From contig CM075988.1 of NCBI GenBank assembly GCA_038087875.1, positions 620,001 to 684,000 of the forward strand: 64,000 nt of DNA, in the 5' to 3' direction. This DNA comes from Malacoraja senta. Taxonomy: Eukaryota. A program made the translations under genes and the position numbers. The notes below the pieces were generated by a model, which did not search any database, had not been told where the DNA came from, and saw only the letters and a program-made list of their open reading frames with translations. How positions within the stretch are numbered: the first letter of the stretch is position 1; each line of letters opens with the position of its first letter. Below are positions 1-64,000 of the stretch, in pieces.

Positions 1-135
1 ACTGATAATAAATATCCAGAAAAGAGCACTAAATTTTTGGAATCACCTTAAATCTAGCCCACCAGATACCCTCCAGTTTAAAGCCCATAAAACACAAGAG
101 GGGAGCCCAGAAAAGAGTTCCCTGTGTCAGTTGGT

Positions 136-136
<1 letters not shown>

Positions 137-193
<57 letters not shown>
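137..193. repeat. (AG)n microsatellite
   Basis: Uninterrupted AG dinucleotide run. Confidence 0.97.
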
Positions 194-197
<4 letters not shown>

Positions 198-636
198 TTC
201 AAGCTATCTATATATAATTATGTTGTTTTTACATTTGCGCAAAAACGGTACCCAATAGTGCTACAATTTTCACCACCTGCTGTGCTGCAAATGCAACAAG
301 TTTTGTTCCGATTGGTGGAACATTACAAAAGTTATTAAGGTTTTAAAAATCATAAAAGTGCAGATTGGTCTCCACTTCTTTCAGCAGATTGGTGTTCTCT
401 CCTGTTGTTCACCGGGACAGCGACGCCCCTTCCAGCACCCGCTGTCAACCACCGGCGGCGAGGAGAATAAAGCTGAAGGAGCTGAGTTGGCAGAGTGTGG
501 AGAGTGAGTGCGTCGACCACCACGACGGGACGGGGGCCAGGATCCGCTGAGTGAGGCTGGGGGCTGGGAGCCGGAAGACAGGAGCCATTGAGTGAGGCCG
601 GGGGCCTGAAGCCGGTAGCCGTGAGTGTGGAGCCTG

Positions 637-1206
637 TGTTACGACTCCCGAATGCAGGTGCTTCAGAGCCGCGTAACATAATTCAAAAACCAGGTTCAAG
701 TTCAAAAATAGTTTTAATTATTCAATGGAACACAAAACCCAAACCTGGTTCAAACAACCCAGTCAGGGATATGGATGGACTAACAAACAATTTAACAGTG
801 CTCCAGCCAGCCACGTGATGGACCGTCGAACCGGAGACTCTAAAACCTGCCTAAAGAGATATAACCCTGAAACAAAATACACGAAAACACTAAGGTCAGC
901 CCTTATCCATCCCAATTCAATATTTGTTAATAAGTAATGGTGAAAGTACACAAAGTTCAGGCCTTCCGCAGCTCACTCCAGCAGTCAGCTCACAAGTCAG
1001 GGTCGATGAAGTAGAGACAGAATCCTGGGAGACTCTGGTATTTAAGCTTCAGATGAGTCATCCGTCACCTGATGCAGCTTGGCCAATCAGGTACAGGAGC
1101 CTTTTAACCCCTTGATTCCAGACTCACAGCCACAAGGCTGTAACTCGGGAAAGAAACAGAGAAAGGTAAGTACATAGCCTTCACCAGGGGAGGGAAGCGC
1201 CTAACA
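637..1206 (-). repeat. 3' LTR of the Gmr1-like element
   Basis: Direct repeat of 6204-6765 with a few substitutions and two indels. Preceded on the minus strand by the G-rich tract GGGTGGGGG (PPT-like). Confidence 0.95.
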
Positions 1207-4200
1207 CCCCCACCCAAAGATGCTGAATAAGTTTCGGAAGAAGAGAGAAAAAACACCACCAAATCCCAGAAACTATTCAGGAGCTAAAATACTACTGGCG
1301 CGACAAGGCGTCAGCCAAGACATTATCCTTGCCACGGATATGCCTGACCTCCAGGTTGTAGTCTTGCAGCTGCAAACTCCAGCTCATTAACCGCCGGATC
1401 TTATTCTTCATACTTTTCAAAAATACCAACGGATTATGATCCGTGAGTACGATGACAGGGACATTCGAGGAGCCAACATAAACCTCGAAATGATTCAGAT
1501 AGCAAGGGCTTCTTTCTCAATGGTGGAGTACCACTTCTGATGATGATTAAACTTCTTAGAGAAGTACGAAACTGGATGCTCCACCCCATCTGAATCATCC
1601 TGTAGAAGAACTCCCCCAACCCCACGATCACTAGCATCCACTGCCAGCTTAAATGGACGCTCAAAATCAGGTGCCGCAAGCACAGGTGCGCACACCAGAA
1701 GACTTTTAGTATGATCAAAGGCTTGTTGACACTCTGCGGACCACACAAAAACTACCTTCGGACACAGCAAATCCGTCAAAGGGGCAGCCACTGCAGAGAA
1801 GTTTGGACAGAATCCTCTATAGTACCCAACCATAGCCAGATACCTACGGAGTTCAGTCCTCGAGGTTGGAGCAGGAAATGCGACAATATGCCCCACCTTT
1901 TCCTTGAGAGTGCGAACCTGACCCCGGCCCACCACCTTACCCAGATACGTTACCGTGGCCTGGCCAAACTCACACTTCCCCAGATTGATCGTTAGTTTTG
2001 CCTCCGCTAGACGATGAAATACCTCCTTCAGATGACCGATGTGTTCGATCCACGACCTGGAGCACACAACCAAATCATCAAGGTATGCCTCACAGAAGGA
2101 CAAACCAGACAATACAATGTTCACCAACCGTTGGAAGGTTGCCGGCGCATTGCGCATCCCAAATGCCATTACTGTGTACTGAAGAAAGTTATCAGGACGC
2201 AGAGATCTCCCTCGCCCGCCTAGTCAAAGGAACTTGCCAATACCCTTTTAACAAGTCCAACTTAGACACAAAAGATGCACTTCCCACACGATCCACGCAA
2301 TCCTCCATTCGTGGGAGAGGATAGCAATCCGGCTTAGTTACACCATTCACTTTCCGAAAGTCCGTGCAAAACCTGTCCTCCCCATTAGCCTTCGTAGCCA
2401 GTAGACACGGAGAACTCCACGGACTACAACTAGGTTCAGCAGTGCCATGCCGCAGATAGTCAACCTGACTCCCTAGACGATGACGCCTGTCAGGGTTGAC
2501 CCAATACGGATGCTGTTTAATTGGCGCAGCACCGGCCACGTCAATGTCATGCTGCAGCACAGACGTCTGAGAAGGCACATCCGAGAACAGTGACCCATTT
2601 GACTCCACCAAAGCAAGCAGATCACCCCGCTGACTTTCAGTCAAATGAGACAACCGCAAGGGAAGTGACTCCAAAGCCTCAGAGTTACACAGCCTTCCCT
2701 GGGTCACTGCCACAGACAACCGTGCCTCACCCACATCACCACCCATGTCAGGGGGCAGCACCACTGCAGCCAAAACAGGCTTAGACGAAACCGAAGGACA
2801 CAGCACCTCCCCATCAACCTCCACAGGCTCCTGTTCATGGTACTGCTTCATCATGTTCACATGACAGAGCTGAGTCTTACACCTTCGATCAGGGGTACCA
2901 ATAACATGATCCCTTTCACCAACCTTCTAAACCACCTGATAGGTGGTTAAGAAGGTTGCAGACTGGAACCAGGAATAGGCAACAACACCAGGACCTTGTC
3001 ACCTGGAGAAAAATTCCTACTAGAAGCCTTCCTGTCGAACCACCCCTTCATCCTAGACTGAGCAGAAGCAAGATTACTCATTGCCAGTTCGCATGCCCTC
3101 TTCAGTCTAGACCGAAAGGTACAGACGTGGTCTAAAGTACTACGTTTTGTATCCTCCTGCAACCATTTCTCCTTTAGGACCCTCAACGGACCACGTACAG
3201 TATGCACGAACACCAGGTCAGCAGGACTGAACCCTAAAGACTCCTGCACGACCTCACGCACCGCAAACATAACTAGATGACCCCCCTCATCCCAGTCTTT
3301 TTCAAACTCCAGGCATTAAGTCCACAACATAGATTTCAAAGTCTGGTGAAACCTCTCGAGAGCTCCCTGGCTCTCAGGGTGATACGTACTGGAGTAACAA
3401 TGCTTAACATCTAACAAATTCATTACCTGACCAAAAACCTTCGACATGAAGTTGGAACCTTGGTCACTGCACAACCTTGGGCAAACCGAACAACGAAAAA
3501 AATTTAGTGAGAGACTTCACAATGGTAGGGGCAGTAATTCTACACAAAGGGACCACCTCCGGAAAGCGGGTAGATGCACACATAATTGTCAATAAAAACT
3601 TGTTGCCCACCTTTGTCCGAGGTAGAGGACCCACACAATCAACTAGAATCCGCTCAAACGGCTCACCGACCACAGGGATTGGATATAAAGGCGCAGGAAC
3701 AATCGATTGGTTCGGCTTTCCTGCCACCTGGCAAATGTGACAACACCTGCACTGCTGTTTCACGTCCTTTTTCAACCCTGGCCAAAAGAAATTCCGTAAG
3801 ATCCGGTCATATGTCTTATTGACCCACAAATGTCCACCCAGAGGACCATCATGAGCCAAACAAAGTATCTCGTCCCTATACCGATGAGGTATCACAATCT
3901 GATCAACCACGCTCCAATCATCATGCCCAGATATATCCAAGGGAGACCACTTTCGCATCAGTAAGCCCTCCCTTAGAAAATACCCCTTTGCTGTGGAATC
4001 TATATCCCCCTCAGGCATCGCGCAGTCGAACAGATCAGATTAACCTGGATCACTCTTTTGCTCCTCAACCAGCCGGTCACGTGACAGCGACACCGGCCCA
4101 TTTCCAGACACTATCCCATCTTGAGATGTAGAAACACCCTTCACAACATAGGATCCATCATCCTGATCCCCAAAAATGCTCTCACTCAGGTTCACTACAT

Positions 4201-4974
4201 CGTCAAACTTCGCCTGGCTGTTAGCCATAGCCCTCGTGACAGCACAAGCTGCGAAGACCCTCGGATGCTGCATAGCCAATCTATCAGGACTCTGCACCAT
4301 CGGAACAGCCGTCACCTCAGGAGTAACTAAAACTCTACCTCCTGCCAAGTCATTCCCCAAAATTACTGAAACTCCCCCAACGGGAAAACACGGCCGTAAC
4401 CCAACAGTTACCAGGCCTGAAACCAACTCGGACTCGAGACTCACGGTATGCAAAGGCACTACCATGCCATCCATCCCGAATCCTACCACAGGGACACTTG
4501 ACCCAACCGATGATTCCCCAGAAAACGGCAGTACACTCTCCAATATAAAGGACTGAGTAGCACCAGTATCACGCAAGATGGATACTGGAACTCTATCACC
4601 CCCATCCTCCAGAGAAACAATACCATTCATGATGAACACAGAATAATTCCTACACTCATCAGACTCAGGCACCTCAGGCACCACAGGTGCCTTCTGTGTA
4701 CCCACCAAAGCCACAGGCTTTGCATTTTTCTGCTTCAGAACGGGACACGCCTTTAACATGTGCCCTCTCCCTCTACAATAGTAGCACACAGGACCTTCGT
4801 TAGTCCTCAAATTTCCGTCAACCTTATCAGCTTGGACCTCCTCCTGTATCAACGTGCTGCCACTTGCAGGCACAGAAACACCTTTGACACTGCCACCGGC
4901 GACACCACCACGATCAACCGGCCGTGCATCAAAACTATAGGATCACCCAACAAAATCAGTTTTATGAGTCAATA

Positions 4975-5116
4975 GACTTAGACTTAGACTTAGATTTAGA
5001 TTCCTTTATTGTCATTCAGACCTTTCGGTCTGAACAAAATTTCGTTGCCTGCAGTCATACATATAATAAATAACAAAACACACAATAAACACAAATTAAC
5101 ATCCACAAATTGGCAG
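4975..5116 (-). mobile_element. Short non-LTR retroposon 3' end inserted in gag
   Basis: AATAAA plus a (TCTAAG)n tail on the minus strand, flanked by duplicated AATA. Removing it restores gag DEYVLTHK. Confidence 0.75.
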
Positions 5117-6187
5117 AATACATACTCATCTGCCAACACCCCCAAAGCCTTAGACACCTCATTCACCTTCTGCTCATTAAGGTAAGTAGTAACCCTCTCA
5201 GGGAGACAGTTCTTAAAGTCTTCCATAATCATCAAGGCCTGCAGTTGCCCAATATCCTTCACTCCCTGAGAAACGCACCACCTGTCAAAAAGTGCCTCCT
5301 TCTCCCTAGCAAACTCCACATAAGTCTGACTATCAAACTTCCTAAAGCGCCGGAATTTCTGCCGGTACGCCTCTGGAACTAATTCATAAGCCCTTAATAC
5401 TGTAGACTTCACACACTCATAGTCCAGACTGATTTCAACCGACAAAGACGAGTACACCTCCCGTGCTTAACCCACAAGGACACACTGCAATAGCAAGGTC
5501 CACACGTCCCTAGGCCACTTCTAGGACAAAGCCACCCGTTCAAACACTGTGAAAAACTTGTCTACATCCTTCTCACTAAAGGGGGGAACCAGTCGGATGT
5601 TCTTGCTCATATCAAACTCCCGTTCCCTAGAAGTAACCCGGGAGGAATCCAATTCCTTCTCCCGCAGCCTAATCACTGCCCTCTTGGTTCCTCCTCAGCC
5701 CCACGCAGCTGAATTTCTGCTCTTTTGGTCTCCTCCTCTTGTGAGACTCTTTTGGTCTCCTCCTCTCTCATTGCCAGCTCTAACTCCTTCAACCTAATGA
5801 CTGCCTCCATGTCCTGACCAGGCTGAACAGAAGGTGTGGGACTGTCTGCACAGTCAGGCAAAACCCCACCCTCCACCAACGCAGCCCACAACACCGATTT
5901 AATGGACTGTTTCCTTGAATGTGGGTTAATAGGCACTTCATAGTTCTCAGCGAGAAAAATCAAATGCTCCTTCGTACATCTATCAAACAACTCTCGACTA
6001 GGAGCCTCAATAAAGTCCTTCCCTTTAAACTCCATATCAAATGTAGCACCAAACCACCAGCTAAACCCTGGGCACCAATGCTACCACAAACAGGGAAGAA
6101 AAATTTCCCTCACAACACACAGACTTCCTTAGTCACCAGAAGCCTACCTAAAAAAAAACCCAAAACGTCTAGGGTCCTCAAAACTTA

Positions 6188-6200
6188 GGACGAGCCCCCA
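6188..6200 (-). promoter_or_regulatory. Primer binding site, tRNA-Pro type
   Basis: Minus strand reads TGGGGGCTCGTCC, 3 nt after the 5' LTR. This matches the start of the MLV-type tRNA-Pro PBS. Confidence 0.85.
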
Positions 6201-6203
6201 TTT

Positions 6204-6765
6204 TGTTACGACTCCCGAATGCAGGTACTTCAGAGCCGCGTAACATAATTCAAAAAACAGGTTCAAGTTCAAAAATAGTTTTAATTATTCAATGGAACAC
6301 AAAACCCAAACCTGATTCAAACAACCCAGTCAGGTCCATCACGTGCTCCAGCCAGCCACGTGATGGACCGTCGAACCGTAGACTCTAACACTTGCCTAAA
6401 GAGATATAACCCTGAAACAAAATACACGAAAACACTAAGGTCAGCCCTTATCCGGCCCAATTCAATAATTGTTAATAAGTAATGGTGAAAGTACACAAAG
6501 TTCTATGCCAAGTGGCCAGGCCTTCCGCAGCTCACTCCAGCAGTCAGCTCACAAGTCAGGGTCGACGAAGAAGAGACAGAATCCTGGGAGACTCTGGTAT
6601 TTAAGCTTCAGATGAGTCATCCGTCACCTAACGCAGCTTGGCCAATCGGGTACAGGAGCCTTTTAACCCCCTTGATTCCAGACTCACAGCCACAAGGCCT
6701 GCACTCAGGAAAGAAACAGAGAAAGGTAAGTACATAGCCTTCACCAGGGGGGGAAGCACCTAACA
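6204..6765 (-). repeat. 5' LTR of the Gmr1-like element
   Basis: Direct repeat of 637-1206, followed on the minus strand by the PBS. Confidence 0.95.
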
Positions 6766-7439
6766 GCCTGGACCGGGAGCCGTTGAGTGAGGCTGGAACC
6801 TGGGACGGAGGCCACTGAGTGCAGCCAGAGCCGGGAGCCGCTGTGTGAGGCCGGAGCCGGGGCCAAGAGACGCTGAGTGCAGCCGGAGCCGGGGCCGAGA
6901 ACGATTGAGTGAGGCCGGGGCCAGGTACCACTTCGAGAGGCCGGAGCTGGGAGCCGCTGAGTGCGGCTGGAACCGGGGCTGGGAGATGCTGAGTGAGGTC
7001 GGCACACACACACCCACTCTGCCCCCACAACCACTGCACCCCAACTCCCACCCCACCCACTCACGTCCTTCCCCCACAACTCTCCCCCACCCACACACTC
7101 TCCGACCCCCACACAAACCCCCCAACTGGCCCCCACCTGAAGCCGTCCATTCCCCAGCTGCGAGAAGCTCCCCCGCCACCAGTCCCCGCCTGATGCCGTC
7201 CCTGTCCCCAGCCGCAAGATGCTCCCCACCAGCCCCGTCTGAAGCTGGTGGGCAGCGGCAGTGGTAGGCCACAGCAGCGATTGGCCACACCAGCAGCAAG
7301 GGTGGGCTGCAGCAGAGCTCCCCCCTCCCCACCGGTCCCCATCAGGCCCCGTGTGAAGCCGTCCCACACCCCGGCTACAGAACGATCCTGCCACCGCCTG
7401 CCTGAAGCCGTCCCCTTCTCCATCTGCAATCCATTCAGC

Positions 7440-7790
7440 CCACAACACCTGTACGAGCCCAGGAAAAGTTAATTCGGCCCACAATGTCCATGCTAGCCCT
7501 ACAGAAACCAGTCCCTTCATTCCACAACACCTGTACTAGCCCAAGAAAAGTCCCTTTTGTCCCACAATATCCATACTAGCCCTACAGAAACCAGTCCCTT
7601 CGTTCCACAACACCTGTGCTAGCCCGAGAAAAGTCCCATCGGCCCACAATGTCCATACTAGCCCTACAGAAACCATTCCCTTTGTTCCACAACACCTGTG
7701 CTAACCCAAGAAAAATCCGATCGGCCCACAAAGTCCGTACTAGCCCTCTGGAATCCAGACCCTGCACCCCACAACACCCATACTAGCCCT
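7440..7790. repeat. Tandem repeat, ~82-bp dimeric unit, about 4 copies, inside Helitron H1
   Basis: CCACAACACCTGT recurs at 7440, 7522, 7605 and 7687, alternating with a related CCACAATGTCCATACTAGCCC monomer. Confidence 0.85.
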
Positions 7791-8920
7791 CCAGAAAGCT
7801 CCCCTCCCACCGGCCACCGCCTGAAGCCCTGCCCCTCCACGGCTGCAGGACGCTCCCCCTACACTGCTGGCCCTGCCTGAAGCCTTCCCTCACCCCCTCC
7901 CCCAGCTGCAGGATGCTTTCCCCCCCCATAGGTCCCCACCTGAAGCCTCCCCCCGGCTGCAGGACTTAACCCCCCCCCCACACCGGTCCCCGCCTGAAGC
8001 CATCCCCCTCCCCCTTCAGGTGGGGGGGGGAGTATCCTGTAGCCCGGGGAAGGGGACGGCTTCAGGCGGGGGCCAGTGAGGGGGGGGAGCATCCTGCACT
8101 GGAGGGGGGAGGAAGGGGGAAGATGGAGAGGGGGAGGAGTGGGGGATGGGACAGGAGGGGACGGAGAGGGAGAGGGTATGGGAGTAGAGGGGGAGGGAGG
8201 AGGGTAGGAAGAGAGGAGAGTGGAGGATATTAAGGGAGAGGAGGGAACGGTGGGAGGGGGATGGGAAGAGGAGGGAGTTGGGAGGGGACATTGCGGGGGA
8301 GCGGACATTGAGGGGGAGGGGGGAGAGTGTTGCAGAGACGGGCAAAATATAGTGTACAACTGAGGCGCATTAGGGGGCCCCATGATTGGATGACGGGCGA
8401 ATCACTCGTACTTGGTGTCAACAGCGCATGCAACACGCACGCTGTTGTATCAGATCTAGGATTACAGAGTAGTAGCGGTCAAATATGGGACAAACCAATT
8501 TACCCAATATACAGGATGTCCCAACTAACACGGGACAGTTGGCAACCCTATGCCCCCCCCCCCTTTACATCATCTCCTGCCTCTTATCCCTCACCTTCCT
8601 GACTCTGTCCACACTCCCTCAGCCCAAGTCCAGCCCCCGCCTCATTTCTCCCCCATGTACACTACCATCTTCCCTCTTTGCTCAGTCCAGATGCAGTCTT
8701 CACTTGAAATGTCAACCATTCTCCGGCAGAAGCTGCTAATCCACCATGTTCAGCATTGGCTCTTAAACTATTTGCCAAGTAACCTTTGGGAAATGAAGTT
8801 CTTCCTACTATTACATCCCAACCCTGCAGCTTTTCCTGGAACTGCAGAGTTGAACACGATGGTGTTCCCAAAGTTCTAACAGACAGGAAACAGTTTACAG
8901 CCCAGTAAAATAAACACAAC

Positions 8921-8926
8921 TTTATT
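8921..8926 (-). terminator. Candidate poly(A) signal of the survivin gene
   Basis: AATAAA on the minus strand ~57 nt after the stop codon, followed by GU/U-rich GTTGTGTTTATTTT. Confidence 0.6.
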
Positions 8927-8982
8927 ATCAATATTAACGTTTGCTTTGGAGCTCCATTTCCCCAGTCCCGTCACGGATGAAG

Positions 8983-9078
8983 TCACACTCCAGCTCCAGT
9001 CAGGCTTTCCAGAACCTTCACTCTTGCTGCTTTCACAGATTCTCGATAAACGCTGACTTGCTCAGAGGCAATTTTCTT
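8983..9078 (-). CDS. BIRC5: Survivin (BIRC5-family) coding exon 4, C-terminal helix
   Basis: Acceptor TTTCTTTCCTCGTAG|; phase 0; KKIASEQVSVYRESVKAARVKVLESLTGAGV* (96 nt). Identified mainly by position and phase. Confidence 0.8.
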   Translation of the reverse strand, partial: KKIASEQVSVYRESVKAARVKVLESLTGAGV

Positions 9079-9327
9079 CTACGAGGAAAGAAAAATATTT
9101 TTGAACCTGCATGGCAATCAGAACAAAGCCCAAGGCACACGGAGCACCTCCTGGTTCTCTACAGAGACCATCACTTTCCAACATATCCCCACACCCCACT
9201 TCCTGTTCTGGTTAAAGCTCCCACCCAGCTGCAGGACCTGTAACATTGGAATTACAGAGGTGCCCCTGGAGGGACCCACCCCTGGTCCACAGCCATTTCT
9301 TCCCTCCGGGTCCAAGTGCATTCTCAC

Positions 9328-9445
9328 CACATACAACCTCAGACGCTCCATCTCCAGCCGGAAGAACTCTTCCACCATCAGATCCAACACATCCACTTTC
9401 AATGCAAGGAATTCACAAGCTGGGGAGTGTAGTTGATGTTCCACC
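9328..9445 (-). CDS. BIRC5: Survivin coding exon 3
   Basis: AAG|G...GTG|GTGAGA; 118 nt, the same size as mammalian survivin exon 3. Encodes (W)VEHQLHSPACEFLALKVDVLDLMVEEFFRLEMERLRLYV, including the BIR His and Cys zinc ligands. Confidence 0.93.
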
Positions 9446-9886
9446 CTTTCAGTAGTTCCAGTCGGGTTGGGGGGGGGGGGAAGAATAAAAACAATGAATC
9501 ACACCTCACTACCTTTAACAAATCAAGCTCCAGTTTAATTTTGGGAAGCAGAACAAAGATCGTCAATAGAAAATAGACAATAGCTGCAGGAGTAGGCCAT
9601 TCGTCCCTTCAATGTCTGTAGATGAGACCAGTGAGTTGAAACATAGAAAATAGGTGCTGGACTAGGCCTTTTGGCCCTTCGAGCCAGCACCGCCATTCAA
9701 TACGATCAAGGCTGATCATCCAAAATCAGTACCCCATTCCTGCTTTTTTCCCCCCCATATCCCTCGATTCTGTTAGCCAAATCCAACTCTCTCTTGAAAA
9801 CATCCAGTGAATTGGCTTCCAGAATTGGGGAGCATTACAGAATTGTTAACTTGTTTTACATTTCATCTGAGTTTCCTCACACATAC

Positions 9887-9996
9887 CAAGGCTCGTCTTC
9901 TGGCTGCCAGCTTTCCAACTCCTTCAGACAAAAGAAACACTTGGCGACATCTGGTTCATTCTCAGTCGGACAATGTACAAATCCAGCCTTGGCCAT
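9887..9996 (-). CDS. BIRC5: Survivin coding exon 2, BIR core
   Basis: Pyrimidine tract + GAG|ATG...TG|GTATGT; 110 nt, as in mammals. Encodes [36 protein letters not shown](W). Confidence 0.96.
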
Positions 9997-10229
9997 CTCA
10001 GAGAACAGAGGGACAAGACAGACAGTCATTGGTCAATATGTATTCATTTCTTCTGTCAATATTTTACTGGATAAAACACAAATGGCAATTTGAACTTTTA
10101 TTCTGTTACTTTATCAGTGTTTTGAAGGGAAAGATGGTTTATAAAACATATAACGTAGCCTCCGACTCTGCAGCAAGATTATCTGACTGAAATAACTGCT
10201 TTAGATTCCAACAAGAAACTACGCATGTC

Positions 10230-12996
10230 CTAGGAGCAGAATTAGGCCATTTGGCTCATCAAGTCTACTCTACCATTCAATCATGGCTGACTTATCATTC
10301 CCTCTCAACCCCATTCTCTTGCTTTTGCTCCATAACCCCAACACCCTCACCAATTAAGAATCTGTCAATCTCCACCTTCCATCGATTTGCCCTCCACAGC
10401 CGTCTATGGCAATGAATTCCACAGATACACCACCCTCCGACTAAAGAAATTCCTGCTCATCTCCTTTCTAAAGGTACGTCCTTTTATTTTGAGGCTATGG
10501 CCTCTGGTTCTAGACTCTCTCACTAGTGGAAATATCCTCTCCACATTCACTCTATCCAGGCCTTACACTATTCAGCAAGTTTCAATGAGTTCCCCCCTCA
10601 TCTTTCTAAACTTCAGCGAGTACAGGCCCAAACTCTCATCATATGTTAACCCATTCATTCCTGGGATCATTCTCATAAACCTCCTCTGGACCCTCTCCAA
10701 TGCTAGCACATCCTTCCTCAGATATGTGGCCAAAAACAGCTCACAATACTCCAAATGTGGTCTGATCAGTGCCTTTTAAAGCCTCAGCCTACATCCCTCT
10801 TTTTTATTCTAGCACTCAAAATCAGGCATTCGCCTTCCTTACTACCGATTCGATTTGCAAATTATTTTTTGGGGGAATCCTGCACCAGCACTCCCATGTT
10901 CCTTTGCACCTCTGATTTCTGAATTACCTCCCCACTTAGAAAACAGTCTACGCCTTTATTCATACTACCAACACACACGACTCCACACTTTGCTACGCAG
11001 TATTCCATCTGCCACTTCTCTGCCCACTCTCCCAACCTGTCCAAGTCCTTCTGCAGAGTCCCTGCTTTCTCTGCACTACCTGCCCCTCCACCTATTTTCG
11101 TATCACCTGCAAACTGGGCCACAAAGCCTTCAATCCCTTCATCCAAATCACTAATATACAACGAGAAGAATCGCGGCCCCAGCACTGACCCCTGCGGAAC
11201 TCCGCTAGTTACTGGCAGCCCCCTTTATTGCCATCCAGCTATCCATGCTAGTATCTGCCCTATGATAGCAATTGCTTGCATCTTCATTAGCAGCCTCACG
11301 TGCAGCATCTTAAAGGCCTTCTGAAAATTCTGTCTATCTTCTGTCTATCCTGTTACTTCCTCAAAGAATTCCAACAGGTTCATCAGGCAAGATCTCCCTT
11401 TCACAAAACCATGTTGGCTTTGCCCTTATTTATTGTATGCTTCTACGTGCTCAGAAACCTCATCTTTTAAAGTGGCCTATAGTTTCCACTCTTCTGCCTC
11501 GCTCCCTTCTTGAACAGCAGAGCTATATTTGCATTTTTCCTATCATCTGGAACCACCCCCTTCATGAAAGATCACTACTAATGCCTCCACAAACTCTAAA
11601 GGCACCTCTTTCAGAACCCTAGGGTTACAGACCAGGTTACTTATCCACCTTCAGACCCTCAGCTTCACAAGCACCTTCTCTTTAGTGACAGTCATTCGAT
11701 GAACTTCAACCCCCTGACTGGACAAGCTAGAAGCAGGAAAAATGTTCCCAATGTTGGGTGAGTCCAGAACCAGGGACCACAGTCTTAGAATAAAGGGGAG
11801 GTCATTTAAGACTGAGGTAAGAAAAAACATTTTCACCCAGAGTTGTACAGGGCTCTGGTAAGACCACATCTGGAGTATTGTGTACAGTTTTGGTCTCCTA
11901 ATTTGAGGAAGGACATCCTTGTGATTGAGGCAGTGCAGCGTAGGTTCACGAGATTGATCCCTGGGATGGCGGGACTGACATACTGTATGAGGAAAGATTG
12001 AAAAGACTAGGCTTGTATTCACTGGAGTTTAGAAGGATGAGGGGCTTTCTTAGAGAAACATATAAAATTACAAAACGACTGGACAAGCTAGATGCAAGAA
12101 AAATGTTCCCAATTTTGGGCGAGTCCAGAACCAGGGGCCACAGTCTTAGAATAAAGGGGAGGCTATTTAAGACTGAGGTAAGAAAAAACATTTTCACCCA
12201 GAGAGTTGTGAATTTGTGGAATTCCCTGCCACAGAGGGCAGTGGAGGCCAAATCACTGGATGGATTTAAGAGAGAGTTAGATAGAGCTCTAGGGGCTAGT
12301 GGAGTCAAGGGATATGGGGAGAAGGTAGGCACGGGTTATTGATTGGGGACGATCAGCCATGATCACAATGAATGGCGGTGTTGGCTCGAAGGGCCGAATG
12401 GCCTCCTCCTGGACCTATTTTCTATGTTTCTATGACTCTCTTGTTCTGGCACGTTGCTGTCTGATGCAAAAAAGTTATTCAATTCCATTGCCATTTCTTT
12501 ATTCCCCATTATCACTTCTCCAGCACCATTTTGCAGCAGCCCACTGCCCACTCTCGCCTCTTTATATATCTGAAGAAACTTAAAAAAAAATCCTTTAAAT
12601 TATTGGCTAGCTTACTTTCCTATTTCATGTTTTCTTCCTGGATTGCCTTTTTGGTTACCTTCTGTTGTTTTTAAAAGCTTCCCAATCCTCTGGCATCTTT
12701 GCAATGCCTTCTTTTTTAGTTTTACGCTGTCTCTGGCCTCTCCTTGTCAGCCACAGTCGCCTCATTTTCCCATTAGAATCTGTCTTCCTCTTTGGAATGC
12801 AATGATCCTGCATCGTCTGAATTGTTCCCAGAAATTCCTGCCATTGCTGTTCCACTATCATTCCTGCTAGGGTCAAATTTGGCCAGCTCCCATCTCATTC
12901 CTCTGTAGGCACGATTGTTCAACAGCCATACCAACATATCCAATTTCATCTTCTCCCTCAAATTGTAGGTTGAATGTTATCATATTATGGTCACTA
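10230..12996 (-). mobile_element. Degraded CR1 LINE in survivin intron 1, interrupted at 11720-12432
   Basis: RT fragments (FAGDTKIGG, RKDVLALERVQRRF) and a CR1 3' tail; many stops and deletions. Confidence 0.85.
11716..12432 (+). mobile_element. 5'-truncated CR1 copy with an extra 3' segment at its 5' end
   Basis: RT C-terminus ORF 11998-12342, TTTCTATG tail, flanking TGACT duplication. Confidence 0.88.
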
Positions 12997-13375
12997 TGAT
13001 CAGGTAGGTTAAGAAGGACTGAGCGGAGGTGTTCAGTAAAACGATCGTCGAGCCTGCGCTTGGTCTCGCCGATGTACATAAGTTGACACCTGGAACAGTG
13101 GATACAGTAGATGAGGTTGGAGGAGGTGCAGGTGAACCTCTGCCTCACCTGGAAAGACTGTTTGGGTCCTTGGATGGAGTCGAGGGGGGAGGTAAAGAGA
13201 CAGGTGTTGCATCTCTTGCGTTTGCTGGGGAAAGTACCTGTGGTTTGGGTGAGAAGGGACGAGTTGACCATGGAGTTTCGGAGGGAACAGTCTCTGCGGA
13301 AAGCAGAAAAGGGTGGAGATGGGAACATGGGGCCACTAGTGGGATCCCAATGGAGGTGGCGAAAACGTCGGAGAA
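12997..13375 (-). mobile_element. Penelope-like element fragment (GIY-YIG endonuclease)
   Basis: NLIYCIHCSRCQLMYIGETKRRLDDRFTEHLRSV in ORF 12873-13328. Confidence 0.85.
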
Positions 13376-13377
13376 AA

Positions 13378-13630
13378 CCAGAGACCCGGGTTCGATCCTA
13401 ACTACGAATGCTGTCTGTATGGAGTTTGTATGTTCTCCCTGTGACTTGCCTGGGTTTTCTCCGAGAACTTCGGATTCCTCCCACACTCTACAGGTTTGTT
13501 GGTTAATTGGCTTGGTATCAATGTAAATTGTCCCAAGTATGTTTAGGATAGTGTTAGTGTGTGGGGATCGTTGGTCAGTGCAGACTAGGTGGCCTGAAGG
13601 GCCCATATCTGCACTGTATCTCTTAAACTC
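13378..13630 (+). mobile_element. tRNA-derived SINE (V-SINE/HE1-like)
   Basis: B-box GGTTCGATCC, central GGAGTTTGTATGTTCTCCC domain and a CR1-like tail; related copies elsewhere in the window. Confidence 0.8.
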
Positions 13631-13870
13631 AATAACCAATAAGAATCAATTTAGATTTCTAAATGTTCTAGTTAATTGGAGATAACTCTGCCTGCAAAAG
13701 AACAATTGAAATTAGGTAATGTATACACGTTATAAATGTACACATAGGTGTCACATTTAGAAAGGCTTGGAGCACAGAAACAGGCTTGGCCCAAGTCATC
13801 CATGCCAACCAAGATGCCCCATCTATGTAAGTCCCATTTGCCCACATCACTGCTGTTATTGTACCTGTAC

Positions 13871-16447
13871 CAGGGCCGGCCTTAGGAGGTGCGGGGCCCA
13901 ATTGGGAACAATTTTGGTGAGCCCCAGGTTCCCAGCCAAGGTCTGTAGATTCATGGAAATATAATTAAAGTCTATTATAGACTTTATATCTCTCTGGTAA
14001 AATGGAAAGTAATCAAAATGTGCGCTTAAACAGTGCCTGCGACTTAATGGAACAAAGAGATCTAAGGTACATTTTAATATAAACTTACATACATGTAAGT
14101 CTACAAGTAACAAACTAAATGTGTAGATCACCTCTGAAAAGTACATAGTTACAATACCACTTGTTTTAGTGACTGAAATGGAAAAAAAAGTAATTTAATT
14201 AAATAGATCCTGGAAAACCGATAACCATTGGTGAAAAACCAGTCCAGGCATTAAATTTGGGGCTTCAGCCTCATCCTACCCTTTGGGCTTCTACCCCATC
14301 CTAACTTAGTTAGAAACATAGAAACATAGAAAATAGGTGCAGGAGGAGGCCATTCGGCCCTTTGATCCAGCACCGCCATTCATTGTGATCATGGCTGATC
14401 GTCCCCTATCAATCACCTGTGCCTGCCTTCTCCCCATATCCCTTGACTCCACTAACCCCTAGAGCTCTATCTAACTCTCTCTTAAATCCATCCAGTGATT
14501 TGGCCTCCACTGCCCTCTGTGGCAGGGAATTCCATAAATTCACAACTCTCTGGGTGAAAAAGTTTTTTCTCACCTCAGTCTTAAATGACCTCCCCTTTAT
14601 TCTAAGACTGTGGCCCCTGGTTCTGGACTCGCCCAACATTGGGAACATTTTTCCTGCATCTAGCTTGTCCAGTCCTTTTATAATTTTATATGTTTCTATA
14701 ACATTCCCCCTCATCCTTCTAAACTCCAGTAAATACAAGCCTAGTCTTTTCAATCTTCCCTCATATGACAGTCCCACCATCCCACGGATCAATCTCGTGA
14801 ACCTACGCTGCACTGCCTCAATCACAAGGATGTCATTCCTCAAATTAGGAGACCAAAACTGTACACAATACTCCAGATGTGGTCTTACCAGAGCCCTATA
14901 CAACTGCAGAAGAACCTCTTTACTCCTATACTGAAATCCTCTTGTTATGAAGGCCAACATCCCATTAGCTTTCTTCACTGCCTGCTGTACCTGCACGCCA
15001 ACTTTCAGTGACCGGTGTACAAGGACACCCAGGTCTCGCTGTACCTCGCCCTTACCTAACCTAACCCCATTGAGATAATAATCTGCCCTCTTGTTTTTGC
15101 CGCCAAAGTGGATAACCTCACATTTATCTATATTATACTGCATCTACCACGCATTTGCCCACTCACTCAACCTGTCCAGGTCACCCTGCAACCTCCTAAC
15201 ATCCTCTTCACAGTTCACACTGCCACCCAGCTTTGTGTCATCCGCAAACTTGCTAGTGTTGCTCCTAATTCCCTCTTCCAAATCATTAATATATGGTAAA
15301 CAGTTGCGGCCCCAACACCGAGCCTTGCGGCACTCCACTCGCCACTGCCTGCCATTCTGAAAAGGACCCGTTCACTCCTACTCTTTGCTTCCGGTCTGCC
15401 AACCAATTTTCTATCCATGTCAACACCCTACCCCCAATACCATGTGCTCTAATTTTAGTCACCAGACTCCCATGCGGGACCTTATCAAAGGCTTTCTGAA
15501 AGTCTAGATACACTACATCCATTGGCACCCCTTCATCCATTTTACTTGTCACATCCTCATAAAATTCCAGAAGATTAGTCAAGCATGATTTCCCTTTCAT
15601 AAATCCATGTTGACGGACTAATCCATTTACTGCTATCCAAATGCCCCATTATTACCTCTTTAATAGAGGGACCAGCATCTTTCCCACCACCGAAGTCTGG
15701 CTAACTGGTCTGTAATTCCCCGTTTTCTCTCTCGCTCCTTTCTTGAAAAGTGGGATAACATTAGCTATCCTCCAATCCACAGGAACTGATCCTGAATCTA
15801 TTGAACATTGGAAAATGATCACCAATGCGTCCATTATTTCTAGAGCCACCTCCCTGATGACCCTGGGATGCAGACCATCAGGCCCAGGGGATTTATCATC
15901 CTTCAGTCCCATTAGCCTACCCAATACTATTTCTCGCCTAATGAAAATTTCTTTCAGTTCCTCTGTGTGCGTTAGTTGTCTGTGCGTGATGTGTGTGTGG
16001 GAGGGAAGAAGAGAAGGGAGGAAGGACAGAAGGGAGGGAGGGAAGTAGAGAAAGGAGGGAGGGAAGGAGAGAAAGAAGGGATGGAGCGAATGAGAGAAGG
16101 GAAAAGAGAGAGAAAGGAGGGAGGGAAGGAGAGAAGGGGTCCGGGCGGACGGGTGTGAGCTGAGGCCGATGTAAACGTTGCTCCAACCCCCGGCCCAGCC
16201 CTCCGTGTATTGTTCACCGCGTCTCCCTGGGGAGAGTGAGGGGTGGAGCCGGGGCTGTGTGTGTGAAGCACAGCGACTAGAGGGGCGGGAGCGCTGCCGT
16301 GAGCGAACGACCCACCTCCCCCTCCCCATTCCCCCTCTCTCTCTCCCCCCTCCACCCGAGCCGAGAGTAGATAACTCTGGCGCGGGGCCCCCTTACTCGC
16401 GGGCCCAATTGGGAGCAATCGGTCCAATCGGCTTAAGGCCAGCCCTG
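13871..16447. mobile_element. Non-autonomous hAT-like DNA transposon containing a CR1 insert
   Basis: TIRs CAGGGCCGGCCTTA / TAAGGCCAGCCCTG; 8-bp TSD ACCTGTAC (13863-13870) / ACCTGCAC (16448-16455). Confidence 0.85.
14311..15964 (-). mobile_element. 5'-truncated CR1 LINE (RT region)
   Basis: ORFs 14409-15143, 15144-15338 and 15286-15600 (YLDFQKAFDKV, GVPQGSVLGP, FADDTK); same family as 48151-56904. Confidence 0.93.
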
Positions 16448-17294
16448 ACCTGCACCATTCCATATATCCACCATACTGTGTTGCCCCTCTGGTTCCTATT
16501 AAATGTTTCCACTCTTGCCCTAAACCTATGCTCTTGATTCCCCTGGTAAAAAGATTACTCACCCCATCCATTCACTTCTTGTGTTTTATACACCTTTATA
16601 AGTTCACCCCTCAATCTCCTGGACTCCAAGTATTGAAGTCTTAGCCTATTCAATCTCCCTATAGCTCAAGCCCTCGTCCTGACAACATCTTTGTAAATCG
16701 CTGCACTCTTTGTAACTGAACAGCACCCTTCCTGTAATAACACAAACAAAACTGAACACATTGCTCTGTCAATTTCTGTTTGCATTGGAAACCAACTTTC
16801 AATGCCCCCACTCCCCCTCCAAATCCCGACCAGAGGAACAATGTTACCACTTTCATATTTCCCAGTTAAATAAATCAAATCACAAAAAATATTGTCCTCC
16901 GTATTAACCCGAGATTAACTCCAGCTCTAGGGCTGTGATCTGTCATAGAAAAAACAAATTTTTCTCTGAATTAAGTTAAAATTCAAATGGAATTTTATAC
17001 ATAACTGTAGTGGAACAAGATCTTTCATTTCTGTCTGGTATTTATTTCGAAGGGAAACATAACTATATACAGATGAATGCAAGGAAAGAAGAAGTAATAT
17101 AAAAACGGACGTCCATATTCTTCACACTCTGACAAAAATAAAAAGTGTCTTATTACCAAGAACTAGGTCTTTATCAGCTACATGCAACAGACAGTTTACA
17201 TCAAAGTATGGGACATTCCCATTGGCTCATGGCTCAGTTACCGTGAGGTACCAATATCTTCACCCAAAATGGTGACATTCAATATGTTCAGAAG

Positions 17295-18600
17295 TGATAG
17301 GAGCAGAATTAGGCCATTCGGCCCATCAAGTTTACTCTGCCATTCTTCCTCCTGGCCCTATTCTCCTGCCTTCTACCCATAACCGGCCCGAACTAATCAA
17401 GAATCTAACTATCTCTGCCATAATAATATCCATTGACGGCCTCCACAGCCTCCTGTGGCAATGAATTGCACAGATTCATCACCCTCTGACTAAAGGAACT
17501 ACCTTTAATTCTGAAGCTATGACCTTTGTCCAAGACTATCCCATTAGTGGAAGCATCCTCTCCACATCCACTCTATCGAGGCCTTTCACTATTCGGTAAG
17601 TTTAAATGAGATTCCCCCCCACCCCCCTCATCCTTCTAAACTCCAGTGAGTAGAGGCCCAGTGTCGTCAGAAGCTCAGCATATGTTAACCCACTCATTCC
17701 TGGGATCATTCTCGTAAACCTCCCTTGAACCCTCTTCGGAGCCAGCACATCCTTCCTCAGATATGAGGTCCAAAATTGCTCACAATACTCCAGTGCCTTA
17801 TAGAGACTCAGCATTACATCCCTGCTTTTGTACTCCTTTCGAAATAAATTGCATTTGCTTCCTTATTACTGATTCGACTTGCAAATTAACTTTTTGGGAA
17901 TCCTGCACCAGCACTCCAGAGTCCCCTTGCACCTCAGATTTCCTGATTTTCTCCCCATTTACAAAATAGTCTAAGTCTTTATTCCTACTATCAGAATTAT
18001 TAACTCCACATTTTGTTCACTATATTCCATCTGCCACTTCTCTGCCCACTCTCCAAACCTGTCGAAATCCTTCTGCAGTCCCTGCATTTTTCTGCACTTC
18101 CTGTCCCTCTACCTATTTCCGTATAATCTGCAAACTTGCCCACAAAGCCTTCAATCCCCTTATCCAAATCAGTAATATACAATGTGAAGAGTAACGGCCC
18201 CAGCTCACCCTGCAGAACACCGCTAGTCACAGGCTGCCAACCAGAAAAAGCCCTCTTTACTGCCACTCAGCCTTCTGGCATCCAGCTGACCTGCTATCCA
18301 TGTTAGTACCTTCCCTTTGATACCATGGGCTCTCATCACCTTTAGCAGCCTCACGTGCAGCACCTCATCAAAGGCTTACTGAAGATCAAGGTAAACAACA
18401 TTCACTGACTCGCCTTTGTCTGATCTGCTATTTACTTCCTCAAAGAACTCCAGCAAATCATCAGGCAAGATCTCCCCTTCACAAAACCATGCTGATTTCA
18501 GCCTATGTTATCATGAACTTCTAAGTACCCCGTAACCTCAACCTTTATAATGAACTCCCAAATCTTACTAATCATTGAAGTCAGGTTAACCAGCCCAATA
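17295..18600 (-). mobile_element. Degraded CR1 LINE
   Basis: RT remnants in ORFs 17602-17814 and 18000-18266; CR1 3' tail. Confidence 0.82.
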
Positions 18601-18920
18601 TCTCAATTCACAGGGTCATTTAAATCTGAAGATGAGCCCAGTCACTTCCCTTGGATGAAGCAGTGTTTGAGTTTTAACCCAATTCAAAGTAAAACTGTTT
18701 TCACAAACCAGATCACAGCCCAAGAGCAAATGTGTATTATAATCCACTTCCAAATGTTCCAGGCAGGAACAGACAACTATAAAATATTCCTGAAAAACAG
18801 TCCAACACCTAAACTATAGATTTCATGAAACAACACTTTAGTCCATTTACAGAAAAATTACTCATCAGGAAACAGGTCCCAAATTAATCTCATTGCTTTC
18901 TCATCCATCCCCATGCTCAC

Positions 18921-19037
18921 ATTCTCTGGTGTACAGCAGCAGTTCTCAGTGAATGGCCAGTTTCTGAAGGTGGCTATCCGATTTTCATACACATACATTA
19001 ACTTGTACTCTAACAAGCAAGCAACATGGTCAACCAT
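18921..19037 (-). CDS. BIRC5: Survivin coding exon 1
   Basis: Kozak-like ACGATGG; MVDHVACLLEYKLMYVYENRIATFRNWPFTENCCCTPEN; donor AAT|GTGAGC in phase 0. The joined CDS is 441 nt (146 aa) with no stops. Confidence 0.93.
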
Positions 19038-19090
19038 CGTGCTGCAAACACCGTTCCACACCCTTCCTGCAGGCTGATAATCAGCAACAG

Positions 19091-19132
19091 CCAATTAGGC
19101 ACAATCAAGCCTTATTGAAAGAGTAAACCAAT
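19091..19132 (-). promoter_or_regulatory. Two CCAAT boxes in the putative survivin proximal promoter
   Basis: CCAAT at 19091-19095 and 19128-19132 (ATTGG on the gene strand), 54-95 bp upstream of the ATG. Tandem NF-Y sites are typical of G2/M genes. The TSS is unknown. Confidence 0.4.
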
Positions 19133-19162
19133 AACAGAGAGCTAAGCACTGGCGAAGCACCA

Positions 19163-21975
19163 TGTTAAGTGAAATGCTCTGGCAAGTCGAGACAGTCGGG
19201 TATAACAAAGTTCTTTATTTTTTCAAATGAAAATAAAGTGATTACCCGAGTAACAGCCAAAATTAATTGCTCGAACCGCGAGGAGCTCGAATGAATGGTT
19301 TGCCAGAAACCCGCGCTCACGTGACCACGCCAGCCAATAGCGAGGTTTCGACATTACCCGGGCCACCAGTAGGTGCCACTACAGGATCCAATCAGAACCC
19401 GAGGTACGGAACCGAGCAGGAGGCTGGACATGGCGACCGCAATGCGTGGTAACAACGGACGGGTGCGGGCGATACAGGTGGCAGAACAGAGCCAGGGGAC
19501 AGTAATGGTGCAGGGGGAGCCGAAACAACAGGTGATGGGGAACAGGCACATCCAGGTGGGCCGGCTTAACATAGAAACATAGAAAATAGGTGTAGGAGAC
19601 CATTCAGCCCTTCGAGCCAGTACCGCCATTCATTGCGATCATGGCTGATCGTCCACAATCAATAACCCGTGCCTGCCTTCTCCCCATATCCCTTGATTCC
19701 ACTAGCCCCAAGCTTAAGTTGGCTTAAGTCGAGCGACAGAGACGATCTCCTCTTTGCCCCTGACGTCCAACAGGAAAGTGGCGATGCCGGGAAGCAACAC
19801 CCGGAACGGACCCTCGTAGATTCGCTGCAGTGGGGACCGATGCGAATCCCTGCGGAGAAACACAAATAGGCAGTTCTTAAGGTCCAGCGGCACGTGCACT
19901 GGGGCTGTCCCATACTGCGAGGTAGGGACAGGAGCCAGGCCGCCCACTCTCTCCCGGAGACTCGCCAAAACTGCCAGGGCAGACTCCGGCTGCCCTTGAG
20001 CCGCAGGGAGGAAATCCCCGGGAACCCGCAAAGTCGAGCCATACACCAACTTGGCGGACGATGTATCCAAGTCCGCTTTAGGGGCCGTGCAACAGGTCGA
20101 CCCAGTCCGGACCCGTGAGCCGTGCCCTCAGTGCCGATTTCAGGTGGCGGTGGAATCGTTCCACTAGCCCGTTGGCCTGGGGGTGATAGGCGGTGATGTG
20201 GTGCAGCTGTGCCCCGTATAGTTTCGCCAGCGAAGCCCACAATGAGGACGTAAACTGTCCCCCCGGTCAGTGGAAATGTCTGCCGGAACCCCGAACCGAG
20301 CAATCCAATGGGCCGCAAGAGCCCGGGAACAAGACGCGGCGGAGGTATCCGACAGCGGAATAGCCTCAGGACACCTCGTAAATTGATCCACAACTGTGAG
20401 GAGATGTGCTGGAAACGGCCCGAGGGAACCACAAAGTCTTCAACTGGGGCCCGTACATGACGCTGAACCTTGGATGTCTGGCAGGGGATGCAGGCTCTAG
20501 CCCAAGCCACGACCTGCTTGCAGAGGCCCTGCCAGACAAAGTTGTCCACCACCAGCGCAGAAGACGCCCGAATTGAAGGGTGGGCCAGGCCACGGATGGC
20601 GTAGAAAATCCGGCGGCACCAATCCATGGGAACAATGGGGCGTGGGCGCCCGGTGGAAACATTGCACAGTACCAACGTTCCTCTACCAACCGCAACCCTG
20701 AAGCAGCCGTCCTGTAGCCATCCATCCCATCGACCGAGCGCTGTGCTGCAGCAAACACCACGTAATCCACACCATGTACCACGGCCGCCACAGGCGAGAG
20801 GGCCGGGCGGGTCAGGGCGTCGGCGACCGTGTTGAACTTCCCGGCCACGTGTCGTACGTCCGTCGTGAACTCTGACACGAATGCCAGGTGTCGTTGCTGT
20901 CGAGCGGACCAGGGGTCTGACACCTTGGCCAAGGCAAACATTAAGGGCTTGTGGTCAGTAAAGGCCGTGAACTGCCTGCCCTCCAGGAAGTATCTAAAGT
21001 GACGGATGGGCAGGCACAGGGCGAGAAGCTCCCGGTCGAATGCATTGTAGTTGCACTCGGAAGACCTCAGCTGACGGCTGAAAAAGGCTAGCGGCTGCTA
21101 GCGGCTGCCCGCGGCAGTCAATGAGCTGCTCCAACACCCCACCCACAGCCGTATCGGAGGCGTTTACTGTGAGAGCAGTCGGGGCTGTGGCCCGCAGGTG
21201 TACCAGCATGGTGGCTTTGGCGAGCGCCTCTTTCTCGCCGTCGAATGCGGCTTCGGCCTCAGTGGACCACACGAGGTCCTGTGGCTTACCAGCGAGGCAC
21301 TGAAACGGGGCGTATGATCCTGGCAGCTGCCGGCACGAAACGATGGTAGAAGTTAACCATGCCGACAAACTCCTGCAGCCCTTTGACAGTGAGTGGCCAG
21401 GGGAACTGCCGGATGGACTCTAACTTAGAGGGTAATGTGGTGGCGCCCTGCGAGGTAACATGATGCCCCAGGAATTAAATTGTGCGGGGGCCGGACTGGC
21501 ATTTGGTGGGATTGACTACGAGTCCATGGTCCTGGAGCGGCTGGAACAGCGCCCGCAGGTGCCTGAAGTGTTCCTGTTGGGAGCGGCTCGCAACCAGGAT
21601 GTCACCTGAGTAGATGAAAATAAAGTCCAATCCCCTACCCACCATGTCCATCAATCTCTGGACCGCCTGCGCGGAGTTTTTTAAACCGAAAGGCATACGG
21701 AGGCACTTGAACAGCCCAAATGGGGTGATGGTGGCGGTCTTTGGGACATCGTCCGGGTGAACAGAGATCTGATGATAACCGCGGACCAGGTCCACCTTCG
21801 GGGAAAAAAGGTAGCGCCTTCCAGCTGAGCCGAGAAGTCTTGGATATGTGGGACAGGGTAGCAGTCCGCGGTCGTAACGGCGGTCAGGCGCCTATAATCC
21901 CCGCATGGTCTCCACCCCCCAGCCGCTATAGGGACCATGTGTAATGGGGATGCCCACTGGCTATCCGAGCGCCGT
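19163..21975 (-). mobile_element. 5'-truncated Ty3/Gypsy element (RT-RH-IN plus 3' LTR 19163-19383)
   Basis: RT (WASPLHMV, DLVRGYHQI, MPFGLKN), RNase H (NASDTAVGGVL) and integrase (AHPS..CIPCQ, YEGPFRVL) fragments. The LTR reads TGTAGTG...AATAAA...CACTTAACA. There is no second LTR, so the boundary at 19163 is inferred. A CR1 tail is inserted at 19570-19709. Confidence 0.85.
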
Positions 21976-22295
21976 AGTTTAGAGAAACAGGCCTTTCGGC
22001 CCACCGGGTCCGCGTCGACCAGTGATCCCCGCACATCAGAATCAGAATCACACTTTATTCGCCAGGTATGTTTTGCAACATACGAGGAATTTAATTGGCC
22101 AGGTCAGTCATACAATTAAAAGCAACAAATCACTCAAAAACACTTTTTTTTAATTTTTAAATTTTTTTAAATTTTTTTTATTAGAAGTACATTAAATTAC
22201 AAAAAAATTACATTAGTACTCATCACGTATATCTTATTACAATTAATGTACTCATACATTTTTTAAAGCTAATAAAAAGAAAAGGTTGAAATTAA

Positions 22296-22641
22296 GATGC
22301 AGGAAGATTGCTCCCGATGTTGGGGAAGTCCAGGACAAGGGGTCACAGCTTAAGGATAAGGGGGAAATCCTTTAAAACCGAGATGAGAAGAACTTTTTCA
22401 CACAGAGAGTGGTGAATCTCTGGAACTCTCTGCCACAGAGGGTAGTTGAGGCCAGTTCATTGGCTATATTTAAGAGGGAGTTAGATGTGGCCCTTGTGGC
22501 TAAAGGGATCAGAGGGTATGGAGAGAAGGCAGGTACGGGATACTGAGTTGGATGATCAGCCATGATCATATTGAATGGTGGTGCAGGCTCGAAGGGCCGA
22601 ATGGCCTACTCCTGCACCTAATTTCTATGTTTCTATGTTTC
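22296..22641 (+). mobile_element. CR1 3' fragment in the L1 3' UTR
   Basis: Matches the 3' end of the 25922-31158 family; TAAGA duplication. Confidence 0.88.
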
Positions 22642-25600
22642 TAAGAAAAAAGAGAAAGTGAAGGAAAATCGTGAAAGTGTAAAAACGTGTCAACAGGAAA
22701 GAACAGAGGACCCTGTAGAAGAGAAATTAGAGAGAAAAGATTAAGAGATAGACCCTACAGAAGAAAAAAAGCGAAAGAAGAGAAGAGAGAAAAACAAGTA
22801 CTCTATTACGAGCATCACGCAAATGGGATATACCAACTTGCCACCTTTCATCCCCCTTTACCAAGCCCTGACATCGGTACCATTTTAAAGTACTTTTGCA
22901 CCTTATGCTTGTAATAGTTCTATAAATGAAGACCACATCAGATGGAAGTGATCTGATTTGCCTGCCAGGAGGAGTCTTATCTCTTCCAGGTGTAATGTTT
23001 CAAACATGTTTGAAATCCACATGTTTATAGTTGGTATTGGAGCCATTTTCCAAAATTTTAGGATAAACTTTTTTCCAGTTATTAACCCGTAATCAAATAG
23101 ATTCTTTTTAAACACATTTAGTTCAGAGCTATCTTCCGTTGTTCCGAAGATAATCCATTCGGATTTTGGTGTCAATTTTATTTTAAATAATTTTGTAAAG
23201 ATTTCAAAAATGTCAATCCAAAATTTTTGAATTTTTGTACAAAAAACAAATGAGTGCGCTATAGTAGCTTCTTGAGACTGACATTTATCGCAAATAGGTG
23301 ATACATTGGGAAAGATTTTATTAATTTTGGTTTTTGAATAATATAATCTGTGTAAAATTTTGAATTGTATTAAAGTGTGTCTTACATTAATCGAGCATTT
23401 ATGCACATTTAATAAATGTTCATTCCACCTTACCTTTGAAATTTTAATAGCTAATTTTTGTTCCCAGTCTCTTCTAATACCTTCCGTAGTTGGTATTTCT
23501 ACATTTAAGATAGTATTATAGAAATAAGATATTAAGTTTGCTGATTCAGCTTTTATCTGCATTGCTTCATCCAGTACATCTGGTGGCATGTTATAATGAT
23601 CTTTTGTATATTTTTTCAGATAATCACATCTTTGAAAATATTTAAAGTATTGATTGTTTCCCAGATTATATTTTATTTGTAATTGTTGGAATGATAGTAA
23701 TTTTCCAGTTTCATGCATGTCTCCGAGCGTTTTAATTCCTAATCTTTCCCATTGTATAAATGATTTGTCTATAATGGAGGGTTTAAACGAAGGGTTATTA
23801 ACTATTGGGGATAAAAGCGATAGATTTCTTAATTTTAAATTTTGTTTTATTTGTTTCCAAGTTCTAATTGTACTATGTGTAATTGGGTTTTTGTTATAAT
23901 TTATATTATTCAGTTTCATTGGTGAGAGGAGGATCGCTCCAATATTACAAGAGGAGCAGTCTTCTCTCTCTATTATAATCCAGTCCACCTGCTGGGCAGA
24001 GTTGTCCATCAGTTGAATCATATTTTAAATATTTACTGACCAATAATAGTACATAAAGTTAGGGAGTGCTAAGCCACCTTATACTTTAGGTTTGTTCAAA
24101 TGTGTTCTTTGTATTCTTTGGGATTTATAATCCCATATAAAATTAGTAATGTCTGAATCCAATTTTTTTTTAAACTTCTTTGGTAAATATATAGGAATTG
24201 ATTGAAATAGGTATAGAATTTGTGGTAAAAAGATCATTTTTATTGCATTTATTCGGCCTATTAAAGACATCAGAAGCTTTTTCCAGAATTTAATTAATGT
24301 ATTTAATTTATTAAGTAGAGGGTTATAATTTGCTTTGAACATGCCTTGATATGTTCTGGTAATTTCAATACCCAGGTATTTAAATTTTTCTGTAGCTATT
24401 TTAAAAGGGAATTTTAAGAGATGTGTTGAGTTTCGGTTTTATTGACATAATTTCACTTTTATTCCAATTTATTCTGTATCCAGAAAAGGATCCAAAATCC
24501 TCAATTAGATTTAGTATGTTTGGTATAGTAATTTGAGGTTTTGTGATGTACAATAATATATCATCCGCGTATAAAGATATTTTATTATTTGAATATTTAG
24601 TGTTATAGCCATGGATATCTGGATGTATTCTAATTTTTTCCGCTAAAGGTTAAATTATAAGAGCAAATAACAGCGGTGATAATGAGCATCCTTGTCTGTT
24701 ACCCCTTGATAATTGGAATTTCGAAGATAATATGTTATTAGTTAATATTCTAGCTGTAGGCTTATTATATAATAATTTAATCCATAGAATGAAATTCTCT
24801 CCCAATTGGAATTTTTGTAATACTTTATCCATATAATTCCATTCTACTTGATCAAATGCTTTTTCAGCGTCCAACGAAATAATTGATAATTCTTGTTCTT
24901 CAGTTTTGTGTGAGTGCATTATATTGAGTAGCCGTCTCATATTATTAGATGAATGTCTCTTAGGGATAAACCCCGTTTGATCTGGGTTTATTAATTTACT
25001 AATATATTTACTTAATCTTCTAGCTAATGTTTTCGCTAATATTTTTTGATCTGTATTTAACAATGCTATAGCTCTATATGAGCCCGGTTCTTCTATATCT
25101 TTGTCTTTTTTGAGTATTAATGTGATCGTTGATTCAGCTAATGTATCAGGTAATATTTGTTCTTTAGGCATATTGATACATTTTTAATAAACGTCGTATA
25201 ATTTTGTCATGAAAACTTTTATAAAATTCACTAGTAAATCCGTCAGGACCTGGAGTTTTTCCATTCTTTAATGAATTTATTGTGTCTTCTAATTCCTTAA
25301 TTGAGATTTGTGCACCCAATTCCTCTTGTTCCTTCAACTCTAATTTTGGAAGATTACAGTTATCCAAGAACTCTGTAATTTTATTGGTGTCCATTGTCGT
25401 TTTGGATGTGTACAAATTCTCATAAAATTGCGCAAATCAATTATTAATATCATTTGGTAAAGTTAATGATTCCCCTCTTTCTGATTTAATCTTTTGAATC
25501 GTGTGTTCATTTTCTTGTTTTTTTAGCTGACGAGCCAAAGGTTTGTGTAGTTTATGCCCAAATTCAAAGTGTTCCTGTCTTATAAGTTTGGCTGATAATA

Positions 25601-25921
25601 ATTTATTTGATTTAAATTTCAGAATTATTATTTTATTATGTTTATCCATAGATGGATCTTTAGCATTATCTATATCCAGTTGCCTAATTTGTTCTTCTAA
25701 CTGTCTTTGTTCATTCTTATTCTTTTTATTTTGAAAACCATATAACCATATAACCATATAACCATTACAGCATGGAAACAGGCCATCTCGGCCCTTCAAG
25801 TCCGTGCCGAACATTTTTTTTTTTTTTAAATAAATACTTCCCCCTAGTCCCATCTACCTGCACTCAGACCATAACCCTCCATTCCTTTCCCGTCCATATA
25901 CCCATCCAATCTATTTTTAAA

Positions 25922-28900
25922 TTGAGAGGAGTTACAGGGATGTGGTCACTCCAACACCACAGGAGGCAGGCAATTGGATCACGGTTGGGAGAGGCAAGGG
26001 GCACAGGCAGGGACTAGAGAGTACCCCAGTGGCTGTACACCTTGACAATAAGTACTCCTGTTTGAGCACTGTTGGGGTGGACAGCCTACCTGGGGGTAGC
26101 GACAGCGGCCGGGCCTCCGGTATAGAGACCGGCCCTGTTGCTCAGAAGGGTAAGGAAAAGAAGAGGAGGGCAATACTAATAGGGGACTCTATAGTTAGGG
26201 GGTCAGACAGGCGATTCTGTGGACACAGTCGGGAGACCCGGATGGTAGTTTGCCTCCCTGGTGCCAGGGTCTGTGATGTGTCTCAACGTGTCCAAGATAT
26301 CCTGAAAGGGCAGGGAGAGGAGCCCGAGGTCATGGTACATATAGCTACCAATGACATAGGTAAAAAAAGAGAAGAGGTCCTGAAAGGAGAATTTAGGGAG
26401 TTAGGAGGGGAGTTAAAGAGAAGGACAGCAAAGGTAACAATCTCGGGATTACTGCCTGTGCCACGCGACAGTGAGAGTAGGAATGGAGCGAGGTGGAGGA
26501 TAAATGCGTGGCTGAAGGACTGGTGCAGAAGGCAGGGATTCAAATTTCTGGATCATTGGGACCTCTTTTGTGGAAGGTTTGACCTGTACAAAAAGGATGG
26601 GTTGCACTTGAACCTGAGGACTACCGATATCCTGGCGGGGAGATCTGCAAAGGCTACTGGGGAGACTTTAAACTAGAATGGTTGGGGGGAGGGACTCAAA
26701 TAGAGAATGCTATTAGACAGTGTGTGAGGCAGGAGGCAGAGAAGGAAAGCACTCAGACCCAACATGTAGGGGGGAAAGAAGAAAACAATAATAAACAGAG
26801 AATAAGAGGTGGTGGGGTTCTTAAATGGGTGAGCAGAGAAACAGAGGGGTGTAAAATGCGGGCGGAAGCAATAGGTAGCAAGGTGAAAAGTAAAAGTGGC
26901 AGGCAGGCAGACAAATCCAGGGCAAAAATCAAAAAGAGCCACTTTTCAACATAATTGTATAAGGGGTAAGAGCGTTGTAAAAACAAGCCTGAAGGCTTTG
27001 TGTCTCAATACAAGGAGCATTCGGAATAAGGTGGATGAGTTGAACGTGCAGATAGCCATTAATGATTATGATATAGTTGGGATCACGGAGACATGGCTCC
27101 AGGGTGACCAAGGCTGGGAGCTGAACATCCAGGGATATTCAATATTCAGGAGGGATAGAGAGAAAGGAAAAGGAGGTTGGGTAGCGTTGCTGGTTAGAGA
27201 GGAGATTAACGCAGTGGAAAGGAAGGACATTAGCTTGGAGGTTGTGGAATCGGTATGGGTAGAGCTGCGAAACACTAAGGGGCAGAAAACGCTGGTGGGT
27301 GTTGTGTACAGGCCACCTAGCAGTAGTAGTGAAGTTGGGGATGGCATCAAACAGGAAATTAGAAATGCGTGCAACAAAGTTAAAACAGTTATAATGGGTG
27401 ACTTCAATCTACATATAGATTGGGTGAATCAAATTGGCAGGGGTGCTGAGGAAGAGGATTTCTTGGAATGTATGCGGGATAGTTATCTAAACCAACATGT
27501 AGAGGAACCAACGAGAGAGCAGGCTATTCTAGACTGGGTATTGAGTAATGAGGAAGGGTTAGTTAGCAGTCTTGTTGTGCGTGCCACCCTTGGGCAAGAG
27601 TGACCATAATATGGTTGAGTTCCTCATTAGGATGGAGAGTGACATTGTTAATTCAGAAACAACGGTTCTGAACATAAATAAAGGTAACTTTGAGGGTATG
27701 AGACGTGAATTGGCCAAGATTGACTGGCAATTAGTTCTAAAAGGGTTGACGGTGGATATGCAATGGAAGGCATTTAAAGACTGCATAGATGAACTACAAA
27801 AATTGTTCATCCCAGTTTGGCAAAAGAATAAATCAGGGAAGGTAGTGCATCCGTGGATAACAAGGGAAATCAGGGATAGTATCAAAGCAAAAGATGATGC
27901 ATTCAAATTAGCCAGAAAAAGCAGCATACCAGAGGACTGGGAGAAATTCAGAGACCAGCAGAGGACGACAAAGGGCTTAATTAGGAAAGGGAAAATAGAT
28001 TATGAAAGGAAACTGGCAGGGAACATAAAAACTGACTGCAAAAGTTTTTATAGATATGTGAAGAGAAAGAGATTAGTTAAAACAAATGTAGGTCCTTTGC
28101 AGTCAGAAACAGGTGAATTGATCATGGGGAACAAGGTTATGGCGGACCAATTGAATAACTACTTTGGTTCCGTCTTCACTAAGGAAGACATAAATAATCT
28201 GCCGGAAATAGCAGGGGGCCGCGGGTCAAAGGAGATGGAGGAACTGAGTGTAATCCAGGTTAGTCGGGAAGTGGTGTTGGGTAAATTGAATGGATTAAAG
28301 GCCGATAAATCACCAGGGCCAGATGGGCTGCATCCCAGAGTACTTAAGGAAGTATCTCCAGAAATAGTGGATGCATTAGTGATAATTTTTCAAAACTCTT
28401 TAGATTCTGGAGTAGTTCCTGAGGATTGGAGGGTAGCAAACGTAACCCCACTTTTTAAGAAGGGAGGGAGAGAGAAAATGGGGAATTACAGACCAGTTAG
28501 TCTAACATCGGTAGTGGGGAAACTGATAGAGTCAGTTATTAAAGATGGGATAGCAGCACGTTTGGAAAGTGGTGAAATCATTGGACAAAGTCAGCATGGA
28601 TTTACGAAAGGTAAATCGTGTCTGACGAATCTTATAGAATTTTTCGAGGATGTAACTAGTAGAGTGGATAGGGGAGAACCAGTGGATGTGTTGTATCTGG
28701 ACTTTCAGAAGGCTTTCGACAAGGTACCACATAAGAGATTAGGATACAAACTTAAATCACACGGTATTGGGGGTTCAGTATTGATGTGGATAGAGAACTG
28801 GCTGGCAAACAGGAAGCAAAGAGTAGGAGTAAACGGGTCCTTTTCACAATGGCAGGCAGTGACTAGTGGGGTACCGCAAGGCTCAGTGCTGGGACCCCAG

Positions 28901-31158
28901 CTATTTACAATTTATATTAATGAGCTGGATGAGGAAATTGAAGGCAACATCTCCAAGTTTGCGGATGACACTAAGCTGGGGGGCAGTGTTAGCTGTGAGG
29001 AGGATGCTAGGAGACTGCAAGGTGACTTGGATAGGCTGGGTGAGTGGGCAAATGTTTGGCAGATGCAGTATAATGTGGATAAACGTGAGGTTATCCACTT
29101 TGGTGGCAAAAACGGGAAGGCAGACTATTATCTAAATGGTGGCCGATTAGGAAATGGGGAGATGCAGCGAGACCTGGGTGTCATGGTACACCAGTCATTG
29201 AAAGTAGGCATGCAGGTGCAGCAGGCAGTGAAGAAAGCGAATGGTATGTTGGCCTTCATAGCAAGAGGATTTGAGTATAGGAGCAGGGAGGTTCTACTGC
29301 AGTTGTACAGGGTCTTGGTGAGACCACACCTGGAGTATTGCGTACAGTTTTGGTCTCCAAATCTGAGGAAGGACATTATAGCCATAGAGGGAGTGCAGAG
29401 AAGGTTCACCAGACTGATTCCTGGGATGTCAGGACTTTCATATGAAGAAAGACTGGATAGACTTGGCTTATACTCGCTAGAATTCAGGAGATTGAGAGGG
29501 GATCTTATAGAAACGTACAAAATTCTTATGGGGTTGGACAGGCTAGATGCAGGAAGATTGTTCCCGATGTTGGGGAAGTCCAGGACAAGGGGTCACAGCT
29601 TAAGGATAAGGGGGAAATCCTTTAAGACCGAGATGAGGAAAAACTTTCTGTGACCACGTGGGTGTTTTCCGAGTGCTCCGGTTTCCAACCGAACTCCAAA
29701 GATGTGCGGATTTGTAGGTTAATTGATTTCCGAAAATTGTAAATTGTCCCTCGAGTGTGTAGGATAGTGCAACTGTACGGGGTGATCGCTGGTTGGCGTG
29801 GACTTAGTGAGTCGAAGGGCCCGTTTCTGTGCTGTATCTCAAAGTAAAATCCAAAATCCAAAGTGTACCGAGGCAGAGAAATGCTTGTTTGCTGCTTGCG
29901 ATCTAGTCAGGGGAAAGACTAGACATGATTACAATATTGGATGAAGGGAATAATATTTAGTGCAAGATGAAGTCCAATAAAGTCCATTCTAAGGTAGTCC
30001 GAGGGTCTCCAATAAGGTAGATAGTTATTCAGGACCGCTCTCTGGTTGTGGTAGGATAGAGAACTGGCTGGCAAACAGGAAGGAAAGAGTAGGAGTAAAC
30101 GGGTCCTTTTCACAATGGCAGGCAGTGACTAGTGGGGTACCGCAAGGCTCAGTGCTGGGACCCCAGCTATTTACAATTTATATTAATGAGCTGGATGAGG
30201 AAATTGAAGGCAACATCTCCAAGTTTGCAGATGACACTAAGCTGGGGGGCAGTGTTAGCTGTGAGGAGGATGCTAGGAGACTGCAAGGTGACTTGGATAG
30301 GCTGGGTGAGTGGGCAAATGTTTGGCAGATGCAGTATAATGTGGATTAATGTGAGGTTATCCACTTTGGTGGCAAAAACGGGAAGGCAGACTATTATCTA
30401 AATGGTGGCCGATTAGGAAATGGGGAGATGCAGCGAGACCTGGGTGTCATGGTACACCAGTCATTGAAAGTAGGCATGCAGGTGCAGCAGTGAAGAAAGC
30501 GAATGGTATGTTGGCCTTCATAGCAAGAGGATTTGAGTATAGGAGCAGGGAGGTTCTACTGCAGTTGTACAGGGTCTTGGTGAGACCACACCTGGAGTAT
30601 TGCGTACAGTTTTGGTCTCCAAATCTGAGGAAGGACATTATAGCCATAGAGGGAGTGCAGAGAAGGTTCACCAGACTGATTCCTGGGATGTCAGGACTTT
30701 CATATGAAGAAAGACTGGATAGACTTGGCTTATACTCGCTAGAATTCAGGAGATTGAGAGGGGATCTTATAGAAACGTACAAAATTCTTATGGGGTTGGA
30801 CAGGCTAGATGCAGGAAGATTGTTCCCGATGTTGGGGAAGTCCAGGACAAGGGGTCACAGCTTAAGGATAAGGGGGAAATCCTTTATGACCGAGATGAGG
30901 AAAAACTTTTTCACACAGAGAGTGGTGAATCTCTGGAACTCTCTGCCACAGAGGGTAGTTGAGGCCAGTTCATTGGCTATATTTAAGAGGGAGTTAGATG
31001 TGGCCCTTGTGGCTAAAGGGATCAGGGGGTATGGAGAGAAGGCAGGTACGGGATACTGAGTTGGATGATCAGCCATGATCATATTGAATGGCGGTGCAGG
31101 CTCGAAGGGCCGAATGGCCTACTCCTGCACCTATTTTCTATGAATCTATGTATCTATG
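25922..31158 (+). mobile_element. Near full-length CR1 LINE (ORF1 esterase, ORF2 APE-RT) with an internal duplication
   Basis: ORF1 25942-26676 with SGNH motif LIGDSIVR; APE 26896-27603 (ITETWL, MGDFN); RT 27572-29653 (FADDTK); one frameshift near 27590; TAAA duplication at the ends. Confidence 0.95.
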
Positions 31159-31740
31159 TAAAGGATAAAATCGAACCAGCCTCCACCACTTCCACTGGAA
31201 GCTCATTCCACACAGCTACCACTCTCTGAGTAAAGAAGTTTCCCCTAATGTTACCCCTAAACTTCTGTCCCTTAATTCTCAAGTCATGTCCCCTTGTTTG
31301 AATCTTCCCTACTCTCAATGGAAAAAGCTTATCCACGTCAACTCTGTCTAACCCGCTCATAATTTTAAAGACTTCTATCAAGTCCCCTCTTAACCTTCTG
31401 CGCTCCAAAGAATAAAGACCTAACTTGTTCAACCTTTCTCTGTAACTTAGTTGCTGAAACCCAGGCAACATTCTAGTAAATCTCCTCTGTACTCTCTCTA
31501 TTTTGTTGACATCCTTCCTATAATTAGGCGACCAAAATTGTACTCCATACTCCAGAATTGGCCTCACCAATGCCTTGTACAATTTTAACATTACATCCCA
31601 ACTTCTATATTCAATGCTCTGATTTATAAAGGCCAGCACCCCAAAAGCTTTCTTTACCACCCTATATACATGAGATTCCACCTTCAGGGAACTATGCACA
31701 GTTATTCCTAGATCCCTCTGTTCAACTGCATTCCTCAATT

Positions 31741-34700
31741 TTACTTCGGAGTCACGTGAGTGACTACGTGAAGAACCCCGCCAGTGCGCCTGCGCATCAT
31801 TACGTCAGGCGCCTTGACGTAAACGGACGTGAGGAGCAGAACTCCTCCAGTGGTTTGTAGTTTTTACAACTACAAGGTAAGTAGAAACTTTTTAAAGTAT
31901 TTCCAGGTCCGATTTCTGTGGGTCTATGGGATTTTTTTCAGACGCCATGGAAAAAACGGGCAGGGGGAAGAGGCGTGCGATTCAGCCGGCAGAAAGTCGG
32001 GAATCTCCGGGTACAAGCCAGCCACCTCTAACCCCGGTACAGTCGCCAGCAGTGAGCATAGCGACTGTGGACCTGGGACTGATGAAAACTCAGTCAGCGC
32101 CTGTCGGGCGAAAGGCCAAGTTTAAATCCAGACGGCCCATGGAGGAGGAGTCCCAGGCAATGGAAGCTCCAGGGCTAGATACTGCCTTTGTGCGTATTAG
32201 CCAGATGGAAAGCCTTCTGCATAAGCTATTGGAGCAAAGTACACTCAAGGAGGAGTGTACTGAAATACAAACCGCTGGAAGCAGCCTAAACAGCACCTGG
32301 CACAGGGCTGATGGAATGCACCCTCAGAGATGAGGAGAGTGCTATGGGTCATGAGAGTTCAGACCCCGACTCTGACGGTGAGGCTATACAAGGTGAAGAA
32401 CTGCAGATACCAGATATTCCACCACTGGCAGTACGCTTCGCTGCCCCGTCAGGGTCAGGAGAGCCACTAGGAGATGAGCTGGCCTCCTTAATAAATTACT
32501 TGGTTTCCCATCAGCTGGAACAGCAGGAGATGGATGATACTGCAAGAAAGCATGAGACCCCAAGCAACTGTGTGTTGCTGAAAGCACCAGCAGTGAATCA
32601 AATCATCTGGAATCAATTGAGTATGACTATGAGAACTCAATAATTAAAATTGCAGAGAATATTAAAGCTGCTGGGTTTTGGAATTACTGCTTTTGCCAGA
32701 ATAGCATGGGGTTGCTATGCAGCACCCACTTCGAGATCAATTGTCCGAGGCAAGGTGCTATACGGCCTATTATGAATCCGAAATTCGCAGCACTCTACAA
32801 GCCAAGTAATGTACAATTACCCAACTTACTCTTTGGAGAGGATCTCGAGAGATGTGTTAAAGAGTTGGAAGATGAAGCGAAAACAGGATTGATGAAAATA
32901 TCAATGGTTGTAAAGTCTGTAAAGAGGAATATCCTTTCAGACGTCATACGGATCCTGGACAGGACCAAGTCGCTCATTAACGCAGGGACGTAGCTGGCAG
33001 CCTGCAGCGGGAGCAAGAACCAGTGGGGGTGCTTCCGGGAGAATCCAGGAATCTCAGAGTACTCAAATGACTCAAGAGGTAGGTGGACCTGGTTCTCATG
33101 GGAACATACTAACTGGATTAAGTCCAAAAGTTGGAGGCAGATTATGTCTCTTCTATAAACAATTGGAAGATTACTTCAGATGTGGTAATTCTGAATAGTA
33201 TACAAGGATTTCGAATTGAATTCAATCCAAATTATGATTTGCCTGTCCAGCATGTTCCTAGAATTCTCCACTTCTTCGGCATGGACTTGAAAGGCCGAGA
33301 TGGCCTGTTTTCCTGCTGTAATTGTCATATAGTTTGCACAAAAAGAAGTGATGGAGGTTCAAGCTGCGTTTAAACCCTATATATAAAAGGTGTTATTGAA
33401 GAATCGGTCTACCAAATTCACCAATTTGTGTTAAATATATTCCCTCGATCAAAAAAGGATCGAGGATGTGGGATTATTCTAGACTTGACATGTCTGAATC
33501 CTTTTGTTTAATTTAAACATTTAAAAAAAAGACATTTGTGACTGCCAAACAACTTATTTCAGAAGCATGTCATATGGCAACTATAGATTTAAAAGATACA
33601 TATTCAGTATCTTAAATTTACATGAATGCACCAGTTATGGCAGTTCAAAGCTTTGCCTAATGGGTTAACGTCCGCTCCCAGAATATTCGCAAAATTATTA
33701 AAACCAATTCTGGGGTTGCTAAAAAGCCAGGGCATATTTTGGATGATGTCCTGATTATAGGAAGGACAAAACAGTCAACAGAAGCATCTGTGGCAGTTGT
33801 GAAATCAAATTTTGAAAGTTTGGGGTTTCTAATTCATCCAAAGGAATCAAGGTTAACACCATGTACCTCGATTGATTATTTGGGGTTCACAATTGATTCA
33901 GTCAAAATTAAAATTACTTTGCCCAGTGAAAAAAGGGTGGAGTTGATTAAAGATTGCAGTAATCTGGTAAACGAGCAAAAACCCTCAATCAGACAGATGG
34001 CTCGAGTACTGGGAAAATTAGTAGCAGCATTCCCAGCAGTCCAATTCGGACCATTACATTATCAACAGCTGAAGAGAGTTAAAGAACAGGCACTTAGAAT
34101 GCATGAAGAAGGGTTCGGCCCAAAACGTTACCTATTTCCTTCGCTCCATAGATGCTGCTGCACCCGCTGAGTTTCTCCAGCATTTTTGTGTACCACTGAG
34201 AATGCATGTTGGTCATTTTGATAGGACCATGCAACTGACAACAAATGCTGTTTCTGATCTGCAGTGGTGGATTCTACATGTCCCAAGCAGTTCGGGCAAA
34301 GTGCTGATTGAACAACCTTCCATGATATTATAAACTGATGCCAGTGCACTAGGATGGGGTGCAACTGACTTAGCATCTAGCTGCGGAGGCAGATGGAATC
34401 AGGAAGACTCATTGTTACTGCAGACATGGGCAGTTAACTATTTGGAGTTTTAGGATGTTTCTATGGACTCCAAGGTTATTGTTCTAACACAACTAAAAGG
34501 CATGTTCAAGTTCAGATTGATAAACACAACAGCAATTGCCTATATTAATGATATGGATGAAATCAAGTCAGGGTCATGTGACAAAATGGCTAATCAACTT
34601 TGGACTGGGTGTATTGAAAAGAATATTTGGATTTCAGCTATCTATCTACCAGGTAGAATGAACACGATAGCAGACACCAGGTCACGAAAGTTGCATGATA

Positions 34701-36593
34701 ATAAGAATGGATGTTGAATCGAGAGGTATTCAATGATATAGTAATCAGATTTGGAATGCCCGACATTGACTTGTTTACATCTAGACTGAATCATCAGCTA
34801 TCGAGATATGTCTCATGTGAATCAGATCCAGGAGCAGTGGCGATTGATTCTTTCTCGCTACATTGGAGTGGTATGTTGTCATATATATTTCCACTTTTCT
34901 GCCTTATACGCCAGTGTTTGCTTAAAGTCAGGCAAGATGCTGATTCAGGTGTATTGGTAATACCAGATTGGCCTACACAGCCATGGTATCCGTTGATATT
35001 AGAATTAACAACACAAATGTTGATGAAAGTCCCCAAAAGGAGTAATTTATTGCTGCACCTTGTAACAGGGAAACAGCATCCATTATATGATCGTTTGGAT
35101 TTGCAGGTTTAAGAAGGCCTTTTCTGGGGCGAGGACTGTCTGAGCATACTGTGGACATGCTTACGGCAGCCTGGAGGAAGAGCACTCCAAAAACAGTACC
35201 TTTCTTATATTAAGAAATGGGAAAAGTTCTGTGTACAAAAGAATTTGCAATATAGTACTGCAGATATTTCAAATGTTTAGAAAATCTGTCAAAACTCTAT
35301 TATGATGAAGGTCTGAGTTGTAGTGCAATTAATTCAGCCATAAGTGCATTGCCCTCATATTTGGTACTAGATTCAGAAATAAACCCAATTGGGTCACACC
35401 CAATTCTTTCCAGACTAATGAAAGGAATCTTTAATTCCAAACCACCGAAACCTAGGTACATGACAATCTGGGATGTAAGTGTGGTACTGAAACTACTTCG
35501 TGAATGGTCACCAAGTGTGTCTTTACCTTTGGTCAAGCTCAGGATGAAAGTATTCATGCTTATGGCATGAGTGACAGCACAACGAGTGCAAACACTTGGA
35601 AAATTACAAATAGACACTATGGAAGTAACTGAAGACAAGGTTACATTCTATATCTATGACCTATTAAAGCAAATTAGGTCAGGTGTGAAAGGATTTAAAA
35701 TTATGCTAGCAGCATATCCAATGATCCTTGTCTCTGTGTTAAGACATATTTGTGACAATGCATTGAGGTCACAAAGAATTTAAGAAATACGGAAACTGGG
35801 TTGTTAATCACACACAAGAAACCACACAAGAGAGTTTCAATACAGACTATTTCCTGATGGATAAAAGAAGTCATAACAGCTGCTGGTATTAACACTTATG
35901 TTTTTACGTCTCACTCGGCTAGGGCAGCAGAAAAGTCGGCGGCCAGGGCAAAAGACGTCCCCGTCGACCATATCCTCGCAGCCGCCGGATGGTCCAATGA
36001 GTTGATGTTTCAACATTTTTACCATCGGCCTATTGTTAATGCGGGATTGTGTGCAGAAACTATGTTAAGTTCTGTGTAAATTCCTCTGGTTTATAGGGGA
36101 TCTGATTAATTTCATTATTGAAATGAATTACTGCATTTGTGGGACAAATGTTATTATGAATGCATGATTGATTATTCTCGTTCCGAGTCAATCCATGCAG
36201 TGAGAAGCCGGGATTGATCCACGGCATGAAATCACAAAGCTTTAAAATCTTCACGTAGTCACTCACGTGACTCTGAAGTAAAATAGTAAGATTAAACGAG
36301 AACTTACCTAAGTTTGAAGTTTGATCTTTATTTTATGAGGAGTTACGTAGGTGATTACATGCCCGCCACGACCCTACCCTCTATCATAAAGGTCAGATGG
36401 AAGTTCTTGTATTACTCGTTTAATTATGAGACTATATTACTTCGGTTGTTGTTTTTTGTGATTTCACACCGCTGCTTTGAAGATTGACGCGCAGGTGCAC
36501 TGGCGGGGTTCTTCACGTAATCACCTACGTAACTCCTCATAAAATAAAGATCAAACTTCAAACTTAGGTAAGTTCTCGTTTAATCTTACTATT
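31741..36593 (+). mobile_element. DIRS1-like tyrosine-recombinase retrotransposon, termini complete, ORFs disrupted
   Basis: ITR cores at 31765-31795 / 36489-36519 and ICR at 36248-36358. Contains gag-like 31926-32993, RT (QFKALPNGLTSAPRIF, LDDVLI), RNase H (TDASALGWG), methyltransferase-like 34711-35112 and YR (TAQRVQTL, HSARAA, AGWS..FQHFY). Confidence 0.95.
36248..36358. repeat. DIRS internal complementary region (ICR)
   Basis: Reverse complement of the left terminus (31741-31774) joined directly to the reverse complement of the right terminus (36517-36593). Confidence 0.95.
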
Positions 36594-38333
36594 CTCTACC
36601 GTTTACCATGTACGTCCTATTTTGATTTGTCCTGCCGAGATGTAGTAACTCACATTTATCAGCATTAAACTCCATCTGCCATCTTTCAGCCCACTCTTCC
36701 AAATGGCCTAAATCTCTCTGTAGACTTTGAAAATCTACTTCATTATCCACCACACCACCTATCTTAGTATCATCTGCATACTTACTAATCCAATTTTCCA
36801 CACCATCATCCAGATCATTGATGTACATGACAAACAACAGTGGACCCAACACAGACCCCTGAGGCACCCCACTAGTCACCGGCCTCCAACCTGACAAACA
36901 GCCATCCACCATTACTCTCTGGCATCTCCCATTCAGCCACTGTTGAATCCATCTTGCTACTCACCATTAATACCCAACAATTTAATCTTCTTAACCAACC
37001 TTCCATGAGGAACCTTGTCAAAGGCCTTACTTGGTATGAGATTATAACACCTCTAATATATGCTTTAAAAGATTCCCATAGTAAAGTAGGCGATATATCT
37101 GGAGTGTCATTTATTTCAAAAAAGACATCCATTTGTTTTTTTAGATATATACTCCCTTGCGGGTCTTTTAGGATTTGAGGATTGAACCTCCAAAACGATT
37201 TGTTCTTAGACATTCCTTCCAGTTTTAAAAAGAAAGTTAGCGGTGAATGGTCTGAAATCGAGTTGGTATGGTATATTGGGTTCACAGTGTAAGGGATTAA
37301 TTTTGTATCCACCAGGAAATAATCTATAGGTGAGTATGTTTTGTGTACCATAGAATAAAACGAGTATTCCCTGCCAGTCAGATTAGCAATTCTCCAAACA
37401 TCTGTTATATTGGTATTATTTATGTAAGTATTTAAGAGTTCACTAGTTTTAGATTTCGTATTACCTCTCTGTTTCTGGCTAGATTTATCTAAATACGGAT
37501 CTAAAACACAGTTAAAGTCTCCTCCTATTATAACATTTTGGTAATTAGATTCTGCGATTATGTTCAGGATTTTATTGAAAAAATGAGTATTATCAAAGTT
37601 AGGCGCGTATATATTTACCAAGGTAATTGGGGTAGCGTGAATCTCTCTGGTAACTATCAAATATCTCCCTTCCTTATCTGTTATGGTATGCTTTGCTTTG
37701 AATGGTATACCTTTTCGAATAATGATTGACGTACCTCTAGATTTCAAAGTGTATGAAGAATGATATATTTGACCTATCCAATTCGCCCTCAATCTAGTCT
37801 GATCCTGGGATTTGAGATGGGTTTCTTGTAGAAAAATTATGTCCGTATTGTACAATTTCAGCTGAGCTAATATCTTATCCCTTTTAATAGGTTCATTAAC
37901 ACCTCTAATATTCCAACTGCAGAATGTGACTCCTCCTAGGTTCTTTTGTTTAACGTCTGGCATTTTGAATAGTTATAATACCTTTAAATCTTACGGTGCA
38001 TCCATACCTCATGTCTTTAGGTATTGGGGGAACCTTTGCGTTACTAAGTTCTGTTGGCATTTCCCTTTTACGCTTATCGCTAAAGAAAAAACACAAACAA
38101 GTGACTTGATGTGATAGTAAAAAAAAAAAACTGAAAAAGTGAAAATACAGTGTCTAAAATTGTCGACACTGTAACAAGTGGCCCACCTGTAGGTAGGAGA
38201 AAACCTTATATCGACTTCCATTGTCGATGTTAAACAATTAGCTCTGCTCCCTTGATTACTCATAACATAATGGGACGGGATCTCACAATCAGATATATAA
38301 TACAAATTTACCCTATATATTTCGTTATAACAT

Positions 38334-38338
<5 letters not shown>

Positions 38339-38369
<31 letters not shown>
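38339..38369. repeat. (AT)n microsatellite in the L1 inter-ORF region
   Basis: AT dinucleotide run. Confidence 0.9.
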
Positions 38370-38370
<1 letters not shown>

Positions 38371-39291
38371 CAATTTTATCTACTAATTGTTAAACAAATG
38401 ATTTTACCTTCAATAATAATCAACTGTTGGTTGAAGGGGTTAACGTGAAACGTGCTCCTGGATCTAAGCCAGGTGCTCGTTTCTCCTCCCCTCCCCCCAA
38501 GTATAGATAAGGCTTAGATTTAGTGAGAATTTGTGTTAGTTTATAAATTTGTTTTTTCTTGTTAGCGTCCGTTACTATTTCTATATTAATATTGTTAAAT
38601 TATTAATAGGATTAATTCTTACAATTTAAATTAGTATTTTAATCTCTTAAACAATTAAAGCTTCTGGTATCATCCACTCTCTTCGGCTCGACGATCCTCT
38701 GTTATCCGCTATTTGCTTCGTTTGGAACACAGAATGTCCTTGAGTTAAAATTCCACAGATAAGGAGTCTAGACATCTGCAGCTAGAAGCTTTCTTCAAAT
38801 AAGGTTTTTTTAAACATTAAAAGAACTGTCTCTTCGCTTTTGATCTGCCATTAACTGTGGAATAATAACAGAAAGGTTTGTCCATACCATCCATATATTT
38901 CCGCTACTTTTCCACGATGCTCTGGGCATATTTGTACGCATCCTCCGGGTTTACAAATGATCTCTCATGTCCTTTATAATAATACGCATCTTAGCCGGGT
39001 AGAAGACACCGTATCTAACATCTTGAATTCCCTTAAGAATGTCTTTTGCCTTTGTGAACTGATTTCTCTTCTGCACAATTTCATGCGGATAGTCCCTGAA
39101 TATTTTGATAGAGTCGTTATCAAGCCTCAGTTGCATTCCATATGTGATTTTACTCATCACCTCTTCAAGTGCTGATATGTCCCGAAATTTCACAATAATC
39201 TGTCGTGGGCGGTCTGGTCTTGTTTGTGATCTTGGTTTAAATCTCGGTACTCGATGTGCCACTTCAATTTTCGGTTCCATGGGGAGATTAA

Positions 39292-40767
39292 AACGGCAAT
39301 AGAAACGGCAATAGTGCCGGAAGATTGGCGTACTGCGCATGTTGTTCCATTGTTTAAAAAGGGGTCTAAGAGTAAACCTAGCAATTATAGACCTGTTAGT
39401 TTGACGTCAGTGGTGGGCAAATTAATGGAAAGGATACTTAGAGATAATATATATACGTATCTGGATAAACAGGGTCTGATTAGGAACAGTCAACACGGAT
39501 TTGTGCCTGGAAGGTCATGTTTGACTAATCTTCTTGAAGTTTTTGAAGAGGTTACTCGGGAAAATGATGAGGGTAAAGCCGTGGATGTTGTATATATGGA
39601 CTTCAGTAAGGCCTTTGACAAGGTTCCTCACGGAAGGTTGGTTAAGAAGGTTCAATGGTTGGGTATTAATGGTGGAGTAGCAAGATGGATTCAACAGTGG
39701 CTGAATGGGAGATGCCAGAGAGTAATAGTGGATGGTTGTTTGTCAGGTTGGAGGCCAGTGACTAGTGGGGTGCCACAGGGATCTGTGTTGGGTCCACTGT
39801 TGTTTGTCATGTACATCAATGATCTGGATGATGGTGTGGTAAATTGTATTAGTAAGTATGCAGATAATACTAAGATAGGTGGGGCTGTGGATAATGAAGT
39901 AGATTTTCAAAGTCTACAGAGAGATTTATGCCGGTTGAAAGATGGCAGATGGAGTTTAATGCTGATAAGTGTGAGGTGCTACATCTTGGCAGGACAAATC
40001 AAAATAGGACATACATGGTAAATGGTAGGGAATTGAAGAATGCAGGTGAACAGAGGGATCTTGGAATAACTGTGCACAGTTCCCTGAAAGTGGAATCTCA
40101 TGTAGATAGGGTGGTAAAGAAAGCTTTTGGTGTACTGGCTTTTATAAATCAGAGCATTGAGTATAGAAGTTGGGATGTAATGTTAAAATTGTACAAGGCA
40201 TTGGTGAGGCCAATTCTGGAGTATGGTGTACAATTTTGGTCGCCTAATTATAGGAAGGATGTCAACAAAATAGAGAGAGTACAGAGGAGGTTTACTAGAA
40301 TGTTGCCTGGGTTTCAGCAACTAAGTTACAGAGAAAGGTTGAACAAGTTAGGTCTTTATTCTTTGGAGTGCAGAAGGTTAAGGGGGGACTTGATAGAGGT
40401 CTTTAAAATGATGAGAGGGATAGACAGAGTTGACGTGGATAAGCTTTTCCCACTGAGAGTAGGGAAGATTCAAACAAGGGGACATGACTTGAGAATTAAG
40501 GGACAGAAGTTTAGGGGTAACATGAGGGGAAACTTCTTTACTCAGAGAGTGGTGGCTGTGTGGAATGAGCTTCCAGTGAAGGTGGTGGAGGCAGGTTTGT
40601 TTTTATCATTTAAAAATAAATTGGATAGTTATATGGACGGGAAAGGAATGGAGGGTTATGGTCTGAGCACAGGTATATGGGACTAGGGGAGAATACGTGT
40701 TCGGCATGGACTAGAAGGGTCGAGATGGCCTGTTTCTGTGCTGTAATTGTTATATGGTTGTATGGTT
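39292..40767 (+). mobile_element. 5'-truncated CR1 inserted in L1 ORF1
   Basis: RT ORFs 39254-40021 and 39928-40686; TSD ATTAA (39287-39291, 40768-40772). Confidence 0.93.
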
Positions 40768-42109
40768 ATTAAGCAGTTGTTTGAATAAGCCCATAGCAAA
40801 CTCACGAATGTCCCTTCCCTCAGCTCCCTATGAGACTCCAAGAATTCTTAAATTCTGGTGTCTTGAACGAGCTTCCAGGTCCAGGCATTTGTCTGAAACT
40901 TTCCCCAGATGAGTCGCCATCTGTCCTGTAGTCTGCTCATGTTCTTGCCTCATTCTCTCCATATCTTCAGCCATTCGAGCCATATTTCTCTCCATTTCCA
41001 TGATTGTAGACATACTTGCAGCCACTGTTTCAAGCAAAGCTGTGAACCTGTCCGTGGTAGCTTCTTCCACCTTATCAATTCTCCCCAATAATTCTCCTTT
41101 CACAGAAACACATTTTAACATGAACATCCACCACAGTGACTCCTACACATTCCTCACTGTGATGAAAGTCAAAATAAAGTTCAAATCCTTCCTTATGTTC
41201 TTCCTCGGTAGGCGGCCTCGAGTCCTCCGTTGACGGGATGGTCTGAACTCCAGTAGCAGGTGGCGTTCGGGCCCTCCGCATCGAGGCGTTCAGCTCCTGC
41301 ATCAGGGGAATGTCAGCCCCCCCACGCCATGCGATCGAACCTTCTGCGGCATTGGAGCTCCCGACTAGTCTCTCCCGAGACTGCAAGCCCTTCATGGTAA
41401 GTCCACGGTAGTCACGGTGGTCGCGATCCCAGGCAAGAAATCCGCTCCGATGTTAAGTCCACGCCCCGCGGTGGGGGTCACAACAGTCCGAGGCGACTTC
41501 CAGCTCCAGCGATGGTAGGCTGCAGAGCCTGGAGAATGTAATCCGAAAATTGATCACATCTCTGGGAAGGTAAGAGCTTGATAAAAAGTTTCCCCCGATC
41601 CCCTCTCCCCTCCCCCCCACATAAAACAAACTGAAGAACATTAAAAACAACTTTTAACGAGCTAATAAATAACAAATAAAAAGAAAAAACAAAGACTGCC
41701 GGCAGGGCTGCCATCTCCCCTGGTGATCTTAATCATTAACACTGTCCTATACCCACTAGGGACAATATTTACGTTTACCAAGCCTATTAACCTACAAACC
41801 TGTACGTCTTTGGAGTGTGGGAGGAAACCGAAGATCTCGGAGAAAACCCACGCGGTGACGGGGAGAGCGTACAAACTCCGTACGTAGTCGAGATCGAACC
41901 CAGGTCTCTGGCGCTGCATCCGCTGGAAGGCAGCAACTCTACCGCCTTCACCCTCCCCCCCCTTCTCTTTGCACTGTTGTCGGTATCCGATCACTTTTCA
42001 TTGCTTGTTGAGCAATTTGGTTTTGTGTTGAGAACATGAGATATAATTTAATTCCCGTTTCGTCACAAATTTCTTTGTCTCTGCAGCAAACTGTCAGATC
42101 GCAGATTCA

Positions 42110-42232
42110 GACTGAAGTCTGAAGAACGTCACCCACTTCTTCTCTCCAGAGATGCTGCCTGTCCCGCTGAGTTACTGCATTTTGTGTCTACCTTCGCTTT
42201 AAACCAGCATCTGCTGTTCTTTCCTACACATT
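42110..42232 (+). mobile_element. Short dispersed repeat, probably a Penelope-associated terminus; related copy at 34104-34195
   Basis: Shared CTCCA.AGATGCTGC...CCCGCTGAGTT motif. Confidence 0.5.
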
Positions 42233-42403
42233 TGGTCCACCAAATGCACTTGTTTTCGAGCAATGCCTGGCTCTGTAGAGGAATGACACCTCTGTGTCTA
42301 CACAACACCACCCTCCCTTCTTTTTCCTAACTCTAAACTCGCGTTGCAGAACTTCCTTCCTCTTCTTCCCAATGTTGTTTGTGCCAATGTGCAAATCTAT
42401 TAG

Positions 42404-42758
42404 GACATGCTAGATACAGGAAACATGTTCCCGATGTTGGGACAGTCCAGAACCAGGGGCCACAGTTTAAGAATAAAGGGCAGGACATTTAGAACTGAGA
42501 TGAGGAAACACTTTTTCACACAGAGAGTTGTGAATTTGTAGAATTCTCTGCCTCAGAAGGCAGTGGGGGCCGATTCACTGGATGCATTCAAAAGAGAGTT
42601 AGATAGAGCTCTTAGGGCTAGCCCAATGAAGGGGTATAGGGAGAAGGCAAGAACGAGGTACTGATTGTGGATGATCAGCCATGATCACATTGGATGGCAA
42701 TGCTGGTCCGAAGGGCCCAATGGCCTACTCCTGACCTATTGTCTATGTATTTATGTAT
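42404..42758 (+). mobile_element. CR1 3' fragment
   Basis: ESRTRGHSL-like coding remnant and CR1 tail. Confidence 0.85.
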
Positions 42759-43864
42759 TACAAAGGGAGACCAGAATAGACCTGGTCAGCAGACACTTCT
42801 AGCAGCATGAAATGCAGAGATGGGAGATCCTCAACACCCCTTCAAAGGGAGAGGAAAAAGTATTGAGGCATCATTGACGCACTTGCCAAACTGACGAAGC
42901 CAAGTATAGGTTTAAACCATTTATCGATTTTGACCAACACCAAAACACTACAGCAGATGGAATGGAAGGGGCATGATCAATAAATTGTAATGTAACTTTA
43001 TACAAGGGCCTTGAATATTAAACTCAACTTTCCCTACAATTGGCGCCAATAAGAATGACTTTAACCAGGGAATATAAGCAGGTGCAACCCTAAATTATAA
43101 GTAAGAACTTTGACAGGAAAATAAAATAAACAATTCTAACACCATCCTGCACTAAACGTGACTCTATGGTTCTAAACCTAGAATTAATCCTTGTTAGGAT
43201 GAAGGATATGACAATGAAAAATTGTGGAGCCCAATGAAGGCAAGTGGACAAGGAGGTAATGATGAGGTGGGCCAGATCAAAGTGGCAGTCTCTCGTGAGA
43301 CTGAATCTCCACCAGTGGGAACAGTGATGACCAGGGATAGTCATCTCACTGCCCGCACACTGACAACCTAACCCCAGTGCCTGGTCACTGTGAGGGGAGC
43401 TTCTGTGGCCTCTTGGTGACTGGCGTGAAATGAAACTGATGAGGTGACAGCTACACTCAGAGCCTCTGGCATCCAATGACACAGCAGGAAATGGCCTAAC
43501 TGATTAAAGGCAAGAACAGCATTATTGGAGTCACACAGAGACACCGACACCCATTGCACACCAACCCTCAGGTACAAAATTCACACAGCAGTGCAGTGAG
43601 GAAAGGTCCTGATGCAGGTTCTTCATTCTGACTCAGCATCCTATCTTTTGTTTCAGATTCCAGAGTCCGCAGTCTCTTTAGTCTTCATCTCTCTCACTGA
43701 GCTGTCCTTTTCTTGGTACGTGTCTACTTTATTTTTAGTTGAATTGTTCATTAGTTGTGCTTTCTAACTATTTGCTGATGGCCAATCAAGTGTTGTCTGA
43801 AGGCCAGGGTTTTGTTTAGTTTAGTTTATTGTCAGGTGTACCGAGGTACAGTGAAAAGCCTTTG

Positions 43865-44185
43865 TTTAGTTTAATATAGTTTAGTTTAGAGATACAGCGT
43901 GGCAGCAGGACCTTCGGCCCACCGAGTCCACGCCGACCAGCAATCCCTGCACACAAACACAATCCTACACACACACTGGGAACAATTTACAATTGTACCA
44001 AGCCAATTAGCCTACAAACGTGTACGTCTTTGGAATGTGGGAGGAAACTGGAGATCCCAGAGAAAACCCATGTAGGTCATGTGGAGAACATAAAACTCTA
44101 TACAGACAGCACCCATAGTCATGATCGAACATGGTTCTCTGGTGCTGTAAGGCAGCAACTCTACCACTATGCCACCATGCCACCC
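43865..44185 (-). mobile_element. tRNA-derived SINE (V-SINE/HE1-like)
   Basis: Head GGTGGCATAGTGGTAGAG, B-box GTTCGATC, (CTAAA)n tail on the minus strand. Confidence 0.85.
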
Positions 44186-44892
44186 GATAAGCATTTGTTG
44201 TGTGATAACCAATCAGCAGAAAGTCAATACATGATTACAATCAAGCCATCCACAATGTACAAATACATGATAAAGTGAATAACGTTTAGTGCAAGATAAA
44301 GTCCAGCAAAGTCTGGGACGAGATTTGATATGAGGAACAGGTCCCAGAGGTTGCAGCTTTTGTCCCATTCCCCAGATATATCCAACCATGGACCACCAAG
44401 GTCCAAGCTGCAACACCCTGACTAATGTTGAAAAAAAAATTTGTCTCCAGTTGATTTAGTCTTCATCACCTCTCCATTGAAGTTTTGATATTCCACGTCT
44501 CTACCTTGTTCTTTCTGCTCCATAGAATCCCAGGAATTGGATGTTGAGATACAGCATTAAGTGTTTCCACTGCTGGTGAGTAGCAGCCCTGCCAAGTTGA
44601 CTTGTTGAATTAATATGGACTGAAGAGCATGGATCTGTGGGATATCCGCACTGGTCCCAGCGGAAGCTGATGGAACCAGTGAACCGTTGGTGGGACCGGA
44701 AGCAGGGAAGGAAGTGCAGCGGGTGTTAGAGAGGCTACGGGGGAAGCCAAGGGCACGGTACCAGTCGTGGGATTGGGCAGGAACCTGGCCTCCATCAGGA
44801 ACTCGTTCTGCAATGGCAGCAACATCTAGTGAGAAAAAATGAAAACATTTAGTTGAATATCTCACAGTCATTGGAAATACAATACAATACAA

Positions 44893-45996
44893 TCTCTATA
44901 TTACTAAAACTCTCATCTAGTTTGTTTGCCCAGTTTGTATTTGCGAAAAAACAGTACACGATAGCGCTACAATTTTTGGCCCACCGTACTTACCATTGTC
45001 CTGTGATGTAAATTAAACAAGTTTCGTTCAGATTGATGGTATATTTTATGTTATTGATGTTTAAAATCATTTTTAAAAAATAACACAGTGCCCACACTAG
45101 CCCCTCGCCCACTAGCCCCATCCCAACCTGCTGTCTTTACTTGACAGTCGTCACAAAGGACACCCCAAGGACACCCCAGCCTTTGCACAATTTCAGACCG
45201 TCATCTTTTTTTCCCATCACAACAGCGACCCAACGGCTCCACGGGTAAGTTTCCTTCTATTTTAATTTCTGCCCCCCCCTCCCCCCTCCCCCCTCCCCCC
45301 GGCCCTGGGCTGGGATTGGAGCCGGTGCGGGGACCGGTGGCAGGGTGAGGCCGTGCCGGATACCCTCGGCCTCTCCCTCCCCCTCCCACAGCTCCAGGAC
45401 GATCGACCACCCCCCCAACAGCCCGCACCTCAAGCCCTCCCCCTCCCCCGACTCCAGCATGCTCACCCCCGGCCCCCCCCCCGCCAGCCCCCGCCTCAAG
45501 TACAACTTCATCGCCGTCCTGCTGGAGAAAACGGGGCCGGCGGTGGTTTTCATCGAGTTCCTGAGGAGGTGAGGCGGGAGACTGGGGGAGAGGAGGGAGT
45601 AGGGAGGGAGAGGGAGGGGAATGTAGGGGAGGAGAGAGAGGAGAGAGAGTGGGGAGGAGGGGAGATAGAGGGAGAGGGGTAATGGAGGGAGTGACTGAGG
45701 GCAGGGGGAAGGAGAGGTAGGGAGAGGTGAGGGAGGGAGTGGGGGAGGGGAGGAGGACAGGGAAAAGAGGGAGGGTGAAGAGGAGGGGGAGGGAGTGCTG
45801 AAGGATGAGGGGGAATGGAGGAGGATAGGGATGGCGAGGCACAGTTGGGGGAGGGTTGCCGTAACTCACATCACAACGGTGATCTCTGGTGTCACAACGG
45901 GGACCTGTCAGCTGCGTCTGCACAGTTGGGGGCTATGGGTGAGTGCTGGAGTATTGCATTGGGGGAACGGGACACAACGGGTCTCCCTTGGTCTAG
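44893..45996 (+). mobile_element. Non-autonomous Helitron H2 carrying captured host sequence
   Basis: A|TCTCTATATTACTAAAACTCT...GGGACACAACGGGTCTC..GTCTAG|T. Inserted between A and T with no TSD; the flanks rejoin as AATACAA|TAATACTTTATT. Confidence 0.88.
45474..45568 (+). pseudogene. Orphan HtrA-family (HTRA2-like) exon fragment inside Helitron H2
   Basis: [31 protein letters not shown](R) followed by AG|GTGAGG. No other HtrA exons were seen in the window. Confidence 0.8.
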
Positions 45997-46823
45997 TAAT
46001 ACTTTATTAGCCAAGTATGTTTTGCAACATGAGGAATTACATTTTCCAAGTCAGTCATACAATTAAAAAGCCTCGGAACACACAAAATTCATTTTAACAT
46101 GTTAAACAATAAACCTGTTATCCACTTGCAGACCCTGTCAGATGTAGGTTTGGCCCCAGTGGGCCAACTGACCTATCCTGGACATAATCTTCATAAAATA
46201 CAGTCAGTTCTTAGAGAATAAGCAGTGGGTGAAACCTGGTTGAACCTACTTTGATTCAATTTCGCCCCAAAGTAGTCCTTACAAGTTATGCTAAATCTCC
46301 CAATAAAGTTTTTCACACTTATTCTCAACCTGATAATGTCTCAACCTATGAGTATGAATCGGTCCATCAGCAATTACACTACCATCTGTGGTGGTCATCT
46401 GGGGTGGCCATTTGTCACCTTGGGGAGCAACTCTCAGGCTAAACTGAATACCCATCAAGCGAGCCTTCACTCCAAGGTCAGGAGAAATCTCACTCCATAA
46501 CATATTCGACACATCGTGTACCTTCGCAAAGGAGCTTTAACGATAACCTTGGGTTAGAAAGCAATCAATTTCACATCTCAACAGCTGTATAATACAATGT
46601 GCTTTTTGTTCCATTCGAGTCGGAGAGATCACCATGTACTTGAGCAATGGACTCAATATGTAAAAGAATGACTGAACTAAGAGGAAGGCACTGAGGCTGC
46701 TGTCCTTAAATCAGTTGCTAATGGATGATCACAATATCTCTTTGTAGTTCCCGCCTTTACTTTATTTGTCAGAGATACCTTATATACCAGGTGCCCACCT
46801 TACAAGTACTCCTGCAACCCTTG

Positions 46824-47034
46824 CATAGAAACATAGAAAATAGGTGCAGGAGGAGGCCATTCGGCCCCACGAACTATTCATTGAGATCATGGCTGATCGT
46901 CCCCAATCAATAACCTGTGCCTGCCTTCTCCCCAAATCCCTTGGTTCCACTAGCCCCAAGAGCTCTATCTAACTCCTTCTTAAATCCATCCAGTGACTTG
47001 GCCTCCACTGCCCTCTGTGGCAGGGAATTCCACA
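46824..47034 (-). mobile_element. CR1 3' fragment
   Basis: Reverse complement of the CR1 3' end, as at 14311-14530. Confidence 0.85.
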
Positions 47035-49473
47035 TGGTCCCAGATGCCTACACTTGCCAAGTCTCCTTTTTCTTGACCAGGTCTTCAACATTCATCAGAT
47101 TTGAATTTGTGGGACATTGGCACCAGTATTGGGGAAGGAGGGAACTGTTCCGATGGGACAGACTCCACTTGAACCCGGCTGGAACCAGACTCCTGGCAAA
47201 CCGTATAACCAGGTCTGCAGATAGAGCTTTAAACTAAATAGTGGGGGGTGGATCAACAAATTTGAAGTGTAAGGGTGGAGTTAAAGGGAAAGAGAGTGCA
47301 GGAAAAGTTATGCAAGTCTCCTGAATTAACGGGATGGAAAGTTTAAGAAGGGATAGAGAGGGCCGTCCAGGGTGAGCTAAAATCGGGACTAGTGTGAGAG
47401 GGGAGAATACAAAATTAAAGGTGTTGTATTTGAATGTTCGCAGTATTAGAAACAAAGTGGATGAGCTTGTGGCACAGTTAGAAATTGGTAGGTGTGATGT
47501 CGTGGGAATTGCAGAGACGTGGCTGCAAGAGAATCGGAGGTATGTGCTCAATAGGTTATACATCCTATCATAAAAACAGACAGGTGGGCAGAGGGGGTGG
47601 GCTAGCATTTTTAGTAAGAAATGAAATTTTGTCTTTAGCGAGGGGTGACATAGGATCAGAAGATGTAGAGTCATTGTGGATAGAGCTGAGAAATTGTAAG
47701 GGTAAAAATACTCTAATGGGAGTTATTTACAGGCCCCCAAACAGTAGCCAGGATATAGGATACAAGTTACATCAGGAGATAAAATTGGCATGTAAAAAAG
47801 GCAATGCTACCGTGGTCATGGGAGATTTCAATATGCAGGTAGTGGACCCCATGAAAGGGAATTTGTAGAGTGCCTCCGAGATGGATTTGTAGAGCAGCTT
47901 GTAAGGAATTTAAAGGAACCTCTAGGAGGTAGCGACCACAATATGATGTTTTAGTCTACTATTTGAGAGGGAGAAGGTGAAATTGGTTGTGTTGGTATTG
48001 TAGCTGAGCAAAGGGCACTACAAAGGCATGAGGGAGGAGCTGGCCAAAGTCGACTGGAAAAGGACCCTAGCAGGGATGACGGTGGAACAGCAATGGTTCG
48101 AAATGTGGGAATAATTCAGAAGATGCAGGATCTTTTCATTCAAAAGAGTACTGATTGGTTCTAGCCTGAGTGGGAGGAGAGTTATAAGTGAGTCAGAGGG
48201 GGAAAACAGTTTAAAACTGAGGAATTTGGTTTGTAAATTGGTAAATGAGGCAATTTATCAGTCAATATAAGCAGGACGGCTCTTAGGGAGCGGCAGTGAG
48301 GGAAGTGCCCTGTGAGAAAAGTGCGAGTCTTTGGCTCGAGAGTCTTTGGCGAGGAGGCTGAGGGAGGACGCTACACCAAACGCTGGAGAGGGAGAGACGA
48401 AAGAAGGAGATGTCAAGCAAACTGATTCCGTGTGATGCTTGCAGTATGTGGGAGGTCAAGGACACTGCTGGTGCCTCTGGCTGCTACAAATGTGAGAAGT
48501 GCATCCAGGTACAGCTCCTGAAGGACCGTGTTGGGGAACTGGAGAAGCAAGTGGATGACCTCAGGTTCGTCTGAGAAACTGAGTCGTTACTCGACAAGTC
48601 CTACAGTAAGGTTGTTACACCTAAGGTACTGGAAGAGAGAAGGTGGGTGACGGTGAGAAAGGGAGGGAAGCATGGAATGCAAACGTCCCCGGGTGTTGTG
48701 CCTCTTGTGAACAGGTTCACCCACTTAGAAGCTGTCGGGACAGAAGACGTTATCACACTGAGCGGCGGACTGGCTTGCGAAGCAAAAAGGGCTGTTGAGA
48801 CAAAACCAAAGAGGCCAACGTCAGGCAACGCCAGTGTAGTTGGAGACTCCATTGTGAGAGGTATGGACAGGGGATTCTGCGGGAACAGACGGGATTCGAG
48901 GAAGGTGTGCTGCCTTCCTGGTGCCAGGATCCAGGATGTCACGGACAGAGTGCAGAAAATCCTCAAGGGCGAAGGTGAACAGCCGCAAGTGGTAGTGCAT
49001 GTCGGCACAAACGATGTCGGATGAAGGGGATGAATATTCTGCAGCGTGACTTTAGAGAGCTCGGAAAAATGCTGAAAAGCAGGACCTCCAGGGTGGATAT
49101 CTCCGGTTTGCTTCCAGTTCCTCGTGCTGGCGAGAGCAGGAACAGGGAGATACGGGACCTGAATGTGTGGCTGAGGAACTAGTGCAAGGGGCAGGGATTT
49201 AGATTCTTAGATCACTGGGATCTGTTTTGGAGTAAGGGGGAACTGTACAAAAGGGACGGATTGCATCTTAACAGATGGGGGACCAGCATTCTGGCAGGCA
49301 GGTTTGCCACTGCTACAGGGGTGGTTTTAAACTGAATAAGGGGGGTGGGGTGTGAAATGGGATAGTCGAGGACGGAGTTAAACGGAAAGAGAGTAAAGGG
49401 ATGGTTAATGACCCCAGAATTAATGGGAAAGGAAGCTCACAAAGGGATAGGAGAGTATAGCCAAGGGTAATAG

Positions 49474-50227
49474 TAAATGGTAGGGAATTGAAGAATGCAG
49501 GTGAACAGAGGGATCTTGGAATAACTGTGCACAGTTCCCTGAAAGTGGAATCTCATGTAGATAGGGTGGTAAAGAAAGCTTTTGGTGTGCTGGCTTTTAT
49601 AAATCAGAGCATTGAGTATAGAAGTTGGGATGTAATGTTAAAATTGTACAAGGCATTGATGAGGCCAATTCTGGAGTATGGTGTACAATTTTGGTCGCCT
49701 AATTATAGGAAGGATGTCAACAAAATAGAGAGTACAGAGGAGATTTACTAGAATGTTGCCTGGGTTTCAGCAACTAAGTTACAGAGAAAGGTTGAACAAG
49801 TTAGGGCTTTATTCTTTGGAGCGCAGAAGGTTAAGGGGGGACTTGATAGAGGTCTTTAAAATGATGAGAGGAATAGACAGAGTTGACGTGGATAAGCTTT
49901 TCCCACTGGGAGTAGGGAAGATTCAAACAAGGGGACATGACTTGAGAATTAAGGGACAGAAGTTTAGGGGTAACATGAGGGGGAACTTCTTTACTCGGAG
50001 AGTGGTGGCTGTGTGGAATGAGCTTCCAGTGAAGGTGGTGGAGGCAGGTTCGTTTTTATCATTTAAAAATAAATTGGATAGTTATATGGACGGGAAAGGA
50101 ATGGAGGGTTATGGTCTGAGTGCAGGTATATGGGACTAGGGGAGAATACGTGTTCGGCACGGACTAGAAGGGTCGAGATGGCCTGTTTCCGTGCTGTAAT
50201 TGTTATATGGTTATATGGTTATATGGT
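49474..50227 (+). mobile_element. 5'-truncated CR1, (GTTATATG)n family
   Basis: ORFs 49488-49751 and 49753-50139; TAATAG duplication. Confidence 0.9.
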
Positions 50228-50328
50228 TAATAGGGATTGATGTGAAAGGTGAGATGCGTAAGGAATTAAAAGTATTGTATATGAATGCGCGAAGTATAAG
50301 AAGTAGAGTAGATGAGCTTGAGGCTTAG

Positions 50329-53300
50329 CAAATCTCCCTGCAAATATCCTGGCGGGGAGATTTCCAAAGGCTACTGGGGAGACTTTAAACTAGAACGGTT
50401 GGGGGGAGGGACTCAAATAGAGAAAGCTAGTGGAAAATGTGGGAGGCAGGAGGCAGAGAACGGAAGCACTCGGACCCAAAATGTAGGGGAGAAAGAAGAA
50501 AAAGATGATAAACAGAGAATAAGTGGTGGTGGGTTACTTAAATGTGTATATTTTAATGCTACGATCATTGTAAGAAAGGTGGATGAGCTTAGAGCCTGGA
50601 TTGACACCTGGAAGTATGATGTTGTGGCGATCAGTGAAACATGGTTGCAGGAGGGCTGTGATTGGCAAATAAATATTCCAGGATTTCGTTGCTTCAGGGG
50701 TGATAGAATTGGAGGGGCAAGAGGTGGGGGTGTTGCATTGCTTGTCAAGGAAGATATTACAGTAGTGCTTTGGCAGGATAGATTAGAGGGCTCGTCTAGG
50801 GAGGCTATTTGGGTGGAACTGAGAAATGGGAAAGGTGTAGCAACACTTATAGGGGTGTATTATAGACCGCCAAATGGGGAGCGAGAATTGGAAGAGCAAA
50901 TATGTAAGGAGATAGCAGATATTAGTAGTAAGCACAAGGTAGTGATTGTGGGAGATTTCAATTTTCCACACATAGACTGGGAAACACATTCTGTAAAAGG
51001 GCTGGATGGTTTGGAGTTTGTAAAATGTGTGCAAGATAGTTTTTTGCAGCAATACATAGAGGTACCTACTAGAGAAGGGGCAGTGCTGGACCTCCTGTTA
51101 GGAAATCTACTGCAGTTGTACAGGGTCTTGGTGAGACCACACCTGGAGTATTGCGTACAGTTTTGGTCTCCAAATCTGAGGAAGGACATTATAGCCATAG
51201 AGGGAGTGCAGAGAAGGTTCACCAGACTGATTCCTGGGATGTCAGGACTTTCATATGAAGAAAGACTGGATAGACTTGGCTTATACTCGCTAGAATTTAG
51301 GAGATTGAGAGGGGATCTTATAGAAGCGTACAAAATTCTTATGGGGTTGGACAGGCTAGATGCAGGAAGATTGTTCCCGATGTTGGGGAAGTCCAGGACA
51401 AGGGGTCACAGCTTAAGGATAAGGGGGAAATCCTTTAAGACCGAGATGAGGAAAAACTTTTTCACACAGAGTGGTGAATCTCTGGAACTCTCTGCCACAG
51501 AGGGTAGTTGAGGCCAGTTCATTGGCTATATTTAAGAGGGAATTAGATGTGGCCCTTGTGGCTAAAGGGATCAGGGGGTATGGAGAGAAGGCAGGTACGG
51601 GATACTGAGTTGGATGATCAGCCATGATCGTATTGAATGGCGGTGCAGGCTCGAAGGGCCGAATGGCCTACTCCTGCACCTATTTTCTATGTATCTATGT
51701 ATCTATGAAATGAGACAGGGCAGGTGGCGGAGGTATGCGTCGGGGAGCACTTCGGGTCCAGTGATCACAATACCATTAGTTTCAATATAATTATGGAGAG
51801 GGTCAGAACTGGACCTAGGGTTGAGATTTTTGTTTGGAGAAAGGCTAACTTTGAGGAGATGCGAAAGGATTTAAAAGGAGTGAATTGGGACATGTTGTTT
51901 TATGGGAAGGATGTAGAAGAAAAATGGAGGACATTTAAGGGTGAAATTTTAAGAGTACAGAATCTTTATGTCCCTGTTCGGTTGAAAGGAAATAGTAAAA
52001 AATGGAAAGAGCCATGGTTTTCAAGGGAAATTGGACACTTGGTTCGGAAAAAGAGAGAGATCTACAATAATTATAGGCAGCATGGAGTAAATGAGGTGCT
52101 TGAGGAGTATAAAGAATGTAAAAAGAATATTAAGAAAGAAATTAGAAAAGCTAAAAGAAGATATGAGGTTGCTTTGGCAAGTAAGGTGAAAGTAAATCCA
52201 AAGGGTTTCTACAGCTATATTAATAGCAAAAGGATAACAAGGAATAAAATCGGTCCATTAGAGAGTCAGAGTGGACAGCTATCTGCAGAGCCAAAAGAGA
52301 TGGGGGAGATATTGAACAATTTATTTTCTTCGGTATTTACGAAGGAGAAGGATATGGAATTATGTGAGGTAAGGGAAACGAGCAGAGTAGCTATGGAAAC
52401 TGTGAGATTCAAAGAAGAGGAGGTGCGGACACTTTTGAAAAATATGAAAACGGATAAGTCTCCAGGTCCTGACAGGATATTCCCTAGGACATTGAGGGAA
52501 GTTAGTGTAGAAATAGCAGGGGCTATGACAGAAATATTTCAAATGTCATTAGAAACGGGAATAGTGCCGGAGGATTGGCGTACTGCGCATTGTTCCGTTG
52601 TTTAAAAAGGGTTCGAAGAGTAAACCTAGCAATTATAGACCTGTTAGTTTGACGTCAGTGGTGGGCAAATTAATGGGAAGGATACTTAAAGATAATATAT
52701 ATAAGCATCTGGATAAGCAGGGTCTGATTAGGAACAGTCAACATGGATTTGTGCCTGGAAGGTCATGCTTGACTAATCTTCTTGAATTTTTTGAAGAGGT
52801 TACTAGGGAAATTGATGAGGGTAAAGCAGTGGATGTTGTCTATATGGACTTCAGTAAGGCCTTTGACAAGGTTCCTCATGGAAGGTTGGTTAAGAAGATT
52901 CAATTGTTGGGTATTAATGGTGGAGTAGCAAGATGGATTCAACAGTGGCTGAATGGGAGATGCCAGAGAGTAATGGTGGATGGCTGTTTGTCAGGTTGGA
53001 CGCCGGTGACTAGTGGGGTGCCTCAGGGGTCTGTGTTGGGTCCACTGTTGTTTGTCATGTACATCAATAATCTGGATGATGGTGTGGAAAATTGGATTAG
53101 TAAGTATGCAGATGATACTAAGATAGGTGGTGTTGTGGATAATGAAGTAGATTTTCAAAGTCTACAGAGAGATTTAGGCCATTTGGAAGAGTGGGCTGAA
53201 AGATGGCAGATGGAGTTTAATGCTGACAAATGTGAGGTGCTACATCTCGGCAGGACAAATCAAAATAGGACGTACACGGTAAATGGTAGCGAATTGAGGA

Positions 53301-54072
53301 ATGCAGTTGAACAGAGGGATCTAGGAATAACTGTGCATAGTTCCCTGAAGGTGGAATCTCATGTAGATAGGGTGGTAAAGAAAGCTTTTGGTGTGCTGGC
53401 CTTTATAAATCAGAGCATTGAATATAGAAGTTGGGATGTAATGTTAAAATTGTACAAGGCATTGGTGAGGCCAATTCTGGAGTATGGAGTACAATTTTGG
53501 TCGCCTAATTATAGGAAGGATGTCAACAAAATAGAGAGAGTACAGAGGAGATTTACTAGAATGTTGCCTGGGTTTCAGCAACTAAGTTACAGAGAAAGGT
53601 TGAACAAGTTAGGTCTTTATTCTTTGGAGCGCAGAAGGTTAAGAGGGGACTTGATAGAGGTCTTTAAAATTATGAGCGGGTTAGACAGAGTGGACGTGGA
53701 AAAGCTTTTCCCATTGAGAGTAGGGAAGATTCAAACAAGGGGACATGACTTGAGAATTAAGGGACAGAAGTTTAGGGGGAACATTAGGGGGAACTTCTTT
53801 ACTCAGAGAGTGGTAGCTGTGTGGAATGAGCTTCCAGTGGAAGTGGTGGAGGCAGGTTCGATGTTATCCTTTAAAAATAGATTAGATGGGTATATGGATG
53901 GGAAAGGAATGGAGGGTTATGGTCTGAGTGCAGGTAGATGGGACTAGGGGGGAAGTATTTATTTTTAATTTTAAAAAAAAATTTAAAAAAATGTTCGGCA
54001 CGGACTTGAAGGTCCGAGATGGCCTGTTTCCGTGCTGTTATGGTTATATGGTTATATGGTTATATGGTTATA
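50329..54072 (+). mobile_element. CR1 with near-intact ORF2, (GTTATATG)n family
   Basis: APE ~50540-51106 and 51707 onward; RT 52598-53947 (YADDTK); one frameshift near 52590. Confidence 0.93.
51107..51706 (+). mobile_element. 5'-truncated CR1 nested in the previous element
   Basis: TSD GAAAT; same family as 25922-31158. Confidence 0.92.
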
Positions 54073-57000
54073 GAGTTTGGTAGATATGACATTGTGGGGA
54101 TTACTGAGACGTGGCTGCAGGAGGATCGGGCCTGGGAACTTAATATTCAGGGTTATACATCCTATAGAAAGGACAGGCAGGTGGGCAGAGGGGGGTAGCT
54201 CTGCTGGTGAGGGAAGGAATTCAGTCCCTTGCGAGGGAAGACATAGGGACTGACGAGGTACAGTCACTGTGGATTGAGTTGAGGAATTGTAAAGGCAAGA
54301 AGACACTAATTGGTGTTATTTACAGACCCCAAATTGTAGCCCGGATGTAGGGTGTAAGTTGCAGCAGGAGTTAAAACTGGCATGTAACAAAGGTAATGCC
54401 ACTGTGGTGATGGGGGATTTCAATATGCAGGTAGACTGGGAAAATCAGGTTGGTTCAGGACACCAAGAAAGAGAGTTTGTAGAATGCCTCCGAGATGGAT
54501 TCTTAGAGCAGCTTGTAATGGAGCCGACCAAAGAAAAGGCAATTCTGGATTTAGTGTTGTCCAATCAACCAGATATGATAAGAGAACTCGAGGTAAAGGA
54601 ACTGCTTGGAGGTAGTGATCATAATATGATTAGTTTTAATCTGCAATTTGAGAAGGAGAACGTTAAATTGGAAGTATCGGTGATGCAGTTGAACAAAGGG
54701 GACTATGAAGGCATGAGAGGGGAGCTGGCCAAGGTAGACTGGAACGGGATCCTAGCAGGAATGACAGTGGAACAGCAATAGCAGGAATTTCTGGGCATAA
54801 TCCGGAAGACGCAGGATCATTTCATTCCAAAAAGGAAGAAAGGTTCTAAGGGGAGTAGGAGGCAACCGTGGCTGACAAGAGAAGTTAGGGATAGAATAAA
54901 ACTAAAAGAAAAGATGTATAACACAGCAAAGAGTAGCCGGAAGCCCGAGGATTGGGAAACTTTCATAGGACAACAGAAGGAAACAAAACGGGCACTACGG
55001 GCTGAAAAGATGAAGTACGATGGGAAGCTGGCCAGGAATACAAAGAAGGACAGTAAAAGCTTCTTTAGATACGTTAAGGGAAAAAGAGTAGCAAAGTCAA
55101 ATGTGGATCCCTTGAAGGCAGACAAGGGTGAAATTATTATGGGCATCAAGGAAATGGCAGAAGAGTTGAATAGGTACTTCGGATCTGTCTTCACTAAGGA
55201 AGACACAAACAATCTCCCAGATGTACTGGAGGACAGAGGATCTAAGGGGGTAGAGGAACTGAAAGAAATTTTCATTAGGTGAGAAATAGTATTGGGTAGG
55301 CTAATGGGACTGAAGGATGATAAATCCCCAGGACCTGATGGTCTGCATCCCAGGGTCCTCAGGGAGGTGGCTCTAAAAATAGTGGACGCATTGGTGACCA
55401 TTTTCCAATGTTCAATAGATTCAGGATCAGTTCCTGTGGATTGGAGGATAGCTAATGTTATCCCACTTTTCAAGAAAGGAGCGAGAGAGAAAACGGGGAA
55501 TTACAGACCAGTTAGCCTGAATTCGGTGGTGGGAAAGATGCTGGAGTCAATTATTAAAGAGGTAATAATGGGGCATTTGGACTGCAGTAAAAGGATTAGT
55601 CCAAGTCAACATGGATTTATGAAAGGGAAATCATGCTTGACTAATCTTCTGGAATTTTTTGAAGATGTGACAAGTAAAATGGATGAAGGGGTGCCAGTGG
55701 ATGTAGTGTATCTAGACTTTCAGAAAGCCTTTGATAAGGTCCCGCACGGGAGACTGGTGACTAAAATTAGAGCACATGGTATTGGGGTAGGGTGTTGACA
55801 TGGATAGAAAATTGTTTGGCAGACCGGAAGCAAAGAGTAGGAGTGAACGGGTCCTTTTCAGAATGGCAGGCAGTGGCGAGTGGAGTGCTGCAAGGCGCGG
55901 TGTTGAGGCCACAACTGTTTACCGTATATTAATGATTTGGAAGAGGGAATTAGGAGCAACATAACAAGCTTGCGGATGACACAAAGCTGGGTGGCAGTGT
56001 GAACTGCGAAGAGGATGTTAGGTTGCAGGGTGACCTGGACATGTTGAGTGAGTGGGCAGATGCGTGGCAGATGCAGTATAATATAGATAAATGTGAGGTT
56101 ATCCACTTTGGCGGCAAAAACAAGGGGGCAGATTATTATCTCAATGGGGTAATGTTAGGTAAGGGGGAGGTGAAGCGAGACCTGGGCACCCTTGTACACC
56201 GGTCACTGAAAGTTGGTTGACAGGTACAGCAGGCAGTGAAGATAGCTAATGCAATGTTGGCCTTCGTAACAAGAAGATTTCAGTATAGGAGTAAAGAGGT
56301 TCTTCTGCAGTTGTATAGGGCTCTGGTGAGACCACATCTGGAGTATTGTGTACAGTTTTGGTCTCCTAATTTGAGGAAGGACATCCTTGTGATTGAGGCA
56401 GTGCAGCGTAGGTTCACGAGATTGATCCCTGGGATGGCGGGACTCTCATATGAGGAAAGATTGAAAAGATTGTATTCACTGAAGTTTAGAAGGATGAGAG
56501 GGAATCTTATAGAAACATATAAAATTATAAAAGGACTGGACAAGCAGGACAAAGATGCAGGAAAAATGTTCCCAATTTTGGGCGAGTCCAGAACCAGAGG
56601 CCACAGTCTTAGAATAAAGAGGAGGTCATTTAAGACTCGGGTGAGAAAAAACTTTTTCACCCAGAGGGTTGTGAATTTATGGAATTCCCTGCCACAAAGG
56701 GCAGTGGAGGCCAAGTGACTGGATGGATTTAAGAGAGAGTTAGATAGAGCTCTAGGGGCTAGTGGAGTCAAGGGATATGGGGATAAGGCAGGCATGGGTT
56801 ATTGATAGGGGACGATCAGCCATGATCACAATGAATGGCAGTGCTGGCTCGATGGGCCGAATGGCCTCCTCCTGCACCTATTTTCTATGTTTTTCTATGT
56901 TTCAGTAAGAATGATTCTTGGGAGAGAAAGAGGTGACCGTGGCTGACAATTCAAGGACACTATAAAACTAAAAGAAAAGGCATATAACATTGCAAAGATT

Positions 57001-57593
57001 AGTGGGAAGCAAGAGGATTGGGAAGCTTTGAAAGAACCACAGAAGGTTAACTAAAAAGGCAATACGGGGAGAAAAGATGAAATACGAAGGTAAGCTAGGT
57101 AATACTATAAAAGAGTATAGCAAGAGTATCTTCAGTTATCTAAGCAAGAAAGAGGCAAGAGTGGACGTTGGACCGCTGGAGAATGATGCAGGAGAAGAGA
57201 TAATGGGGAACAAAGAAATGGCCGAGGAGTTGAACAACTTTATTGCATCAGTCTTCAGAGTGGAAGACACCAGCAAAGTGCCTGGAATTCAAGCGAGTCA
57301 GGGGATGGAATTTAATGGAGTGGCTATTACTAGGGAGAAGGTGGCTGTGAAGCTGAAAGGTCTGAAGGTGGATAAGTCACCTTACCAGATGGACTGTACC
57401 CTAGGATTCTGAAAGAGGTGGCTTTAGAGATTGTGGAGGCATTGATTGTGATATTTCAAATAGAGTCAGGAGTGCTTCCAGATGATTGGAAAATTGCCAA
57501 TATTACCCTGCTGCACAAGAAGGGAGCAAAGCAGAATAGTGGGAACAATAGGCTGGTTATTCTGACTTCGGTGGTTGGTAAGATTTTAGTCCA

Positions 57594-58944
57594 CTAGACT
57601 AAGTGGGACCCATTGGGTCCCAGTCACATGGGAGGCCTGGTCCCCCAACACAACCTGTTCACCCAACGCAAGAGTCCACCACTCACCCATAGCCCATAAC
57701 TGCGCAAGCGCAGCTCATTTCCCCTCATCCCCGAGCATTCCCTCCCCCTCCCCATGTGTGGGGGAGGAGGGGTGTATGTGGACGGGGAGGTGTAGATGGG
57801 GGGGAAGAGGGTGGTGTGGGGGGTGTGGGGGAGGGGGATGTGTGGCGGGGGATGTGGGGTGGGTTGGAGGTGTGTATGTGGGCAGGAGGGGGGAGGGTGT
57901 GTGGGAGGGTGTGTGTGTGGGAGGGGTGTGTGTGTGGGGAGGTGTGTGTGTGCAGGGGGGTTGTGTGGGGGGAGAGGGGTGTGTGGGCGGGGGGGAGTGA
58001 GCTCAGAGAAAAGATGGGGAAGAGCCATGGGGTAGAGGGGGGCATCATGGGGGAGGGGGGAGGACCCAGCAAGGGGGACCAGAGGGGTAGTGGCTGGAAT
58101 TGGCGGTGCTATGGGGACTCACAGCGGGCGCTGGTCGTTCTCCTCTGCAGGGATCAGAGTCTCCGCTTTCTGTTTGGTGACATCGGCGACATCTCCGACT
58201 CCGGGCTGTGCTGGGTCTCCGAATCTGGGCTGGGTCGGGTCTCCGACTCTGGGGCGGGGCTGCTTGGGGTGGGGCTGCTTGGGGCGGGGCTGCTTGGGGC
58301 CAGGTGGCTGCCTGGGGTGGGGCTGCCTGGGGCGGGGCTGCCTGGGGCGAGGCTGCTTGGGGCGAGGCTGCTGCTTGGGGCGGGGCTGCTTGGGGCGGGG
58401 CTGCTTGGGGCGGGGCTGCTTGGGGCGGGGCTGGTTGGGGCGGGGCTGGTTGGGGCGGGGCTGGTTGGGGGCGGGGCTGGTTGGGGGCGGGGCTGGTTGG
58501 GGCGGGGCTGGTTGGGGCGGTGCTGCTTGGGGCGGGGCTGCTTGGGGCGGGGCTGCTTGGGGCGGGGCTGCTTGGGGGCGGGGCTGGTTCGGGTAATCCA
58601 AAAGTCCGGTTGGGAACCTCCGCTGGCTTTCCTTAGCTCCAGTAAAGAAGCGGTGGCGCAGGAAGGGGTGGGCCGTCCCGGGAAGTGACAGGGGAAGAGA
58701 CTAATCCGCGCGGCGCAGACTGACAGGAGAAGAGGTCGATCTGCACACGCGCGGTTTTTAATATTTTTAAACCTCGCTAACTTTTATGACATTCAACCGA
58801 TCCTAATGAAACTTGGTGGACTTGCAGCACAGAACAGTGAGTGAACTGGCGAAAAATCGTTGCACTATCACAAACCGTTTTTGCGCAAATAGAAAGACCG
58901 CCAAAGCGGAAGATAACAAGATCAGAGTTTTAGTTATGTATAGA
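57594..58944 (-). mobile_element. Non-autonomous Helitron H3
   Basis: Minus strand: A|TCTATACATAACTAAAACTCT...GGGACCCAATGGGTCCC-ACTTAGT-CTAG|T. No TSD; the host CR1 rejoins as AGTCCA|TTATAAAGG. Confidence 0.92.
58251..58588. repeat. 15-bp G-rich minisatellite (GGGGCGGGGCTGCTT)n, ~22 copies
   Basis: Tandem array with CTT/GTT/CCT variants. Confidence 0.95.
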
Positions 58945-59322
58945 TTATAAAGGATGAGGTTATAGAGTACTTAGAATACGATAGAATAGGCCGAAGTCAG
59001 CATGGTTTTGTGAAGGGGAGATCTTGCTTGACAAATTTGCTGGAATTCTTTGCAGAAATATATTGCAGGCAGACAGAGGAGATGTAGTAGATGTTGTTTA
59101 CCTAGATTTTAAGAAAGCATTTGATAAGGTGCCACACGGGAGGCTGCTAAGGAAGATGAGAGCCCATGGTATCAAAGGGCAGATACTAGCATGGAAAGCA
59201 GGTTGGCTGGATGACAGAAGCCAAAGAGTGGCAATAAAGGGGGCTTTTCCTGGTTGGTTGCTAGTGACTAGCGGAGTTCCGCAGGGCTTAATGCTGGGCC
59301 CTCTGCTCTTCACGTTGTATAT

Positions 59323-60350
59323 AGGTACGTTACAAAACTTACCTTCAGTGGCGCTGCAGTTCTGTCACTGCCCGTGTGCGCGACTTTGGCGCCTTTGAGA
59401 GGGGGGCGGGTTTAAAATGCGGTATTTCTCCAGCCTATTCAAATCGATTTTGAACAGGCTGTTTAGATGATGAAGAAAAATCGCTTGGACATCGGTTTTA
59501 TACATTTATTTTAAACTGCACTGAATAATTTAATAATAGGAGTAAATTAAAAAGCATCTTCTAAAGCCGACAACGGGGACGGATTTCACGCACGGGACAG
59601 GTTAAAAAAAGACGTTTATTTTACATATAAACTTGCTTCTTAGGATGCCTTTAATCAAAATTTTACGTTGCGAAAATGTCATTATGTAAATATACGAACC
59701 GGCAGTATTTTTCCTGCGGAAATGGGGTTTAAATTCACCGCAACCGCAACGTTCCAAACGATCGCGTTCCACAAAAACCCACTCGCAAGATGATTTAAAT
59801 GGCCATTAATTTACGGGAATTAAACGTTAAATTCCTTCCATTTGGCCTATAAATTCATGACAATGAGATTTAAAAATCATGTTATATTGTGAATTCTTGT
59901 GTGAATGTTATTTGGACACAGGCTATTTAAAAAAGTTAATCTTTTCTTAAGAAATTGATAGATGTTTAGATCTAGTAATTGAATTTTGTAATTAGCTACA
60001 ATTGGGTAACTAACTAATTATATGCTTTAATTTCAGGTCATCCAAGTAAGATTGTTTTATATTTGTTTCAGAATGCTTCAATCTATAATAACTGAAAATT
60101 TCATTCGGCTCTTAATTTTTAAGAAAGTTATGGGCTTTTGACTGTCCACGATCACAGCTTTTGAGTTAAGTCAATGGAAAAGCAATAGGGAACAAGATGC
60201 TAATTTCCGAGTATGAAATTGGCCATAACTTTTTTAATACTGAAGATATTAAAGTGAATTAGGTGTCAAATTAAACTTCTTTTTATGCTTTATCTGATGG
60301 GATAAATTGCAGACTTGATTTTTAATATCTCAAAATTTTGTAACATTGCT
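59323..60350. mobile_element. Non-autonomous TIR DNA transposon with a 9-bp TSD (superfamily uncertain)
   Basis: TSD GTTGTATAT (59314-59322, 60351-60359); imperfect TIRs AGGTACGTTACAAAA / TTTTGTAACATTGCT; no ORF. Confidence 0.85.
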
Positions 60351-61372
60351 GTTGTATATTAATGATTTGGATAAGGGAATTGAAGGCTTTGTGGCCAGGT
60401 TTGCAGATGATACAAAAATAGGTGGAGAGGCAGGTAGTGTAGAGAAATCAGGGAACCTGCAGAAGGATTTGGATAGATTTGGAGAATGGGCAGAGAAGTG
60501 GCAGATGTAATGTAATGTAGCAAAGTGTGGAGTCATGTATTTGGTAGTAGGAATGAAGATGTAGATTATTTTCTAAATGGGGAGAATCCAGAAATCGGAG
60601 GTGCAAAGTGATCTGGGTGCAGGATTCCCAAAAGGTGCTGGTGCAGGATTCCCAAAAAGTTAATCTGCAAGTCGAATTGGTAGTAAAGAAAGCAAATGCA
60701 ATGCTAACATTTATTTCAAGAGGGCTTGTAATCAAAAACAGGGATGTAATGCTGAGGCTCTATAATGCGCTGGTCAGGCCACATTTGGCACCATATCCGA
60801 GGAAGGATGTGCTGGCTCTGGAGAGGGTCCAGAGGAGGCTTACAAGAATGATCTCGGGAATGAGTAGGTTAATATATGATGAACATTTGACAGCACTGGG
60901 CCTGTACTCGCTGGAGTTTAGAAGAATGAGGGAGGACCTCATTGAAACATACAGAATAGTGAAAGACTTGGATGGAGTGGATGTGGAGAGGATGTTTGAC
61001 TAGTGGTAGAGTCTATGAATAGAGGTCACAACCTCAGAATCAAAAGATGTTCTTTTAGGAAGGAGATGAGGAGGAATTTCTTTAGTCAGAGGGTGGTGAA
61101 TCTGTGGAATTCTTTGCCACAGAAGGCTGGGGAGGCCGTCAGTGGATATATTTAAGGCAGATATTTAAGATAGATTCTTGATTAGTACTGGTGTCAGAGG
61201 TTATGGGGAGATGGCAGGAGAATTGGGGTTAGGAGGGAGAGATAGATCAGCCATATTTGAATGGCAGAGTAGACTTGATGGGCTGAATGGCCTAATTCTG
61301 CTCCTATCACATAATCTTATGAACATATGACATGATCTTATGACCTTATGACATGATCTGATGATCAGAGTA

Positions 61373-61667
61373 ACCACAGTGGTGCAGCCGGTAGAAGCGC
61401 TGCCTCAAAGCACCAGAGGCCTGGCTTCGATCCTGACCTCAGGTGCTGTCTGTGTGGAGTTTGCACATTTGTCCTGTGACCGTGCGGTTTCCTCCCATAT
61501 CCAAAAAACGTACAGGTTTGTAGGTTAATTGGCTTTTATAATTTTTCCCTAGTGTGTAGGGAGTGGATGTGAAAATGGGATAACTAGAACTAGTGTGAAG
61601 AGTTCGATGGAGATCGATAAACAGTGTGGACTCGGTGGATCGAAGGGCCTGTTTCCATGCTGTATCA
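61373..61667 (+). mobile_element. tRNA-derived SINE
   Basis: A-box/B-box-like head and tail CGAAGGGCCTGTTTCCATGCTGTAT. Confidence 0.8.
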
Positions 61668-61799
61668 TTCAATCAAAAATCCCTCATTAGCCAGGGTTTC
61701 CACATGGTACCAACTTTCCCCTTCACTGTAACATATATACGTTGGCCCAGAACTCTTCCTGTCTCACGTTTCAAAGCCTCTTACTTGCCAAATGTCCCT

Positions 61800-64000
61800 T
61801 TACCTACAAGCAGTCTCTGCCAATCCTTTTCAAGTTCCTGTCTAATACTATCAAAATGATCCCTGCCCAATAGGGGACTTGTGAACCAGTCCTATCTTTT
61901 TCCATAACTAATTTAAAACTAATGCAATTATAGTGACTGGTCCCAAAGTGCTCCCCCACTGACAATTCAGCCATTTGCCATCTACTTTCCCCAAGAGGAG
62001 GTCCAGTGTTGTCCCCTTCCAGGTCGGTCCATCTACACACTGCTTGAGAAAACTTTCCTGGACATAATCTGTCCCATCTAATCCCTCAGCACTGTATCTA
62101 TCCAAGCTTTCCCAGAATGGATAACCTCACATTTCCCTTGAACTGCCACAGCATAGATACACTAAATTGTTTTTTCAGATGCAAGGCTGAGATTGAACAA
62201 ATAAACCCCATCGCATTGGAATATAGAAGAGCGAGAATTGGTTTCATTGTGATGTACAAGCCTCTATGATTGAGAGATTGAGTTGATGCCAAGTCCCTGC
62301 TTCCTCAGGTCGGAGTGTCTGAGAGTTGGAGTAGTGCACAAACTCTGTGTAAGAGATCGGCCTTTCCGAGAGGGAGTCATTGAGCCATTGGCAAGTAGAT
62401 TAATCATTAGAACTAGAGGATATTGTTGATGATGTATTAGAAGTGGTTAGATTTGAACAGTGTCAAGTTTGGGCCAAATGTCTTGTCTTTGGTCATATTT
62501 ATCAGGCAGGAGGTACATGCTCGCTTTTATGTTCTTTCATGTTTTACGTGATTTACTGGAGATCTGTGACCTGCGGAGTTCCTCTGGGACTTCCATTGTT
62601 TAGGAGTTATACAAAAGACTTGGACATACTGTAATTACCGGTGGATTGCTGGTCGGTTTGCATTTGACACCTAGATTGGGGAGTTGTAGATAATGCGGAA
62701 AGTTCTCAAAGATCAGCTACAGAAACGGGTGGATATATGGCTGATGGAGTTTGATCAAAGTTATTGTGAATGGTTGCACTTTGGGAGATCGAACGTAAGG
62801 GTAACGTATACAATTAATAGCAAGATCCTTAATAGCACTGATGTGCAGAGGGATCTTGGAGTCCAAATCCATAGCTCCATGGAATTGACAACACAAGTAG
62901 ATAGAGTTGTAAAAGGTGGTGTGGTTGCCTTCCTTGGTTGGAGCATTGATGTGTTAGAAAGACCTGTAGCAGCATTACAGGAGCGGTTATTTGGAGTATT
63001 GAGTGCAGTTCTGGTTGCCCCATTACAGGAATGACATAGAGGCTTTAGAGAAGGTGCTGGAGGTTTACCACAATGCCTGGATTAGACGGTTTCAGCTACA
63101 GGGAGAGGTTGGACTGACTTGGATTGTTTTCGCTAGAGCGTTGGAAGCTGAGGGGAGGCCCAATAGAAGTATATAAATTATGAGAGGCATTGACAGAGTA
63201 GACAGGAAGAACCTTTCTCCCACAGTGGAAATGTTAAAGACCAGAGAGCATAGTTTTAAGTTGGGAGGAACAAGTTTATACACAGAGACTGGTGGGTGCC
63301 TGGAATGTGTTGCCATGGATGATGGTGGAGGCAAAAGCCATAGTGCCATTTTAGATGCTTGTGGATAGGCACATGGATAGGTAAGAAGCTGAGGCATATG
63401 GATCACGTGCAGGGGGAGGAGGGTTGGTTAACTTGGCATTATGTTCAGCACAGACGCTCAAGCAAAGGGGCAACTATGGAGGAGCCAGGAGAAGTAGTGA
63501 GCACATGGCATGGATAATCCTCTTCTGTATTCGCTAAAGTGGAAGGTGCTGCAGTTGGAGAATTTGGTTGGATGGGAATGCGCTGGCAGTGAATTTCCAC
63601 AAGTTATCATTAAAAAAATATTATTTGGATTAAAGATCGGTTAATCCCTGGGTTCTGACAGAGATACTTAGAGATCTAATCTTTACTTGCCCAAATGGGT
63701 TCCAGATGACAGGAAAACAACAAATATGTTGGCTTTGTCCACAAAGGGCACATCAGGTATATTATATCAGACGAGCAGGTCTATGAATCCAATGTCACTG
63801 GTAGGGAAATTACTGGGAAAGGCCAGGATTCAAGTAGCTTTGAATAGGCAGGGTTTGAACAAAGATATTTCAGCATTGATTTGTTGATGGGGAGATCCTG
63901 TCTGACTAATTTAATTGAATGTTTTGAAATTTCAAAATATTTTTGATGAGGCCAGCATGGTAAGATTGAGCAAGACTTGAGTAAGATTTTGACGAGGTCC
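61800..64000. mobile_element. Several old, degraded CR1 fragments (61800-62100 minus; 62190-62330, 62560-63460 and 63690-64000 plus)
   Basis: Recognisable APE/RT remnants such as VQRDLGVQIHSS and MRGIDRVD. Confidence 0.7.

Follow-up and report, generated by a model that had tools for sequence, protein, structure and literature searches.

A decayed Helitron in the skate Malacoraja senta carries the 3′ end of HTRA2 exon 1 and shares this cargo with an ISL2EU-like element

RESULTS

Structure of the Helitron at 44893–45996

The window, a stretch of 64,000 nt of Malacoraja senta DNA, harbors a Helitron of the derived 'AALL' subfamily at 44893–45996 (1,104 bp; plus strand, as are all features of the element given below). 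Judged from its termini, its insertion between A and T, its 3′ hairpin, and the RepHel partner, the family is a non-autonomous Helitron. The ends of the window copy (A|TC and CTAG|T) read A|TCTCTATATTACTAAAA on the left and GGTCTAG|T on the right, and a target duplication is missing, in agreement with the sequence-only reading, which had described a cleanly bounded TC...CTAG element in an A|T target. The 5′ terminal region (44893–45042), which begins with TCTCTATATTACTAAAA, shares 81% identity across 150 bp with the corresponding end of a decayed Rep/PIF1 Helitron (C1:272.25 Mb). The 3′ end (45969–45996) comprises a degenerate subterminal hairpin (45969–45985) and the CTAG. The stability of this hairpin was calculated as −3.6 kcal/mol in the window copy and as −6 to −8 kcal/mol in five of 11 other copies examined. 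On the right flank (45997–46040), a (TACAA)n-containing repeat continues; the Helitron interrupts this repeat between an A and a T. In a contig from DNA run X1, 44893 and 45997 are connected through ACAA alone; this paralogous empty site differs by only one microsatellite unit. None of the contigs of two DNA runs spans the window Helitron.

At 45474–45568 lies the 3′ end of exon 1 of HTRA2, a gene for a mitochondrial protease (PPPASPR...IEFLR plus two bases of an Arg codon; E 5e-9 to HTRA2). The frame starts at 45474 and ends with the last exon base at 45568, directly followed by the phase-2 splice donor GTGAGG (45569–45574; GT at 45569–45570, GAG|GTGAGG), as had been read from the sequence before. 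The purine-rich tail 3′ of the GT (45575–45840) may consist of captured HTRA2 intron 1 and/or of repeats expanded inside the Helitron. The captured piece begins well upstream of 45474, with family similarity from about 45296. The stretch 45296–45363 is common to older copies (alignment to copy L095 and junction list), where the PGAWAL-RLGLG segment of the exon follows; it is probably derived from HTRA2 exon 1, too. Two tandem copies of an exon-derived unit of ~60–70 bp cover 45364–45500, and immediately 5′ of this pair the hydrophobic/linker codons of the older copies are deleted. With 23% protein divergence from the family and without the hydrophobic segment, the window copy is one decayed member of a derived and partly deleted subfamily.

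A functional HtrA gene in the window was considered and rejected, because protease and PDZ exons were not found downstream; the lack of downstream protease exons had been noted earlier and extends to the complete 64,000 nt, which contain no other HTRA2 exon. At 7789–8112, a decayed array of the HTRA2-derived short unit was detected in both orientations and without the coding core, which indicates that the exon has seeded a minisatellite. A second Helitron, belonging to a related family, is situated at 57594–58944 on the minus strand. It ends in CTAG|T, contains a short tandem repeat internally, and lacks the HTRA2 core.

Origin of the captured piece

The identity of 23 out of 32 residues to human HTRA2, previously counted by eye, was reproduced in the alignment. 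In a search of solved structures, human HTRA2 chains matched at E 5e-9 and HTRA1/HTRA3 at 2e-3 to 1e-2 only. The A in PPPASP represents a change in the window copy (family consensus PPDSPR) and flatters the likeness to the human protein. An alignment of 11 copies matched elasmobranch HTRA2 first (sawfish, E 6e-23). The older family consensus comprises 77 residues, and the older copies keep about 77 codons. Its core is identical to elasmobranch HTRA2 in 26–27 of 28–29 residues, compared with 20 of 29 for the paralog on C15, and the upstream hydrophobic/linker part agrees with sawfish HTRA2 in 35 of 44 positions. On these alignments, the piece is assigned to HTRA2 exon 1 and not to HTRA1/3/4. 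A Pfam scan of the captured fragment and a homolog search with a 40-residue window peptide gave no match.

The phase-2 intron at this codon, which had been given before for HtrA-family genes, is present in both paralogs of the genome (AG|GT...AG|G). Library proteins with the motif reflect the same intron position: of 136, 38 end at this Arg and 88 continue with HPx. That the piece is an exon end with its donor argues for a capture at the DNA level. The motif SPRLKY is common to the captured piece and Leucoraja HTRA2; sharks and sawfish show FRF/FKF. This similarity to Leucoraja suggests that the capture took place in a skate-related lineage. At the position of human AAVPS, elasmobranch HTRA2 proteins contain AARPV, the ARPV of which we take to be the putative IAP-binding end. 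It is lost from the window copy, in which AVPS is absent as well, as had been noted.

The protease and PDZ exons of HTRA2 itself were not found in the assembly using PF13365, exon queries, two degenerate patterns, and residues 137–425 of sawfish HTRA2. The HtrA queries recovered only two paralogous genes (C1 and C15, 54–73%) and one weak match. An exon of an HTRA3-like gene (L047:400–440; G000:C1:273.156 Mb) shows two apparent single-base frameshifts, which are probably assembly errors. An HSPA12B-like query, a probable neighbor judged from a fused whale shark gene model, had no match in the assembly, and the Leucoraja HTRA2 model sits on a 64-kb contig. Both observations make an assembly gap or search insensitivity likelier than a loss of the gene; the negative result is therefore taken to hold for these queries and for an assembly that is incomplete. 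In the whale shark model (P0010), an HSPA12B-like part is fused to HTRA2 exon 1 and the model stops at the same Arg, which hints at neighboring genes and a mis-annotation.

Copies in the genome

A DNA search of the assembly yielded 323 candidates (40 scored) and a protein search 142 matches among the 150 scored of 288; 100 of 109 further protein matches were classified. The core was present in 166 of the 181 classified loci, and 153 distinct loci were left after the removal of 13 duplicates. Both Helitron ends were detected at 97 of these and one end at 31, both ends of a TIR element at 13 and one at five, and neither at seven; all locus counts are lower bounds, and 30 loci came from a TIR-end query, so the proportions do not equal genome shares. 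In a control with the wrong orientation, both Helitron ends were found at none of the 153 loci and one end at a single locus. The fragment thus recurs between Helitron termini elsewhere in the genome, which, together with the exon end and donor, supports the earlier proposal of a DNA-level capture by a Helitron rather than retroposition. Beyond that proposal, the fragment turned out to form a large multicopy family with longer, older copies, and the same piece occurs in an unrelated TIR element.

Exact A|TC junctions were present in 15 of 22 scorable 5′ ends and exact CTAG|T junctions in 49 of 73 scorable 3′ ends. A stem of 5–7 bp 5′ of the CTAG was visible in several family copies. The donor GT is retained at 101 of the 128 Helitron loci and at 12 of the 18 TIR loci. 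Ancestral ADVV codons were found at 96 Helitron loci and derived AALL codons at 31, including the window copy; in the AALL subfamily, the hydrophobic segment is missing and the short unit is repeated. The seven loci without ends were considered as the source gene. Inspection of six loci and three others revealed copies with lost or rearranged parts, and this candidate was rejected.

Rep/PIF1-encoding relatives

The decayed Helitron at C1:272.25 Mb has the same 5′ end as the family and an HTRA2 fragment cut 5′ of the donor, followed by frames for Rep (PF14214, E 4e-46) and PIF1 (E 3e-25), both of which are broken. Its 3′ end was looked for and not found, which counts against the explanation put forward below, as does the presence of HTRA2 cargo in only one of 11 Rep-helicase loci examined. 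In total, 112 Rep-domain matches were obtained in the genome. The younger intact RepHel ORFs (about 1,700 aa) have only the 3′ motif in common with the family and differ from it at the 5′ end. In the decayed element, about 1.2 kb of tandem HTRA2-derived units separates the 5′ end from the Rep frame (G000:C1:272,250,900–272,252,100; L192). Helitrons that are nearly identical and contain open RepHel frames of 1,500–1,770 aa (L303–L318, e.g., G000:C4719, C3619, and C1:40.97 Mb) suggest a young Helitron family that is possibly still active.

A second carrier of the exon

At 18 or more loci, the exon is located between 20-bp inverted repeats starting with AAGCGAG, and Helitron ends were detected at none of the 18. 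The two 20-bp repeats are 100% identical in the exon-less consensus. AT was found on both flanks in 23 of 31 cases, AAT on the left in 29 of 37, and ATT on the right in 33 of 40. An AT duplication, the target A|AT|T, and short TIRs are described for ISL2EU elements of the PHIS superfamily in the accessible text of PMC4482050. By its A|AT|T target and TIRs, the second carrier is classified as ISL2EU-like, a family known here from non-autonomous copies alone. It includes at least three size classes, one of about 710 bp, an exon-less one of about 1,300 bp, and an exon-bearing one of about 1,350 bp; the longer classes contain a fragment of a common short repeat (L071, L078, L082, L089; L243–L270).

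Among 30 loci obtained with an inner-backbone query, 16 had both TIRs without the exon and 10 both TIRs with the exon. The filled consensus differs from the empty one by an insert of ~300 bp. The empty form reads ...AAGGC-GAGGC-GGCGGGG, the filled form ...AAGGC-GAGGC-TGGGG[exon, donor, G-rich]GAGGC-GGCGGGG; microhomologies from Helitron/HTRA2 sequence are present on the left (GAGGC) and on the right (GAGG) of the insert. A 9-bp stretch, which also occurs in the short empty family, is kept in all 14 scorable exon-less copies and missing in nine of 10 scorable exon-bearing copies. This distribution favors an insertion over a deletion, as does the left breakpoint, which coincides with the end of HTRA2 similarity. 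With a host-derived insert, microhomology, and several dispersed copies, the exon-bearing family is a multicopy Pack-TIR.

Selection on the exon core

Uncorrected pN/pS ratios of the exon core were between 0.44 and 0.63. With a base-specific neutral model, the signal below 1 vanished and purifying selection was not significant in copies retrieved through DNA or TIR ends (p 0.11–0.63). The exception are the protein-ascertained copies (corrected pN/pS 0.69, p = 0.003), a value that counts against the main explanation and was put down to ascertainment. Off-frame upstream rows, which served as a control only, gave about 1.1. Several TIR copies contain frameshifts in the exon core. Overall, the copies look like decaying neutral cargo and not like working genes.

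DISCUSSION

Order of events

We regard it as highly probable that the window contains a decayed member of a Helitron family whose cargo, the 3′ part of HTRA2 exon 1 plus the donor, was likely taken from the gene at the DNA level, and that an ISL2EU-like element likely copied the piece from a Helitron by template switching. In a skate/ray ancestor, a Helitron would have acquired a portion of exon 1 together with the beginning of intron 1. This cargo spread to at least 128 loci and diversified into subfamilies, that of the window losing the hydrophobic segment and duplicating the short unit, and one Rep/PIF1-encoding copy carries it as well. A TIR element with the A|AT|T target gained the ~300-bp insert between microhomologies and spread to at least 18 loci. 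A Helitron copy, reached by a template switch, is moderately favored over the HTRA2 gene as the template of this insert, and the copies would have persisted as neutral cargo. We lean slightly towards a relay between transposon classes as a whole, in which capture and amplification by the rolling-circle Helitron were followed by a microhomology-mediated template switch into the cut-and-paste ISL2EU-like element and re-amplification, seeding well over 100 HTRA2 donors and an exon-derived minisatellite throughout a skate/ray genome.

The main rival to a Helitron template is a direct capture from the gene, in which Helitron and ISL2EU-like element took up the exon independently, the GC-rich first exon of HTRA2 being an exposed template; this course differs at the template step only, and we consider it possible but rather doubtful. 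The TIR and Helitron consensuses are identical (no diagnostic substitutions) with an open HTRA2 frame, and the TIR insert contains no Helitron-specific change, which fits two independent captures equally well. In addition, captures in bats and Xenopus show an excess of 5′ exons, according to the accessible parts of PMC4224331 and PMC12001565. However, at least 128 Helitron templates were available versus one gene, and the TIR piece, which is shorter at its 5′ side than that of the Helitron copies, is contained within the latter. The TIR copies are also less diverged (median 6.1%, n = 18, vs. 8.5%, n = 96; p = 1e-4), an age gap that may partly reflect the subfamily structure by which the Helitron figure is inflated. 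That the source locus was not found counts against the main explanation, since intron identity and transfer direction would be read from the gene. The reverse direction, with the TIR element capturing the exon and the Helitron acquiring it from there, would agree with the ancestral ADVV-type codons at all 18 TIR loci. The longer 5′ extent in Helitrons largely refutes it on sequence grounds: their copies reach into PGAWAL, matching Leucoraja HTRA2, where the TIR flank is the backbone of the exon-less copies. Moreover, insert-adjacent TIR backbone was not found in Helitron copies. We therefore judge this order of capture extremely improbable.

An entry of the fragment as a retroposed RNA copy, unspliced or partly spliced, has a precedent in bat Helitrons, which do receive retrocopies (accessible text of PMC4224331). 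At all loci examined, no copy runs on into exon 2; beyond exon 1, matches came only from the pair of paralogous genes, a PDZ-like sequence at 35%, and an alignment overrun (L182). Neither poly-A nor a target duplication was seen around the piece, which leaves retroposition quite unlikely. Another explanation takes the window copy for a used exon, belonging either to a real HtrA gene or to a host transcript into which the exonized donor is spliced. The GT donor is retained in the window and in most copies, and a captured NUBPL fragment of bats provides a host transcript with a splice site (PMC4224331, as far as accessible). The window, however, contains no other HtrA exon, no host exon was recognized by eye among its listed long ORFs, the copy is as diverged and truncated as described above, and a selection signal is absent. 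A role as used exon is accordingly very unlikely.

Significance and comparison with known systems

The family extends Helitron exon capture to cartilaginous fish. It also provides a rare multicopy Pack-TIR whose filled and empty forms occur side by side, which makes the breakpoints and the succession of events readable. If the relay is true, the cargo of one transposon class feeds another, an exon-shuffling route that surveys conducted per superfamily would miss. In practical terms, the copies swamp homology searches for HTRA2 and may mislead the annotation of skate and ray genomes. The sequence-only reading knew of no report of such a capture in cartilaginous fish, and none was found in the accessible literature, nor was a Helitron-to-TIR relay or a report joining HTRA2 with Helitrons or with skate transposable elements; Repbase/Dfam and supplements lay outside this search and may already hold the families.

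The following comparisons refer to the accessible parts of the cited reports. HelibatN3 of Myotis lucifugus contains the NUBPL promoter, 5′ UTR, exon 1, and partial intron 1 and is present in about 1,000 copies (PMC4224331). Like the skate family, it is a non-autonomous vertebrate Helitron that amplified a first exon with its donor to a high copy number. In contrast to HelibatN3, the host is a cartilaginous fish, and the skate cargo is without a demonstrated promoter and is additionally carried by a Rep/helicase copy and by a second superfamily. Heli1Xen1 of Xenopus laevis carries 19 CDS fragments in 64 insertions, 17 of the 19 from 5′ ends (PMC12001565). A 5′ coding fragment between Helitron ends and the growth of minisatellites inside Helitrons are common to both systems, whereas the skate fragment is found at 128 or more loci (at most 17 in Xenopus) and its copies are older (6–10% diverged). 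In platyfish Helitrons, the whole expressed gene texim is mobilized (PMC4021074); there, too, a fish Helitron moved host sequence, but the skate cargo is a non-coding fragment.

For TIR elements, a survey of Pack-TIRs/FoSTeST reported 370 cases in 100 animals, mostly single-copy and 87% hAT or Tc1/mariner, with four multicopy cases from frogs and alligators (PMC8277862). The skate element resembles these multicopy Pack-TIRs in the host exon within a TIR element, the microhomology at the breakpoints, and the later transposition. Unlike the Pack-TIRs surveyed, it is ISL2EU-like, reaches at least 18 copies, and likely used the cargo of another transposon as template. With the ISL2EU group it shares the A|AT|T target with AT duplication and the short TIRs, although the skate family was seen as non-autonomous copies only. 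The capture by the Helitron is thus a new instance of a known process; what is new is the same cargo in a second superfamily.
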